DNA from: Oikopleura dioica
Lineage: Eukaryota > Animalia > Chordata
Assembly: GCA_907165135.1 (NCBI GenBank)
Contig: OU015569.1
Coordinates: 4,898,001-4,962,000 of the forward strand
Reading direction: 5' to 3'
Length of the DNA: 64,000 bases
The translations under genes were made by a program, and so were the position numbers. Shown piece by piece: positions 1 through 64,000 of the stretch. Below the pieces are notes generated by a model. The model was not told the DNA's origin. It searched no databases and saw only the letters and a program-made list of their open reading frames with translations. The stretch's first letter is position 1, and the number at the start of each line of letters is the position of its first letter.

Positions 1-717
1 GAAGTAGCAAGATCCCTTTTCAACGGTCAAATCCCATCCATCTGGCGGGCTTTGGCACCGGACACGCTCAAGAATCTTTCTAACTGGATGAGTCACTTTA
101 GATCGCGGCTCGATCAGTACACCAACTGGGTTGAGAAAGGAATCGGTTTTGATATTTTACGGAAATGATCTTTTGAAATATATTGAGTGAGATATAAAGA
201 TCCAGTCAATTTATGAATAACTATCGAAAGTTTCGATTCGAAACCGATAAAAGGTGAACCCGATGTCATGTGGATTTCCGGCCTTCATATCCCTGAGTCC
301 TATCTTACCGCTCTCGTGCAAGCAACTTGCCGCAAGAATAAGTGGGCTTTGGATCGTTCGACTTTGTACACCGTAGTGACCAAATACGAGGATGCTTCTT
401 ACGTGAACGAAAGACCACTGCAAGGTGCCTATATTTCCGGTCTTTACTTGGAAGGTGCCGCTTGGGACGTGGAGAACACTTGCTTGGTGCGCCAGCCGCC
501 CAAACAGCTCCTGCAGCAACTGCCGATCATGCAGATCGTTCCGATCGAGTCTCACCGCTTGAAGCTGCAGAACACCTTCCGAACGCCCGTCTACACGACT
601 TCAAACCGACGAAACGCGATGGGTGTCGGTCTCGTTTTCGAAGCCGATCTTGCTTCTCGACAACATCCATCTCACTGGGTCCTACAGTCCGTCGCTCTCA
701 CACTCAACTCCGACTAA
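1..717 (+). CDS. DNAH10: Axonemal dynein heavy chain, C-terminal end (partial; exons 1-139 and 254-717)
   Basis: Frame 1 reads EVARSLFNGQIPSIWRALAPDTLKNLSNWMSHF...WVEK, joined across a GA-AG intron (140-253) to GEPDVMWISGLHIPESYLTALVQATCRK...GLYLEGAAWD...TPVYTTSNRRNAMGVGLVFEADL...HWVLQSVALTLNSD*. This is the dynein C-terminal domain and closely resembles DNAH10. Confidence 0.9.
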
Positions 718-1303
718 GCACCAAAACTAACACCTGTATTTAATATCTTCTGTACAAAAGTATATTTTTGTATTAATAATAAATATATTTGTCTAACTAA
801 AAACCGAGTCGATTGTTATCGAAATTCAAACTAACCCAGCGGGGTACTTTTGGTCTTTGCGGGGGAAGGAGATCATGATAATTATCATTACATTAGTAAA
901 GTACAGGTGTGTTTGGTGTGCCTTCATCGGATATCTTTGCTAGCTAGATATTACCAATAAGCAATTCCTGAGGTAAACGAAAAAACTTATTGCAAAATGG
1001 ATGTGAGATAATCTGTGAGATCAGCAGAAACTGATTATGTTTGGGAACGAGAATTTGAGAAAATCAAGGAAGAAATTTGTTGAGATATTTCCGAGTTGCG
1101 GAAAAATGTCTTTGCTTTGTCAGGTTGTTTGTATCAGAGTTGGAGTGATTCATTTCTGTAAGATCGGCCAATAACCTTTTCGGAAAGGAATGCGCGGTGC
1201 AAAAGAGGGAAAATGAGTATTCGATAGGAAAACGAGCTCACTCTTGCCTACTCAAAATTTTTGCTTGCAAAGGTTTAAGCTGATTGTTGAAAGAGACTGC
1301 ACG

Positions 1304-1750
1304 ATGGGAAAGGCAAAGACAGCCGCAAAATCGACGAAATCTTCGGCGAAATCAGGGCCGCCTTCGAAAAAAGCGACGAACTCAGCCTCTAAGAAGACAA
1401 CGATGAAAACAAAGACGCTTACAACGACGAAAGTCGTCGAGACAACGCTCACACGCAGCGAAGTGACCAGCAAAACAGCAACGACTTCTAAGCCCGCAAT
1501 CAAAAAGGCAACGAAGGAAGCTCCAGCTTTGAAAGCTCCACCCAAACAAGCCAACCCACTTCCAGTTCAGAAGAAAACTGCGTCAGGTATGAATACTACT
1601 CAATCGGCGACGAAAAAAGCTTCTGCGAAGCCGGCTCAGGCGAAGAAAACCGGCAGCGCATCGAAGAAGCCAAAAGAACCTGCGGGAATTACGATTACGC
1701 TCCCGGGCTCTGGAAAAGGGAAACCAATGACGATTACGATTAAAAAATAA
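1304..1750 (+). CDS. Intronless K/T/A/S/P-rich basic low-complexity protein (H1-tail or protamine-like), about 148 aa
   Basis: Open frame from ATG 1304 (MGKAKTAAKSTKSS...). Very Lys-rich, almost no acidic or aromatic residues, no recognisable globular domain. Confidence 0.6.
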   Translation: MGKAKTAAKSTKSSAKSGPPSKKATNSASKKTTMKTKTLTTTKVVETTLTRSEVTSKTATTSKPAIKKATKEAPALKAPPKQANPLPVQKKTASGMNTTQSATKKASAKPAQAKKTGSASKKPKEPAGITITLPGSGKGKPMTITIKK

Positions 1751-2168
1751 CTCCCCCTAAACTTAAAATTGTCCCCAAAAAATCGTGATGAAAATCAGGT
1801 TGAAATTTTTCTTGTTGCACTTTTCGAAATTCGGCAAAAAACTGTGCTCTTGGGCGCCTCTTGAACTCTCCACGGATAATTCTTGGTGAGTGTAGCGCCG
1901 CTAAATTTTCGCCTATAAAAAGGCAGATTTCGCCCCTTACCTCCACTCACACTTACAGAGCCACCGGAGAAACCTTCTCCGAGACTTGCAACGTCCTAAA
2001 ATTTTAACCTTTTTTCATCGCTTCTTTTTGTGCCCCTTTCCTTTCGTCGTTTTCCCTGTCCTTTTCGCCCCGCCCGTCAAACCCGCCAAGGAAAGGATAA
2101 TCAACAAGATGTTTTATAATATTATTATCATTTCATTTTCATAATCAAATTTCATTATCCTTCGTCAG

Positions 2169-2572
2169 ATGTGTTTCGAATGGCTTTTCGCTGGCAAGAA
2201 GACCAAGCTTGAGGCTGATCTCGAGAAAAACGAAGCACAGTTGACACGTGCCAAAGAACTTCTCTCCGAACATGATGAGGTTATCTTGAACCTCAAGGAT
2301 GAGGTCGCGCAGATAAGAGGCGACTCATTGAAACGAGGTAAGCTTTATCAAAGAACTTTCATTCCGAATCTTAAAATATTTTAGTCGCTCAGCCCCGAAG
2401 ATCGCGAACTGTCAACGCTCAACCTCGTCCCATCAATGCAGGACAACTTCGTCGACCTCGTTCTCCTCCACCGTCCTATGAGCACGTCAACTCACCGTCT
2501 ACAATGGTCTTGTCAAACTCCAGTACTCCATCTCCAACACTCTACTGGATCGCCACTGCTCCCCAGGAATGA
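2169..2572 (+). CDS. Small two-exon protein: N-terminal coiled coil plus Pro/Arg/Ser-rich tail with PPPSY motif
   Basis: Exon 2169-2337, GT-AG intron 2338-2384, exon 2385-2572 stays in frame to TGA. An acceptor-like tcag sits directly before the ATG. Confidence 0.6.
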
Positions 2573-3212
2573 AGTACACATCAGCCACCGAATCCTTTTT
2601 TTCCAACGCTTCCTTTCCTCTAAACCGCTAGAGTAACCCTTCCCGCTGTAAATCTCACTGAACCTCCACTTCGCATCACCGTCGCTCACCACTTTGTTTT
2701 TCTCGCCGATCTCTCCCGTGCCATTCATCTGTTTGAAACAGACTGTTTCTCAAAAGTTTTCAATCCTTGTTATCTTTTCTGCCCAATTTCGTCTCTCTCT
2801 AATTGTAGAGTAACCTCTCCTACTGTATATTTCCCTGAACCTTCACTTTCAATCACTGTCTCTTTCTACCGCCATGCCTTACCTTACTTAGGTAATCTCT
2901 TCTTCATTACTGACAAAATCAGTTGAAAACACGAATCAAGATAGAACCCAAAAATCCTTCGTCTTAAAATTTTTGCAGGAAAATTACAACTTAGATTTTA
3001 GATGAAAATAATCAGCAGGATTGATATTATCGCCGAGGCACTATTGTTTTTGACGCAAACTAGGGGATGAAAAATAGTTGAGCTTTCTTTTCGCCTTGGG
3101 GCGTAGTGCGCATCTGGATTGGCGTTCTATCCCTTCGTTGAGCCAATAGACTCCGCTTTGAATGCATTTTCGATGACTAGTGAGACAAGTACAAATCAAG
3201 AATTTTATTAAA

Positions 3213-4532
3213 ATGGAAAGTGCCGAAAAGAAGAAAGCCTCTGATGTGAAGGAGAAGCAGCCAGTCTCCGAAAAACCGACCAAGGACGAGAAAAAGCCGG
3301 AAAAGGAAGAAAAGCCAGAGGAAAATGGAAGCAGCGCCGCGAAGAAGCCAAAGAAGGAAGAAAAGAAACCGAAAGTCGAAAGAAAACGAAAATCAGAGCG
3401 TTCAGACAGTGTTTGAAAATCTTTTGATGAATTGCGGATTCGTACTCTTCCTTGATTCCACAAAACTATCTCCTTTCATCTCGAAGGATAAAATGTTCAG
3501 AGTTTTTTCATACTAGTAGCTTTCTTTTCTAGTTTAATCAAAGATCTACTCATTTCTTCTAAAACCCAATTTTCAAACAGAAAGAAGGCAGTTCTCGCGT
3601 TACCCGGAGCACGGATTTTTATGTTTCCATGGTAGAAGAGTGCATCAAGCTAGAACAACTTCAAGCAAAACGTAATCTAATCCATCAATTTCCTTTAGAA
3701 AACAACGATTTTTCAGAAGCAAAAGAAGCAAAATCTGAGCCCAAGCAGAAAAAGCCCGCCGCTCCTAAAAGTAGCGAGCCAAAGTCGAAGAAATCTCAAA
3801 AAGACGAACAGAAGCGGGCTTCTCAGAACGATGAAAGTGAGCCAATCGAGCGTACCTTTGGCGAGCTGAAAAATATCCTTCGCAATTCAACGACGATGGA
3901 TTTAGCCAAGAAGATTATTGGAGTGAATCTATGTCGCAGAATCGACGGACAGAAGATCATTGGCAGAATCGTCGACACGGAGGCTTATATAGGGTAAGAA
4001 ATTCTTATGTAATTTCTTCTACGAAGATAAATAATTCTAGCCCGGTTGACAAATGCTCGGTTACGTTCAAAAAGAAAAAATCAAAAGCGCTTGCTTCGTA
4101 TTTTGCTGAATCAGGTACCGCCTGCGTCGAGTTTGTTGAAGAAGGCAACACGCATTTGGCGATTTCTAGCGCTCTACCAGGCGAATACGTCCTTATCAGT
4201 GCTCTTCAGCCCATGCTCGGAAGGTATTATTAATCTTATTTCGCTTCGTATATTCGTTTTTCAGAGAGAAGATGAAATCGCTCCGCGGAATGCGGCCAAG
4301 CACGACGGACAAAAACCTGACGGCGACGGCAAAAGAGCTCGCCGCTGCGCTGAAAGTAACGATGGAGTTCGACGGACTCGACTTGCTCGAAGGAGGTGGC
4401 GACATTTGGCTGGAACCGGGCGTTACGTGCCCCAAAGTTGTCAAAACGCGCCGAGCTATTGACATGAACAACGAAAAAAATTGGCAAGAGGTTAGAACGC
4501 ACAACAAACCTACGATCTGTTCTTTCATATAG
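3213..4532 (+). CDS. Divergent 3-methyladenine DNA glycosylase (MPG/AAG)-like protein with long Lys/Glu-rich N-terminus
   Basis: Motifs DLAKKIIGVNLCRR, GRIVDTEAYIG, YVLISALQPMLG, ELAAALKVTMEFDGLDLL..GDIWLEPG and VVKTRRAI are collinear with the AAG fold. GT-AG introns near 3994 and 4224. The link to the N-terminal exon at 3213 is inferred from phase. Confidence 0.7.
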
Positions 4533-5599
4533 GCTTTTACAAATAAGCATTTTATTTTTTGACCCTAAGGTTAATTTCTATGCGATATTTTGGAATGTAT
4601 TCTTACATTCTTGGGGCAAAAATTAATTGAATGTCAGTCAATATGATTTTAAAAGTACAATGAGATTCGGGTTTATTTTCGCCCAAAATAGTCTCAAAAA
4701 CAATGCTAGATAGCGTATCATAATTGAAATAAATATAATCCCGATTCTCACGTCGAGGGCGCTCCCGATCATACTAACAATTGTCTAGTGGAGCTTCAAG
4801 AAACTTCGCTTTTACTCTGCCACTTCCCACTGCATCAAGACAAGAGATCAAAAGGAAGAACAGAATACAGGAATGGCTACTAAAAAAATTTCACTCGAAA
4901 AATGTAAGCTCAATTTCTGTAGCTTATCAAGTCTTGCAAACACTGCCGGAAGACGTCGACCATATATAACGATGAGCAACTAAGATTATCTTTTCAAATC
5001 AAATCAACTTTTGCTACATAACCGAGCATTAAAAAATCAAACCCTTTCTACGAAATTTAGCAAACCAAACCTAACCCTAGACTACATTTGAAAACGTGCG
5101 TCAGTACTCTATTATCACAGCATTGTTGAATTTCGAAAACGGAAGAATAAAGGCTCAGACATCAGTTTAACTCAATTCGAATTCTCACCAATTTGTTGAC
5201 CCGTTCTGCCTGTTCCATTGAAGATCGGATAGACCCACAGGAAAAAAAATCTTTCCCAGGTTGTCAATAAATTGGTGAAGATCCGCAGAGAGGTTGAGCT
5301 CGTTATCTTAACCTATTGCAACACTTGAATCGTATCTGCCAGCAACACACATAAACGCGTGCGAAACGTAACCCGCATCATCACGCATGGATCTTTAATC
5401 GCCAATATTTGCCTTTTCGCCAGTTTTTCTCATTTCTGTTTCATTTACCAAACACGGCGACCGCCGCGTTTCTAACATTTGCCTGAGAGAGCAATATCGC
5501 TATTGAATTTCTTTTCTCAAGAAAAAAAAAGAAAGCAAAAATAATCAAGACTATCACTTCCGTTTTTAAGACGTGTGTTAGACCATCATGAGTTAGAAA

Positions 5600-6692
5600 A
5601 TGGGAAGCTGCTTGACCCGGGAGAACAGAAACGAAGAGAATGCTCAGACCGACCCGGCGGTTCGAACTGTAAGTGTCCTCTTTTGAGTATAAATGAGAAT
5701 GTATCTGCAATTAAAATATTAAACGTTCGGGTCTATAAATATCTTTTTAGAGCAGTAAAAAGCGAGGTGAAAACCAACTTTCTGGTGAGCTTCCGCGATG
5801 GACCTCCGAGAAAAGGACTCAGATGATATGTACAGTAGTATTCAGTGAAAAACGCGTCATTGAAGAAAACCAAAAATTACCCCTGATTACGTTAGAATAA
5901 TTCTATAATTTCGAAACTCAACACTTTCACACCTTATATAAAGGTGCGATCATAATTAAAAGCAAGAATCTGAGCCCATTCTTAACCAGCGATGACGATG
6001 GGAGCGCTCGTCTCAAAAAGGGATGAGTTCTGGGAAACGGCGCCGTCTTATGAAGGAAAAAAGGAAGTATGGGAAGCGCTGCGTTCAGCTGCAGACGCTC
6101 TGGAACGCGGCGACTTGGAACATGCCCAGCTTGTCATAGGTAAGCTAGAACATTTCTTCCTCCCCGTGAGTTTTTCGCTTTAGACACGGCGAACATCAAA
6201 GTTCCGAACGGGAACCTGTCCGAGTCGTACGATGACCTCGGCATCAAATATTGCATTCCCGCTTACTGTATCTCCGCCCCAGACAATCTCATCTCAGAAA
6301 AGGGATCAGTCTTCTCGCGCACTTCGAAAACGAAACGATCACTTGTAAACAACACCACCAAAATGGATACCGTGTTGCGTTTGCGCCTTTCCACCGAAAA
6401 GTAACACTCCTCAGTAAGGTTCCAACTTAATTTCTGTCTATTATAGCGAAAAGACATTTGATTTCGACGTAAGTTCGAAGGAGCTAGTCCAGAGTGCTAA
6501 ATTGCGGCTCCAGAACGAACGCGATATCAAAGGTCAGCAGCGCTGGTTCTGTCAGGGCAGAGTGTTAGGTAATTTCTACTCAGTCTGGATTGACGTCATG
6601 AACGTTCGAATTTAGTGGACAATCAAACGATCACTCAGGCGCGCATCCCGGAAGGCTTCGTGATTCAAGTTATTCTTATTCCAAAACTGTAA
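5600..6692 (+). CDS. UBTD1/2: Ubiquitin domain-containing protein (UBTD1/UBTD2 family)
   Basis: MGSC N-terminus; [23 protein letters not shown]; [24 protein letters not shown]; C-terminal ubiquitin-like domain with QRWFCQGR and VIQVI. Confidence 0.9.
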
Positions 6693-7255
6693 ATTCCTCA
6701 CTCAAATGCTGTAGAAAGGTTAACCAATATATTTAATAACACATCAAGTTCATGTTCCAAGGACAGAAAAAATACACACAACTGAGTCAGTTGAACTGGC
6801 AGAGCTCGTCATCTCTGAATGTCCGATCGCAGGATATCCAGAAACAGTCAGAGGGATTGTTTGAGATGTATTTATTGAATTTCAATAATTGAATAGTGAA
6901 ATATCGAATAGAATCAAAATTAAAAAGTATCAGTTTGATAAGGAAAGAAGAACTAGAAACGGAGGAAACTGAATAAAAGACTGGTTTCTTACATGTAGAA
7001 AAAAGGGTGGGAAAGAAGAAAGTGGGAATTGAAGTTAGGAAGATCTCATTTGTCATAGAAATGGAGGCGAATTAAGAGCTTTTGAAGCCGCACCGCGGCT
7101 TTTTAAAAAGCAAGATTGGGCCAATCTGATTGGCTAGCTAGCTACAAAGGAATATTTTTTGAATAGTATAGAATTGACTCCGAAAGCGCCTCAACCCTCT
7201 TTATATCGTGTAATAGCAGTGTGAAAAAGGAAACACTCGTGTCGGATAGATGCCT

Positions 7256-9067
7256 TTAAAGAAGCATAGGATTCCAGGCGGATTCGCTGGCGGGGATGCC
7301 ACCTACCATTTCAGACTCGATGCCGCACTCATTGACGCCTCGTTTGATCTGAAAAGTTCGAATATTAGAATTGAATATACTAGCTATTTTGTAAGTATAC
7401 TACTGCAGTAGCTACTACTGCAATTAGCGCTCGCACGGCGGCAATTGGATAGATCGACTGCAGTTTCATATATTTAACCCGTTGCCGAGCGCGTAGCATT
7501 CAGGATGCTACAACCTGCCCTCAGGCTCGAAATCCAACCTTACTATTGGCGTAGACGGCATTTATACACTAAGCGCTCGGCAACGGGTTAAAGAGTATGT
7601 ACTATAGAGACTGCGATGCTTCCATGTCATTCTTTTTCAAATCGAAGTGACGCCTGCGAGAATCTGTTCTTTGTTTATTACCTTGAAGAATCCGTTGTCA
7701 CCCCAGTCGGTGTTCCACGAGTTGCCACAGAGCCAGTACTTTTCTCCATTCTCTTCGCCCCAGCCTAAGACTCGGATAGCGTGACCTCCCAACGCTTCGC
7801 CAGTGTGATGCGAGTAGACGCCGGATTTGTAGGTAGGGAAGTCTTCGTAGACAATGAAAGCGCCTTCCACGGGCCCGTTCTTGTAGATCTCGTGCATGAT
7901 CGCCTTCTCGTTAGCAGGAATTCTGAAAATCAAGAGTTACTAGACGGGAGTTGAAAGTAACAACGAACCGATAGGCGACGGAGCCGTAGTGCTTGTCCTG
8001 AGCGAAGTTCCCGGTGTAACCGTCGACGCACTTGTGTGAACACTTCGGTGTTGTTCCTTCTTCGCCGGTGCATGGGGGACGATCACCTTCAGTGTGGTGC
8101 TCGCAAGGCTCGATCACGTAAGGCTGGCACCCTTCGCCGTGGTAGAGGCCGCCAGTGACAAGGCCATTTTGAACCCAGTACTCCCAAGCAGCCTAAAAGG
8201 TGCATTAGAGATAGATAAGTGTACTCTTTGGTACTTAAGCACTCGTTTAAAAATATGGCAATTACCTGAGGAAAGCCACCGTTGCAGCCGTTTCCACAGA
8301 CGTATCCGCAGCAAGAGAGCAAGTCTTCTGAAGACAAGTCGGCAGTGAAGCCTGCGTTGGAGTGGATACAAGTTCGATCGGAGATCGCTTCCGAAGCGCC
8401 AAATGCCCAGCAAGAGCCGCAAGATCCCTGGTCGCGCACTTCGCCGATCGAGGGGCAATCCGGCCACTATTTTGGGGATCAATTTTTGCAAAATAGAAAG
8501 TACTAGAAGATATATAAAAGTATAAGAATGAGTGATAGGTTTGCGATATTAATTCAAAATGAGTTGTAATTACAAGCTTGATAAGGATCATAGAACATAT
8601 AATGTAAATGACTCTCTAATTGCACTATTTGAATACTAGATATATCTTCTCGTTTTATTCTCAACTAATATTAAAAGAACTCACGGCTTCTCTGGAGTCG
8701 AAGTTAGCTGGCAACTCGAGGTCGAGATCGTTGAGAAGATGGTTGACGGGAAGACGATCGTCGCCCAATATCGTACCGCAGAGACCAGCAACGCTCTCCG
8801 GTTTGTAATTCGAGTTGAAGTTCGTTCCTGCCTTCCAGGAGAGATTCGCAGAGTTAACCTTCGAGATGATGTCATCGAAGTTCTCATGCTCCAGGTTTCC
8901 AACCAGCTTTTCAACTCCTAAAAAAGATCATCATTAATTAGTATTAAAAATTTCCACAACAAATCATATTTTTAAAAATGTAACATACGTTTTGCCACAT
9001 CTTCTACCCAATTCAAAGGGTTAAAATTCGCCGATGCGGCTCCAATCAAAACCCCACCAAGCTTCAT
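7256..9067 (-). CDS. CTSB: Cathepsin B
   Basis: Signal peptide [13 protein letters not shown]; [10 protein letters not shown]; occluding loop [13 protein letters not shown]; [11 protein letters not shown]; WLCGNSWN; last exon [19 protein letters not shown]...LL* ending at 7256. Confidence 0.95.
7478..7587. mobile_element. 110-bp piggyBac-type MITE in the last intron of CTSB
   Basis: TTAA|CCCGTTGCCGAGCGC ... GCGCTCGGCAACGGG|TTAA: perfect 15-bp TIR, TTAA duplication (7474-7477, 7588-7591), CCC/GGG termini. Confidence 0.85.
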
Positions 9068-9510
9068 TTTCTCTTTTCTCAAAAATCAGCGAAAAAAGAA
9101 CGCTCGAAGAATCAGAATTTCGCTTCTTCCCGTATCGATTTTCAATACGAGCTCTTTTGTTATTTTTTCCCTTGTCAATTTTGCGTCGTCTGTCGCGCGC
9201 GAGAATACGCTAAAACTGCGCGGCCAATCAAAACCGGCCTGGCGATTTTGGAGAAAAGCTAAAACCTCAGCACGTTTCTTTATCAGTAATTTTTCGACGG
9301 AGATTATACTGTCTTGCTATTCTAGTATTGTCAGAGTTTTGATTGAGAGAATTCGCTTGGTCGATTTTGTATATTTAACAAACCATAGTTCTTTTTGAAT
9401 TAAAATAAAGTTTTGTAATACTCAATTTCGTAGTTGTTAGAATGAATGCTTCATTTTCGTCTGAGTACCTAGATTTGCAGGGAATATTTTTAGATTGTAA
9501 AGTTACGAGA
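9068..9510. promoter_or_regulatory. Probable divergent promoter between CTSB (-) and EMC6 (+)
   Basis: Head-to-head starts about 440 bp apart; CG-rich patch with a CCAAT box near 9225. Confidence 0.35.
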
Positions 9511-9884
9511 ATGGAATCGTCAGAAAGCAAGAAATCCGCTCGTTTCATCTCACAGCCGGCGCTTCGCAAGAATCTCCTCATAAATCAACATTCCATGACA
9601 ATGACGACGGGCCTCGCCGGTGCCACCGCCGGCATTATCGGACTAACAGGACTTAGGTACCCTTCTTGGCCTTGAAAAGGCAACTCTAGAACGTGCTTTT
9701 CAGTGGTTTCGCGTTTTTCTTCGTAGCTGGATTCGTTCTTATCGCCTTGTTGCAAATGAAAGCTGGTTTCAACTGGGAGAAGTTCTTTCCAAGCTATAAA
9801 GTGCTCATGGGCGGCTGGGTAACCGCATTCAAGACTTACATTCTCTTCTGGACGTTTCTCTACGGAATGATTCACATCTACTGA
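9511..9884 (+). CDS. EMC6: ER membrane protein complex subunit 6
   Basis: RFISQPALRKN...GATAGIIGLTGLSGFAFF...FKTYILFWTFLYGMIHIY*, with GT-AG intron 9657-9703. Confidence 0.93.
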
Positions 9885-9999
9885 CCTTTCTCCACTCTTC
9901 TTTCCTTAGCTCAATTCTTATGACTTCAAACTGCGGAATTTTAAACCATGTGATTGTAGCTGCTCTAATTCGCATCGTCGATTCTAGATTCGTTTCGTT

Positions 10000-12882
10000 A
10001 TGGGCCAGTTTGACGTTAACATCAAATGGGGCAAGGAAAAGTTCAACGACATCACCGTAAATACTGATGAAGCGCCAGAAATCTTCAAGGCGCAGCTTTT
10101 CGCGCTCACCAATGTCCCACCAGGTCTATTATCTATGAATCTTCTGTTTTGCTAATTTTTATTTTTTTGAAGAACGGCAGAAGATCATGATCAAGGGAGG
10201 AGTGTTAAAGGACAGTTGGGACAACTTCCAGGGCAAATTGAAGAATGGCGCGATGATAATGCTGATGGGATCGGCCGACCCGCTTCCAGAAAAGCCCAAA
10301 GAACTGCCCCGATTCATGGAAGACATGGCAGATGCGGAGATGAATCAAGGAAAATGATAATCAATGATAAATCCATTCTCTTTTATTTAGTCTAGTTAAA
10401 GGAGCATGTAATATTCGCCAGATTTACAAAGTGTTGCGCTAAACGACAGATTTGAGATCATTAAGATTAAGATTGTTCCCATGTTGGTCCATACTGTTGT
10501 ATTTATGATGTTAAAGGCGAATTTTTTCGAGGTCAAGAGTGGTAGAAAAGAGAGAAGCATTTTTGTAGACAACTAATGTTCTACCTATTTATCCTGCCAG
10601 GCGCTCATTTATCTAAAAAACTACCAAATACTATAGATGAAATTCCATAAGAATTTTTTGGGCAAAAAAAATTCTTGTGAGTTATCAACATATTCTGAAA
10701 GCCCACATCAGAATTAGTAGATTCCCAAAATTCTAGCACTTGATGACGTCACGATGACGTCATTGGTGATGATTAAAGGTCCCGATCCCCAAAACCGTAG
10801 GTACGCTTTTTGAGGCTGTTTTTGTGAGAAAACTATTTTTTTCTTTCAAGGAGGTTGTTCAGCGTCGGAAACTTCGCGGGAATCCGGGTTCAAACCGGCC
10901 TTAACCAGCTGGTTACTTTGGCGGTTCAATCTTTAACCGGTCGGTTCGAAAAAATTCCTTCGGATTCCCGCGTAGTTTTTGACGCTGAACAACCTCCTTG
11001 AAAGAAAAAAATAGTTTTCCCACAAAAACAGCCTCAAAAAGCGTACCTACGGTTTTGGAAATCGGGACCTTTAATCATCACCTATGACGTCATCGTGACG
11101 TCATCAAGTGCTAGAATTTTGGGAATCTACTAATTCTGATGTAGGCTTTCAGAATATGTTGATAACTCACAAGAAATTTTTTTGCCCAAAAAATTCTTAT
11201 GGAATTTCATCTATACTTATTTCGCTTGTCAGAGATCCAATTTATATTTTTTTAAAAATAAACTATTTTCTAAAAATAAATAACTCCCTAACATGTTCTA
11301 TCTTTTAAGCTAGACTATGTTGAGCAAAACATTGTTGACTGTATTTCGTCGTGTTTTTGAGTCATATTTGCGAGAGCACTTGAAACCCAGGTGAAGCGGG
11401 TAGTTTTTTTTTAATAGAAATGATTGTATCGTAGAGAAGCAATAGTCAATTATCATTGAATAAGTGGCTAAGATTCCCGTCGGTATCGAGAACCTCGGCA
11501 ACACCTGCTACCTGAACTCGGTGATCCAATGTCTCCGCGTCATTCCGGAACTAAAAACTGCCCTTCAAGAGTACAGTCAATCCGACGCCTTTGTCAAGCA
11601 ACTGAAAGATCTGTGGAATTCGGTACCTTTAGTTTGCTTAGAATTTCCGTAAAAATATCAAAATAGCTTGACAATTCTCCGGAGGCAGCGAAGCCCATTG
11701 CCTTTTTGCTTGTGCTTCATGCAAACTTTCCTATTTTCGCCGAGCGAGGGCCTCAAGGAGGACTCAAGCAGCAAGACGCGAACGAAGCCTGGCTAAGCAT
11801 CTGCCGATATCTTCACCAATTGCCGGGAGCAGGAAACAAGGATCTCATGGAAGAGCTCTTCGGCGTCCAGTACAGGAGCGAAACAAAGTGCATAGAAGAA
11901 GGGGGCGAGACGGAGGCGAAAGTTGAGACAGACAAGCAGCTTTCTATTTCTGTGAGTGATGTCTTTTCGTTTCTTTTTGATCGATCAATTTAGTGCTTTA
12001 TCGACACTGACGTCAAATACTTGCTGACTGGTTTGAAAAAAAATCTTGTCGAGAAGATTGAAAAGAAGTCGGAAAAACTCGACCGCCAGGCACAATACGA
12101 AAAGGTATTTTCGTAATGTTTTCATGTGCTTATTAATCCGCTGATAGAACTCGACTATCGAAAGACTGCCACACTACCTTGCTGTTAACTTCATCCGATT
12201 CTATTACAAGACGGGCACTCAGAATTCCGCCAAAATTCTCAAAGGTAAGTCTCAAGTAATTCTCAAGAGTAATTTAGTTATGAGCACCGTATGAGCATGA
12301 TTTTTAGATGTTAAATTTCAAACAGAGTTTGATGCATGGGATCTCTGCGGGCCAAATCTTCAAGAAAAGCTCAAGCCAAACAGAGAGAAGCTCAAGTTGT
12401 TGACTGACAAAGAGCTCGATCTGTTGTCCCGAAAGAAGAAAAACGGGGTGCGCAAAATCGGTGAGTTTGCCGATCCCGTTTCAATATAAAATGTATATTC
12501 GAAGAACCACCAAAGTACACTCAGTTCGAAAAGACACACTTCGACGAAGACCATGGCTCCAACAACCACGGTTGGTACACTCTCAAGGCAGTTCTCACGC
12601 ACAAGGGTCGATCAATTGACGGCGGCCATTACATTGCCTGGACCAAACAAGAAGACGGCAGATGGATTAAATTCGACGACGACAAGGTAGCCTTCCTCTT
12701 TATTTTTATCCTCGCAATGTTCCTCATCTTAGGCAACTGTTGTAACAGAAGAAGAAGTATTGGCACTTTCTGGCGGTGGCGACTGGCACACTGCCTATAT
12801 CTGCATCTTCGAGACGAAGAAATTGCCCGTCTTCACCCCTGACCTTGAAAATGATCAAATGGAGAACATGGAGACCAGCTAA
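10000..12882 (+). CDS. USP14: Ubiquitin carboxyl-terminal hydrolase 14 (Ubp6)
   Basis: UBL N-terminus (VNIKWGKEKF, QKIMIKGG, LMGSAD); Cys box GIENLGNTCYLNS; QQDANE; His box VLTHKGRSIDGGHYIAW; LSGGGDWHTAY. Confidence 0.95.
10632..11215. mobile_element. Hairpin MITE (about 255-bp arms, 74-bp spacer, TA-flanked) in USP14 intron 2
   Basis: 10632-10886 is the near-perfect reverse complement of 10961-11215. The ends TA-TAGATGAAATTCC...GGAATTTCATCTA-TA fit a TA target site (Tc1/mariner-like). Confidence 0.85.
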
Positions 12883-13084
12883 AGATACATTCTACAAAAG
12901 AAAAAAAATAAGTTTTTAAGTTCACACCTTACCGCTACTGATACATGTAACTTACTTCAAGCATTCTCTGACTGACTTGTAGCAATCAACAAAAACAGAA
13001 CAGTACTTGTTTTCCTATTAAAGCAATAAAAAGATAATTAGAGGACTTGTGTTGTGTGAAATTTAGGCTCTAGCTTTAGACAGA

Positions 13085-16000
13085 ATGGTCCACAGAGACA
13101 TTTCGATTCATATCGGACTGGATGAGGTTTATGTCGAAGGGAATGGGGAAGTTCTCTTGATAAATCGTCAGACAGGGGCCATCGACGATCACAAATCGCA
13201 AGCTATTCCCACCCAGGACCGAGTTGTTCAATGTCTTGGGCTCTTTGGAATAATCAAGCTCCCAGGCTCGGTTATAATTATAAATTTTTACTCTTTTGGA
13301 GAGAGCTAGTCTAAGTCGTTCTTTTTACAACCAATTCAAAGCGGGCAATCATCTTGTCGTCATCAAAAGAGCCAAGAAGGTCGGAGACCTGTCACAAAAG
13401 AGCATCTTCCAGGTAGAAGAAACCGAAATCATCCCGATCACGCCTTCGAAAGCACGCAATCAAGGCATCGAGCAGGACAATGCCACATTTGTCGCCATGC
13501 TAAACCAAGTGCTCGCCACGCCGTCCTTTTACTTTTCCTACAATCTCGACCTCACACATACGCAGCAGAGGCTTGCCCACACGACAACCGATTTCAGAAG
13601 TCAACCGTTGATTCAACGCGCCGACCACCGATTCATTTGGAACGGGCACATGCTCCAGCCCAGGGTCTAGCAAAATTGGATGCGCGTTGGGTGACGCTGC
13701 GCCGTGGCGCCTCTCTCTCATCCCCGCCCCGGGTGCGCGCTTGAAAGTCCGCCAAAAATCGGAGGATTATCGTCATCCTAGAGTCATCCGAGCGCGGATG
13801 ACGATTTGGCGCGCTTGTGCTTTACGCTGTGCGCGGGGTGTCCGAAAAGCATTAGGGCCCGCTCAAATCTAAATGGGTGCGAACAGTGACCCAGTAATGG
13901 AAATCAGATGCAAATAACAGCGGGAGTAGAAAGGTTTCAGAAACAAGAAGATTCATGTTATAACAAAGAAAATTAGAAGCACGTGTCAGTGAAAAATCAC
14001 CATATTTGTGGATTCAAACTTTGCTTTCCATATGCTACCATGAAGTTTAACTCTTAGTGGAGAAGGCCCCTGGCCCCCTTTCCCGTACCCCGCGCAAATT
14101 ACTTTCGGGGAAGTCAAGAAAATTTCTTTAACGCATGCACGGCGGCTTAGAGCGATCTCGAGATTCTGAAGAACAGAATCTGGAAAGCCTGACCCAATCA
14201 GAGAGCCGACAAGGTTTTTTGCGATGACTGTAGCTGCTCTTGCCGCGAAATTGCGCGCGCTCCACATTGAGCGACTCTCAGGGCCAGGGTCGCTCAGATT
14301 CTCCTATCTCCACTTAGAGCTCAAATCCATGGTATAGCATTTTTGTTCAGATAAATTTCTGTATTATGAGAATTAGCTCAAAGGTCATTATTTATGAGTA
14401 TAATATAGTCTAAACAGAGTTTATCATAATACAAATTATAAACTTTAATTTACCTAGCTGAATAAAATATGGCTAAAGTAGCTAGAGCTGGCGCGAATAT
14501 ACAAAATAGTAATAATAAATCAGACCTAGGAGCGCAAATGGGAGCGGGAAAGCAGGCGCGCCGATCAGCGTTTGATCGTCATCTACCCCCGGATGATATT
14601 TGCGCGGTCACCCACCGCGGGGAGGACTGAGAGGCGCTAAGGCGCATAGTCATCCTACGCGCATCCAATTTTGCGAGCCCCTGCTCCAGCCCTTTATAGA
14701 ACGTAGATTTTATCAGGAAAGGTTGTCCAAAAAGCATCACGTAACTTTTTAACGATCGTCTGGACAACCATCGTTAGTTCTGCCTTCCAATAATTCACGG
14801 TTTCGTCGCTATCAAACCGATCTTTTTGAACGGATGCTCTTTCGACTGGGTTATCATCTCGAGAAGAAGCATTTACCGAGTCGGGACACGCTACTTTGTC
14901 AGAGGTAGGCAAGCTAGTCAAGTGAAAGTTCGAAATTTACAATTGTGTATTCAGGAGCGGATTTGGATGGAAACGTGGCGAATTACGTTGAGACAGAGCA
15001 ACTTGTGCAGTTCAACAAGAGCGTCGCGTCATTTGTTCTCACGCGTGGCTCAATCCCTTTCCAGTGGACACAACGGCCCAACATCAAGTACAAGCCTAAG
15101 CCAAAACTCAACAATCAAAACGACCAGTTGCTCATCTACAAGCGTCACATCGACGAGCAAGTAGTCCTCTACGGGCGCCAAGTGCTTGTCAATCTGATCG
15201 ATCAAAAAGGGGGCGAAAAGGTACTTTCGTTTATCCCCCAGTTACCTCATTTTATCATCCAATTATTCAGCTGCTAGAATCGCAGTTCTCTGACATTTAT
15301 CACAGAGCAGATAATAAGAAAGTGCGTTACGTGCATTTTGACTTCCACAAGGAGTGTTCAAAAATGCGCTGGCATCGGCTTTCTATTCTCATGGACAAAT
15401 TAAAACAAGATATCGAAGATCATGGATACTACTTCTCGACGAACGAGTCCACTCTTCAAAGACAGGTAAAATAAACTCAGAAATTGGAGCATTCTTTAAT
15501 CAGAGATATTGTTATCTTTGATATTAACGGAATAACGACTGTATGTTTATCATATTAAAGACTGGAGTGTTCCGAGTCAACTGCATCGATTGCTTGGACC
15601 GCACAAATGTAGTACAGTCCATGCTGGCAAAAGTCATTCTTGAAGAACAGCTCTTGAAACTGGGTGTTTTCAAACAAGGAAACCTTCTTTCGTCCTTCCC
15701 GGAATTCGAGTCCACTTATCGAAACGGTAAGCTTCATTGTCAATTAATAAGTGATGCGTTTACCGTGATTTCAACTGATGATGCGTTTTTCGTCAAATAA
15801 TGACAAATTATGAATAAATAAAGCTCCTTATTGTTCGTCACTACGAGCAACGGTGGGAACGCGGCTAGTGCTATTCTAAAGAGGATACATTTTACAAGCC
15901 ACTTTTGCTCTTGAGAGAGATGTGGGCTAAAGAGCTTCGTTTTTTCTTTCAACATCAAGAGTTTGCAAGTTTGCTTCAGTGTGGGCCGACAATGCAGACG

Positions 16001-16711
16001 CCTGTAGCACGCAGTACTCCGGAACCGGAGCGCTCAAGACAGACTACACAAGGTAATTTAAGATATCTTCTCGAATAATATCGCAAGCGAACTCCATCTC
16101 AAGGCAATTCCAATAAACGTACAAAAGAGTTTCGTTTATCAGCCAGATACTTGTCGATAACGGACACATTTCCACTCTCTTTGTGCGAGTTTTTATCGCC
16201 GAGTCGATATCGAATTGAGCTGATGGTTTTCCTTTAGAACCGGGGTGAGGACAAAACTAGGTTTGCTTCAAGACGGCAAAAACTCGGCTATCCGCTATTA
16301 TAAAAATAACTTCTGCGACGGTTTCCGACAGGTTCTCCTTCTTTTCTATTTTCATGGCGACAAATGCTTGTCTAGGATAGTTTGGACTTCTTTCTGGGCA
16401 ATTTCGTGTGGGATGACAACAAAGTATCGCCTTTCAGAGACAGTGCTCAACTCAAAGTGCGCATTATTCCCATTCTAGCGCTGGTCTCACTCTCCATGGC
16501 TATCATCGGTCTTTTGCTGCCTCCAAGTAAGTTCCTTGTTCTTTTCGCAAAGATTAACATTGATTGTTAAGGCGAGTCTCTACTAGAGCAAATGCTCTTC
16601 ATTTGCTTCTGGATTCTAACTGGGGTGGGCTCGTGCTTCTATGTGCTCCGTCACGGGCCTTATTACGTTAACCAGCCCCTGCTGGTGCACAAGCTTCAAA
16701 AGGATATATGA
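13085..16711 (+). CDS. SACM1L: Phosphatidylinositol-4-phosphate phosphatase SAC1
   Basis: [11 protein letters not shown]; RFIWNGH; [17 protein letters not shown]; [11 protein letters not shown]; [10 protein letters not shown]; catalytic CX5RT motif [15 protein letters not shown]; [14 protein letters not shown]; two C-terminal TM segments. Confidence 0.95.
13661..14683. mobile_element. 1023-bp non-autonomous hAT-type element inserted in a SAC1 coding exon
   Basis: 8-bp TSD CTCCAGCC (13653-13660 and 14684-14691). TIRs CAGGGTCTAGCAAAATTGGATGCGCG and CAGGGGCTCGCAAAATTGGATGCGCG. No transposase ORF. Confidence 0.9.
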
Positions 16712-17562
16712 CTAGAGGAAGTCTACTGTATATGATGTTTTCTAGTATATACAAAAACGTTCCCATTTCTTTCCTAAACTTTCGCTTTTCCTTTCGTCCG
16801 TTCGCGACATTAAGAAAAATATGCTTTTCCTTCGCGCTTAGAATTTTGCACGCGTCTCAAATTCAAAATGATTTTTCAACTATTCTTACTCATTCAATGT
16901 CCGCTTTTCTTCGGCTATTAAACTATAAATTGATCGAAACTTATCTAAAATGTAGTTTGTATGTACTATGGAGTCATCATATCATGTAGACAGTTATTCA
17001 ATATTTATAATTCTATAAGCTATAAATTGAAATAGCTTATAAAGTGTAAAATAAACCAAAGAATATTTAACTAATTTATTTTTGAAGCGCCAAAGAAGTG
17101 AATCTACTGATTATTATTAAACAAAAAAGTAGAGCTCATCTTATCTTCAAAGTGCTGAGCTAGCCCCCTGCGATAATTATCTTGTTTGTCGTTCGGAGTT
17201 GTTTCAGTCTCTCCAAACTCGATTCTTGCGAATTTAAAATTTATTCTATGTGCAAAAATTTTATCAGCTAATCCTTCTTCTCGTTTGACTACCTCTAGAA
17301 TAGTTCAATCATTTTATTTCATGGGGAGAAGAAACTCTACTGTTTCTGATAACATTTTTATTGCCAGATTTGCTTTGATCGAAGTTTGTACAGACGGAAA
17401 ACAACCTGTTTTGTTGATACTCATTCCTCTGATTTCACTGAAAAACATAAAAAAAGTGCAATTTCACGCTGATGACACTTGTAAACACTCGATATGCTTC
17501 TTCATAACAAAAGTAGAAACCTAGCAAAATCGTCGAACATCCCTTTTCAGAGCATTCTCAAA

Positions 17563-17818
17563 ATGTCCGAGATCTCGCAAAAAGGAGTCCCAACTAATGA
17601 CCCAAAGAATATCCACGATATGACTGCATTCGTCCAGCAAACGCTCACCGACATGCAGAACAAATTCACCAATATGTCTGACCAGGTGAGATCGCAAGTA
17701 GTCTTCCTTGATCTCAATTACTTTCTAGATGATGGGGCGCATGGATGCCATGTCCTCGAAACTCGACGATTTGGAGAAATCGATGCTGGCGATGATGGAC
17801 CAGGCTGAAGAGGACTAG
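17563..17818 (+). CDS. HSBP1: Heat shock factor binding protein 1
   Basis: DPKNIHDMTAFVQQTLTDMQNKFTNMSDQ|MMGRMDAMSSKLDDLEKSM across one short GT-AG intron. Confidence 0.92.
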
Positions 17819-18329
17819 CTCTAGTCATTCCGAAGAAAACGTCGTTTTTCAAACCCTTCCTCTTTCTCGTCCGAATACTCAAATATCAAAAAAAAAATCC
17901 TTCTAGTTTTCCATTTTCTTTTTATTTTTGTAGAAAGCAAATTTATGCCTCTCGTTTGTTCCTATTTTTTACTCGAATTCTCTCTTTCTCATTGTGAGAA
18001 GAAAAAATCATAGGCAAGAAGAAACGCCTGATCGATTTCTTGCTTACTAAAACTTACACTGAATAAAATTTTTCCAGACTCATCTTTTGATTTCATCTCT
18101 TTCTCATTCCTCGAGCAATTTGCAAGCAGATTTCAACCGTTAAATGCAGTACTCTCTTTCGAGAAAATAAACTTCTTGTCCGGATTTTCTACTTGCAAAT
18201 TCTGAAGCTTTCATCAGGCATATCTTTTTTAACTTTACGTCTTCGCGTTTCATTTCCACTTTACGATTCCTTGTTAATTCCACTGTTTTTTTCTGAAGAA
18301 CCTTCTTTACAAAAATTAATTCAGGAAAA

Positions 18330-19199
18330 ATGCCAAGAGAGCAAAAGTTCTGGGACGAATCAGAGAGTTCAGACTCAGACTTTCAAATCGCCAGCTCGGA
18401 AACTGAATCGGCCACGAGCAGTGCTTCAGAGGCTTCCGAGAGCGACACTGCCGAAAGCACAGACTACGATGACTCCGAAGCTTCAGAGTCAAACGAAGCT
18501 TCTGGCAGTGAAGAAGCAGAAGAAGATTCTGAGCCCGCGCGATCGTGCACAAATCCCAGCTGCGTCGCCGAGATTGAAAAACTGCAGGAGGAAGTTGACG
18601 GATATTTTGGTCATTTCCGAAAGTATGCGTACCTCATGCAATTGAAAGAGTATATCAAGTAAGTATTTTTATAAAAAAGTTGAATTTTATCAAATTTTTA
18701 GGGAACTCACTGAGCAGAACAAAAGGCTTCATACCCTGTGCACGAGTGATCTGATGGCGCAAAAGCGGGAGGAAGCGCTCGATGAGCTCCAGTCGATGTT
18801 AGAGAACTCTGAGAAACGACGAGCCGAGGAAAGAAAGGCGGCCATGAAAGAAATCAGCAGCCTTGAGAAGAAAATAAAGGCGAGGGTCCACATTTTTTCG
18901 TAAATCAGTCTGAAATTTATTGCTTGCAAATCCATTTTTGACCCTCAAAAAAGGAAAAGCGTGCACAGGTTGAGAGCTTGCCACCAAAACCAGCTCCCGG
19001 GAATGCCTCGCCTATCGTCATCTCTAGCGACGAAGATACTCCTACGGAGCAGGAATCGGAGGAGGATTATGATACAGATGAAGACTATCATAATGATCCT
19101 TATTCTAACTACCAGCGCACTTTGTCGGAGAAAGGTAAATTCTCGATTAAGTTTTTTTCTTAATTTTCAATTTAAATCTTAGTAAAACAAGAAAACTGA
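18330..19199 (+). CDS. Unknown acidic Ser/Glu-rich protein with central coiled coil
   Basis: Four phase-compatible exons, including a GC-AG intron at 18880-18953. ttcag lies 5 nt before the ATG; ends VKQEN*. Confidence 0.65.
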
Positions 19200-19508
19200 C
19201 TTCATCGTACCTGCCAGGGCCGCCTAAATGCTGCCACGAAGAAAAATTCAACGCTTTGTAAATTACATGTATTTCTTTGCTCACTCAGAAAGCCAGTGCA
19301 CAAAATATTAACTCTGCGTCGCCGATTGTATCATATTGTCTGAGGGTTAGGTTTAGGTTTTAGGGAACACAATATGACACAAAATCTGGCTCTTTGGCGT
19401 CGCTGTGGTTAACCCCTTCAAGTCTTTTTTCACTTCATTTATCTCTTCAACTGCGAAAATCGTTCTCGCCTATTTAAACAAAAAGGAATGGACTGGATTG
19501 ATTTCAGA

Positions 19509-20742
19509 ATGAAGAGGGAGCTGTTAGTCTGGCTTGATTTTTCGCAGGACACTGTTGACACACTGATGCGATGTGGAAACGCTGCCGAGACCAGAAGCGT
19601 TCTCTCCGATCGGCTTCACATCGAACGCGGCACAGACAAAGCAGAGATTCTCTTGGGTAAAAGGAGCCATTTATCTTTTGAAATAAGAGGGTTTAGATGC
19701 GTTCCAGGGGTGTTTGGCATACTCAAAAGAAAAAAAGTTCACTTCTGACAAAATCTCTGTAATGCTGGGTATTTTGAACCGCGTCCACAACTTCGCCTGC
19801 CAGACTTCATTCGAAAATAGCAAAGAAACGTACGTCCTGTAATTGAAGAACTATTTCGAGAATATTCTAGCGTTCAAGTTCTAAGAGACTTCATCCTCTC
19901 CCACGCATATCTCCGCCCTCCCTTCGCTATCGAGGTCTTCACAAATAAGGAATCGCAGCAAGTGCTCCAGTACTTTATGGACACTTACATTCGCCACTTC
20001 AAGCTCTACAAATACGTCTTCACCTCACGAATTGTGATGGACGTCGCGCTCGAGTTCCCCAACGAGCCAGAGGAAGTTCCCACTCCAGAGCCAGAGTCTG
20101 AGAAAGAGCCAATTGATGAGGCGCTAGCAGAAGCGCAAATGCCAGATGATGAGCTTGAAGAAATCATTAGGTAAGCGAGTAAAACTTTGTTTGATCAAGT
20201 CATAAAGTTTTTCAACGGGCAAGGAGAGCATATTTGAGAGTTCGCATATTTGAAAGTTCGGGTAAAATTGAAGATTTTATTGTTTCTATCGCATAGAAGG
20301 AGAGCAGTATAAAACAGTCGGGGGAGATTTCTCATCATGATATTTTCTAAAATGAAAAACGGGAGAATTTTCGAAAACTCTCTATTCTCGACAACGAATT
20401 CTTAAAATCAAGCTTGTGGAACTCCGAGAATTATTATGGATTGGATTGGAAATTTTCTATATCTTTATGATAAAAACTATCTGTTGTTGTAATAAAAATT
20501 GATTTTGTAGAAAACAGTCTATTCGTGATTTATTGTAGGGTGCTCAATTATGATTCAGAACCGCTGTGACAGGCAACTTCCAGGAAATGATGCGACGCTT
20601 CGAGAGCCAAATCGAGGAAACCGTTCGCCAAACGAGAGAAAATATCGATGGCCTTCAAAACAAAGATCAGGATGGCGAACTACAGAACTCCTCCACAACG
20701 CTTCAGAATAGCGGAATGTCTCTTAATCAATCGGAGAAGTAA
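19509..20742 (+). CDS. CFAP119: Cilia/flagella-associated protein 119 (CCDC189) family
   Basis: HAYLRPPFAIEVFT...YFMDTYIRHFKLYKYVFT signature; C-terminal coiled coil. Start taken at the ATG after tttcag. Confidence 0.8.
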
Positions 20743-20882
20743 CTTCTTCCCAACTTCTGTACAAAAACTCTGTCTGGGACCTCTCTACATTTTTACTTAA
20801 TAAAATATATTTTTATACAAATGCATTGACCAAAGCTCGTAAAGGAATCGGATTTAGGCAAAAGAATTCGGAGTCGCCCGGG

Positions 20883-22330
20883 ATGCAAGAAGCGACAAAC
20901 GTAGACGATGAAAATGAAGAGTTTGAGTTTATAAAGAAAAGAGAGGCCAGGCAGGCGAAAATCGAACAGATCGAAGTTGCGCTCAGAGTGGGAGATGTTG
21001 CTTCCCTCAGGAACCTGGCAAGTCAAACTGGTGGGCTGCTCGAAGACAGATTAAGGAGGTAAGCGCTCGTGAAACGGGTCGAAAGATGCTCATCGTTGCT
21101 GATTTTAAGAGAGTGCTGGCCACTGCTGCTTTCGATCGACACAAACCGCCTCCCGCAATGCGGAGATCGAAAGAAATTACGAGCTTCCAAACACTATGAA
21201 CAGGTGAAACTAGACGTCGACAGGTCTGTGAAACGCTTTCCCGATCGAATGCCAGAAAAACAAAGAAGAAGTTTACAAGATGTAAAATAATGAATTCTTT
21301 GCTCATTAGTCTAGTGTGATTTTAAGCAATTAATGGACCTGATTCTATGGGTGCTGGAAGAAGAAGATGATCTGCACTATTACCAGGGATACCACGACGT
21401 ATGCGTTACTGTATTGAGAGTCTGTGGCCTCAGACTCGGGCAAGTGATTGCCAAGGAATTAAGCAAACGCCACTTGCGCGACTATATGTGTCCAACGATG
21501 GACCAAACCCGAATGCTACTTGACTTTATTATGCCCATCATTAAAGGTAATCGGAAATCAAAAAGGAATGGCATAAAAAACCTCGCACTTATAGAAGAAG
21601 ACGACGAGCTGCACGACTTCCTGCTTGAGTCCGATGTTGGCACCATTTTCGCTCTGTCTTGGGTCATCACGTGGTACGGACACGTCTTGGCCGAACACAA
21701 GTTCATTGTCCGTCTCTTCGATCTATTCCTCGCTTCGCATCCTCTCATGGCTGTCTACACAGCTGCAGCTATGGGTAAGCACCGAATCCAATCTTGCTTG
21801 ATACCATTTTCTGTGTTCAGTTCTTCACTGTGCGGACGACGTCCTGGACCAGGAATGTGACATGCCGGCCGTGCACCATACTCTCGTCAATCTACCAGGA
21901 ACGCTCGATCTCTCAGGCAATTTGGAGCCAATAATCGCCCTTGCAAATACGCTCTTCAAAAAGCACCCTCCGTCTTACCTAGCGAAAGTAAGCGATCTCC
22001 GTTCTTCTCTAGCTCTTACTCAATCCTTTCCAGACCAAATATGAAGCATATGAGAACTGTTCTCTTATCAAAGAATTCACTCACATGGAGCCAACGGAAA
22101 GACTCGTGATTAGGAGGAGCACCTCGTCTCAAAAATTCATTCAGGAAATGCTCTTTAATCGACCCTTCTATAATTTGATAGCATCCAGGCTCTACCGCGT
22201 TATCTTATCATCCTTTTCCGAATGATTATTGAGCATTTTCTAGCTTCTTAGCGCTTCCTTGACGGTGGCTGGACTGATCGCCGTCGCTTACAACTACATG
22301 AACGACTTCTTCACCTTAAACTTACTCTAG
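20883..22330 (+). CDS. TBC1D20: TBC1 domain family member 20 (Rab GAP)
   Basis: QVKLDVDRS (Arg finger); LHYYQGYHDV (Gln finger); FALSWVITWYGH; VRLFDLFLASHPLMAVY; C-terminal TM anchor. Start codon uncertain. Confidence 0.92.
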
Positions 22331-22930
22331 CTCGGCAACTGATATCATCATCATCACCAAAGTATTCTAAGTATTCAAAGTTCTGTCTCTCCAACTTTCT
22401 ACTACTACAGCTGGAATCTTCAATTTAAAACAAGTCAAACTAAAAAACGCGGTCGCTGGTGTTTCTAATTTTCATCTTTCTATCTCTCTCTTCTTTTTTT
22501 AAACAGAAAATTCATATTTTTAAATGTTACAGTATCGTTGTGTTGAACTCTTTTTAGGACATGACAGTTATGATGTTTTTAAGTATCATCTACGTATCTT
22601 CTTTTAATAGTTCAGTTTTCAAGTAAAGTATTCATTAATAACTTAAATAAACCTCTTCAATATCTTTCAACTGAAAATTGTTTACTCTAATTTTGGTAGA
22701 ATGCGCATTTTGAGATGCAAGTCGCGCGTATACTTGAGTGCAGGAAAGATTACTAACAAGAAAAAGCGCAGGGAAAAGGTGAAGCAGCGGGAAATCTCGA
22801 CAATGGTTTATAAACGACTCATGATCAGGGTTCACTTTGCAAATTTTTTGTAGAAGGCGCATAAATAGGAGATAGAACGCAAGATACAGTGTTAGTTATT
22901 AGTACCTTGTTTTTCGTTGTGAGTCCTTGA

Positions 22931-23245
22931 GTGGCGATTGAAAAAGGCCAAAATCATGAGAATCCGAAGGGCGGAGCAGCGTCGTCTAAATCAGCAGATT
23001 TGCGAGACATAATGTCGGAAAAGAGGAAGCCCGTCTTCAAAGCAAAGTTGGCGCCTTTCTTAGATCGCAAAATTGCATCGAGCTTCCCACTTTCAAAATT
23101 GGAAAAGATTGCAGGTAACTTACTTAGTTTCGATAGAGAAGAGCGCTTCTTTATTTTTGAAAAGTCAGTTGCAAATTCTGGATTGTTAGCAAAGCAGATG
23201 AAAGCAAAACTTGCCCGTGCGATGCAAAAGATCACACCCGGATGA
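22931..23245 (+). CDS. Possible small basic protein between TBC1D20 and WDR45B
   Basis: Lys-rich open frame with coding-like composition; no recognised family; exon structure unresolved. Confidence 0.25.
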   Translation: MAIEKGQNHENPKGGAASSKSADLRDIMSEKRKPVFKAKLAPFLDRKIASSFPLSKLEKIAGNLLSFDREERFFIFEKSVANSGLLAKQMKAKLARAMQKITPG

Positions 23246-23360
23246 TGACGGAGAAACATAATTCAGCGCTGCTCAAATAAACACTACCCCAGAGATCATT
23301 TTTCTTCTGTAAATTCTGTGTTCGATGATAGAAGAGAAAATATGAATGACTGTTTTAAGA

Positions 23361-24737
23361 ATGGTGACGGGTGACGAGTTACTGTATGTCGGCTTCAACC
23401 AGGACCACGGCTGCTTCGCCTGCGGCACGAAATCTGGCTTCGTCGTTTACAATTCTTACCCGTTAAAAGTAAGTCACAGTAACTGTGATCTTTTTTCACA
23501 CTTCTAAAGATAAAACAACGCCGTGTGATCCAAGGCTTGTCGTCTGGATGTTCAAAAGTGGAGATGCTTTACCGCTGCAATTTCTTGGCTCTAGTCGGTA
23601 GAGAATCTTGTCCACAGTTGCCATCGACTAAAGTGGCAGTTTGGGACTGCGAAACGCGACAAGTGGCAGCAGAACTCGCTTTCTCGTCTGATGTCCGGAG
23701 AGTCAGGCTGTCGAGAGATCGAATCGTTGTCGCGCTAGGTTTGTTCCTCATTCCTTTCTGTTACTTTTCACCTTCAAAATAGATACAATGGTGAAAGTTT
23801 TTACGTTCACTCGACCGCCACAGCAAAGCGACGTCTTCGAATCAGGTCCGAATCCAAATGGACTTCTAGTTCTTTCTCCCAGCTACCAAAACGTGGTAAT
23901 CGCCTTCCCCTCACGAAAAGTCGGCTACGTTACTCTAATCAGGCTCATTGCGGAAGGCGCCAACGACGAAAAGGAGATCGAAGCGCATAAAGTTTCCATT
24001 TTCAATCTCTAAAACTGTTTTAATGAATTTCTAGGGAAAACTCGCACAAATTGCAATTAGCCAAGACGGAAAACTACTAGCCACGGCTTCAGCCAAGGGA
24101 ACACTAATTAGAGTTTGGAACACGGCGACACTTGAAAAGGTTCGATTTTCATTCTACTATATCATTAAACATTTATCAAAATTGTTTTGATTTTTATTAT
24201 ATTAATATTAAACCTTACGGGATCTCCGTGATACCCCACTGAGAAGCCATATTTTAAATATATAATCAGATAAATTATTAGATTTTGATTCTTCCCTGAT
24301 AAATTTAAACTCTACGAATATTCCAGGTGTACGAATTGAGAAGAGGAGTAAGCGACGCCTTCACATATTCAATAAATTTTTCCTCCGACTGCTCCCTTCT
24401 CTGCTCCCTTTCCTCCCGCGGCACGTGTCACATTTGGAAGCTATCAGATGCCCAGGACAAGAAGTCACTTCTCGACGGCAGGAGAAGCGTCGCACAAGTG
24501 CAAATTCCTGACTTTGTTCAAAAATCAGGTATTGTTGTCGCTTTCGCTTAATTTTGGTTAGAGAGACATTCAGGGTTCGACCCCAGCGTGGAGCCGTATC
24601 AGTGCGCGTTCACTCCGGACATGAAGCGGCTGCTGGTCATTTGCGACAACGGCACCTATCACAGATATCGTCTGCGTCTCGCCAAGGGCCAGGAGCCTCT
24701 CCATGAGCATTCTGTAAATTTCCTCTCTCAATCGTGA
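23361..24737 (+). CDS. WDR45B: PROPPIN, WIPI3/WIPI4 type
   Basis: [16 protein letters not shown]; [14 protein letters not shown]; [12 protein letters not shown]; LRRG phosphoinositide motif. Confidence 0.9.
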
Positions 24738-25250
24738 TTCAGAGTGTTCTCTTCCTTGATTTCCAAATTCAAAAACTCTTTCTATTTCTATCCTGTTATT
24801 TTCTCTCCAGTTTGTTCAAGAACACACATCTGTCTGCAAAAAACTATTTCGGTGATCATTCATTTTGCCATTGATCCATTACCTTCTTTTTTATTTTCAA
24901 AAACTGATAAGAATTCTCATTCAAGAAAAAGCAACAATCCGTAAGGTGTCTTCTTTCTCTCCCATTTTCTTCAAACTGATACCATTTCAACAAAAAACTG
25001 ATCTCCTGGATGTTTCTTATCTCTTTACTTGTGAACCTTACCCGCGGCTCTTTCGAGGCCGAAAAATTATTATTATATTATAATAACACTGTTATAATGT
25101 AAATTCAAAAAAGCAAATCGGTACGCGCTCTACCGAAAACAAAAACAACTGTCAATACTTAAAAAGGTTAATCCTGGTCTATAGCTATTCCACTTAAAAA
25201 TTCATCATGTAAAAATCAAAAGCTTTTATTTCAAGTGTTCACTTTTTAAG

Positions 25251-27931
25251 ATGGGACGAAAGGTGGATGTCGCGAAATCGCTGAAATTCTTTGGTTACTC
25301 GATTCAAAAAGATGCTGCAGGTATGCAAAAAAGAAATGAACAGTTTTCAAACTGTCGAATTTCAGAACTAGTGAGCAAACAGTTGGAAAACGTTCCTCTA
25401 TCAACGCATGATGACTGGATCGACAATCTGGTCGACTCTCTCCAGCGCCAAACGCTCAAGTCGAACATTCTCAACTTTACTGATGTTCGATCGGCGCTGA
25501 AAGACTTGCAGCGTTCTGGAGGTCAAGTCGTGGAATTAATGGAGGCAGAGACGAGCCAAACAACTGTATGTACGGGCGCTATCTATTATTCATCAGTTAT
25601 CGCAGATGAGATAGAGTTTTTTTAGCAGGAGGAGCAGCAAGAAACAGACAAAAAAGATTCCTTCTTTCGGGTTATCGACGCCTTTGAAGTACCCCGGTAC
25701 ATTTACGATCGAGAAGGAGAGAGATATGTTAAAGAAACACAGCAACCGCTCATGGGAGGGATCGACTCCAAAGTCGAGATGTTCAGAGAAAGGTAAAAAA
25801 TCAAACTTGGCTTATAGAGTCTCTAAATAGTGCGTCTTTATGAATAGAATATAGATTATTCTTAAATGGAATTAAACTTTTGATAAATAATTCAGAAAAC
25901 ATGACTTTATTACAGCAGTAACATATTATTTAAAATAATTCCTATTAGCAATCATTTTTGGCAGAGGCTCCAACAACAGCTCTATATTTGGTAGAACTTA
26001 AACATTTTTCTCTCATTTAAAAATAAGGCTTGATTCACAGAATAAACAGTTTATATGATGAAATAATTTGTGTTTATCATTTTATCAGTATTCTTCCGGA
26101 AGATCGATATTTATACTATTCCAATTGATGGCGCTATAACGCTCGTTATCATACCGGAAAATTCGCGATAACATTTGACCAATCTTAGAAAGAATTGCTT
26201 TTAAAAAGATCTCATTACTAGTCGCCTTCATTCAGGTACAATTCCGTGCTGGTCAGGACTCTTCGTCATCGACTTTTTTCGGCTGGCCATAGAAAAGCGC
26301 AAACTGCACAGTTCTCGCTTCAGAAGATTGAGTACCTAAAAGGCTGCACTTCAAAAATGAAGGATATCGTCATTCTTGGCATGTTGAATCAGATGAAAGA
26401 AGGAGAGTGGTGGATCGAAGACCCTTCTGGCGCGATATTAATAGACATGAAAAACGCTACCTTCCATAAAGGCACAGTTTGAAAGATAGAGTCTATACCC
26501 TCTGTGCGGCAGCCTTTGTCTCTTTTTTCAGCGATTTTGAACTCGAGAAAAAGGATTATTCACGGAGTCATCGATGATTTTGGTAGAAGGAACTTATGAT
26601 AATGGGGTGATTTACGCGACGGCATTCGGCTTCCCTCCGCCCGAAAGTGCCTCCGTCTCACGTAGCTACCACAGTACAACGAATTTCTTTGGCGGCGAAA
26701 GGGGCACCAACATTGGAAGTTCCGAAAGAATGCAAGTTTTGGAGAGAGATTGCGAGAATTCCGTTTGCTTCTTGTCAGGAAAGGATTTATAAATTGATAA
26801 TTTATTGAAGTTGAAATGCTTTCATTGTTCAATTCCAATAGGGATTTGAAATCCTCTCTGAGGCGTGCACTTGGACGAAGAGAAACCCTTCAATCGGCTA
26901 ATACGACTTTTGGAAGGATTCGCCGTGGCACCGCCGATCGCCTTCGTTCTTTGCGGCGAGCTTCTTGCCTCTCCTCACATGCCAAACTCGTACGACGTTC
27001 TCAGCGAGCGTCTCGAGAAGCTGGCAAGAAAGGCTGTCGAGCTTGATCTTCGCGATACACACTTCGTTTTCATTCCTTCCTCGTCTGATCCCGGCCTGGG
27101 CGATTGCCTACCGAGGTACATTTGCAACTTGTGGGTGTTTTCTACCTCCGGCGATTTTAGACCGGCAATTCCCGAGTCCGTTATACCTCAATATGTTCGT
27201 CAGAAGCTGCCAAAATGGACATTCACGTCTAATCCATCGCGTATCACGCTTTTCTCGCAAGAAATCGTCATCTATCGAGCAGACCTCGTCGCCAAGCTGA
27301 TGCGTCACGCTGTGCGCATGCCCGCTGGTGATCACCAAGAAATGGCCGTCAAGACAATCTTGAGCCAGGCTCACCTGAGTCCCCTCCCGCAGCGACTTTC
27401 CCCTATTTATTGGGGCTGGGATCATGCACTGCCACGGGGTTGAAACTTCAAACAGAGACTTCTTATATCGCTATCGAAAATTTATTTACTAAATAGGGCA
27501 CTTCCAAAAATACTCCTTTTAAAGTCTTTATTTGAGATTTTTTGACTGCTGTAGAGAGTACACATTGTCCCGGCCGGAAGTGCCGTTGAGACTCGCCCGC
27601 TTATAGCTTAGCTGTTGAAAAAGTGACTGTAAGTCTAGTGAAAGCAAAAGTTCGGGAGGAATAACATCCGGACTACTCGTGGCCCCCTTTAGATGTTCGT
27701 TTAGATCATCTATTGAGACAGGGTTATTTTTGCTTGTTGCGGTTTTCAACCCCTGACCAGCGATTATTTCCACTGCCCGATGTTTTGGTGTTAGCGGACA
27801 CATATCAAGAGTACAACCTGACATCATCGGGCGTTGTGTGCCTAAATCCGTCTTCCTTCGCAAAAGACGGCAGCTTCCACGTTTACTATCCGAATCACCG
27901 AAACGTCGAAGTATCAAAAGTCCCCTTATGA
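25251..27931 (+). CDS. POLE2: DNA polymerase epsilon subunit 2
   Basis: VILGMLNQMKEG; IEDPSGAI; GFPPPE; VFIPSSSDPG; FTSNPSRI; TILSQAHLSPLP; LFPLPDVLVLAD; NPSSF. Confidence 0.93.
27433..27755. mobile_element. Decayed TIR element coinciding with a POLE2 intron
   Basis: Left end CACGGGGTTGAAAC and reverse-complemented right end CAGGGGTTGAAAAC lie at the two exon junctions; only a degenerate flanking duplication remains. Confidence 0.6.
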
Positions 27932-28406
27932 GACTTTTCTTCAGTTACTAAAAATGAGCCTTTTCCTGTCTTTGATCATTTCAACATTCACTCACTACAC
28001 TGCCTTTACCCTTTCTAGGGAAGTGAACGAGCGACGAACTTTTTTCAGTAAAACTAGGTTAGCTTCGAATTTCTAATAAGGCCGATCGAGAGAGTCTCTA
28101 GAGAAAATACGCGGCTTATTCCAGTTGATGCAATTATTGCGTTCAAATACCCGATAACTTCAACTCCTTTCATAGAAATCGGGCCACCATCACGTTATTC
28201 AAACATCGTGTTTTTTCGACTGATTTTTTTTACAGTACCGACCTGTTTTATCGGTAGATTGGCTTGATCAATCTGATAGTAATTCTGACACTAAGTTCCC
28301 TAGTTTTGTTACGTTGAGATTGTATTTTGTGGCTCGTTCACTTCAGAGAGTCTGTAAATCTAGCCAAGCAACAGTCAATTAAAAAAATATTCTTCAGAGA
28401 TAAAAA

Positions 28407-29228
28407 ATGGCGAGTCAACAAGAAACAGAAGAATTCGAAATTGATTGGAAGTGCAACTCGCTGTGGACAGTCGAGTACCCTAAGGGTTCCAAACTGGGCA
28501 AATTGCTCTCTCACTTTTCGATGATTCCCGTGATTGCTCCTTTCGCGCTGCTGGTCCTTTTGATTATCAAGCGCAACTTTGCCAGTTTCCGCTGCTTGAC
28601 TGGTCTTCTAGCCTCTACCCTTTTCTGTCGCCTTTTAAAAAGTTACTTTCGTTTTCCAAGGCCTGATGCAGGTCACTCCGCCTCGCACGGCAAGTACGGC
28701 TTCCCTTCCGACCATTCTATGTCAGGTAATCACCAAGCGAATAATTATTGTTGATCTACGAGTGAATGTTTAGTCGCCGTGCTCGTCATATTCGTTCTTC
28801 ATTATTCAAAGAAAATCAATTCGATTTGTCTTCGCGCTCTTGTCAATCTTTCAATTATTTTCTCGTCCCTCCTCGTCGTCATCTCACGCGTTTTTCTTCA
28901 GGTAAATATATTTTTATTAATCAAAACAAGGCTTTGCACCATTTTCTATCAGGTCCAAAAAATAAGTTTGGCTCTTTCTTATTAAATTTAAATTTCACAG
29001 TATTGTGGCGGCATTATAAACCTGGTTATTTAATGCATTCATTAAATGGCTGGATAAAAGCAATACATTATTAATCGTTTCTTTTTAGTATCATAGCCTG
29101 GATCAAGTATTAGCTGGCTACTGTTTCGGCTTGCTTTTTGCATTGATTTGGCTAAAATGCAGCAAATCGCAGAAGAAAAACTTCGAGCACGCGTCAAAGA
29201 GAATTGCCGAAGAAGCGACCAAATTTGA
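28407..29228 (+). CDS. DOLPP1: Dolichyldiphosphatase 1 (PAP2 family)
   Basis: TVEYPKG; IIKRN; KSYFRFPRP (C1); KYGFPSDHS (C2); SRVFLQYHSLDQV (C3). Confidence 0.88.
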
Positions 29229-29498
29229 GAAGCTAAAAATTGTTAAATTCTTCGCTGGCGAAGGAGAAAGCAAAAAGACTTCGTAGACAGTCTGGTAGAC
29301 AATTATTAGTGCTAGTTAATGTTCTTCCCTAATTCCGATATTCTTTTTTCTGTATTTCTTGTCTCAGTAGATTTCCAATAAAGTGAGTAATTAATTAACA
29401 ATCCGTCAAAAAGGAATCATTTTTTACGATAAGGCCTTTGTTAGCCTATGAAAAACCTAAAAACTAAGTATTTTTCTGAGATGAGCTTCGTGAGAAGA

Positions 29499-31714
29499 GG
29501 ACGGAAAAAATCCAAATTTAAAAAAATCTTTTTTTTTGGAATTTCATTTTTTTATTGTTTCCATCAAATTCTCCATATTCGAAAACCTAGAAAAAAATTA
29601 TTTGTTTAGACAGGAGGCCTTCTAAATATTTTTTAATATTCATCTAAAAGTGCAAAAATGCCCTTCAGGAAAAGCTTCTTTTGAAAGGGTTCCGGTAATT
29701 TTTCTTTTGATTTCTTTCCTCGACCATCTAGAGACAGGTCTCGGACAGTTCGGTTAGCAAAAAAAAATAAATAATACTTATTGTCTTCATGCTCAAAATA
29801 TGCATTAAATAACGTGTTAATGACCAAAAACACCGAAAAACGTGAAAAAACGCTGAACGATCAATGATCGTCATTCTATTGAGCGAAAAAAAGTCGAATA
29901 AGTCAAAGGCAAGATATTTCAAAATAATTGCCTATCGAAATATATAAATGTATATCATTCATTAAGAGCTATTTTGTCAATTCACAGAGATGCGACTATT
30001 TGGCTATTTTTCAATCAACTTAATAATCTCAGAGGCAACGAAACGCAAAACGACCAATTTTTTAACGACATTGTTATTTTTGAATGCTTAAAAATAACCA
30101 TTCATTGTACGGATAGTCGAAATCTTGGGGCCTCCAATCTCATTTTTCTCAAACTTGTTCAAATACAGTCACTTATCATGTCTGCAAAATTTCATGCGAT
30201 TTGAAACGCAGCGCGACCATTTTTAGTATAATTTATTATAAAGCTTTAAATAGCTCTAGAATCTGAGTTTTTCGGGCCTCCAAGCTGATTGCTCTTGACC
30301 AAACTTTGGTATATGTAAACTACATTTATGCAAAATTTCATAAAATTTGAGACGCAGCGCGACCCTTTTTGTCCAAATTATATCGAAATTCTATAAAAAT
30401 AGCAATTTATTAGTTGGTTTTGGCTCTAGAATCCAAGTTTCGAGAGCCTCCAACCTAATTCTTCTCAAGCAGGGTAAGAAGACTATATTCTATCTGACTG
30501 CCTAATTTCAATCAAATCGAGACGCAGCGCGACCATTTTTTACGCTTCAAATCGATTTATTTTTGGTAGGTTGATAAAAAGCACCCGCTGAAACTCGCAT
30601 GAGAAAAATTGGGCTGGAGGCCATTGGAACTTGGATTCTTGATCCAAAACTTACTAATAAGTGGTTATTATTATCATTTTTTCGTAAAAAATGGTCGCGC
30701 TGCGTCTCGATTTGATTGAAATTAGGCAGTCAGATAGAATATAGTCTTCTTACCCTGCTTGAGAAGAATTAGGTTGGAGGCTCTCGAAACTTGGATTCTA
30801 GAGCCAAAACCAACTAATAAATTGCTATTTTTATAGAATTTCGATATAATTTGGACAAAAAGGGTCGCGCTGCGTCTCAAATTTTATGAAATTTTGCATA
30901 AATGTAGTTTACATATACCAAAGTTTGGTCAAGAGCAATCAGCTTGGAGGCCCGAAAAACTCAGATTCTAGAGCTATTTAAAGCTTTATAATAAATTATA
31001 CTAAAAATGGTCGCGCTGCGTTTCAAATCGCATGAAATTTTGCAGACATGATAAGTGACTGTATTTGAACAAGTTTGAGAAAATGAGATTGGAGGCCCCA
31101 AGATTTCGACTATCCGTACAATGAATGGTTATTTTTAAGCATTCAAAAATAACAATGTCGTTAAAAAATTGGTCGTTTTGCGTTTCGTTGCCTCTGAGAT
31201 TATTAAGTTGATTGAAAAATAGCCAAATAGTCGCATCTCTGTGAATTGACAAAATAGCTCTTAATGAATGATATACATTTATATATTTCGATAGGCAATT
31301 ATTTTGAAATATCTTGCCTTTGACTTATTCGACTTTTTCGCTCAATAGAATGACGATCATTGATCGTTCAGCGTTTTTTCACGTTTTTCGGTGTTTTTGG
31401 TCATTAACACGTTATTTAATGCATATTTTGAGCATGAAGACAATAAGTATTATTTATTTTTTTGCTAACCGAACTGTCCGAGACCTGTCTCTAGATGGTC
31501 GAGGAAAGAAATCAAAAGAAAAATTACCGGAACCCTTTCAAAAGAAGCTTTTCCTGAAGGGCATTTTTGCACTTTTAGATGAATATTAAAAATATTTAGA
31601 AGGCCTCCTGTCTAAACAAATAATTTTTCTAGGTTTTCGAATATGGAGAATTTGATGGAAACAATAAAAAATGAAATTCCAAAAAAGATTTTTAAATTTG
31701 GATTTTTTCCGTCC
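29499..31714. mobile_element. 2.2-kb foldback element (about 1.04-kb arms, 138-bp spacer) with internal tandem subrepeats
   Basis: 29499-30544 is the reverse complement of 30683-31714. The GACGCAGCGCGACC/GGCCTCCAA units recur every ~150-170 bp in the inner arms. Possible degenerate 8-bp TSD gagaagag/cagaagtg. Confidence 0.8.
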
Positions 31715-32125
31715 AGAAGTGATTAAATTTGAATTTGTAAAAAGGCTTCTCTAAAATATTAAATGGAAAATTGAAAGACACGCCAAAAATCATCAATGTC
31801 TGTATTGAATCGATCTTTTGATCTTGACGAGTCTGATTTAAGAGCTTGCCACAGTAGTGTCGCGTGTTTATTCCCAGTAAAGCCTGGCATTAAAGGAATA
31901 TCGATTTCGGGCCTTCACGAATTTGTGTTTCTGTCCAATGCAATTACCTTCTCCCTCTTTGCGACACCACTTTTCGCATTTTCATTTCTAACAAAATCAA
32001 CATACGCGTTTTTTATATATTTTCACAGCTCGACTAAGAGAAAACAATAGAGCCTTTTGGAAAGCTCGAAAAATATTTAACAAGGATTTGTGCGAGTTCT
32101 AATGAATGTTTGTTTAGAAAGAAAA

Positions 32126-35100
32126 ATGGAGTTCCGTGCTGTAAAACAGCCGGAGCAACGGATTGCCCTGACCGGTTGCGTGGCGATATCGAATGCCAAA
32201 TTCAGTTCCAACACTGCATTTAAAGTCAGGAAAGACAGCAAGACGTACTACTTTACCGGCATGCCGTCCAGTGTCCAGCAGAATGAGGTAATTTAGAGAA
32301 CATTCCCGTTCGAGAGCATTTCTTGACGGATTCTGTGTTTATCTCTGACAGAGTGGGGCGAGACATGATCACAGCGGGAAGTGATCTATCAAAAATACAT
32401 GTTGCAATTAATCAAACCGTGATCAATGTTTTTGGAACGGGAAGGAAGTTCGCTAGAAATGGGCGGTTAGATTCGCATTCATTCATCACGTTTGTTTCAG
32501 ATGGGCTTCTCTGGCGTGCAGCGCGAATTCCTCGGCCTGGCCGAAGTGGACAGCGTGACGGCGGAGGAGATCAGCGCGAGCAAGTTGGCGCAGGTTTACT
32601 CGATCACGCTCGAGATCGACTTCTACTCGCGCACTGTCACGAAGCAGTCATTCAATGCAGATGACTTCGCAGATGCCATCAAGAATAGCTTCAGCGGCGT
32701 TCTCCTCCAAGTCGGCCATTCCTTCCCCTTCAAGCACAATCAATCGCCCTTCTTCAGACTCACCGTCAAGGAGATCAAAACGCTCACTGCCGACAAGGGC
32801 TACAAATCGTCCAACGACAAACCAGGCCTTCTCAATCAAAATTCGTCCATCAAATTCCAGAGGAAGGCTGATTCGACACTGATACTCACTGGCTCCGCTG
32901 TCAGTGCCTCCGCCAATATCATCAATCCCGATTTCGACTTCTCTAAAGTCGGCATTGGCGGTCTCGATGATGAGTTCAAAGAGATCTTCCGACGAGCCTT
33001 TGCTTCGCGTATCTTCCCGCCAGATATTGTCGAAAAGATGGGAGGCAAACACGTGCGCGGTATTCTTCTTTACGGCCCTCCAGGTTGTGGTAAAACTCTT
33101 ATGGCGCGTAAGATCGGAAAGATGCTGAGCGCGCGCGAGCCAAAGATCGTCAACGGCCCCGAAATCTTGAACAAGTACGTCGGAGAGTCTGAAGCCAACA
33201 TCAGAAAGCTATTTGCCGAAGCAGAAGAGGAAGAGCAACGCTTAGGAACGTAGATAAAAAATCTCTCGCTCATATTTTCTCTTGTTTGATAGCTATTTCG
33301 AGCAATTTTGTATCGTGTGATTAGGGCCAAACTCAGGACTGCACATCATCATTTTCGATGAGCTGGACGCCATTTGCAAGCAGCGAGGCAATTCCGCTTC
33401 GTCGTCAGGCGTGCACGACACTGTCGTAAATCAGCTGCTTTCAAAAATCGATGGTGTCAACTCGCTTAATAATGTACTGATCATTGGAATGACCAATCGT
33501 CCTGATTTGATCGATGATGCGCTCAAGCGACCCGGTCGACTGGAAGTGCACAAGGAAATTGGCCTGCCCGATGAAGGCGGTCGCAAGCAAATTCTTGATA
33601 TTCATACGGAAAAGATGAGGACTAATCGGCTAATGGCGCCCGATGTCGACCTCGATCTGTTGGCTGCGAAAACGAAGAACTTCTCCGGAGCGGAAATCGA
33701 AGGTCTCGTTCGAGCAGCCCAGTCTTGTGCGTTCAACAGGTGAGCATCAAATATCTTTAGCTGTTTGATTTTACGCTCAAGGACTAAAGGTTGAAGATTC
33801 ATCATTTTTCATTTATGACCGCATAAATTTAATCCGATAGCACCAGGGAACGTCAAGAGACGTGCATCCGGGCCATCGTCAATTCGAGCTGGTTTTAACA
33901 ACATGAACTCTCGAGTAGACGTTCTGCGGCTTGATAGTATCGCCGTTCATGGAAAACGAGGGCACTCGGGCATGACACTTGCATTCACGAATTTGGAAGG
34001 GCGATTTTTAAGAACGGATAGTACACTTCCCGAGCACTAACTAACACTCCATTATCGGCTATAATTAAGAGCCTATTTGTCGACGGCTACGCCTGAACAA
34101 AGTTTAAGTACAAAACTTTTCTTAGGTGTACCTCCGGTGGAACAAAAGCCGAAATGGACGACGAAAAGATCAAGAATGTGCGTGTCGACATGAACGACTT
34201 CAACTACGCCTTCCAGAACGACATCAAGCCTGCCTTTGGTGTGAAGGATCAAGTGCTGCAGCAGTTCTTGGCGAACGGGATCGTCAACTGGGGCCACACT
34301 GATCGACTTTTATCCGATGGCATGGATTTGGCGAACACGGCCAAGAATGGCAAGCGCACGCACTTAGTGACCGCCTTGTTGGAGGGAGCTACGGGTGCGG
34401 GCAAATCCGCTCTCGCCGCAAAAATAGCCATGGATGCTGAATGCCCTTGCGTCCGGCTTATCAACCCACAGTCACTCATTGATCATGGCGAAGGTAGATT
34501 CCCTTCCCTTTTCGTTGAAATAAGCAATCGAATTCAGCTGGCAAATGTCAAGCTATCGTGCGCGCTTTCGAGGAAGCCCACAAATCCTCGCAGTCAGTAG
34601 TTGTCGTCGACGACATCGAACGACTCCTCGATTACAACCCAATCGGTCCTCGATTTTCCAACGCTGTCTGCCAGACGCTCCTTGTCCAACTTCGAGTAAA
34701 TCCTCCCAAGGGTCGACGATGTCTTGTTCTCGCTACATCCTCAAATAAGGAAGTTCTTCACAATATGGGTCTATTAGGTAGAACATCAGTGAAGCGAAAA
34801 GAGAATCATTTACGTTCATCTAGGTTGTTTTGATAAAATGCTTCACGTTCCAACGATGAGATCGTCCAGTCACGTGGCGCAAGCGCTTCAAGGTCTTGGT
34901 GGAGTGTCGGAGAGAGATATCTGTAAGTGACTGAAAAGACGAGAGTTTACTAACACTTGATTCAGCACAAATATCGACGGATATTGGCTCGAGAGAGCTT
35001 AGTTTGCCTATCAAAAGATTAATTCATGTGGCTGGTGTTGCTGAAACAACCTGCGGTTCCAAAGGTAAGTGCTTCTCAAAAAGCGCCCCGGTCTTACTTT

Positions 35101-35298
35101 TTGTCTAAAAGCTCTTTCCAGTACTCATCAGAATACTCGAATACTTTCTATTTTCAATTTATATGCTCTATCAAATTCTTTTAGAAAAGCATTCATTTTT
35201 ACTCACTTTTAGGTTTCGCGAATAAATTCATCTCTCTACTGGAAGAAGATGATTCACTGGCTGGCGCAGGATCGAACTTTTCAAGATCGAACTTTTAA
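32126..35298 (+). CDS. NSF: N-ethylmaleimide-sensitive fusion ATPase
   Basis: [20 protein letters not shown]; D1 Walker A GPPGCGKT; IIFDELDAI; [10 protein letters not shown]; RPGRLE; D2 GATGAGKS and VVVDDIERL. Confidence 0.96.
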
Positions 35299-37289
35299 AC
35301 AGTCAATGTCCAATTTCATTGAACTCAAAACTGAAAAAAAAAGAAACACTATTAGCAGACTATTTGTCATTTTTTCTTCATAACTCTGAAAGTTCTCATA
35401 ATTTCGCCCTTTCCATTCTGAAAAACTACCAAACTACAAATGGACAAAAAAAATTATTCCGTGCAATATTATTCCTCGTCATTACTCGGTTCAACTTTCG
35501 ATTCAAGTCAATTACTCTTGTATCACTTTCAGAATGACTAAAAGAAATAAACGCCGATTTAGAAATGGGCTTATTTAACCCCTTCAAGGCTTTATTTCTT
35601 TTTCATCAAGGTTAGTCTTCTTCCGTGACATCATTTATCTTATCCGTTAAAGTTCTTTTCCTACAATTAGACGACCCTATTTCTAGGTAAATTTGATCTC
35701 ATATCATCGAAAAGTAGACAAATAATGAGAAATGAATGTCTAAAAAATAAGCTAAAAGGCAATTCCCGTCCATTAATTTGAAATAACATGGACCACAACA
35801 ATTTCCGTATTTAGGAAATCGTCGGTCAAGCCAGATGATCGGCACCGCCTAGTACATGTTTCCAGCACTGGCCGAGAATGCCACGCATTTCCGATTTCAG
35901 GGAATCTAACCAGCCACAAGCGCCCGTGTCACGCTAGAATTGTCCCTTCTCAAGCCGCTAAAAATCGTCGAGCTCCTTCTAAGTGGATGTGAAAAAAAGC
36001 TGGCGAGTAGTGCGGCAGAACGTCACGGTCATGTTATTAGCACGTTTTAAAACGACGCAGCTGCTTTTGCGTTATGTTCTCTATACAGGTACATTTAGAG
36101 AGCGTACTTGCCCTTCTGTAAGCACCCTTCTCAGTCTCTATTTCAACTTTAAACAAACGAGTTATTAACTTTCAAACTATTCCAAATGCAAATAAATTGC
36201 TTCTTTCAAATCTAAAAAAAAAACAGAATTTCAAAATTCTTCCGAAGAAACTTTGAAAATGTCGATGATTACACTGATGATGAGCAATTAGACAAGTGCC
36301 CGCAATCGCACTGGTCGCAGGATCGATTAAAAATGCATGTATCGTAATTATACTCCTAGCTAAATAATTATTACGAGACGAAAGACTGAACACCGTGTTT
36401 CCAGTTTGTTGGAGCTTTGTCATCGCACCCCGAAATAAACAGGCGAACAAGTATTCACACTCATTGATAATTATTATTACGCAGCTCTTAATTAGTTAAA
36501 ATGCAATTCCACGCGCACCTATCATCTGCAGGTTCATAAAGAACTGCGGTGTAATATTTAAAAATCATTTGAAATGGTTATGTTGCGAAGCCGCTTTTGA
36601 TTTAGGCTCTTTTGAACATGACTCAGGTTTTCTTCACAGGTTGCCGAGCCCCAACTTTGAATTTGCCTGTGATTGATAATGCCGCATTTTGTGTAAGAAT
36701 GCAAACAAGGCAACAGACTGAGCATAATTGGTTGAACGAGCTTATAATTGTTCAATTAGAATTGCCTGTTGTTATCACTTTGGGAAATATTATAATTGCT
36801 CTTTGTGGTAGCATTAAAATAAAAGTGGAAATTATCAAATAAACGAGTGTTTAGGTCAATTAAATGCAGCTCAGACCGTTTTCTTATTACGTGTAAATAA
36901 AAGACAAGCGAGGTAGGCTACTAGGCGAGTATTTAGACTGCTGTTTTTAGTCAAGCCCTGGACAATTAAAGAGAGGAAATTGAAAATCGTTCCACGACGT
37001 TTATAAGAGTCCGTGGTCATGTTTTGGCTATTGAGAGTAAATACCGGACTGCTGGAAAAATGCACAAAGCCAACAATTTGCTTGTTTCTTTTTCCAAACT
37101 ACCCATTAAATGGCGTTGGGCAACGGAATCAACACAAATATCCGCCGTGGACAAGTTAACGGTCAACCTCAAGCCATTGTCGTTTCTCTGCGAGTTCAGA
37201 TTGGTACGGCTCCAAATTCAAGCTATCGTTATTCATTTTGAACTCGAAAGAAAAGTCCTCTTTAAAAGCAGTCAATTTTAGCTTTTTTG

Positions 37290-37830
37290 AAAGTCTCTTT
37301 TACGAAAATTACGCGCGCAAGAATAGCTTCGAAAATATAATCCCAAATTACGGAGGATACGTTCCCCGAACGACGGCAACTGTAGGAATAAGCTCATTAA
37401 TTACAACAAGTTTCTCCTTAGTGATATTTTTGCTATACTAGTAGGTGGAATAGTGTGTTACATCATCTCTTATTAGTCTTTTTAAAACTGGCTTTTTTGG
37501 CAAAATATTTATTGAGCAACAACGCATTCGAAGATCTCCTTTCTGTTTTTTTTTTATTTTTGATTTTAATTAGATTTCAGAAGAATATAAAACAGGGAGA
37601 AATCGAATTGGGTAGAATCTAACGCACAGCTTCTTATTGAAAACGCACGTTATTCACGAAGGTAATGAGAAAAATATTCAGCCACGGGGAATTCGGACTG
37701 AAGAATTCCTTTGAAGATTCTACAGTGCGATTTGTACAAGTAATAGAACTGTATCTTAAGTGTCCTTTAGAAGAGAAAGAAGCGATGGTTCTTGAATTCC
37801 AGGATGTATTGCCGAGCGATTAAACACTGA
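37290..37830 (+). CDS. Probable small multi-exon gene with IPNYGGYVP motif (FAM166/CIMIP2-like ciliary microtubule inner protein?)
   Basis: Short open segments with phase-compatible GT-AG joins at about 37665-37681 and 37740-37770. PxYxGYVP resembles the repeat of microtubule inner proteins. Ends uncertain. Confidence 0.3.
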
Positions 37831-39756
37831 AAGTAGAAGTGACTATCCACCATTCTGTTTTCTCCCGTGGTCATTAGAGAGATGCCTTTATTTTCCTTTA
37901 CAAAAAGAAAGATTAGTGTTAGGATTAACCAACAACCCTAACCTCAACCCTTACTCATTTTTATGAAGCCCGACAGTGCAATTTTTACCTGTAGAAAAGT
38001 TTGAATCAGCATTCCAACAAAGACAGATCCCGTGTCAAAGCTTGAGAAGACTTCTTTTTTTCCGGGGATGGGAGATAGTTCCTCTTGAGTTTGCGGCAAT
38101 TCTTTTTACTTGTAGTAATTTGTCAAACTATAAAAATTGAATTTAAAGAAGGCGTTTAGGTTCATTTAGGAGCTACACACTTAGACTCGCAAAGAATAAT
38201 CTACCGTAGTTTTTTTTTAATACGGAGAGTTTCTTGGATGAAAGAAACGGGCGAAAATGAAATGTGTGATTAACCGCTGCTCGCGAAGGGTCAACGATCT
38301 ACTCCGAATATCTAAGTATCGTGTCTTTTGCAGGAACGGCCTCAATTTGAGCACGTTTTTGGCTGGCCATTACTTGCATTCAAAAACTAGTTACTTCCTC
38401 GTCAAAGGGAGCAGAATCATTATTTTTTCTTAAAAAATATTCATGAACTTTTAACTTTATTTTCAGAAGAGTCGAGAAATTATCAGTTTAGCTATGTCTT
38501 CTTCAGGTCCTAAGTTATAAATTTTCAAGAGAAACGAATTCGAAATAATCAAGAGCTAATAAGATGCCCGATCGGAGTGATGATAGAAATTGTATGTTGA
38601 GAACTTTCTCAACACAGTAGTAAATCGGGCATTCTATTTCGAATAGACTATTTGAAAGTTAATTTCGGATACTAATGCGCAACACTATCACAACGTGGCT
38701 GTCATAGTGCTCGAGTCAATTAATAATAACTGTTTTCATCCCTTTGCCTATCGAACGCGCGTATTTGGCTCTTCCCTCTTTGTTGGATTAGACTGTAAGC
38801 CACACAAAACGGAACTCAAAAGTTGTTTCATATCTTAGATCATAAGTTTGAAAATCAATTTTGCCCGATTTCTGCCGAAAAAGAATAATATTAAAAAGAA
38901 TAGAAGTGAAAGTATGTTAGAAGGCTGTAGCAGATTCTAATCCTTAGCGATTATGTTGGCGATGAGGAAGATTATGGTCACCAGGGCGGAAATCGACTGA
39001 ATAGAGTGGAGCCCTCGTTCAATCTGCGGTGAGCGGCAGCACGGCCCGTTGTATATTCCCAGAAGAAGAATAAAACTTGCAAAAGCTGATTTTAGAAAAC
39101 TCACTAGGATTCAAGCGGCCGCGGCGCTACTTGTTAACGTGGTTCGTTATCGATGCTTGATTTGATTATCTGATGAGTTGGGTAAAAAGATCTCCTACTG
39201 TGAGGCAAAGTACAGCGACCTCAGTTGGTGGAAATTTTCATTATAACGGGCTCGGTGTTTCTTCCCCTACTCATTCTTCTTTTCAAAATGAAACTTCATC
39301 TTCAATGGCTCTTTCATTCGTTCAGACGCGAATATGAAGTCAGAAATTTAATCTGTTACTGATTAAATAAAATTATATACAAAATAAATCTAGTTGGACT
39401 AGTATGTTCGAATTAAAAAGTTCGCGAGCTGTTTATAGCGCGCAGCACAAAACATATCTATCTAGCAAAAGTCTTATATAAATCGCATTGTGGGTGAAAA
39501 TATTGAAGTCAACTTTAACCCGTGAATTGCAAAAAGCAGGGAGTATGGGACTTCGTCATTTTATAACGAAATAAGACCGCTTGGAGTTTGGAATGAAAAC
39601 TAAGTCTAGATGGAAATGTTGGCAAAATCGACTCCGCCCGATCGACCAGGAGCCCTTATCTAATTAAGGGTGACTCATAATCCGCCCTTAAAAACTGTCA
39701 TTTCTGTCATTCTTAAAATTCTTCTAAAAGAAAAAGAAAAGATATCAATTCCAAGC

Positions 39757-39939
39757 ATGTGCCAGAGCGCTGCCTGTTTCCGCGAAATTCATCTGTCAAT
39801 TATGGAAGCCGAAGTCAACGAGAAAGAGTTCCACTTATGCGAGGCCATTCCACAGCTCATCAGATATCGTCAAACCGCGTGCTATTTTGATCATGACATT
39901 CTGCTTAGTGAAGCACGTGATGCTTACATGCCGACAGTA
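39757..39939 (+). CDS. Possible coding exon of an unknown gene (MCQSAACFREIHLSIMEAE...)
   Basis: Coding-like frame ending at a gtaatt donor. A second coding-like segment (SGECYECVNSDCQW) lies near 40330-40440. Confidence 0.3.
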
Positions 39940-40756
39940 ATTATGCCATTTTCAATTTTAAATTTTCAAAACAGCTAATCAGCATTTGAGCGGTTCATTA
40001 TTAGGGTGATTTTATGATTTCATTAATAATCACTAATTAGTCTAAATTTGCGATTAATATTAAACTTGAGAATGTTAATCGCTCCTTTGGAATGATAGTA
40101 CCTTGCTACTATCATTATGTGGAGCTCAAATTAACTAGCAAGACAAAATCGTAATTCGAAGTCTAATAAATTATCACTAATAATACACTTCCTTTGTAGG
40201 TCGAGCTAGCGAGAAATAATGGTATTGACAAGAAAAATATTGAATTGGTTGATCAGAAGGAGTTTTGAAAATAAGCGACACGACAGATCAAAATTTCCGT
40301 CAATGATTTGAGTTGATTAACCTATCAGCCACTTCTTTGACGCAAAAAAAGCGCTGCCGAGTGCGATTTCCGGCGAATGTTACGAGTGCGTAAATTCAGA
40401 CTGTCAGTGGCTGACGCAATTAAAAGGAGAAAGTTCAGCTCTCGGCCCTTGATGCGAATAAAACGATCTTTCGAAACGGGCTTTTCCACACATTTTTTTC
40501 GTTCACAGTTTCCATTTTGCGCCCTCGACCTCGGCCTGGCAGGTGAACGTGCGTAATTACAAAGTAAAAAAGTCCCTTTCCTGCGAGTAGAATAATCCAA
40601 CCGTCCAGCCGCTCGTGAAGATTTCCGCCGTACTGTGTTTCTCCACTAGCAACCTTTTTTTTCAGTTGACAAAAGTGCTAATACGAGTGTCAATTGTCAA
40701 AAACGCAGAGCAGAAAGTTTGAAATTTTAAGGAATTGAATACTCTTTTTCTGAAAA

Positions 40757-41415
40757 ATGTTGAAGTTGAGAGAGTCAAAAGAAGACAAAGAAGCTAGAAT
40801 GAAGAGCGAAATCGACAAAATGAATCGCGAAATAGCTCAATTGAAGATGCACAATGATTTGAAAGCATCCGGCCTGGAAAAGTATAAAAAAGGAATCGAC
40901 AGAATGCACGGTGTTTTGGCTGAACATGATCAGGAAAAGAGCTAAATTTCTTTCCTCGAATTTCTGGCTCTAAAAAAAAAGCTATTCAAATGAAAACTCA
41001 AAAGAAGGAAAAAAAGCTCTTACTAAAGGAATATCAAATTCTTGAGCAGCACATAGACAAAGCTGCCGACAAAGGGGGCGAAAAACTCGGTGCAAACTCG
41101 TCAAAGTCGATTCTAGCGCCAGAAGTAGTGCGCTATCCGAGAGTGAAAGAAGACGAGCCAAAGACAAAAATCAAGCTTCGACTTGTCAGTGGCGAAACTA
41201 AGGTGCTAGAAGTGAACACAGCGGATAAAGTCGAAATCGTCAGGAAATTTATGGCTCAATTTTGTGCAGGGGAGTTTTTGATGATGTCAGGAAATGGATT
41301 GTACGCTTTCGTTTTTTTAATGGTTCGTTCTTAATCTGGATCGGGACTAGCATCTGCTGATATCCCGCTGAAACGGTCACTCTTGCGTGCCCTCATGCGA
41401 CAAGTAGTCATATAA
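40757..41415 (+). CDS. Coiled-coil plus UBX-like domain protein
   Basis: PKTKIKLRLVSGETKVLEVNTADKVEIVRKF resembles the p47/UBXN2 UBX beta-grasp. A GA-AG intron at 41291-41350 gives a C-terminus IPLKRSLLRALMRQVVI*. Confidence 0.65.
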
Positions 41416-41729
41416 AAGCGCAGGAAATTTAAGTTTCACAAAAAATATTCGGAATAAAATGTAGCTTTTATATTTTCATTTTCTCATTCTTCAATATCAA
41501 ACTAAAATAAAAACTAAGCAAACTCTGGACTAAAAATTTCATGAGAGAATGAATTGAAAATAGTGGAATTAGAAAGCAATTAAGTTCGTATTTATACAAT
41601 CCATTTAATCAGGCTTCCCGATGCGCCCGCTGGATGCCTCTCAAACCATTTCTGAAGCGAGGCTAATTAACGGAAGCGTTGTCCAAAAACTTCAATAATA
41701 AAAGTTGTGTTTCGACTGCAAACGAGCAT

Positions 41730-41863
41730 CTAACGTAGCGCTGTTTTTGACTCAACAATTGCTTTCGATTTCAACTGCTCCCTGTAGTCCAGAAAGATGC
41801 CGACCATCCACATCAGTACATACAGTGTGGCGATGCTCTGTCCAAGCATCAGCAGAATAAAGT
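41730..41863 (-). CDS. Orphan terminal exon encoding a transmembrane helix
   Basis: Pyrimidine-rich acceptor ctttcag followed by an open frame (D)FILLMLGQSIATLYVLMWMVGIFLDYREQLKSKAIVESKTALR*. Upstream exons not identified. Confidence 0.45.
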
Positions 41864-42632
41864 CTGAAAGAAAAGAATTCTTCTTTATTTTCTTAGTTTT
41901 TTTATAATAATAAGCGTTTTTTTTCTAAAAAAACGGATGTCATTAATAAATGGGTTCCTTTATGAAGTCCCCATCAAAAGTGATTTCTGATGAATATATG
42001 GAGACATCCTAGGCAAAGTTTCCTCCTAAATCTGTACCCTCTATTTTTATTATAATTTATAGAATATCTAACTTACAGAGTGAATATTTGCATTCTTCTC
42101 TAAGCGTCATCCTTTCAAAAACTTCCGATATTGCCTCGAAAATAAGAAAAAAAAGAAAGTCCTAAATTCTATAATCTCATGATGCACAAAAGCAAATATA
42201 ACCTCTATAAAATGGGAATAGCTCAAATATAAAAATCGCCCAGTCCTAGTTTCTTCGTAGGCAGTCCCTAGCGATACCGTTTTGAAGAAGAGGATGCGTC
42301 TTCTATAAAAAGACGGAAAAGTTCATTAGAAATAAATAAAACTCGTGTGCTCTTTATTTTGCAGTATATTTGGGATTGAAACACCCCGAGAGCTCGCGGA
42401 ATATTTAATTTTATTTTTGAAAACGTAATCTCCCATTTGCGCCCAAAACATTAAAGACGGAAAAAGGGGGATACCGCTGTTTTCGGATGCTGAGTGATAT
42501 TTATTTTTAACTTCGTAAGAGAAGACTGGACAGTAAAGCCCGCCATATCCGCCCGGTACCGCCTTAATCATTTACAGTAGAATCTCTGTACGCGAAATTG
42601 CGAAATTAATTTGGTGAAAGCTCGCGGCTGGG

Positions 42633-42731
42633 CTTGGCAACCTGTGAAGTAAACCTGAGTCAGGTTTCGAAAGATCCAGTGGCTTTTGATCTTTCAGACC
42701 CTGCCTCAAGTTTTCTACATGGCTTGCCGAG
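42633..42731. repeat. Short member of a dispersed TIR family (CTCGGCAACCTGTG...CTGAGTCAGG)
   Basis: Inverted pair 42633-42664 / 42699-42731. The same ~32-bp motif is at 36619, 43238, 44241, 45237, 63031, 63792 and 63940. Confidence 0.7.
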
Positions 42732-42766
42732 CTGAGTCCTAGAGAGACTTTGTTATTTAACGAAAT

Positions 42767-43225
42767 AAGTCGATTGTTTTCGACTTTTTCCAAGAAATGG
42801 AAAAAATTCTCTAGAACTTTTGTTGATATCAGGGCTGAAGAGCTCATTCAATCAGATTCGAGTCCGAACTTTTTCGGTCCGCAAAAGATCCAAAAAAAGT
42901 AAGTTTCAATACTCTTATAATCGCAGTGCCTGTAATTCTGCTTTTAGTCGTCGAAGAATCTTCAATACCAGAAAGAATCGGAAAGCCCGATTCTTCTGTC
43001 GGATCTACTGAGCTTCTGAAACACTTCTGACCAGCCAGCAACTTCGGAAAACGAAGTCGTCCACGAACTGTTCTCCAAGCCTGAATAAAATCAATTTTAA
43101 CTAAATTTTAATAAATGTGTCGTTTACTTGAGAAACATGCGGTCGTTTTGAGTGCTAGAAGTAGCTTTAGAATTAAGTAGTGAGGCGTGACGTAGATGGG
43201 AAAGTATCGGGGGTGTCTGTAGTCT
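42767..43225. repeat. Left arm of a long inverted repeat
   Basis: Reverse complement of 44270-44743; the ORF track shows near-identical 65-aa frames at 42844-43041(-) and 44469-44666(+). Confidence 0.85.
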
Positions 43226-43611
43226 TGGCCCGTTTTTCTTAGGTTTTCTACACAGGTTGTCGGGTTTTCATGGCTTTTGAGGTTACTTCAGATTTTTCAA
43301 AAAATAGCAAGGTCGTCTAGACAATGTTTCTTGAGCTCATCTGTTGTTGTGAGGGCGTTATTTGCATTTCTTTGCTCACTCTCCGAAAATAATGAACTCT
43401 CAAAAATCAGCACGAATAAAATGAATTTTAATCCCATCCTTTGCGATGCTTCAGGTTCGCTGAGGCTGAGCTTGAGCTGAAGCAACCTACATAATGTAGA
43501 AAATCTAAGTCGTGGTTAGAAAGATCTTCGATCGAAGTTAAGAGCGTTACTCAGGGTTAGGGCTACACGTGGGTTACTTCCAGCCCTTTTTTTGGTGTTT
43601 TTTGAGTTCGG

Positions 43612-43774
43612 AAGGGGTTCGCGCGAACGCAGAACCCCACTATCAGAAATTGTGACGGACACTCCACCGATTTGGCAAAGAGATACAGGTCAGCCGCGCC
43701 GGTGTGCAATGGTACGGCCTCGCCATAAGGGAACCCCCTACTTGATCGAGGTTACCCTCCGCCCAGGTAAGTAT
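43612..43774 (-). ncRNA. RNU1: U1 snRNA
   Basis: Reverse strand reads AUACUUACCUG; SL1 loop GAUCAAGUAG; SL2 loop AUUGCACACC; Sm site AAUUUCUG; SL4 GGGGUUCUGCG-UUCG-CGCGAACCCC. About 163 nt, with helix H (GGCGG/CCGUC) intact. Confidence 0.95.
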
Positions 43775-44078
43775 GCGTTGCTCGGGGCGCGCTGAATATC
43801 GGTACTCGACGGGCCAACGCGCGCTTATGGTTTCTACATGGGGCGCTTCAGCCAATCAAATCGATCACACTCCAGCTGGGGAGATGAAATAAGTTATTTC
43901 AAATAACGAAGTTGCTCATTAACATTTACTAGAAATGGTAAGGTTGTAATTTGTCTTTTAATCGTGAACGAGCAAGTATCGTAGTCAACGATTAGCGATA
44001 AGCAAGGATTACTCTAGAATTTAAGAAAAAAAAACGCATTTACGTTCTACTTCTATTCTTGCAAAAAACCAAAAGATT

Positions 44079-44160
44079 CGCTGCGAACAGGATTCGAACC
44101 TGCGCGGGGAGACCCCAAGAGATTTCTAATCTCTCGCCTTAACCACTCGGCCATCGCAGC
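44079..44160 (-). tRNA. tRNA-Ser(AGA)
   Basis: GCTGCGA/TCGCAGC acceptor stem; D-loop TGGCCGAGTGG; AGAGA-TT-AGA-AA-TCTCT anticodon arm; long variable arm; GGTTCGAATCC; discriminator G; oligo-T terminator downstream. Confidence 0.96.
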
Positions 44161-44269
44161 TTGGAAGCAACCCCCGAAATTGCAAATATAATCTACCGGT
44201 TGTTGGGCACTAGAAAGAACTGAAACTGAAAAGACTACAGCAAGTTTTATACACAGGTTGCCGAGGCTT

Positions 44270-44743
44270 AGACTACAGACACCTCAGATACTTCCCCGCC
44301 GACGCCTCATTGATCAATTCTAAAGCTAAATCTAGGCTACTACTTGAAGTTCTAGCACTAAAATCGACCGCAAGTTTCTCAAATAAACGACACATTCAGT
44401 TAAATTCGATTAAGATTGATTTTATTCAGGCTTGAAGAACAGTTCGTTTACGACTTCGTTTTTCGAAGTTGCTGGCTGGTCAGAAGTGTTTCAGAAGCTC
44501 AGTAGATCCGACAGAAGAATCGGGCTTTCCGATTCTTTCTGGTATTGAAGATTCTTCGACGACTAAAAGTAGAATTACACCCACTGCGATTATAAGAGTA
44601 TTGAAACTTACTTTTTTTGGATCTTTCGCGGACCGGAAAAGTTCGGACTCGAATCTGGTTGAATGAGCTCTTCAACCCCTGATATCAACAAAAGTTCTAG
44701 AGAATTTTTCCATTCCTTGGAAAAAGTCGAAAACAATCGACTT
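44270..44743. repeat. Right arm of the long inverted repeat
   Basis: Reverse complement of 42767-43225, with substitutions and short indels. Confidence 0.85.
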
Positions 44744-45333
44744 TTCTTGATTCGAAACGAGAATCGAGAAATCTTTCTTTTGATAAAAATGGGTTACCTG
44801 AAGAAATGGTTCATTCTAAATTCTAAGTCTAAATTCTGTCTAAGTTTTGGAAGGGGAAACAAAGTCAGGCCGGTGTCAGACTCGACCCCGGCCTCGTGAA
44901 TGCATTCGCAGTCGGCGAGAACTTCTAACGCACTTATCACATTACAACGTGCAGAATTCTTCGATTTTCAAACTTCAAACTTTGAAGAATACTTTTTCTT
45001 CGATTACAAATTTCTAATGGAAAGCGGCTTAGCGAATTATGATGTGGCCCGTTTATGCTCTCGACCGCTGCGATCTAATATCATGCCTCTTGAAAAATTA
45101 ACGCCGTCATCACGTTTTTCGCGATCTTGACTTGTTTACTTCTTGAATATACTAACTGTTATCCCTGTATTACAGGAATGAACCGAGTCTGATGAAAATT
45201 TGCCTTTCACCTTCAGTATAATCATAACCTTCTAGGCTCGGCAACCTGTGTTGCAAACCTGAGTCAGGGCTCTGAAAAAACTCTCAAGAAAAATAATGAA
45301 GGAAATCTAAATATAAAAAGTTATATTTCAGTT

Positions 45334-48300
45334 TCAGTAATGAAGATCAGCATTTTCTTTGATCCAGGCGTTAATTTCCGGGTCCGAATTCCGCGACCAG
45401 CAAGCTAGAATTTCATTAATTCTAGTTCTTGTTCAATTAGAGCAATAAATGATTAACTAGTATCCAGCAAGACTTTGTTGACGATAAACTAGCCTCTATC
45501 AAATTAGAGAATAATTGACTGGGTTTCGTCTTGCGACGTATTTTTGCTCCAAATCTACTTCTTCTGGATAACAAGAATCTAATCGATTGAATGGCAGTAA
45601 ACTAGTTAAAAGCAGATGTGCGATTAATATTTTCGTCGACATTGTTTTCAAGGGTATTTTACCAAAGTAAAATCGCAAAATTGACAAGATATTTCTGAAG
45701 ATTTTTATCTTTAGATTCTTAAGTTTAGAATGATAATTTTGCTAACCCTCTTTTTATGTCTAGACTGATTTCGCAAGCTTCACTGACCTGGCCACTCGTG
45801 GCTGCAAGCTGCGTCTCCCCACGAAGTATTACCGACGAGTCTTAGTTCTCCGTTTAGCTCAACCACGAGCGGTCCTCCCGAGTCGCCGTTACAGCTCATC
45901 ATTCGGCTATGAGCTGGCTGAGCCGGAACTCGATCTTTTCCGGAATGGAAAATTAAATTAAGTCGGAGCCCATTTTGCCGCAAACGGCTTATCCCTTTCC
46001 CGGGCCACCTTCAAGAGGTAACATTTTAATCAGTCACACTCCGACCTAAAGCGCAGGGGTTGCTTGGCTTGATCCAACTCATTTCGGGAACAGGGCTCTC
46101 AGCAAACTCGGATCCAACACGAAGTTGGAACTGCGGCCCGTCAGCAGTCTTTATCCGGGTTCAATTTTGTCAGCTAATTGCCTCTTCGTCAAGCCCCTAA
46201 ATAACGAAACAGTCCGCAATCTTATCTTTGTAGACCGTTTAGAAAATTTTTATTTCTCATCCTTATCAGCTGTTTCTTCATTCTTCACTGGAATCTTCAC
46301 GAGCTGAGGATCATTCCAAGCTCCGTGAAAAAGGTTTTAATCCTCTATTACGACCCAAAGGATGATCGCAGTACTTTTTGCCACGTAAATGCTGAGTACT
46401 ACGTAATAACGCTAAACTTTAAAAAATGAGCTACGCGAAGAGCAGGTGCGCTGCAACCAGAATTTTCAGTTGCAAGCGAAATTTCTAAAATTCTTGTACA
46501 AGTTTCAACTTCTGCGCAAAGTAACTCTTTCTTTTCTGAATAAAATTGAAGCCCGTCCCCAAGTCCAAGTGACACCACCGCAGTTTTCATAATTCAAGGC
46601 CGCTCTTTGAGCATCTTCAAGATCGTCGAAGTCGATTTGATCCCAAGAAAGATCGGGGTATCCTTTCAAATAGGCGTAGTCTTTCTTTTCCCAGCCTTCC
46701 AGAGGTGTGCACAATTCAGGCCTTTTATCCTGGGTCTCTTTCGCTGCTTTTTATACGAAAAGTAACTTAATTGGTACGGAAGCGGATAAAATTGGACCCG
46801 TTGTCAAGCATCCTGTTCTCCCGGGACTCCAATAGCGCACTGCTGTCTTGAGCCACCGGCGTAGGGTCCCCACCACTTCTTACACTCCCGGATGGTGATG
46901 GCTAAATGCAATTGATGGGTTGCGGATTGAGAGAGCTAATGCCGGAAAGAGGCGATCCTCGAAACGTGCTCAGCGGGTGTCGTCCTTCTAACGCCCCTCA
47001 ACCGAGTCTAAAGTAGTTCTACCTTTGTAGTATCCGTACTGGAGCGGCTCCACCCGGGCTGTTGAATTTTGAGCGATTCACTTAGGAACACTATTCATTC
47101 GCCCTGTGTCATGCGTACTTTCCAGATAAATCACCATAAAAATGGTTTTTAAGGAGCTCGACTACACTCCTCAAACAGAAGAGCGTTTTCGAAGGAAAGA
47201 CTCGTATTATTTCTGGTCAAAAAGAAGCCACATCGTTTTAATGACTACTATGATTATGTTTTAGATTTTTTTTATAAAAAATTCAACGTGAGTTAATGAT
47301 AACTCGCAGATTTGACAGCCTGTCCTTTCCGTCGTAGCCGCCGGGGTTGGTCCTTCCGAATCCAGTTTCGAACATAGTGGTGCCCATCGGAAACTCGTGC
47401 TCCATTGGGTCCATCAATTTAATTGGGGCTACAGCGCTCGGAAAAGAGACCAGGTCGATTTGAGTCTTTGCGCGGAGGATTCCAAAGTCGTAGTCCAAGT
47501 AGTCGGCTCCCCAGTTGGGGTGGCTGAGGAATTGATCCGACATCACGTAATAAAATGGACGATCGTCTCGTAAACTGCCAAAGACCATTCGGACATCGTT
47601 CTAAGTTTTTTATGACTCATCGCCGGGTTGTATTATAATATGGCCTTCTGTGGATTCTAAAGTTGATGAATGGAACTTACTCGAATATTGCAATGCGCTG
47701 CAGACATCACATACTTGTGACGATTCTTTCTTACTTTACATAATAATTATTTTCTTCTCAATTCGAAAAGGAGCGCATGGGAATCTTAGCTGGCCTCGGA
47801 TTTCCAAAATAGTTTTTATCAAAAACTAGTTTGGGAAACGTGTTGCAAGCACTTCCCTATCTCACGCCGCCGCCTAAGTGGAAATGTTTAATAGCGATTT
47901 TTATTCAACTATCAAAAAATGCTCCTTATCTTTTAGGATGAAGCCGCGGAGGATAGCGGGTCTACAGATATTGTTCATTTTTAAATGACCGATAATTGAA
48001 ATACTCACAGAGACTTTGCAAATTATCGACAGATAAATCGGGCTAATTATGGTCTTATTGAGGCATTTTCTAGTCTAAGAAATGAATGAAAAATCGCTCC
48101 TTATCGCTGAGAATAGATCCTCCACAGAACTTGCCCCCACCGGGGTATTGGAGCGAAACCATGTAAGGTGCACTTTCGGTCTTCAGTACATCATTCCCTT
48201 CGATAATTTTGACGGAGCGCGCGGCGGCACATGAGTAGGCTTGTAAGATGAAAATTCGGCCCACTTTTCTAACTTAGTTTAGGGGTCGGATGACACAGTT

Positions 48301-49080
48301 TTAGAAAGCCCAGAAGCTAAGCTTTCATTTGGGCACCATATCAAGTGGTCTGGGTCATGCCCCCAAGGCAATTCATTGGACCGGAAGTTCCGAAATCGGC
48401 ACAAGAACTCTTCAATAGAATTTTCGAGTACCGGTAGTCACTCGAAATGGCTCGATAGTAGGCGCGTTAGAAAGCCCAGCGTCTGATCTTTCTAAAAAGC
48501 CAATAAAAATACTGCTGCTCTGCCACCTAGTGGCCACTAGAGGCGCTAAAATAGTGAAATTTGAGGATATTTAGGAAGGAAGGACAATAATCTACGTCTC
48601 AACCGGACGGTTTGATGACCGTTGAACGTCATGCCAAGGCTAAGAAGTCATTATTCAAAAATAGAGGCCTGAAATTTCGACCGAATGAGCAACTTCTAGT
48701 GCAAAAAATTCCCTTTCTGGGGCAGAATTCGAGTTTCTAGCGCCCCTAGTGGCCGCTAGGTGGGAGAGCAGCTAGATTTTATTGATGGTTAAGAAAGCTC
48801 AGACGCATGGCTTTCTAACGCGCCTACTCTCGAGCTATTTCGAGTGACTACCGGCACTCAAAAAATAGATTGAAGAGTTCTAGTGCCGATTTCGGAACTT
48901 CCGGTGCCATGAATTGCCTTGCGGGTATGACCCAGACCCCCCGATATTAGACTCAAATGAAAGCTCAGCTTCTGGGATTTCCAAATATGTGTCATATGAC
49001 CCCTCAACTAAGCTAGAAAAATTGGCCAAATTTTCATCTTATAAGCCTACACATGAGGCTAGTCCAAGCGCAAACTTCAT
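45334..49080 (-). CDS. Secreted S1 (chymotrypsin-family) serine protease, multi-exon
   Basis: MKFALGLAS signal start at 49080; activation site K-IIEG; KFCGGSIL; SAAHC; DYDFGIL; GFGRT; SCNGDSGGP; GNTSWG; ends INAWIKENADLHY*. Catalytic triad intact. Confidence 0.88.
48236..49049. mobile_element. 814-bp non-autonomous hAT-type element inserted in the signal-peptide exon of the protease
   Basis: 8-bp TSD CACATGAG (48228-48235 and 49050-49057); termini TAGGCTT(G/A)TAAGATGAAAATT; inverted arms of about 310 bp. Confidence 0.9.
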
Positions 49081-52000
49081 CTCTGAGAGTCGTGGCGTCA
49101 AATTCAGAAGGATTCATTTCTCTGGCAGCTCCCGCCGGAACAGCCCTTGCGTTCCCACCACTGTGGCCAAAGTGAAGTCGAAGAAAGTTCAGTTTTCTTC
49201 AAAATTACTCATCAATGCGCACGTAAGTTAAGTAATATTGGTTGTTTTTCTTACTCTCGCGCTGTGTCCTCCGAATTTTTTGTCTTGGAATCGTAGGGTG
49301 TCAAGATCTTACTGCACAAACGCTGTGGACATTCTAACCTCACTGCTGAGTAGAACTCTAGCACTTCCTCTTCATCTCACCATAACTCCTCGTCGCCTGC
49401 AAACATAATTCAAGTTGCTAGTTTTAACTCTCGATTGCGCCGAAGCCGCAAGCGTACCCGAACGTGCTGATAAAATCAAGCTGAATTCATCTCTTTTTCG
49501 AAAAGCGTTGAAAATTTTTGTTTTCCCAGATTGAGACCAATTGCGTTATCGTTCCTTTTGGAAGGATTCTAGGCCACCGAGTTAGTCGTTTGACGCTGAC
49601 TAGCGGTTTTAGAGCAACTCTCCGATCAATTAACTCCGGAAAACGATGCACCAATTTAAAAGTATAATCGGATAGATAGTTTAGAAAACTAACAGCTTCA
49701 GCAGAAACAAATCACTAGAAGCGAACAGTCTTTGTTGGAAGAGAAGAGTTACGCGTCTTCTTGTAAGAATGAGTTCATTTCATTTTGAGAAAGAATTCCG
49801 AGTGGCGACAATTTGCAATAAGGCAAAAAGGTTTAGAACGTGTTCCTCGCCGTGTTGGAATGTGGAAGGGACAGACTCAATGGACCGTCTCGGCGGCTTA
49901 GAGTAATAGCCAACATTGTCGAGCATTCTTGAACACTTTTAGAGCTCACAGGCTTTTATTGTAACATCTTGCGCCGTGGATAGCATTCGGCCAGATGAGT
50001 ACGACTACGAATATATAAGCAAAGAAAACACGTGGTCCCCGAAGTTGTCTGGAGTGGCGAAAAGCACCCGGAAATTGGCCCTCGTGTGAGGATTCTTGAA
50101 TTTTGAGACCGAAACTGACGCTTCGGAGAAACAAATCCGGCCCAGCTTTTTCTCGTTAAGACATTCGAAATTCCACAATTTCGGGGAGTCGCATTCTTCG
50201 CCCAAATAACCTATTTAGTAATCACCAACACTTAAACTCCCTAAACCACTGTACTTGCTTTGACGACACAGCTGAAGCTCGATCTATTTATTTATTTCTA
50301 CTTGATAGAGCATGAAGAAATTTTGCGCGCTTGAGAGCAACGACCCGAAAAATCACTATAAAATATGCTAACGAAGCGATTTCTGCATTAAAAATGAGAC
50401 AACAGCCGTTAGAATTGAATCAATTTAGCAGCTTTCTATAATGTTAGTTCGAAAATGAATAAAAATGTAATACAAAAAATTTTGTTGCAATTATTCAGTT
50501 TAGAGAAGTCAATAACAATCATAAAACAGTCGAGAATTTATAGCGTTTTGGGTGTAGCCGCCCCGTGTTTTCGACCCTCCATCATCGTGAACTTTGAAGG
50601 TGTTGATCTAAAGCCATTATTTAAGCGATCGCCCGTCTAGTCAAAAATAAGCTCAGAACAATCGCTTTTTCTAGCCATGCCTGTCTTTGAAATCAAGCTG
50701 AAAATGCTCAAGGAAATGTACCACATTTCTCTCAACAGTGAAGAACACCCCATGAAATTCCGGTAATTGTAAAACTAGGAAGGAAGCGCGTCTGCAACGA
50801 TTTCTTCGGGAGACATGTTTTTCACATTTTTCGGTTGGACGAACTATAGATACTCAAAATATACAGACAAGAAAATAGAATTATGAACAGTGTTTATAGA
50901 AAAGAAACGAGAGTTCGTCCAATTAAATCAGATGAGAAACTCAGATCGCTAGTGGTTCAGCGATTAGTTCTTTTCCGAAAATAGGGATACATGTATGTGA
51001 ATTTCCACCCTACTATAGTATCAAAACTTCCGTTCAATAATCAGTCTTCAAAACTTACGAGCCAGCCAATGAGAGATCCGGACTTGAACAGCGCCATCTA
51101 TTGAGAAATACTAAAAAGTTGTTTTTAGCGAGGCAATCGAAGCGGCTACTTGCATGGCTCCTTCTTCCCAAAGAATAAAATGTAAAGGAAAGATCATCCC
51201 TGCCGACCTCGAGAACTGGGACGACTACAAGGACATCCTTGCGGACGGTCTCCTCATGATGATCATGATGTGAGAGAGGCTTCTTCTCCCTTTGCATTCT
51301 TTTTCGACTTTTTTAATTCTGAATTACTACCTGTCACAAACCAAATAAACCGTTCTCATTCAACCCCTCCTCTTCTAACTTCTTTGTCAATCCAAGATCT
51401 GCAGCGAGGAGGACAGAGCACTTAGGTAACAGCGGATGGGAATTTCCTAAATGGCGGTTGAAGAGCTACTTAGACGAATAGAGAGCGAAGATGTTCACCA
51501 CGTGCCGTTGTTCGGTATCTGCGGAATTGTTGAATGATGGGTTGTTGGGCTCGCTGCTCTTTCCGGCTGCCTCGCCCGGAAATGCTCTCACTATGTCTCC
51601 ACGTGCCTCTCTGACATTCCTGCTTTCTCTTTCCACCTGCTGGAGCATCCCTCCCTAGCGCGCGCGATTTAACATTTCTTCAGCGTCAGTCTGACGCAGA
51701 TAATACTTTAAATGTCGCCCCCGCTAGCAGCACAAATACAGTAAGACGCAACATCGCACCACCACGTTCACCTAACAGCTGCAAGTCCTAGCAACTTCAG
51801 GTTCTAAATTCGAATGGGCTCCTGCATTCCAAGTGCGTCCAAACGCCACTTTCTTCTAGTTGCATTACTTAACAGTAATGTCTCTTCAGGGGTTATTCGA
51901 AACTACAGAAAAGTGAGTTGCGTCAGCGAGTTTGTTTTTCTTTTTTAACCTGTTTAACCCGCGAAGAGTTAAAGTCGAGTTTAGCGCCTCGAGTGCGGCC

Positions 52001-52201
52001 AGTTCCAGAAAGAGAGACACGTTTATCCCGCTTCTTATAAGTCATTTAATTCCGAGCCAGCGCCTTGATTTCTGATTTCTAAGAAGAGTTCTGCCAAAAT
52101 ATACCGCGCTCGTCAAGTGCCACTTTCATAAGTAGCGTTCCTTTCAATTTACAGAAATAATTTTGGAGTAAGACTTATTTCAAAAGACTTTTTTTATTAA
52201 T

Positions 52202-52960
52202 TCAACGACTCTGGCTTGATTTCTTCTTTGATTCCCGAGCATCGTGGTTTAGTTTTCGTTTCGACGACGAGCTTGAGCTATTAGGAGTAGAATGGCGTTT
52301 AGGTGATTGCGCTTCGACTAATGCCATGCTTATTCAAGAGTAGAGAGATAATAATTACTTATTATCGCCGATGAATGGTCTGAATCCTTCCTCGTGGAGG
52401 CACCAAAAGCTCCCAGGTTTGTTTCGCCTTCGCCAGCCGGATGTGATCGTGTTGGATCTATTGGCGCTCTTGCTGCATGTGACCGTATTAGTCGGTTAAA
52501 ATATAATGGCAAAGTATTTGGAGTTTGACCTTATTTTAACCGTATCAGAATTTTCCGCAGAACTTGGGCGTAAGCTCGGATCGTTAAAGTCGACATATTG
52601 ATTCACTTTTATTTTGTACTTTCTCTCGATCTCATCGACCATAATAGTTCTTGTTGTTTGATTCTCCTTCTTGATGACCTCTTGCTTCTCGAGTGAGTTT
52701 TTTAGCACTTTCATTTTTAGCTGCAAGGTTTCGATTTTGTCCTGCACCGCTGTCATTTCTTCGATGAGTTCTTCATGTCTGATAGACTCAATCTTTTCTG
52801 AGCTTTCTCCGCTAATTTGTAAGGAATTTGATAATTTTTAAAAGCATTCCTGAGACTCTGCGACAAATTTTCGTAGTTGGAGAATTTCTCGTTTGAATTC
52901 TCTTTCTCGCGTTCTCTGATCTTTTTCTTTCATTACACTGGCTGTAGTATTCTTGTAACA
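52202..52960 (-). CDS. Unknown coiled-coil protein (several exons, 5' end unresolved)
   Basis: Heptad-rich frame EKIESIRHEELIEEMTAVQDKIETLQLKMKVLKNSLEKQE... flanked by short introns. Confidence 0.5.
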
Positions 52961-54729
52961 AGAATTTCTTGTTGCTTTTGACTATTTTTCTTCAAAAATT
53001 GCTTGTAAAATAATTGATCAATAGATCAAGCCTTTGTTAGTTGAGAAGCAAAAATTGATTTTGAAACCGCTATCTTATATTATGTGAGTCATGTATCCGT
53101 GCTTCGATCGTACTTCACCCCCTGCTGTTCACTTTGGCAAAATCGAGCTCTACTTCACAGATGCAGTTTGTGTTTCTTCAGCGCTTCAAGAATTCTGCTT
53201 CCTTTAAACGGGAACTTCCTGTATTCGGATGGAAAGGATCGGCCCTGTTGCAAGGGTAGCTTTACCGGGGTAGTTACCAATTCCCGAAGAGCTATCGTTA
53301 TGTGTATATTAAAGGAAGCGAAATGCACACCAAAAGCTGCCGAATTGAGCCTCTTCGTTTGCGGTGCGGTGAGCGGGATTTTGGAATCTCTGGCGGAAAT
53401 TATACCTCCTCAAAATTACGCAAGTGTCGTGGGCCTTCTCTTGGATGAGCGCCCTCCAAATCTGTAATTTTCATTTTTCCGAAAATCAACAGCTACTGTT
53501 TTTCCTCATCTTTCGAATTCAAGTAAACCAGAACGATTGCTTGAGCGAATCCTCGGCTAAATTTTGAATTCAGAGCTGGGGTCGCGTAAGAACAGCTCCG
53601 TCTAACTCGTTCTAGTTTTCCTCGCGATCCTCGAAGAAACCATCTTTGCGGTGAATCGTCGCATCGAGGTCGATAAGCGTAAGAGCGGCACTCTGCATTC
53701 TGCAACAAGAAGAGCGATTAACTCGAATCTACTGGGCAGTAAACTGCAAGTTTCTAAGAAAAATCAATGGAGTAGCATCATCAACTTTGTTCTGAACGGT
53801 TGTAATTTGCATCACCTGCCTCGCCGAAAAACAGACGAGATGCGGTTTTCGGACAGCTTCGCGACAATGTACCCAGAAATAAATAAGCCCCGAAAAAATG
53901 CCTATCAACAACGAATGGTCAAACCAAGTTACCGTTTTTTTTTTGCCAGTAAGAATCGCTCACTGATCATCAATAGTCGCTCACAAGAGATCTAAGATGA
54001 AGGAGAAAATATTCGGGAGAAGATCATTGATCGTAGATTCGCTGATTCACGATTCAAAAGAAAGAGAAAAGCCGGCGGCTCTTCCTTAACCTTTACGAAC
54101 ATTTTATTCGGAAGGCGGCTTTTCGGAACATGCAGCGAATAATCTTCTAAGACCAGATTCTACTTTTGTCATAACTTTGACTTTTAGAAATAACAAGAAG
54201 CGAAGGGAAAAGTCATGAGATGCGCTCTGGGATAAAAACCTCATGAATCTGGATTTAAAAGCGAGAAACTAAGTTAGGAACAAGTTTTCACAGGCACAAG
54301 GAATTGACAATTGTAGTCTTTTACAATCAAGGATCAGCGGCCGACGAGGTAGGTAAGTTTTGTTCGTTTATCAGAGTTCGATATTGTGGGTTAAAAGGAC
54401 GATTTCTAGGCCAGAGTCTCTCAGTGCTGGGCTTATCTCATTCAATTATCTATATTTACAGGGCTTGAAACAAGCTAAGAGCTGAGAAATACTCAGACCA
54501 AAAACAAATGCTGAAGTGAGCTTCAGGTTCAGCCATAATTGGCTTTTAGTCAGTAATCATACTAATCCAGCTTATTCATTTTTTATTACTTATTCACGCA
54601 TTTCAACTTCAGTTATAAAACAAGACAGAAGCGATGTTTTGAATTTTCTCCATTGACGGGATTTTCTAGACCCCGATTTGACCAAAACAGCAGATTTTTT
54701 CAAAAAGTCACATTTGCGAGAAAACAGCT

Positions 54730-55360
54730 AAGAGAAACGGCGAATTTGGAATCATGGCGCTGATCAAAAGCGTCCTCGACTGTCGCTTCAACTCAAAAAC
54801 CTGGTGGAAGTGGTTTTGCGTAAGTGACAGAGCGCCAGTCTCGTTAAACCGACCTGGAAGATTTCTCTGATCTGAATTTTAGATGCCGGTTTGCGTCCGA
54901 TCCTGCCTCATCTCAAAACGACTCAATTCTGCCAGGAAAGGGAGAAAAAAACTCAACTGAACTGCGGAGCAGCTTTTTTGAATAACTTTAGTATTTATTA
55001 TTTTACTTTAAAAGTCAAATTGAAGAATTTTTGTTTATTTCCCTGGAAGTCACTTGTTCTATCTAATGTGCCCGATTCTTTTTGTTCTCGTTCTCGGGAT
55101 CGTTTCCCTGATGATGTTGGTAAGTTCATAAATTCAGAATTGGTCGTATTCAATAAGATTAGTTGTATAATGTTTTCTTTAGATTCTAGCCGACTTCATC
55201 TACGAGCAACACCCAAAAGACACTGTAAAATGGATCATTTGGGTCTGCATCATTCTAACGGCGCACTTTGTTTTCTGTTACTGGATCGCCCTGGTTCGAC
55301 TTAGAAAAAGATTCGACAGCCGATTCAATGACCACGATAAATGCTGTTTCTCCACTTATA
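54730..55360 (+). CDS. Possible exons of a membrane protein
   Basis: IMALIKSVLDCRFNSKTWWKWFC ends at a gtaagt donor (~54820); ADFIYEQHPKDTVKWIIWVCIILTAHFVFCYWIALVRL (~55190-55360) is hydrophobic. Not assembled into a gene. Confidence 0.3.
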
Positions 55361-57718
55361 TCGTGACAATTTTCTGCAATCAATGCTCCCAGGAACGGAT
55401 AAATCGTAGCCATCCATAACAAAATAGGCAAACAAGCCATACCAATGATAATTTCAACCCTCCCTCCTTAGGAGATCTATGTCTCTTGAGCAGAGAACGA
55501 AAGATTTGATCCGTCAAAGACCGAGATGGGTTATCGTCTGGAAAGCCACTCAAGCGAGCTCGGAAGCATCGTCATCGTCTAAATATATCCACTTCTATTC
55601 ACACAACCTATCTAACCCTTTTTTCATCAAATTCTGCCATACCAATAGTTCACTCTAATCCAAATAAAACGCTATACTTTTCAACTGAAGCGGGAGACAG
55701 GTGGGCAAACTCGCGTGGCTGCTACCTGTCAAGCGCAAATACTTCTACTCACTTTCGAAAAATGAAATTGTCGAGCATAATTCCGCAGATCACTTAACAC
55801 CTTGCCGTGCAAATACTTGACGAAATAGAAACGCGCCCGTAAAATTTGGGTCGGTAATTGAGCCTCAGTTACTGTGGGAGAAAGTAAATGTAAGGTGAAC
55901 ATACGAGCTCGCGTTGAACATTGATTTTCATCTTCAGAAGACAAAGTGATTGGAATTTCTCTTCCGGAGAAACTTTTCAATAGGGCTTGGTTCAACTTAT
56001 TAAGTTTCAGCGTGATTGATCAAGTTAAAAGTCCACGAAATTGAGCACATCATCTGTCATCTTAGCTTCTTCCAAATTCATGATACCAGAGACGAAGGCC
56101 TTTCCTTTTTTTTGCAAAAGCTATGTTTTCTTAATAGAAAGTTCGGCTGAGTTGGTCGGTAGAGCTTTCTAAGAATGAGCTGGAACAAGCAGTAAAGTGT
56201 CACTTGAAAACGCATAAATATGCACCGTCTGAGAATACAGCATTGCTAGGGGCCCCGCACGTCGCCCCAAATGTCACCATTCGCGAGTAAGGGAGGAGAC
56301 TAATGTAATAGACATCGAAGGCGAGCAAAAGCAGAATATTCAGGGATTCTCATCGCTTTCAAGGTCTAAGAAATATTGCTTTATTGTAGTACTTTCGTCA
56401 AGGCCACTGATCGTTTCGAAAGTACAGTAAACCGTGTTTTAGAGTGCGGCTATATATTTTGGCCCTTGCGTCGCATGTTTCGCCGCCCGCTAATGATACG
56501 AATGAAGGACGTGTAAACTTCTCACCATAATTACACGATAATGTGGTCGGTCACCACAACTCTAAATAAAAAAACGAGGGTGAAAAAAAACAAATCTTGG
56601 AAAATCACGGCAACACTCTTTAGACGCCGTTTCTAAATAGGTGTTTAGACAAAAATTATTACGGATCTACATGTCCATTTTCAGGATTTTGTTTTGCTAT
56701 GTTTTTCAAGACGGAGTTGAGTTTTTTAGCTTGTCGAAGAAATTGCAAAAACACAACAAACCCTCGGCGGCTCGGTTTTCAGAAGCGCCGTTATCGCCGC
56801 TGCATACTTTATTCCAACCCAGAGCTATTCAACTTTAGACGTGGCCTGTTTATTCCCACGGCCGCAGAAGATATTTCCTTTTTCTAACAACTATGCAAAT
56901 ATATTCAGAAATCACCTGTTTATCACTTAGCTTTTAGAACGCTGCGGGCAGCAGTCAACCCGAATAAACACCTAAAAATATTCTTAAAAAAGTGGGTCCC
57001 CATTTAACGGATAAATACCCCTTGAAAGTCCGCATTTTAAAGGATTAAGTATTTCGATCCGTTAAAATGGGGACTCCCCAGAAGTATTTACCCGTTAAAA
57101 TGAAGACCCCCTTTTTATACGAGCTGCTAAAAATAATTTCACAAAGATTACGACTTATACTTCCGTAATGAGCTAACAGGTGTTTTTATACCAAAAAGAA
57201 TCGGTAAACAAGTCAGTATACATTTTTGTAAAAGTCAACATTTCACCATTCGCGCAGGTGGTGGATGTTAGCGTTGGGGATTATCCGAAGGCGCAACTTT
57301 CGGAGTGCACAGCTGTTTGCTAAAATTGAAAAAGTAAAGTATCTTTTACCCCCTCTCTGTCCAAATTTATATCTTGGGAAAGTAACATCTTGAAAAACGG
57401 CGTAAAAAACGCAAAAATAAAATTTCGAATTTTTCAAGAAAAAAAAAATACAAATAACAAAAAATGAACATCGACAAGTGGGACGAATATGGACTAGAGT
57501 GCGATCAACATTTGTATCCCGAGCTAGGTAGGGTTAAAAACACGCGAAAGCGACATTTGTCCGGCAACAGGTTAGATTTTCTCAAAGGATGGCGACTTCC
57601 CATAACTGAAGATCATTTTTGATAATTCGTTTCGGTCGCTTCGGATGTGAAAATCATCATCTGAAAATTTTATTTTCTGAAGAAATCGATTAGCCGCTTC
57701 TAATAAAGGAAAACTTAA

Positions 57719-57975
57719 CGCGGGAGCACACAAAATTTTTTTCCCGGTGAGCGCACGGCGCCCCTTTTTCGGGGCAAACCCCATTTAAACATTTTAGCGC
57801 AAAACCAGTAAATTCTTAGGTCAAAAAAAGTCTTCCACAAGACATAAAAGACACACTGTTGACAAAATTTAGCCCCAGTAAAGTGGGGTAACGAAAATTT
57901 TCGATGATGAAAACTTGAAAAAAATCTAGGATAAACGGGCTCTGCCCCGAAAAAGGGGCGCCGTGCGCTCGCGCG
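57719..57975. mobile_element. TTAA-flanked (piggyBac-like) MITE with asymmetric subterminal inverted repeats
   Basis: TTAA at 57715-57718 and 57976-57979; CGCG ends; perfect 28-bp inverted repeat at 57749-57776 / 57943-57970. Confidence 0.7.
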
Positions 57976-59605
57976 TTAAGCCGCGGAAAGCGCGGCTGTT
58001 CTTTGGTGTTTGCTCGAAGCCGCAAGTGGCCTCTCGATTTTCGAATAAAAAATGTTTGGTGATTATCTAACGGGAAATTTCTAAAAGGAAGAGCCCCTTA
58101 GGATGGCTTGATTGTTGCGTTAAATTGCGCGAAAGAGTTAAGGGTCGAACGGGCGCAGAGCGGCGGTCCCAAATCCGATCCAGCCAAAATCCGGACATTG
58201 GAAAATCCAGCGCAGCTCTTTATCAGCCGCGCTTATCAGTACACCCGCTGATTCACTGCTTTTCTTATCCGTTGTGTACCCAAACACTCAATCCGAAAGC
58301 CAGGGGCATCTCTCTCCAGTTTTTGGACGGCCAACACGTCACTGGGAAGAAAATTAAACTTCAAATCTTACACTATTGATATTTACGTATATGCGTTTAT
58401 TCTTTAGTTGCTATAGCAAATAATACGTATGTGAGTACGTTCGATTAAATCTCTAATGCAAAATATTCGCGTGAGAAGGAAAAATGTTTTGCTCAAAAAC
58501 AGGAATCAAAAAGGACTAATTTCTAACGACGTAAGATTGAAATTAACCGCAAGCTCTTTTTTGAAAATGAGCAGATGATGTTCAAATCAGGTTCAGGCGC
58601 ATCTGCCCGGAATGGCTGCTGAGGTCGAAACAAATATTTAAAATCACATAGCTTTTTATAATTCGAATGCCTTTTCTTTTTAATTATTTTCTGAAGAAGT
58701 TTCATTCGATCACTTTAGTTATTTTTAAAAATGGAATTCGAGCTCTCCGAAATTTTGGAGATGAGAAATGAACTCTGATTAAATCTCATTTATTCTGAAA
58801 AATATGATGATGTTTGAAAACCTTTTGAAAAGGACAAAATTCAGCGTTAGCGAGAATAACAAAAGTCACCGAATAAATTGCCAAAAGACGAGATAAATCG
58901 CCAAAGAATAGTCACTTTTTCGAATTCGGCGAAAAGGAGGATTAGTTGAACTGTGTTTCGAGGAGCTAGATAATAATGATCTACGTACGCGGCATAATTG
59001 TTATTCAGGAGCCGCTTTCGATGTGGAACTTGCAGATTTGCTGCCCGTCCAAGCGCCATGCGGTGGCCCAGCCCAGCACCACCACCAGGCAGCGGGATTT
59101 AAACTTAGCTACTAGATCATCCTCTCCACTAGCACTTATGACCTAATTTAATTCCACCCTCTACGTCTTCCAACATGCTCATTTTCTAGCTTCACTCAGC
59201 GTTTTCAGCTTAACCCCTTTTTCCGAAAATTCCCGTCGAATTCAATTCAAACCACTGGTTGAGCCCAATAATCAATAAGCGAAAAATGTTGTCATTTTTT
59301 AGTTAATAGACATAGTTCAATTCAGTCGCCTCCAAACTTTCGAAAAAATATCTTTTTGTAAAGACGAAAGTTAAAGCCTAAAGGGCTCTCTTTTATTCTA
59401 GTTTTCTTTACAGTAATTGACAGAAAAAAACAGTAAATAAGAAGAAGGAGTTATGTCATCAGTTTTGGACTTAAATCGTGTCTGGAAGGTGAGCTGTTTA
59501 ATCTCTAAGCCATCTGGATTGGGGCAGATTGGTAGGCTCGCCAGTAGAACGTTGTAATTGGAGCATAACTAGTTGTAGCCGTAGTCGTATTTTGAGTGTT
59601 AGAGC

Positions 59606-60042
59606 CAGGGCGGTCTAATTTGCATTCTTGTAAATAGTCTTTTTTCCGAAGACTATTCATTTATTCTTATAAGATTAATCTCGACGCGAGATTAGTCTGT
59701 TTGAATAAAAAAGATTAATTCGGGAAATTTTCGAAATAGTTCCGAGATTATTTCAAATAATCTTGAAACGCGCGCTGTGATTGGTGGACCAATGGCCGAC
59801 GGCGCGAGAGAAAAATGAAAAAACATGCTTGGAGCGCAGCTTGAAATTTTGTCCGCGCCGCCTCGCACTGCTCACAGCTCGCCAGCGCCACCCAAATTTT
59901 TCCCCCGAGCCACGCGACCCTCGCTAAAAAGATTAATCTCGAAACTAGTCCAGTCTTGACTAATCTCAGAATCTTTTTCCAAAGAAGATTAATCTCGCAA
60001 ATTTTCGAGATTATTTACAAGAATGCAAATTAGACCGCCCTG
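59606..60042. mobile_element. 437-bp hAT MITE
   Basis: 8-bp TSD GTTAGAGC (59598-59605 and 60043-60050); perfect 31-bp TIR CAGGGCGGTCTAATTTGCATTCTTGTAAATA; several subterminal AGATTAATCTC-like repeats. Confidence 0.92.
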
Positions 60043-60490
60043 GTTAGAGCTTCGGCGTACGTGGAATGAAAACGCATTTAACGAAACAATCCAGACCACA
60101 ACGATGTTACGCTCTGTTCACTCTCCCTTCTTACACAAACTTTACAAAAGCGAGTATTTACTTTTCTAAATGCTTAGATAAGCCGCACAATTACAGCTCT
60201 CATCCAGCCTTAAAACAACCTATCGAAGCATAAGAATTCAAAGACAAAGATCCCTTTCCGCGATTTTAGTAGCTTCCTCATTCATTTGAAGGTACTAACT
60301 CATTTTGATGCATTTTTGTAAAGCCTCGTTTTCGGAAAATCGGCTTTAAAATAGAACACGACCGTGTCATTTGTAAATGGAGAATTAAACCACAACCAGT
60401 ATTGAAACAACCGGATGCTAAAGCTAATTTGTTAATAACTGGTCTGGCCTTCAAAAATGTAGGGACACGTAAACCGATCCCCATTGACAG

Positions 60491-63400
60491 TACGCCCAGT
60501 CAAAACTGCGGCAGACCTCGTTCAATCCTTCGCATCAGCTGCACCATCAACCGACGCACAACAGTCAGCGCATGTTCCAACAGGTACAATTTCCAAACTA
60601 CGAAGATTTTTGACTTGGTTTATTTTCGAAATTTAGGATGCGTCGCCGCCGCCCCGCGAAGTCGACTCCTTGCGAGTTAATCAATTGTCGGATGAGCAGT
60701 ACGATACGTTGGGGCGAAGTGATCCACTCCTCTTCGACAGGTGAGCGGCGCCTTAATTAAGGGCCGCAAACACGCTTTCTGCGTTATTATTAGCTTATTG
60801 TTTTGACAAAGACGCAGTCCAGTTTCGAGTGAGCTTCAAACTTTGAGTTGAGCTTTTCGTTGAGCTCAAGCCCTACTTTTTGTGTAAAAGAATAAAAAAA
60901 GCTTTTTATTTTGCCTCCACGATGTCGTTATTAAAGATCATAAAAGTACCTGTTGGCGAGTAAAACGTAACGTTTTTTTTGAAGCTGTATTTTGGGCTGA
61001 GATCGTGTCGATCTCGTTTGTTCATGTTTCCGTCTTCAAGCGGTGTAAACACGCGCGCTTCAATAAAAAAGACAAAAATTAACCTGTTTTGGCCAAAACG
61101 GCCCAGACGTGGCCACAAAGGAAAAAACGGCGTCAAGCACACACGATTCTAACAGAGCATCTAACTTATTTGATATATAGCACCACTTTTTTTATCAAAA
61201 AGAAACTTGTCTTTTACCAAATTCTTTTTTTTTCATCAAAGTCGTTTCCCCTAATATTTAATCATACCATGGGCCCAACAATAATTGCTCCTATTTCTTT
61301 TAAAATTCGAAAAAAGACTAGTCTTCGTTACGTAAGAGTAGAACTTGCTACGCCGGGAATCCAAAATAAACGTGTTTTTCATGGTACTCTCGGCTTTAGT
61401 TCCTCATCAGTGTTTTATGGGGATAACACGTGTACCAGTTGATAGAGTTAAAAGGGCGCGCGTCATACTTTTATAAATTTCATAAAATTGTAAAATAAAT
61501 TCAGCTCGCTTCTCCAACAACATCAACAGGCCCAGTCTCAATTTCATCTTCACTCCAACACCGGCATCTACGAGCACGAAGCTAACCCCAACAATTGGGG
61601 CACATTCACGAGCCAGGTAATCACTCAACACTTCGCAAAAAAGTGTCAACTGTTGAACTTTAAGTTATTATTTTATTTGCAGACTTTATTAGCGGAACTG
61701 TACGATATAGATTAATAGATGTATCTGATGTGTATCTGATGCGTGTCTTTTAAGCTGGAAGGTGTCGAAGTTCCACTTGGTGAACGGCTGGCGGAGCTGT
61801 CTAAGCCGGATGCCTGCGACATATCGGTAAATGCTTAAATTCGTCCTTACTAATATGATAGTGAAGGGTTTAGCCGCTTTTATCACTGCTGCGCTCCCAA
61901 AGAATTCACAGATAGGCAACCCCACGCTCAACTAAGTCTAAAACAAAAGAACACGTTCTTTATAATAAAAAATATCAAATAAGATATAAATCTAGCTTAG
62001 AAAATCGTATTTGGCGGGGCAGTCTTAAAAAGCATCAGTCTGAAGTTCCATAATTGGGAATGAAAATAAAGGCTAACTTAGCGGTAAAGTGAGACAATGA
62101 TTATGGCAATCTTTGAAAGGGTATTATCGTCAATAATCTGCAGCCGATTTAGCTCTGTTTGTTTTGAACTATTTTGTTCACAAAAACACTTTGTCTGATT
62201 ACATTGATCAGGCGTTAACGAAGTCGTTGTTGTCAATTATAAAGTAATTGCTGTTCATTTGATTTATTAAAGTGTCACGTTGAAAATACGCATTATTACT
62301 GAGCCTGCTAAATTTCCGCCGCCAAAAACAGGAAAACACGATTTCGCCTGTTTCAAGAATAAACAGCATTTTTAGAAAATCAAAGAAAAAGCGCTGTTTG
62401 GAAATAACAGAAATTGGCCACAACTTGACTTGCTTAGTTGAAAAAAGCTAGAAATGAGAAAGTAGCGTATTCGGGAATTAGGTTAGCGCGCGCCTTCTTC
62501 TTTTAATTATGCGTCGGTCCAATTTAAATGTAGACAAAGGATGTGTTATACGCCCTGCATTTTTTGGGGAATCGTGAATTCTAGCACTTAGTCGCAATTC
62601 TCGCTTCTGCGCCTTCGAGGAAACGCAGCAGCGATAAACTGCTCACGTGGTCACGTTACTCCTAGTGAATTTATTTTTCTCCTCAGCCTATTACTCAAGC
62701 AAACGAACCCAGCCACGTGCGGAAATGAAAACCACCCCGCACTTATCCCATAATAAATACTCAACAGCTCAAACCAACTTCAACAGTCTTCTTTAATAAG
62801 TTTAAATAAAAGAAAGAGCAAGAACCTTGTCGAATCCACTGACTTTTCCCTAAAACAGTCAAGTCCTTTTTTATCAAACCAAAAAGAAGCTGCACACTTA
62901 TCTGGTTCCTCTAAAAACCCAAATCTAAAATTTCTAAAAAATAAACAAAACGAATAAGACCAAAGACTTTTCAAAGCGGCTTCGTTTTTAAAAAGCCCAT
63001 ACACGGCTTTTCATTGAAGCTCTTTGAGATCCTGACTCAGGTTTTCGAAACAGGTTACCGAGCTCATGCTTTTATCGTCTTATTTTCTGGTGATCTAGAT
63101 ATTTGTCTGAAAATAGTTAAATTCTTTAAAAGATGCGTTTTTCAAATTCAACATGCTACAAACTTGTGGGAAAAAGTAATTGTTTTCTGCATTTATATTT
63201 TGAAAAAGTGCAGCTTTTTTTAAAACCAGCTTTTTTTATGTCTTCATTTCAATTTTAAAGGTGCTCGGCGGTTGTTTGTAAACAGCGCGCGTGTAGTACT
63301 ACAGTTAGCGTGAAAATATCTAAATGAAGAAAATATTTTCGCCTTGTGGTCGTTTCAATAGAAAGGTTGAGATGAAATAATTTCGGCTTCTATCAATCAC

Positions 63401-63676
63401 GGGGGCGTCCTGCGAACTCGCCCTGCGTCTAGGAATGTTCGTTATTTTAATTTTCAAGATTCACTCAACTTCGCCGCCTGCTGCATTTATTTTTTCATAT
63501 TTTAAAAATGGTTTCAAGGCGAAAGTTCAACAAGGCATTGAATTACGAGAGGGCGTGTAAACAATTTAGGAGCTTCTGGAAAATGATAAGATAAAATTTC
63601 AGTTCACGTTTCAGGTGCAGTTGGAGTACGACTATCCGCCGGATTACGCGCCCCTCGACGATCATCCGCATCAAAG
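60491..63676 (+). CDS. Internal exons of a Gln/His/Pro-rich protein (regulatory-type low complexity), extending beyond the window
   Basis: Five GT-AG exons (60491-60583, 60637-60740, 61505-61616, 61755-61826, 63615-63676) join with matching phases and no stops: ...SHQLHHQPTHNSQRMFQQ|DASPPPRE...|SLLQQHQQAQSQFHLH...|LEGVEVP...|VQLEYDYPPDYAPLDDHPHQ. Confidence 0.65.
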
Positions 63677-63791
63677 GTAACTCCACAAAACGCAAATCCG
63701 TCCTGACGTGATTGCTTCTTTTCAAATTCCCTTTTCCTGGTATCTCAAATTTCAAACTATCAAAAATTTCAACTTGCATTCAAAATCACTT

Positions 63792-63971
63792 CTCCGGCAG
63801 CCTGTGTTCAAAACCTGAGCAGATGTTTGAAAGATCTTTGATGAAAAGCTTCGAAGCGTTATCAATTCTTACGAAGTCACTTTGCGGCTTCATTTCTTAA
63901 AAAGCCGCTACGCGGCTTTTCATTCTCGCTCCTTCAGAACCTGACTCAGATTTTCTGTACAGGTTGCCGAG
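63792..63971. repeat. 180-bp member of the dispersed CTCGGCAACCTGTG TIR family with internal hairpin
   Basis: Left CTCCGGCAGCCTGTG..AAACCTGAG; right CCTGACTCAG..ACAGGTTGCCGAG; internal hairpin AAAAGCCGC-TAC-GCGGCTTTT. Confidence 0.6.
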
Positions 63972-64000
63972 TCCAGAACACAGGTCTACTAATGTAGTTG

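What the first reader, a model, noticed from the sequence alone, without database searches (positions are those of the whole stretch)
13653..14716. hAT transposon inside a SAC1 coding exon that can be spliced out as an in-frame intron (introner-like)
Seen: a 1023-bp element with CAGGG TIRs and a perfect 8-bp TSD (CTCCAGCC) interrupts ...NGHMLQP^FIERRFYQ. Read-through hits TAG at 13668. The left TIR gives a donor (AGG|GT, 13665) and the right TSD copy gives an acceptor (CTCCAG|, 14689), so a 1025-nt GT-AG intron leaves [14 protein letters not shown], in frame with +2 aa. The donor T is one of only two differences in the first 26 nt between the TIRs (right TIR reads CAGG|GG). Known: hAT elements make 8-bp TSDs, and transposon-derived intron gain is established in larvaceans. 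Inference: this is a recent intron gain in a conserved lipid phosphatase, creating a 27-nt microexon (14690-14716).
Basis: partly seen in the sequence, partly recalled or inferred. Interest (0 to 1): 0.85.

Follow-up and report, generated by a model that had tools for sequence, protein, structure and literature searches.

The report
Young transposon inside Oikopleura SAC1 exon
A 1-kb hAT-type transposon has very recently landed in a coding exon of the conserved lipid phosphatase gene SAC1 in an Oikopleura dioica genome; another individual still has the untouched site, and the element could be spliced out in frame as a newborn intron, but no RNA could be brought to the junction, so that step is unproven.

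Summary
A 1023-bp element (13661-14683) with 80-nt imperfect inverted ends starting CAGGG is flanked by a perfect 8-bp duplication (CTCCAGCC). It splits a SAC1 exon between ...NGHMLQP and FIERRFYQ, and read-through stops at TAG 13668.

New here:
- A second individual's DNA (X7) carries the exact empty site, 1031 bp missing, on flanks about 1% diverged. The insertion is therefore a young, segregating polymorphism.
- In the source-like DNA run (X1), contigs cross both junctions without a branch, which suggests no intact allele there.
- With the element removed, the gene model is 578 aa and aligns without gaps (93.4% identity) to Bergen O. dioica SAC1. The Bergen gene is uninterrupted here.
- Two AG acceptors (14689 and 14677) are in frame with the GT donor at 13665, adding 2 or 6 residues.

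Against splicing: this donor is the weakest in the gene, the intron would be about 20 times the usual length, and the added residues fall in a predicted helix.

No RNA read or contig reached the junction, so splicing is untested. The element family is low-copy, so it is not an "introner" family by the usual criterion. The scan had already flagged similar exon-borne hAT insertions elsewhere in this genome, also without RNA.

The parts
13085..16708 (+). SAC1 (SacI-domain phosphoinositide phosphatase) coding region: 11 exons plus the transposon
   Evidence: Pfam Syja_N matches. The exon model with the element removed is 578 aa, 93.4% identical and gapless to P0151, which belongs to the Bergen O. 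dioica SAC1 cluster with CBY09991.1.
13342..13660 (+). Coding exon interrupted at its 3' part (ends ...NGHMLQ-P)
   Evidence: RNA contig X9 covers 13340-13580 and is joined to the upstream exon, so the gene is transcribed and the GC-AG intron 13266-13341 is spliced.
13653..13660 (.). Left copy of the 8-bp target-site duplication CTCCAGCC
13661..14683 (+). 1023-bp non-autonomous hAT-type element with no transposase ORF
   Evidence: The longest internal ORF is 93 aa and nothing is transposase-like. No Rfam match.
13661..13740 (+). Left terminal inverted repeat (starts CAGGGT); holds the candidate GT donor at 13665-13666
   Evidence: (pair I1).
14604..14683 (-). Right terminal inverted repeat (reverse complement starts CAGGGG); holds AG 14676-14677
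   Evidence: (pair I1).
13668..13670 (+). In-frame TAG reached if the element is not removed
   Evidence: ORF 13296..13670.
14684..14691 (.).
13665..14689 (+). Candidate intron 1: 1025 nt, AGG|GT...CAG|, leaves +6 nt (Arg-Pro)
   Evidence: In frame. No RNA evidence was obtained.
13665..14677 (+). Candidate intron 2: 1013 nt, AGG|GT...GAG|, leaves +18 nt (RPLLQP). The footprint is 4 + 6 nt of element plus the 8-nt duplication
   Evidence: In frame (variant alt18). No RNA evidence.
14030..14333 (.). Nested high-copy miniature element of about 0.3 kb inside the hAT element (28-nt inverted ends 14036-14063 / 14307-14334)
   Evidence: pair I2. Depth is 1000-4600 against 41-97 in the flanks, and an X7 contig of another copy skips exactly 14030-14333.
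14690..14716 (+). 27-nt microexon (PFIERRFYQ) that would exist if candidate intron 1 is used
14717..14777 (+). 61-nt GA-AG intron with a 9-bp perfect inverted repeat near its ends; exactly absent from the Bergen gene

Best explanation
Shown: a non-autonomous hAT-type DNA transposon, itself carrying a nested high-copy miniature element, inserted recently into a coding exon of the single SAC1 gene of a non-Bergen Oikopleura dioica lineage. The insertion made an 8-bp target duplication. It is still polymorphic: one sequenced individual has the exact empty site, while the source-like individual shows only the filled site.

Inferred: animals that carry only the filled allele are alive, so the element is most likely removed from the pre-mRNA as an intron of about 1 kb. 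The donor would be the GT at positions 5-6 of the left inverted repeat (exon ends at 13664). The acceptor would be one of two in-frame AGs: CAG| in the right duplication copy (14689, +2 residues, Arg-Pro) or GAG| inside the right inverted repeat (14677, +6 residues). Pairing of the 80-nt inverted ends would bring donor and acceptor within a few nucleotides of each other. That may help a spliceosome that normally handles introns of about 50 nt.

Not shown: the splicing step itself, which acceptor is used, and how efficient removal is.
For: Insertion anatomy.

The filled site is real. X1 contigs of 2,563 and 14,876 nt run through the left and right junctions with 0 differences and without a branch. 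The unique parts of the element have about the same depth (75-87) as the flanks (68-97).

The empty site exists. An X7 contig joins 13650 to 14682, skipping 1031 nt with 11 ambiguous letters, at the full flank depth of 46.5. Its flanks differ from the window at 10 of 945 and 4 of 531 positions.

The ancestral state is uninterrupted: all Bergen-type proteins read MLQPFLQRKFYQFCLP, the Bergen genomic locus L020 is uninterrupted, and so are two other larvacean-like contigs, L001 and L003.

X1 laid no second SAC1 copy at 88% identity or more.

Both acceptors are in frame with the GT donor.

The inverted ends pair in both the minimum-energy and the centroid RNA folds.

This gene already uses GC and GA donors and one weak GT donor, CAG|GTTCTC. 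About 11% of O. dioica introns are non-canonical (PMC8008620) and many are GA-AG (PMC7072748).

The same gene has two further introns that are exactly absent from the Bergen gene. One is GA-AG with inverted-repeat ends.

The segment between RFxWN and LPxxxG varies from 14 to 28 residues in 140 SAC1 homologues.
Against: No RNA read or contig covers 13580-14690.

The donor AGG|GTCTAG matches the U1-complementary consensus at only 3 of 9 positions, the lowest in the gene. The U1 gene in this window has the canonical 5' end.

The donor lies inside the predicted stem formed by the inverted ends, which could hide it from the spliceosome.

A 1025-nt intron is about 20 times the median of 49 bp (PMC8008620).

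The added residues fall inside a confidently predicted short helix (residues 162-170 of the model, pLDDT about 96). That is 3 residues upstream of where homologues actually vary in length.

Being in frame is weak evidence, because it has roughly a 1 in 3 chance.

The absence of an empty allele in X1 is inferred from contig continuity and depth, and contigs can drop variants.
Confidence: 0.5

Rival explanations
1. The insertion is simply a null or strongly hypomorphic SAC1 allele. Transcripts read into the element, hit TAG at 13668 and are degraded or give a truncated protein. The allele persists because it is young and recessive, and the in-frame GT-AG pairs are coincidence.
For: The weakest donor of the gene. 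The intron would be very long for this genome (PMC8008620). The footprint lies in a predicted helix. An intact empty allele segregates in the same lineage, and the natural-population RNA contig carries the single-base variants of the empty-site haplotype (13373A, 13493T). Heterozygosity in this population is high, about 3.6% (PMC8008620), so recessive lesions can hide.
Against: X1 contigs pass both junctions without branching, and the element's depth equals the flank depth, so no empty allele is visible in that sample. X1 shows no second SAC1 copy at 88% identity or more. SAC1 is essential in flies and mice (established knowledge, not tested here).
Confidence: 0.3
2. The element is removed, but by another route than the reader's. 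Possible routes are a non-canonical exact excision (CC...AG, 13659-14689, which restores MLQPFIERR), skipping of the microexon (13664 joined to 14778, in frame, losing PFIERRFYQ), or use of cryptic sites inside the element.
For: O. dioica uses many non-GT donors (PMC8008620, PMC7072748). 13664^14778 is in frame (variant skipmicro). The base of the stem formed by the inverted ends juxtaposes the two duplication copies.
Against: Near the ends, G-start...AG pairs are in frame only with the donor at 13665, by my enumeration. A CC donor has no precedent in the papers read here. Skipping the microexon deletes 9 conserved-domain residues.
Confidence: 0.12
3. Assembly artefact: the element was mis-placed into the gene by the assembler.
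For: The middle of the element is a high-copy repeat.
Against: A perfect 8-bp duplication. Short-read contigs of X1 cross both junctions with 0 differences, and the precise 1031-bp empty site in X7 matches the element plus one duplication copy exactly.
Confidence: 0.02

Closest known systems
Maize Ac/Ds (hAT superfamily), including Ds and Ds1 insertions spliced from exons
   Same: An 8-bp target duplication. The termini start C/TAGGG, as in the Ac/Ds ends C/TAGGGATGAAA (PMC3260210). Ds and Ds1 provide splice donors and/or acceptors close to their termini when inserted in genes (PMC5395267, which cites Wessler 1991).
   Different: The host is an animal. The inverted ends are 80 nt and imperfect, against 11 bp in Ac/Ds. 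There is no sequence similarity beyond CAGGG, no autonomous partner was identified, and splicing is not demonstrated here.
Introner elements: DNA-transposon-derived introns of Micromonas and Aureococcus, and the 175 genomes surveyed by Gozashti et al. 2022
   Same: The logic matches. A transposon with inverted ends lands in an exon, one splice site comes from the element and the other from, or next to, the target duplication (review PMC11282704; PMC9860276).
   Different: Introners are defined as families present in many introns. Here read depth indicates only about 2-3 copies of the outer element, and no spliced copy has been seen. The candidate intron leaves a 6- or 18-nt footprint rather than restoring the exon.
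MITE-derived non-canonical introns of the larvacean Fritillaria borealis (Henriet et al. 2019, as summarised in PMC11282704)
   Same: Same animal class. Introns there carry inverted ends and target duplications, sit at lineage-specific positions, and are handled by a spliceosome tolerant of odd splice sites.
   Different: Those introns are short, old, numerous and mostly AG-AC or AG-AT. This is a single 1-kb presence/absence polymorphism with a GT-AG option in O. dioica, where a transposon origin of introns is not established in the papers I could read.

Membership tests
hAT superfamily DNA transposon (non-autonomous) | 8-bp target-site duplication | tested here: met
   CTCCAGCC on both sides, 8 of 8. 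The empty site in X7 lacks exactly the element plus 8 bp.
hAT superfamily DNA transposon (non-autonomous) | Terminal inverted repeats beginning C/TA(A/G)NG | tested here: met
   Both ends start CAGGG, and the arms are 80 nt at 80% complementarity. Compare the Ac/Ds ends C/TAGGGATGAAA (PMC3260210).
hAT superfamily DNA transposon (non-autonomous) | hAT transposase (DDE core, hAT C-terminal dimerisation domain), in the copy itself or in an autonomous partner with the same ends | tested here: not met
   This copy has no ORF longer than 93 aa. No partner could be sought because the rest of the genome is not searchable. The 18-nt end motif gave only chance hits in metagenome contigs. The assignment rests on structure alone.
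Introner / transposon-derived spliceosomal intron | The element is removed from mRNA by the spliceosome | not testable with these tools
   The single read-laying run gave no RNA over 13580-14690. No Okinawa-type transcripts are in the protein or contig collections.
Introner / transposon-derived spliceosomal intron | A family of near-identical copies forming introns in many unrelated genes | tested here: inconclusive
   Depth over the element-specific parts is about 2-2.5 times single copy in X7, which lacks this insertion. X1 holds one short derivative of about 240 bp (13748 joined to 14536). There are no other copies in the 64-kb window. This suggests a low copy number, but where the other copies sit is unknown.
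Introner / transposon-derived spliceosomal intron | Splice sites supplied by the element's end and/or the target duplication, preserving the frame | tested here: met
   Met at the sequence level only. GT lies at element positions 5-6. AG lies in the duplication (14688-89) and 6 nt inside the 3' end (14676-77). Both are in frame.
SAC1 phosphoinositide phosphatase (host gene) | SacI homology domain with the CX5R(T/S) catalytic motif, and orthology to annotated SAC1 | tested here: met
   Pfam Syja_N matches with E-values from 1e-9 to 1e-31 on three exons. The motif [10 protein letters not shown] is present. The model is 93.4% identical over 578 aa to the cluster holding O. dioica SAC1 CBY09991.1. 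The upstream neighbour, a UCH-type gene, is the same as at the Bergen locus.

The most novel reading that the evidence does not exclude
hAT elements of this O. dioica lineage neutralise themselves. The inverted-repeat consensus CAGG|G(T/G)...(N)AG|NCCCTG puts a G-start donor 4 nt inside the 5' end and an AG 6 nt inside the 3' end, in either orientation. With the 8-bp duplication, every exonic insertion can then be spliced out leaving an 18-nt, frame-neutral footprint. If so, such insertions are the ongoing, population-level source of the lineage-specific and non-canonical introns of Oikopleura, for example the 61-nt GA-AG intron with inverted-repeat ends that starts 26 nt downstream of the insertion and is absent from the Bergen gene. 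This would be intron birth caught as a presence/absence polymorphism in an essential animal gene.
Probability: 0.2. Interest if true: 0.85.

Novelty: new member of a known kind. Interest (0 to 1): 0.55.

Why it matters
How new spliceosomal introns arise in animals is mostly inferred from old, decayed cases. This locus has all three states in hand. The ancestral exon is seen in Bergen O. dioica and other larvaceans. An empty allele and a filled allele segregate within one lineage. The filled allele sits in a gene expected to be essential, and the source-like sample shows no intact copy.

If RNA from filled-site homozygotes shows in-frame removal, this would be a direct observation of transposon-to-intron conversion within an animal population. 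It would also link O. dioica's extreme intron turnover and its roughly 11% non-canonical introns to active hAT elements. If RNA shows no such splicing, the locus is an ordinary young loss-of-function insertion.

Tried and rejected
1. RNA evidence. Of the RNA runs offered, X13 (raw reads, same species label) proved to be another lineage: none of its 21 laid reads was 95% identical or better, and all fell at 15023-15628. The X9 metatranscriptome contigs stop at 13580.

2. A scan of metagenome contigs with one pattern covering the empty site and the +6 and +18 spliced junctions gave 0 hits.

3. A scan with the 18-nt inverted-repeat core gave 16 hits. All were chance matches without the neighbouring repeat sequence.

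4. The protein route to find an annotated or transcript-derived Okinawa-type SAC1 failed. The exon query found nothing. The profile query found only the Bergen-type cluster, so no gene model of this assembly could be inspected.

5. I briefly thought the upstream intron began with the same CAGGGTCT as the element. The sequence is in fact CAG|GCTCGG, a GC-AG intron, so I dropped the idea.

6. The element has no transposase ORF and no Rfam family.

7. Searching earlier findings by sequence gave nothing.

8. I treated the +2/+6 residue site as a free loop on the grounds that homologues vary in length there. This holds only in part. The model puts the site inside helix 162-170, and the natural length changes lie 3 residues further on.

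Full report
**1. What is in the sequence**

Positions 13661-14683 form a 1023-bp block. Its ends are inverted repeats of 80 nt at 80% complementarity (pair I1). The first 26 nt of the two ends differ only at position 6 (T on the left, G on the right) and position 9.

The block is flanked by CTCCAGCC at 13653-13660 and again at 14684-14691. The 26-nt end motif occurs nowhere else in the window, where 0 matches are expected by chance, and blastn finds no second copy in the 64 kb.

The block has no ORF above 93 aa and nothing transposase-like. It has no Rfam match. Inside it lies a second, nested element at about 14030-14333, with 28-nt inverted ends (pair I2).

**2. The host gene**

Three flanking exons match the SacI homology domain (Pfam Syja_N). 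The exon that ends at the insertion covers profile positions 12-116, and the exon after the microexon starts at position 127.

I built the exon model with a homologue as guide. With the element and one duplication copy removed it gives a 578-aa protein. That protein aligns without a single gap, at 93.4% identity, to P0151. P0151 represents the 90% cluster that contains the annotated Oikopleura dioica SAC1 proteins CBY09991.1 and CBY40345.1.

The window therefore belongs to the O. dioica species complex but not to the Bergen lineage. Earlier notes of this scan call it the Okinawa genome, which I could not check directly.

The gene has ten ordinary introns. Their donors are one GC, one GA and eight GT. 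The GC-AG intron 13266-13341 is confirmed by an RNA contig of run X9 that joins the two exons.

**3. Effect of the insertion**

Read-through gives ...MLQPRV and then TAG at 13668.

I listed donor and acceptor pairs of the G-start...AG type near the two ends. Only the donor after 13664 (AGG|GT) is in frame. It is in frame with two acceptors:
- CAG| at 14689, in the right duplication copy.
- GAG| at 14677, inside the right inverted repeat. This gives a 1013-nt intron and adds RPLLQP.

The second pair lies wholly within the element. It leaves 4 + 6 nt of element plus the 8-nt duplication, 18 nt in all, so it preserves the frame wherever such an element lands. The chance of that is 1 in 3, so it is noted rather than claimed as design.

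**4. Recency: the empty site exists**

I laid four runs on 12700-15700.

*X1.* This DNA run is the best holder and may be the sample the window was assembled from. One contig of 2,563 nt runs from the left flank to 13748, and one of 14,876 nt runs from 14654 into the right flank. Both have 0 differences and neither breaks at a junction. The unique parts of the element have depth 75-87, against 68-97 for the flanks.

*X7.* This DNA run carries a different organism label. One contig joins 13650 to 14682 and skips exactly 1031 nt, the element plus one duplication copy, with 11 ambiguous letters as expected. Its depth of 46.5 is the full flank depth, and the contig continues 530 nt into the right flank. 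The X7 flanks differ from the window at 10 of 945 and 4 of 531 positions. That is about 1%, well within the roughly 3.6% heterozygosity reported for the Okinawan population (PMC8008620).

So the insertion is a segregating presence/absence polymorphism. X7 looks homozygous empty. X1 looks filled without an empty allele, although contigs can drop variants, so this last point is an inference.

*Deeper comparisons.* All Bergen-type proteins read MLQPFLQRKFYQFCLP. The Bergen genomic locus (L020, assembly GCA_000209535.1) is uninterrupted at this site. Two other larvacean-like metagenome contigs are uninterrupted there as well.

**5. Family size**

In X7, which lacks this insertion, depth over the element-specific parts is about 2-2.5 times single copy. 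X1 also holds a shorter derivative of about 240 bp, in which 13748 is joined to 14536 with GGG between. The nested element is high-copy, with depth 1000-4600.

The outer element is therefore a low-copy, recently active family. It is not a large introner family.

**6. Is it spliced? Not testable here**

- The one raw RNA run laid (X13) is from a diverged lineage. It gave 21 reads, none at 95% identity or better, all at 15023-15628.
- The X9 metatranscriptome contigs are nearly identical to the window but end at 13580. They also carry the two single-base variants of the empty-site haplotype.
- Pattern scans for the empty, +6 and +18 junctions in metagenome contigs found nothing.
- No proteins of this lineage are in the protein collections.

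**7. Indirect evidence for splicing**

- There is no visible intact allele and no second SAC1 copy at 88% identity or more in X1. The gene is essential in other animals, which is established knowledge and was not tested here.
- Both nearby acceptors are in frame.
- The inverted ends pair in the minimum-energy and centroid RNA folds, which places donor and acceptor next to each other.
- O. dioica tolerates unusual donors. About 11% of its introns are non-canonical (PMC8008620) and many are GA-AG (PMC7072748).
- The same gene has two introns that are exactly absent from the Bergen gene. The first, the 61-nt GA-AG intron 14717-14777, has a perfect 9-bp inverted repeat near its ends; the second is the 50-nt intron 14905-14954.

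**8. Indirect evidence against splicing**

- The donor AGG|GTCTAG matches the U1-complementary consensus at 3 of 9 positions, the worst in the gene. The U1 gene in this window has the canonical 5' end.
- The donor lies within the stem formed by the inverted ends.
- The intron would be about 20 times the median length (PMC8008620).
- In an AlphaFold model of the Bergen-type protein (mean pLDDT 91), the insertion point falls inside helix 162-170. Homologues vary in length 3 residues further on, not at the site itself.

**9. Comparison with known systems**

Structurally the element fits hAT: an 8-bp duplication and ends like the Ac/Ds C/TAGGG termini (PMC3260210). No transposase could be tied to it.

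Functionally the proposal matches two known cases. Maize Ds and Ds1 have termini that provide splice sites (PMC5395267). Introners take one splice site from the element and the other from the target duplication (PMC11282704, PMC9860276). Within larvaceans, introns derived from miniature transposons are documented for Fritillaria borealis (summarised in PMC11282704). I found no such documentation for O. dioica in the papers I could read.

**10. Verdict**

The interpretation as a newborn intron is plausible but unproven; I put it at about 0.5. The main rival is a young null allele, at about 0.3.

This scan had already flagged several similar exon-borne hAT insertions elsewhere in the same genome, all without RNA. 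This case is one more member of that set. Its added value is the demonstrated polymorphism.

Noticed in passing
window 14717-14777: A 61-nt GA-AG intron whose ends carry a perfect 9-bp inverted repeat (GGTTGTCCA / TGGACAACC). It is exactly absent from the Bergen O. dioica gene, although another larvacean contig (L001) has an intron at about the same place. It may be an old relic of a small inverted-repeat insertion.
   Followed up: partly
window 14905-14954: A 50-nt GT-AG intron, also exactly absent from the Bergen gene (VRG|ADL is contiguous there). It shows intron turnover between O. dioica lineages within a single gene.
   Followed up: partly
window 14030-14333: A nested miniature element of about 304 bp inside the hAT element, flanked by ATA on both sides, present at very high copy number (depth 1000-4600). 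Another copy of the outer element in X7 lacks it precisely.
   Followed up: partly
window 59606-60042: Another hAT-like miniature element of 437 bp, with 30 of 30 identical inverted ends (CAGGGCGGTCTAATTT...) and a perfect 8-bp duplication, GTTAGAGC. It is evidently very young. No long ORF spans its reconstructed empty site, so it is probably not in an exon.
   Followed up: partly
window 48228-49057: An 814-bp element (48236-49049) with ends TAGGCTTGTAAGATGAAAATT (20 of 21 matching) and the 8-bp duplication CACATGAG. It belongs to a different family from the SAC1 element.
   Followed up: partly
window 43612-43774 (- strand) and 44079-44160 (- strand): A U1 snRNA gene with a canonical 5' end (AUACUUACCUG; 114.9 bits) and a tRNA gene close by.
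   Followed up: partly
window 12731-13025: An RNA contig (X9) joins the last exons of the upstream ubiquitin-hydrolase-like gene and runs to 13025, only 60 nt before the SAC1 start codon at 13085. The spacing is very tight and could reflect an operon.
   Followed up: no
X1 contig, window 13748 joined to 14536: A deletion derivative of the same hAT element, about 240 bp long (both ends kept, GGG at the join), exists elsewhere in the source-like genome at about half the flank depth.
   Followed up: no
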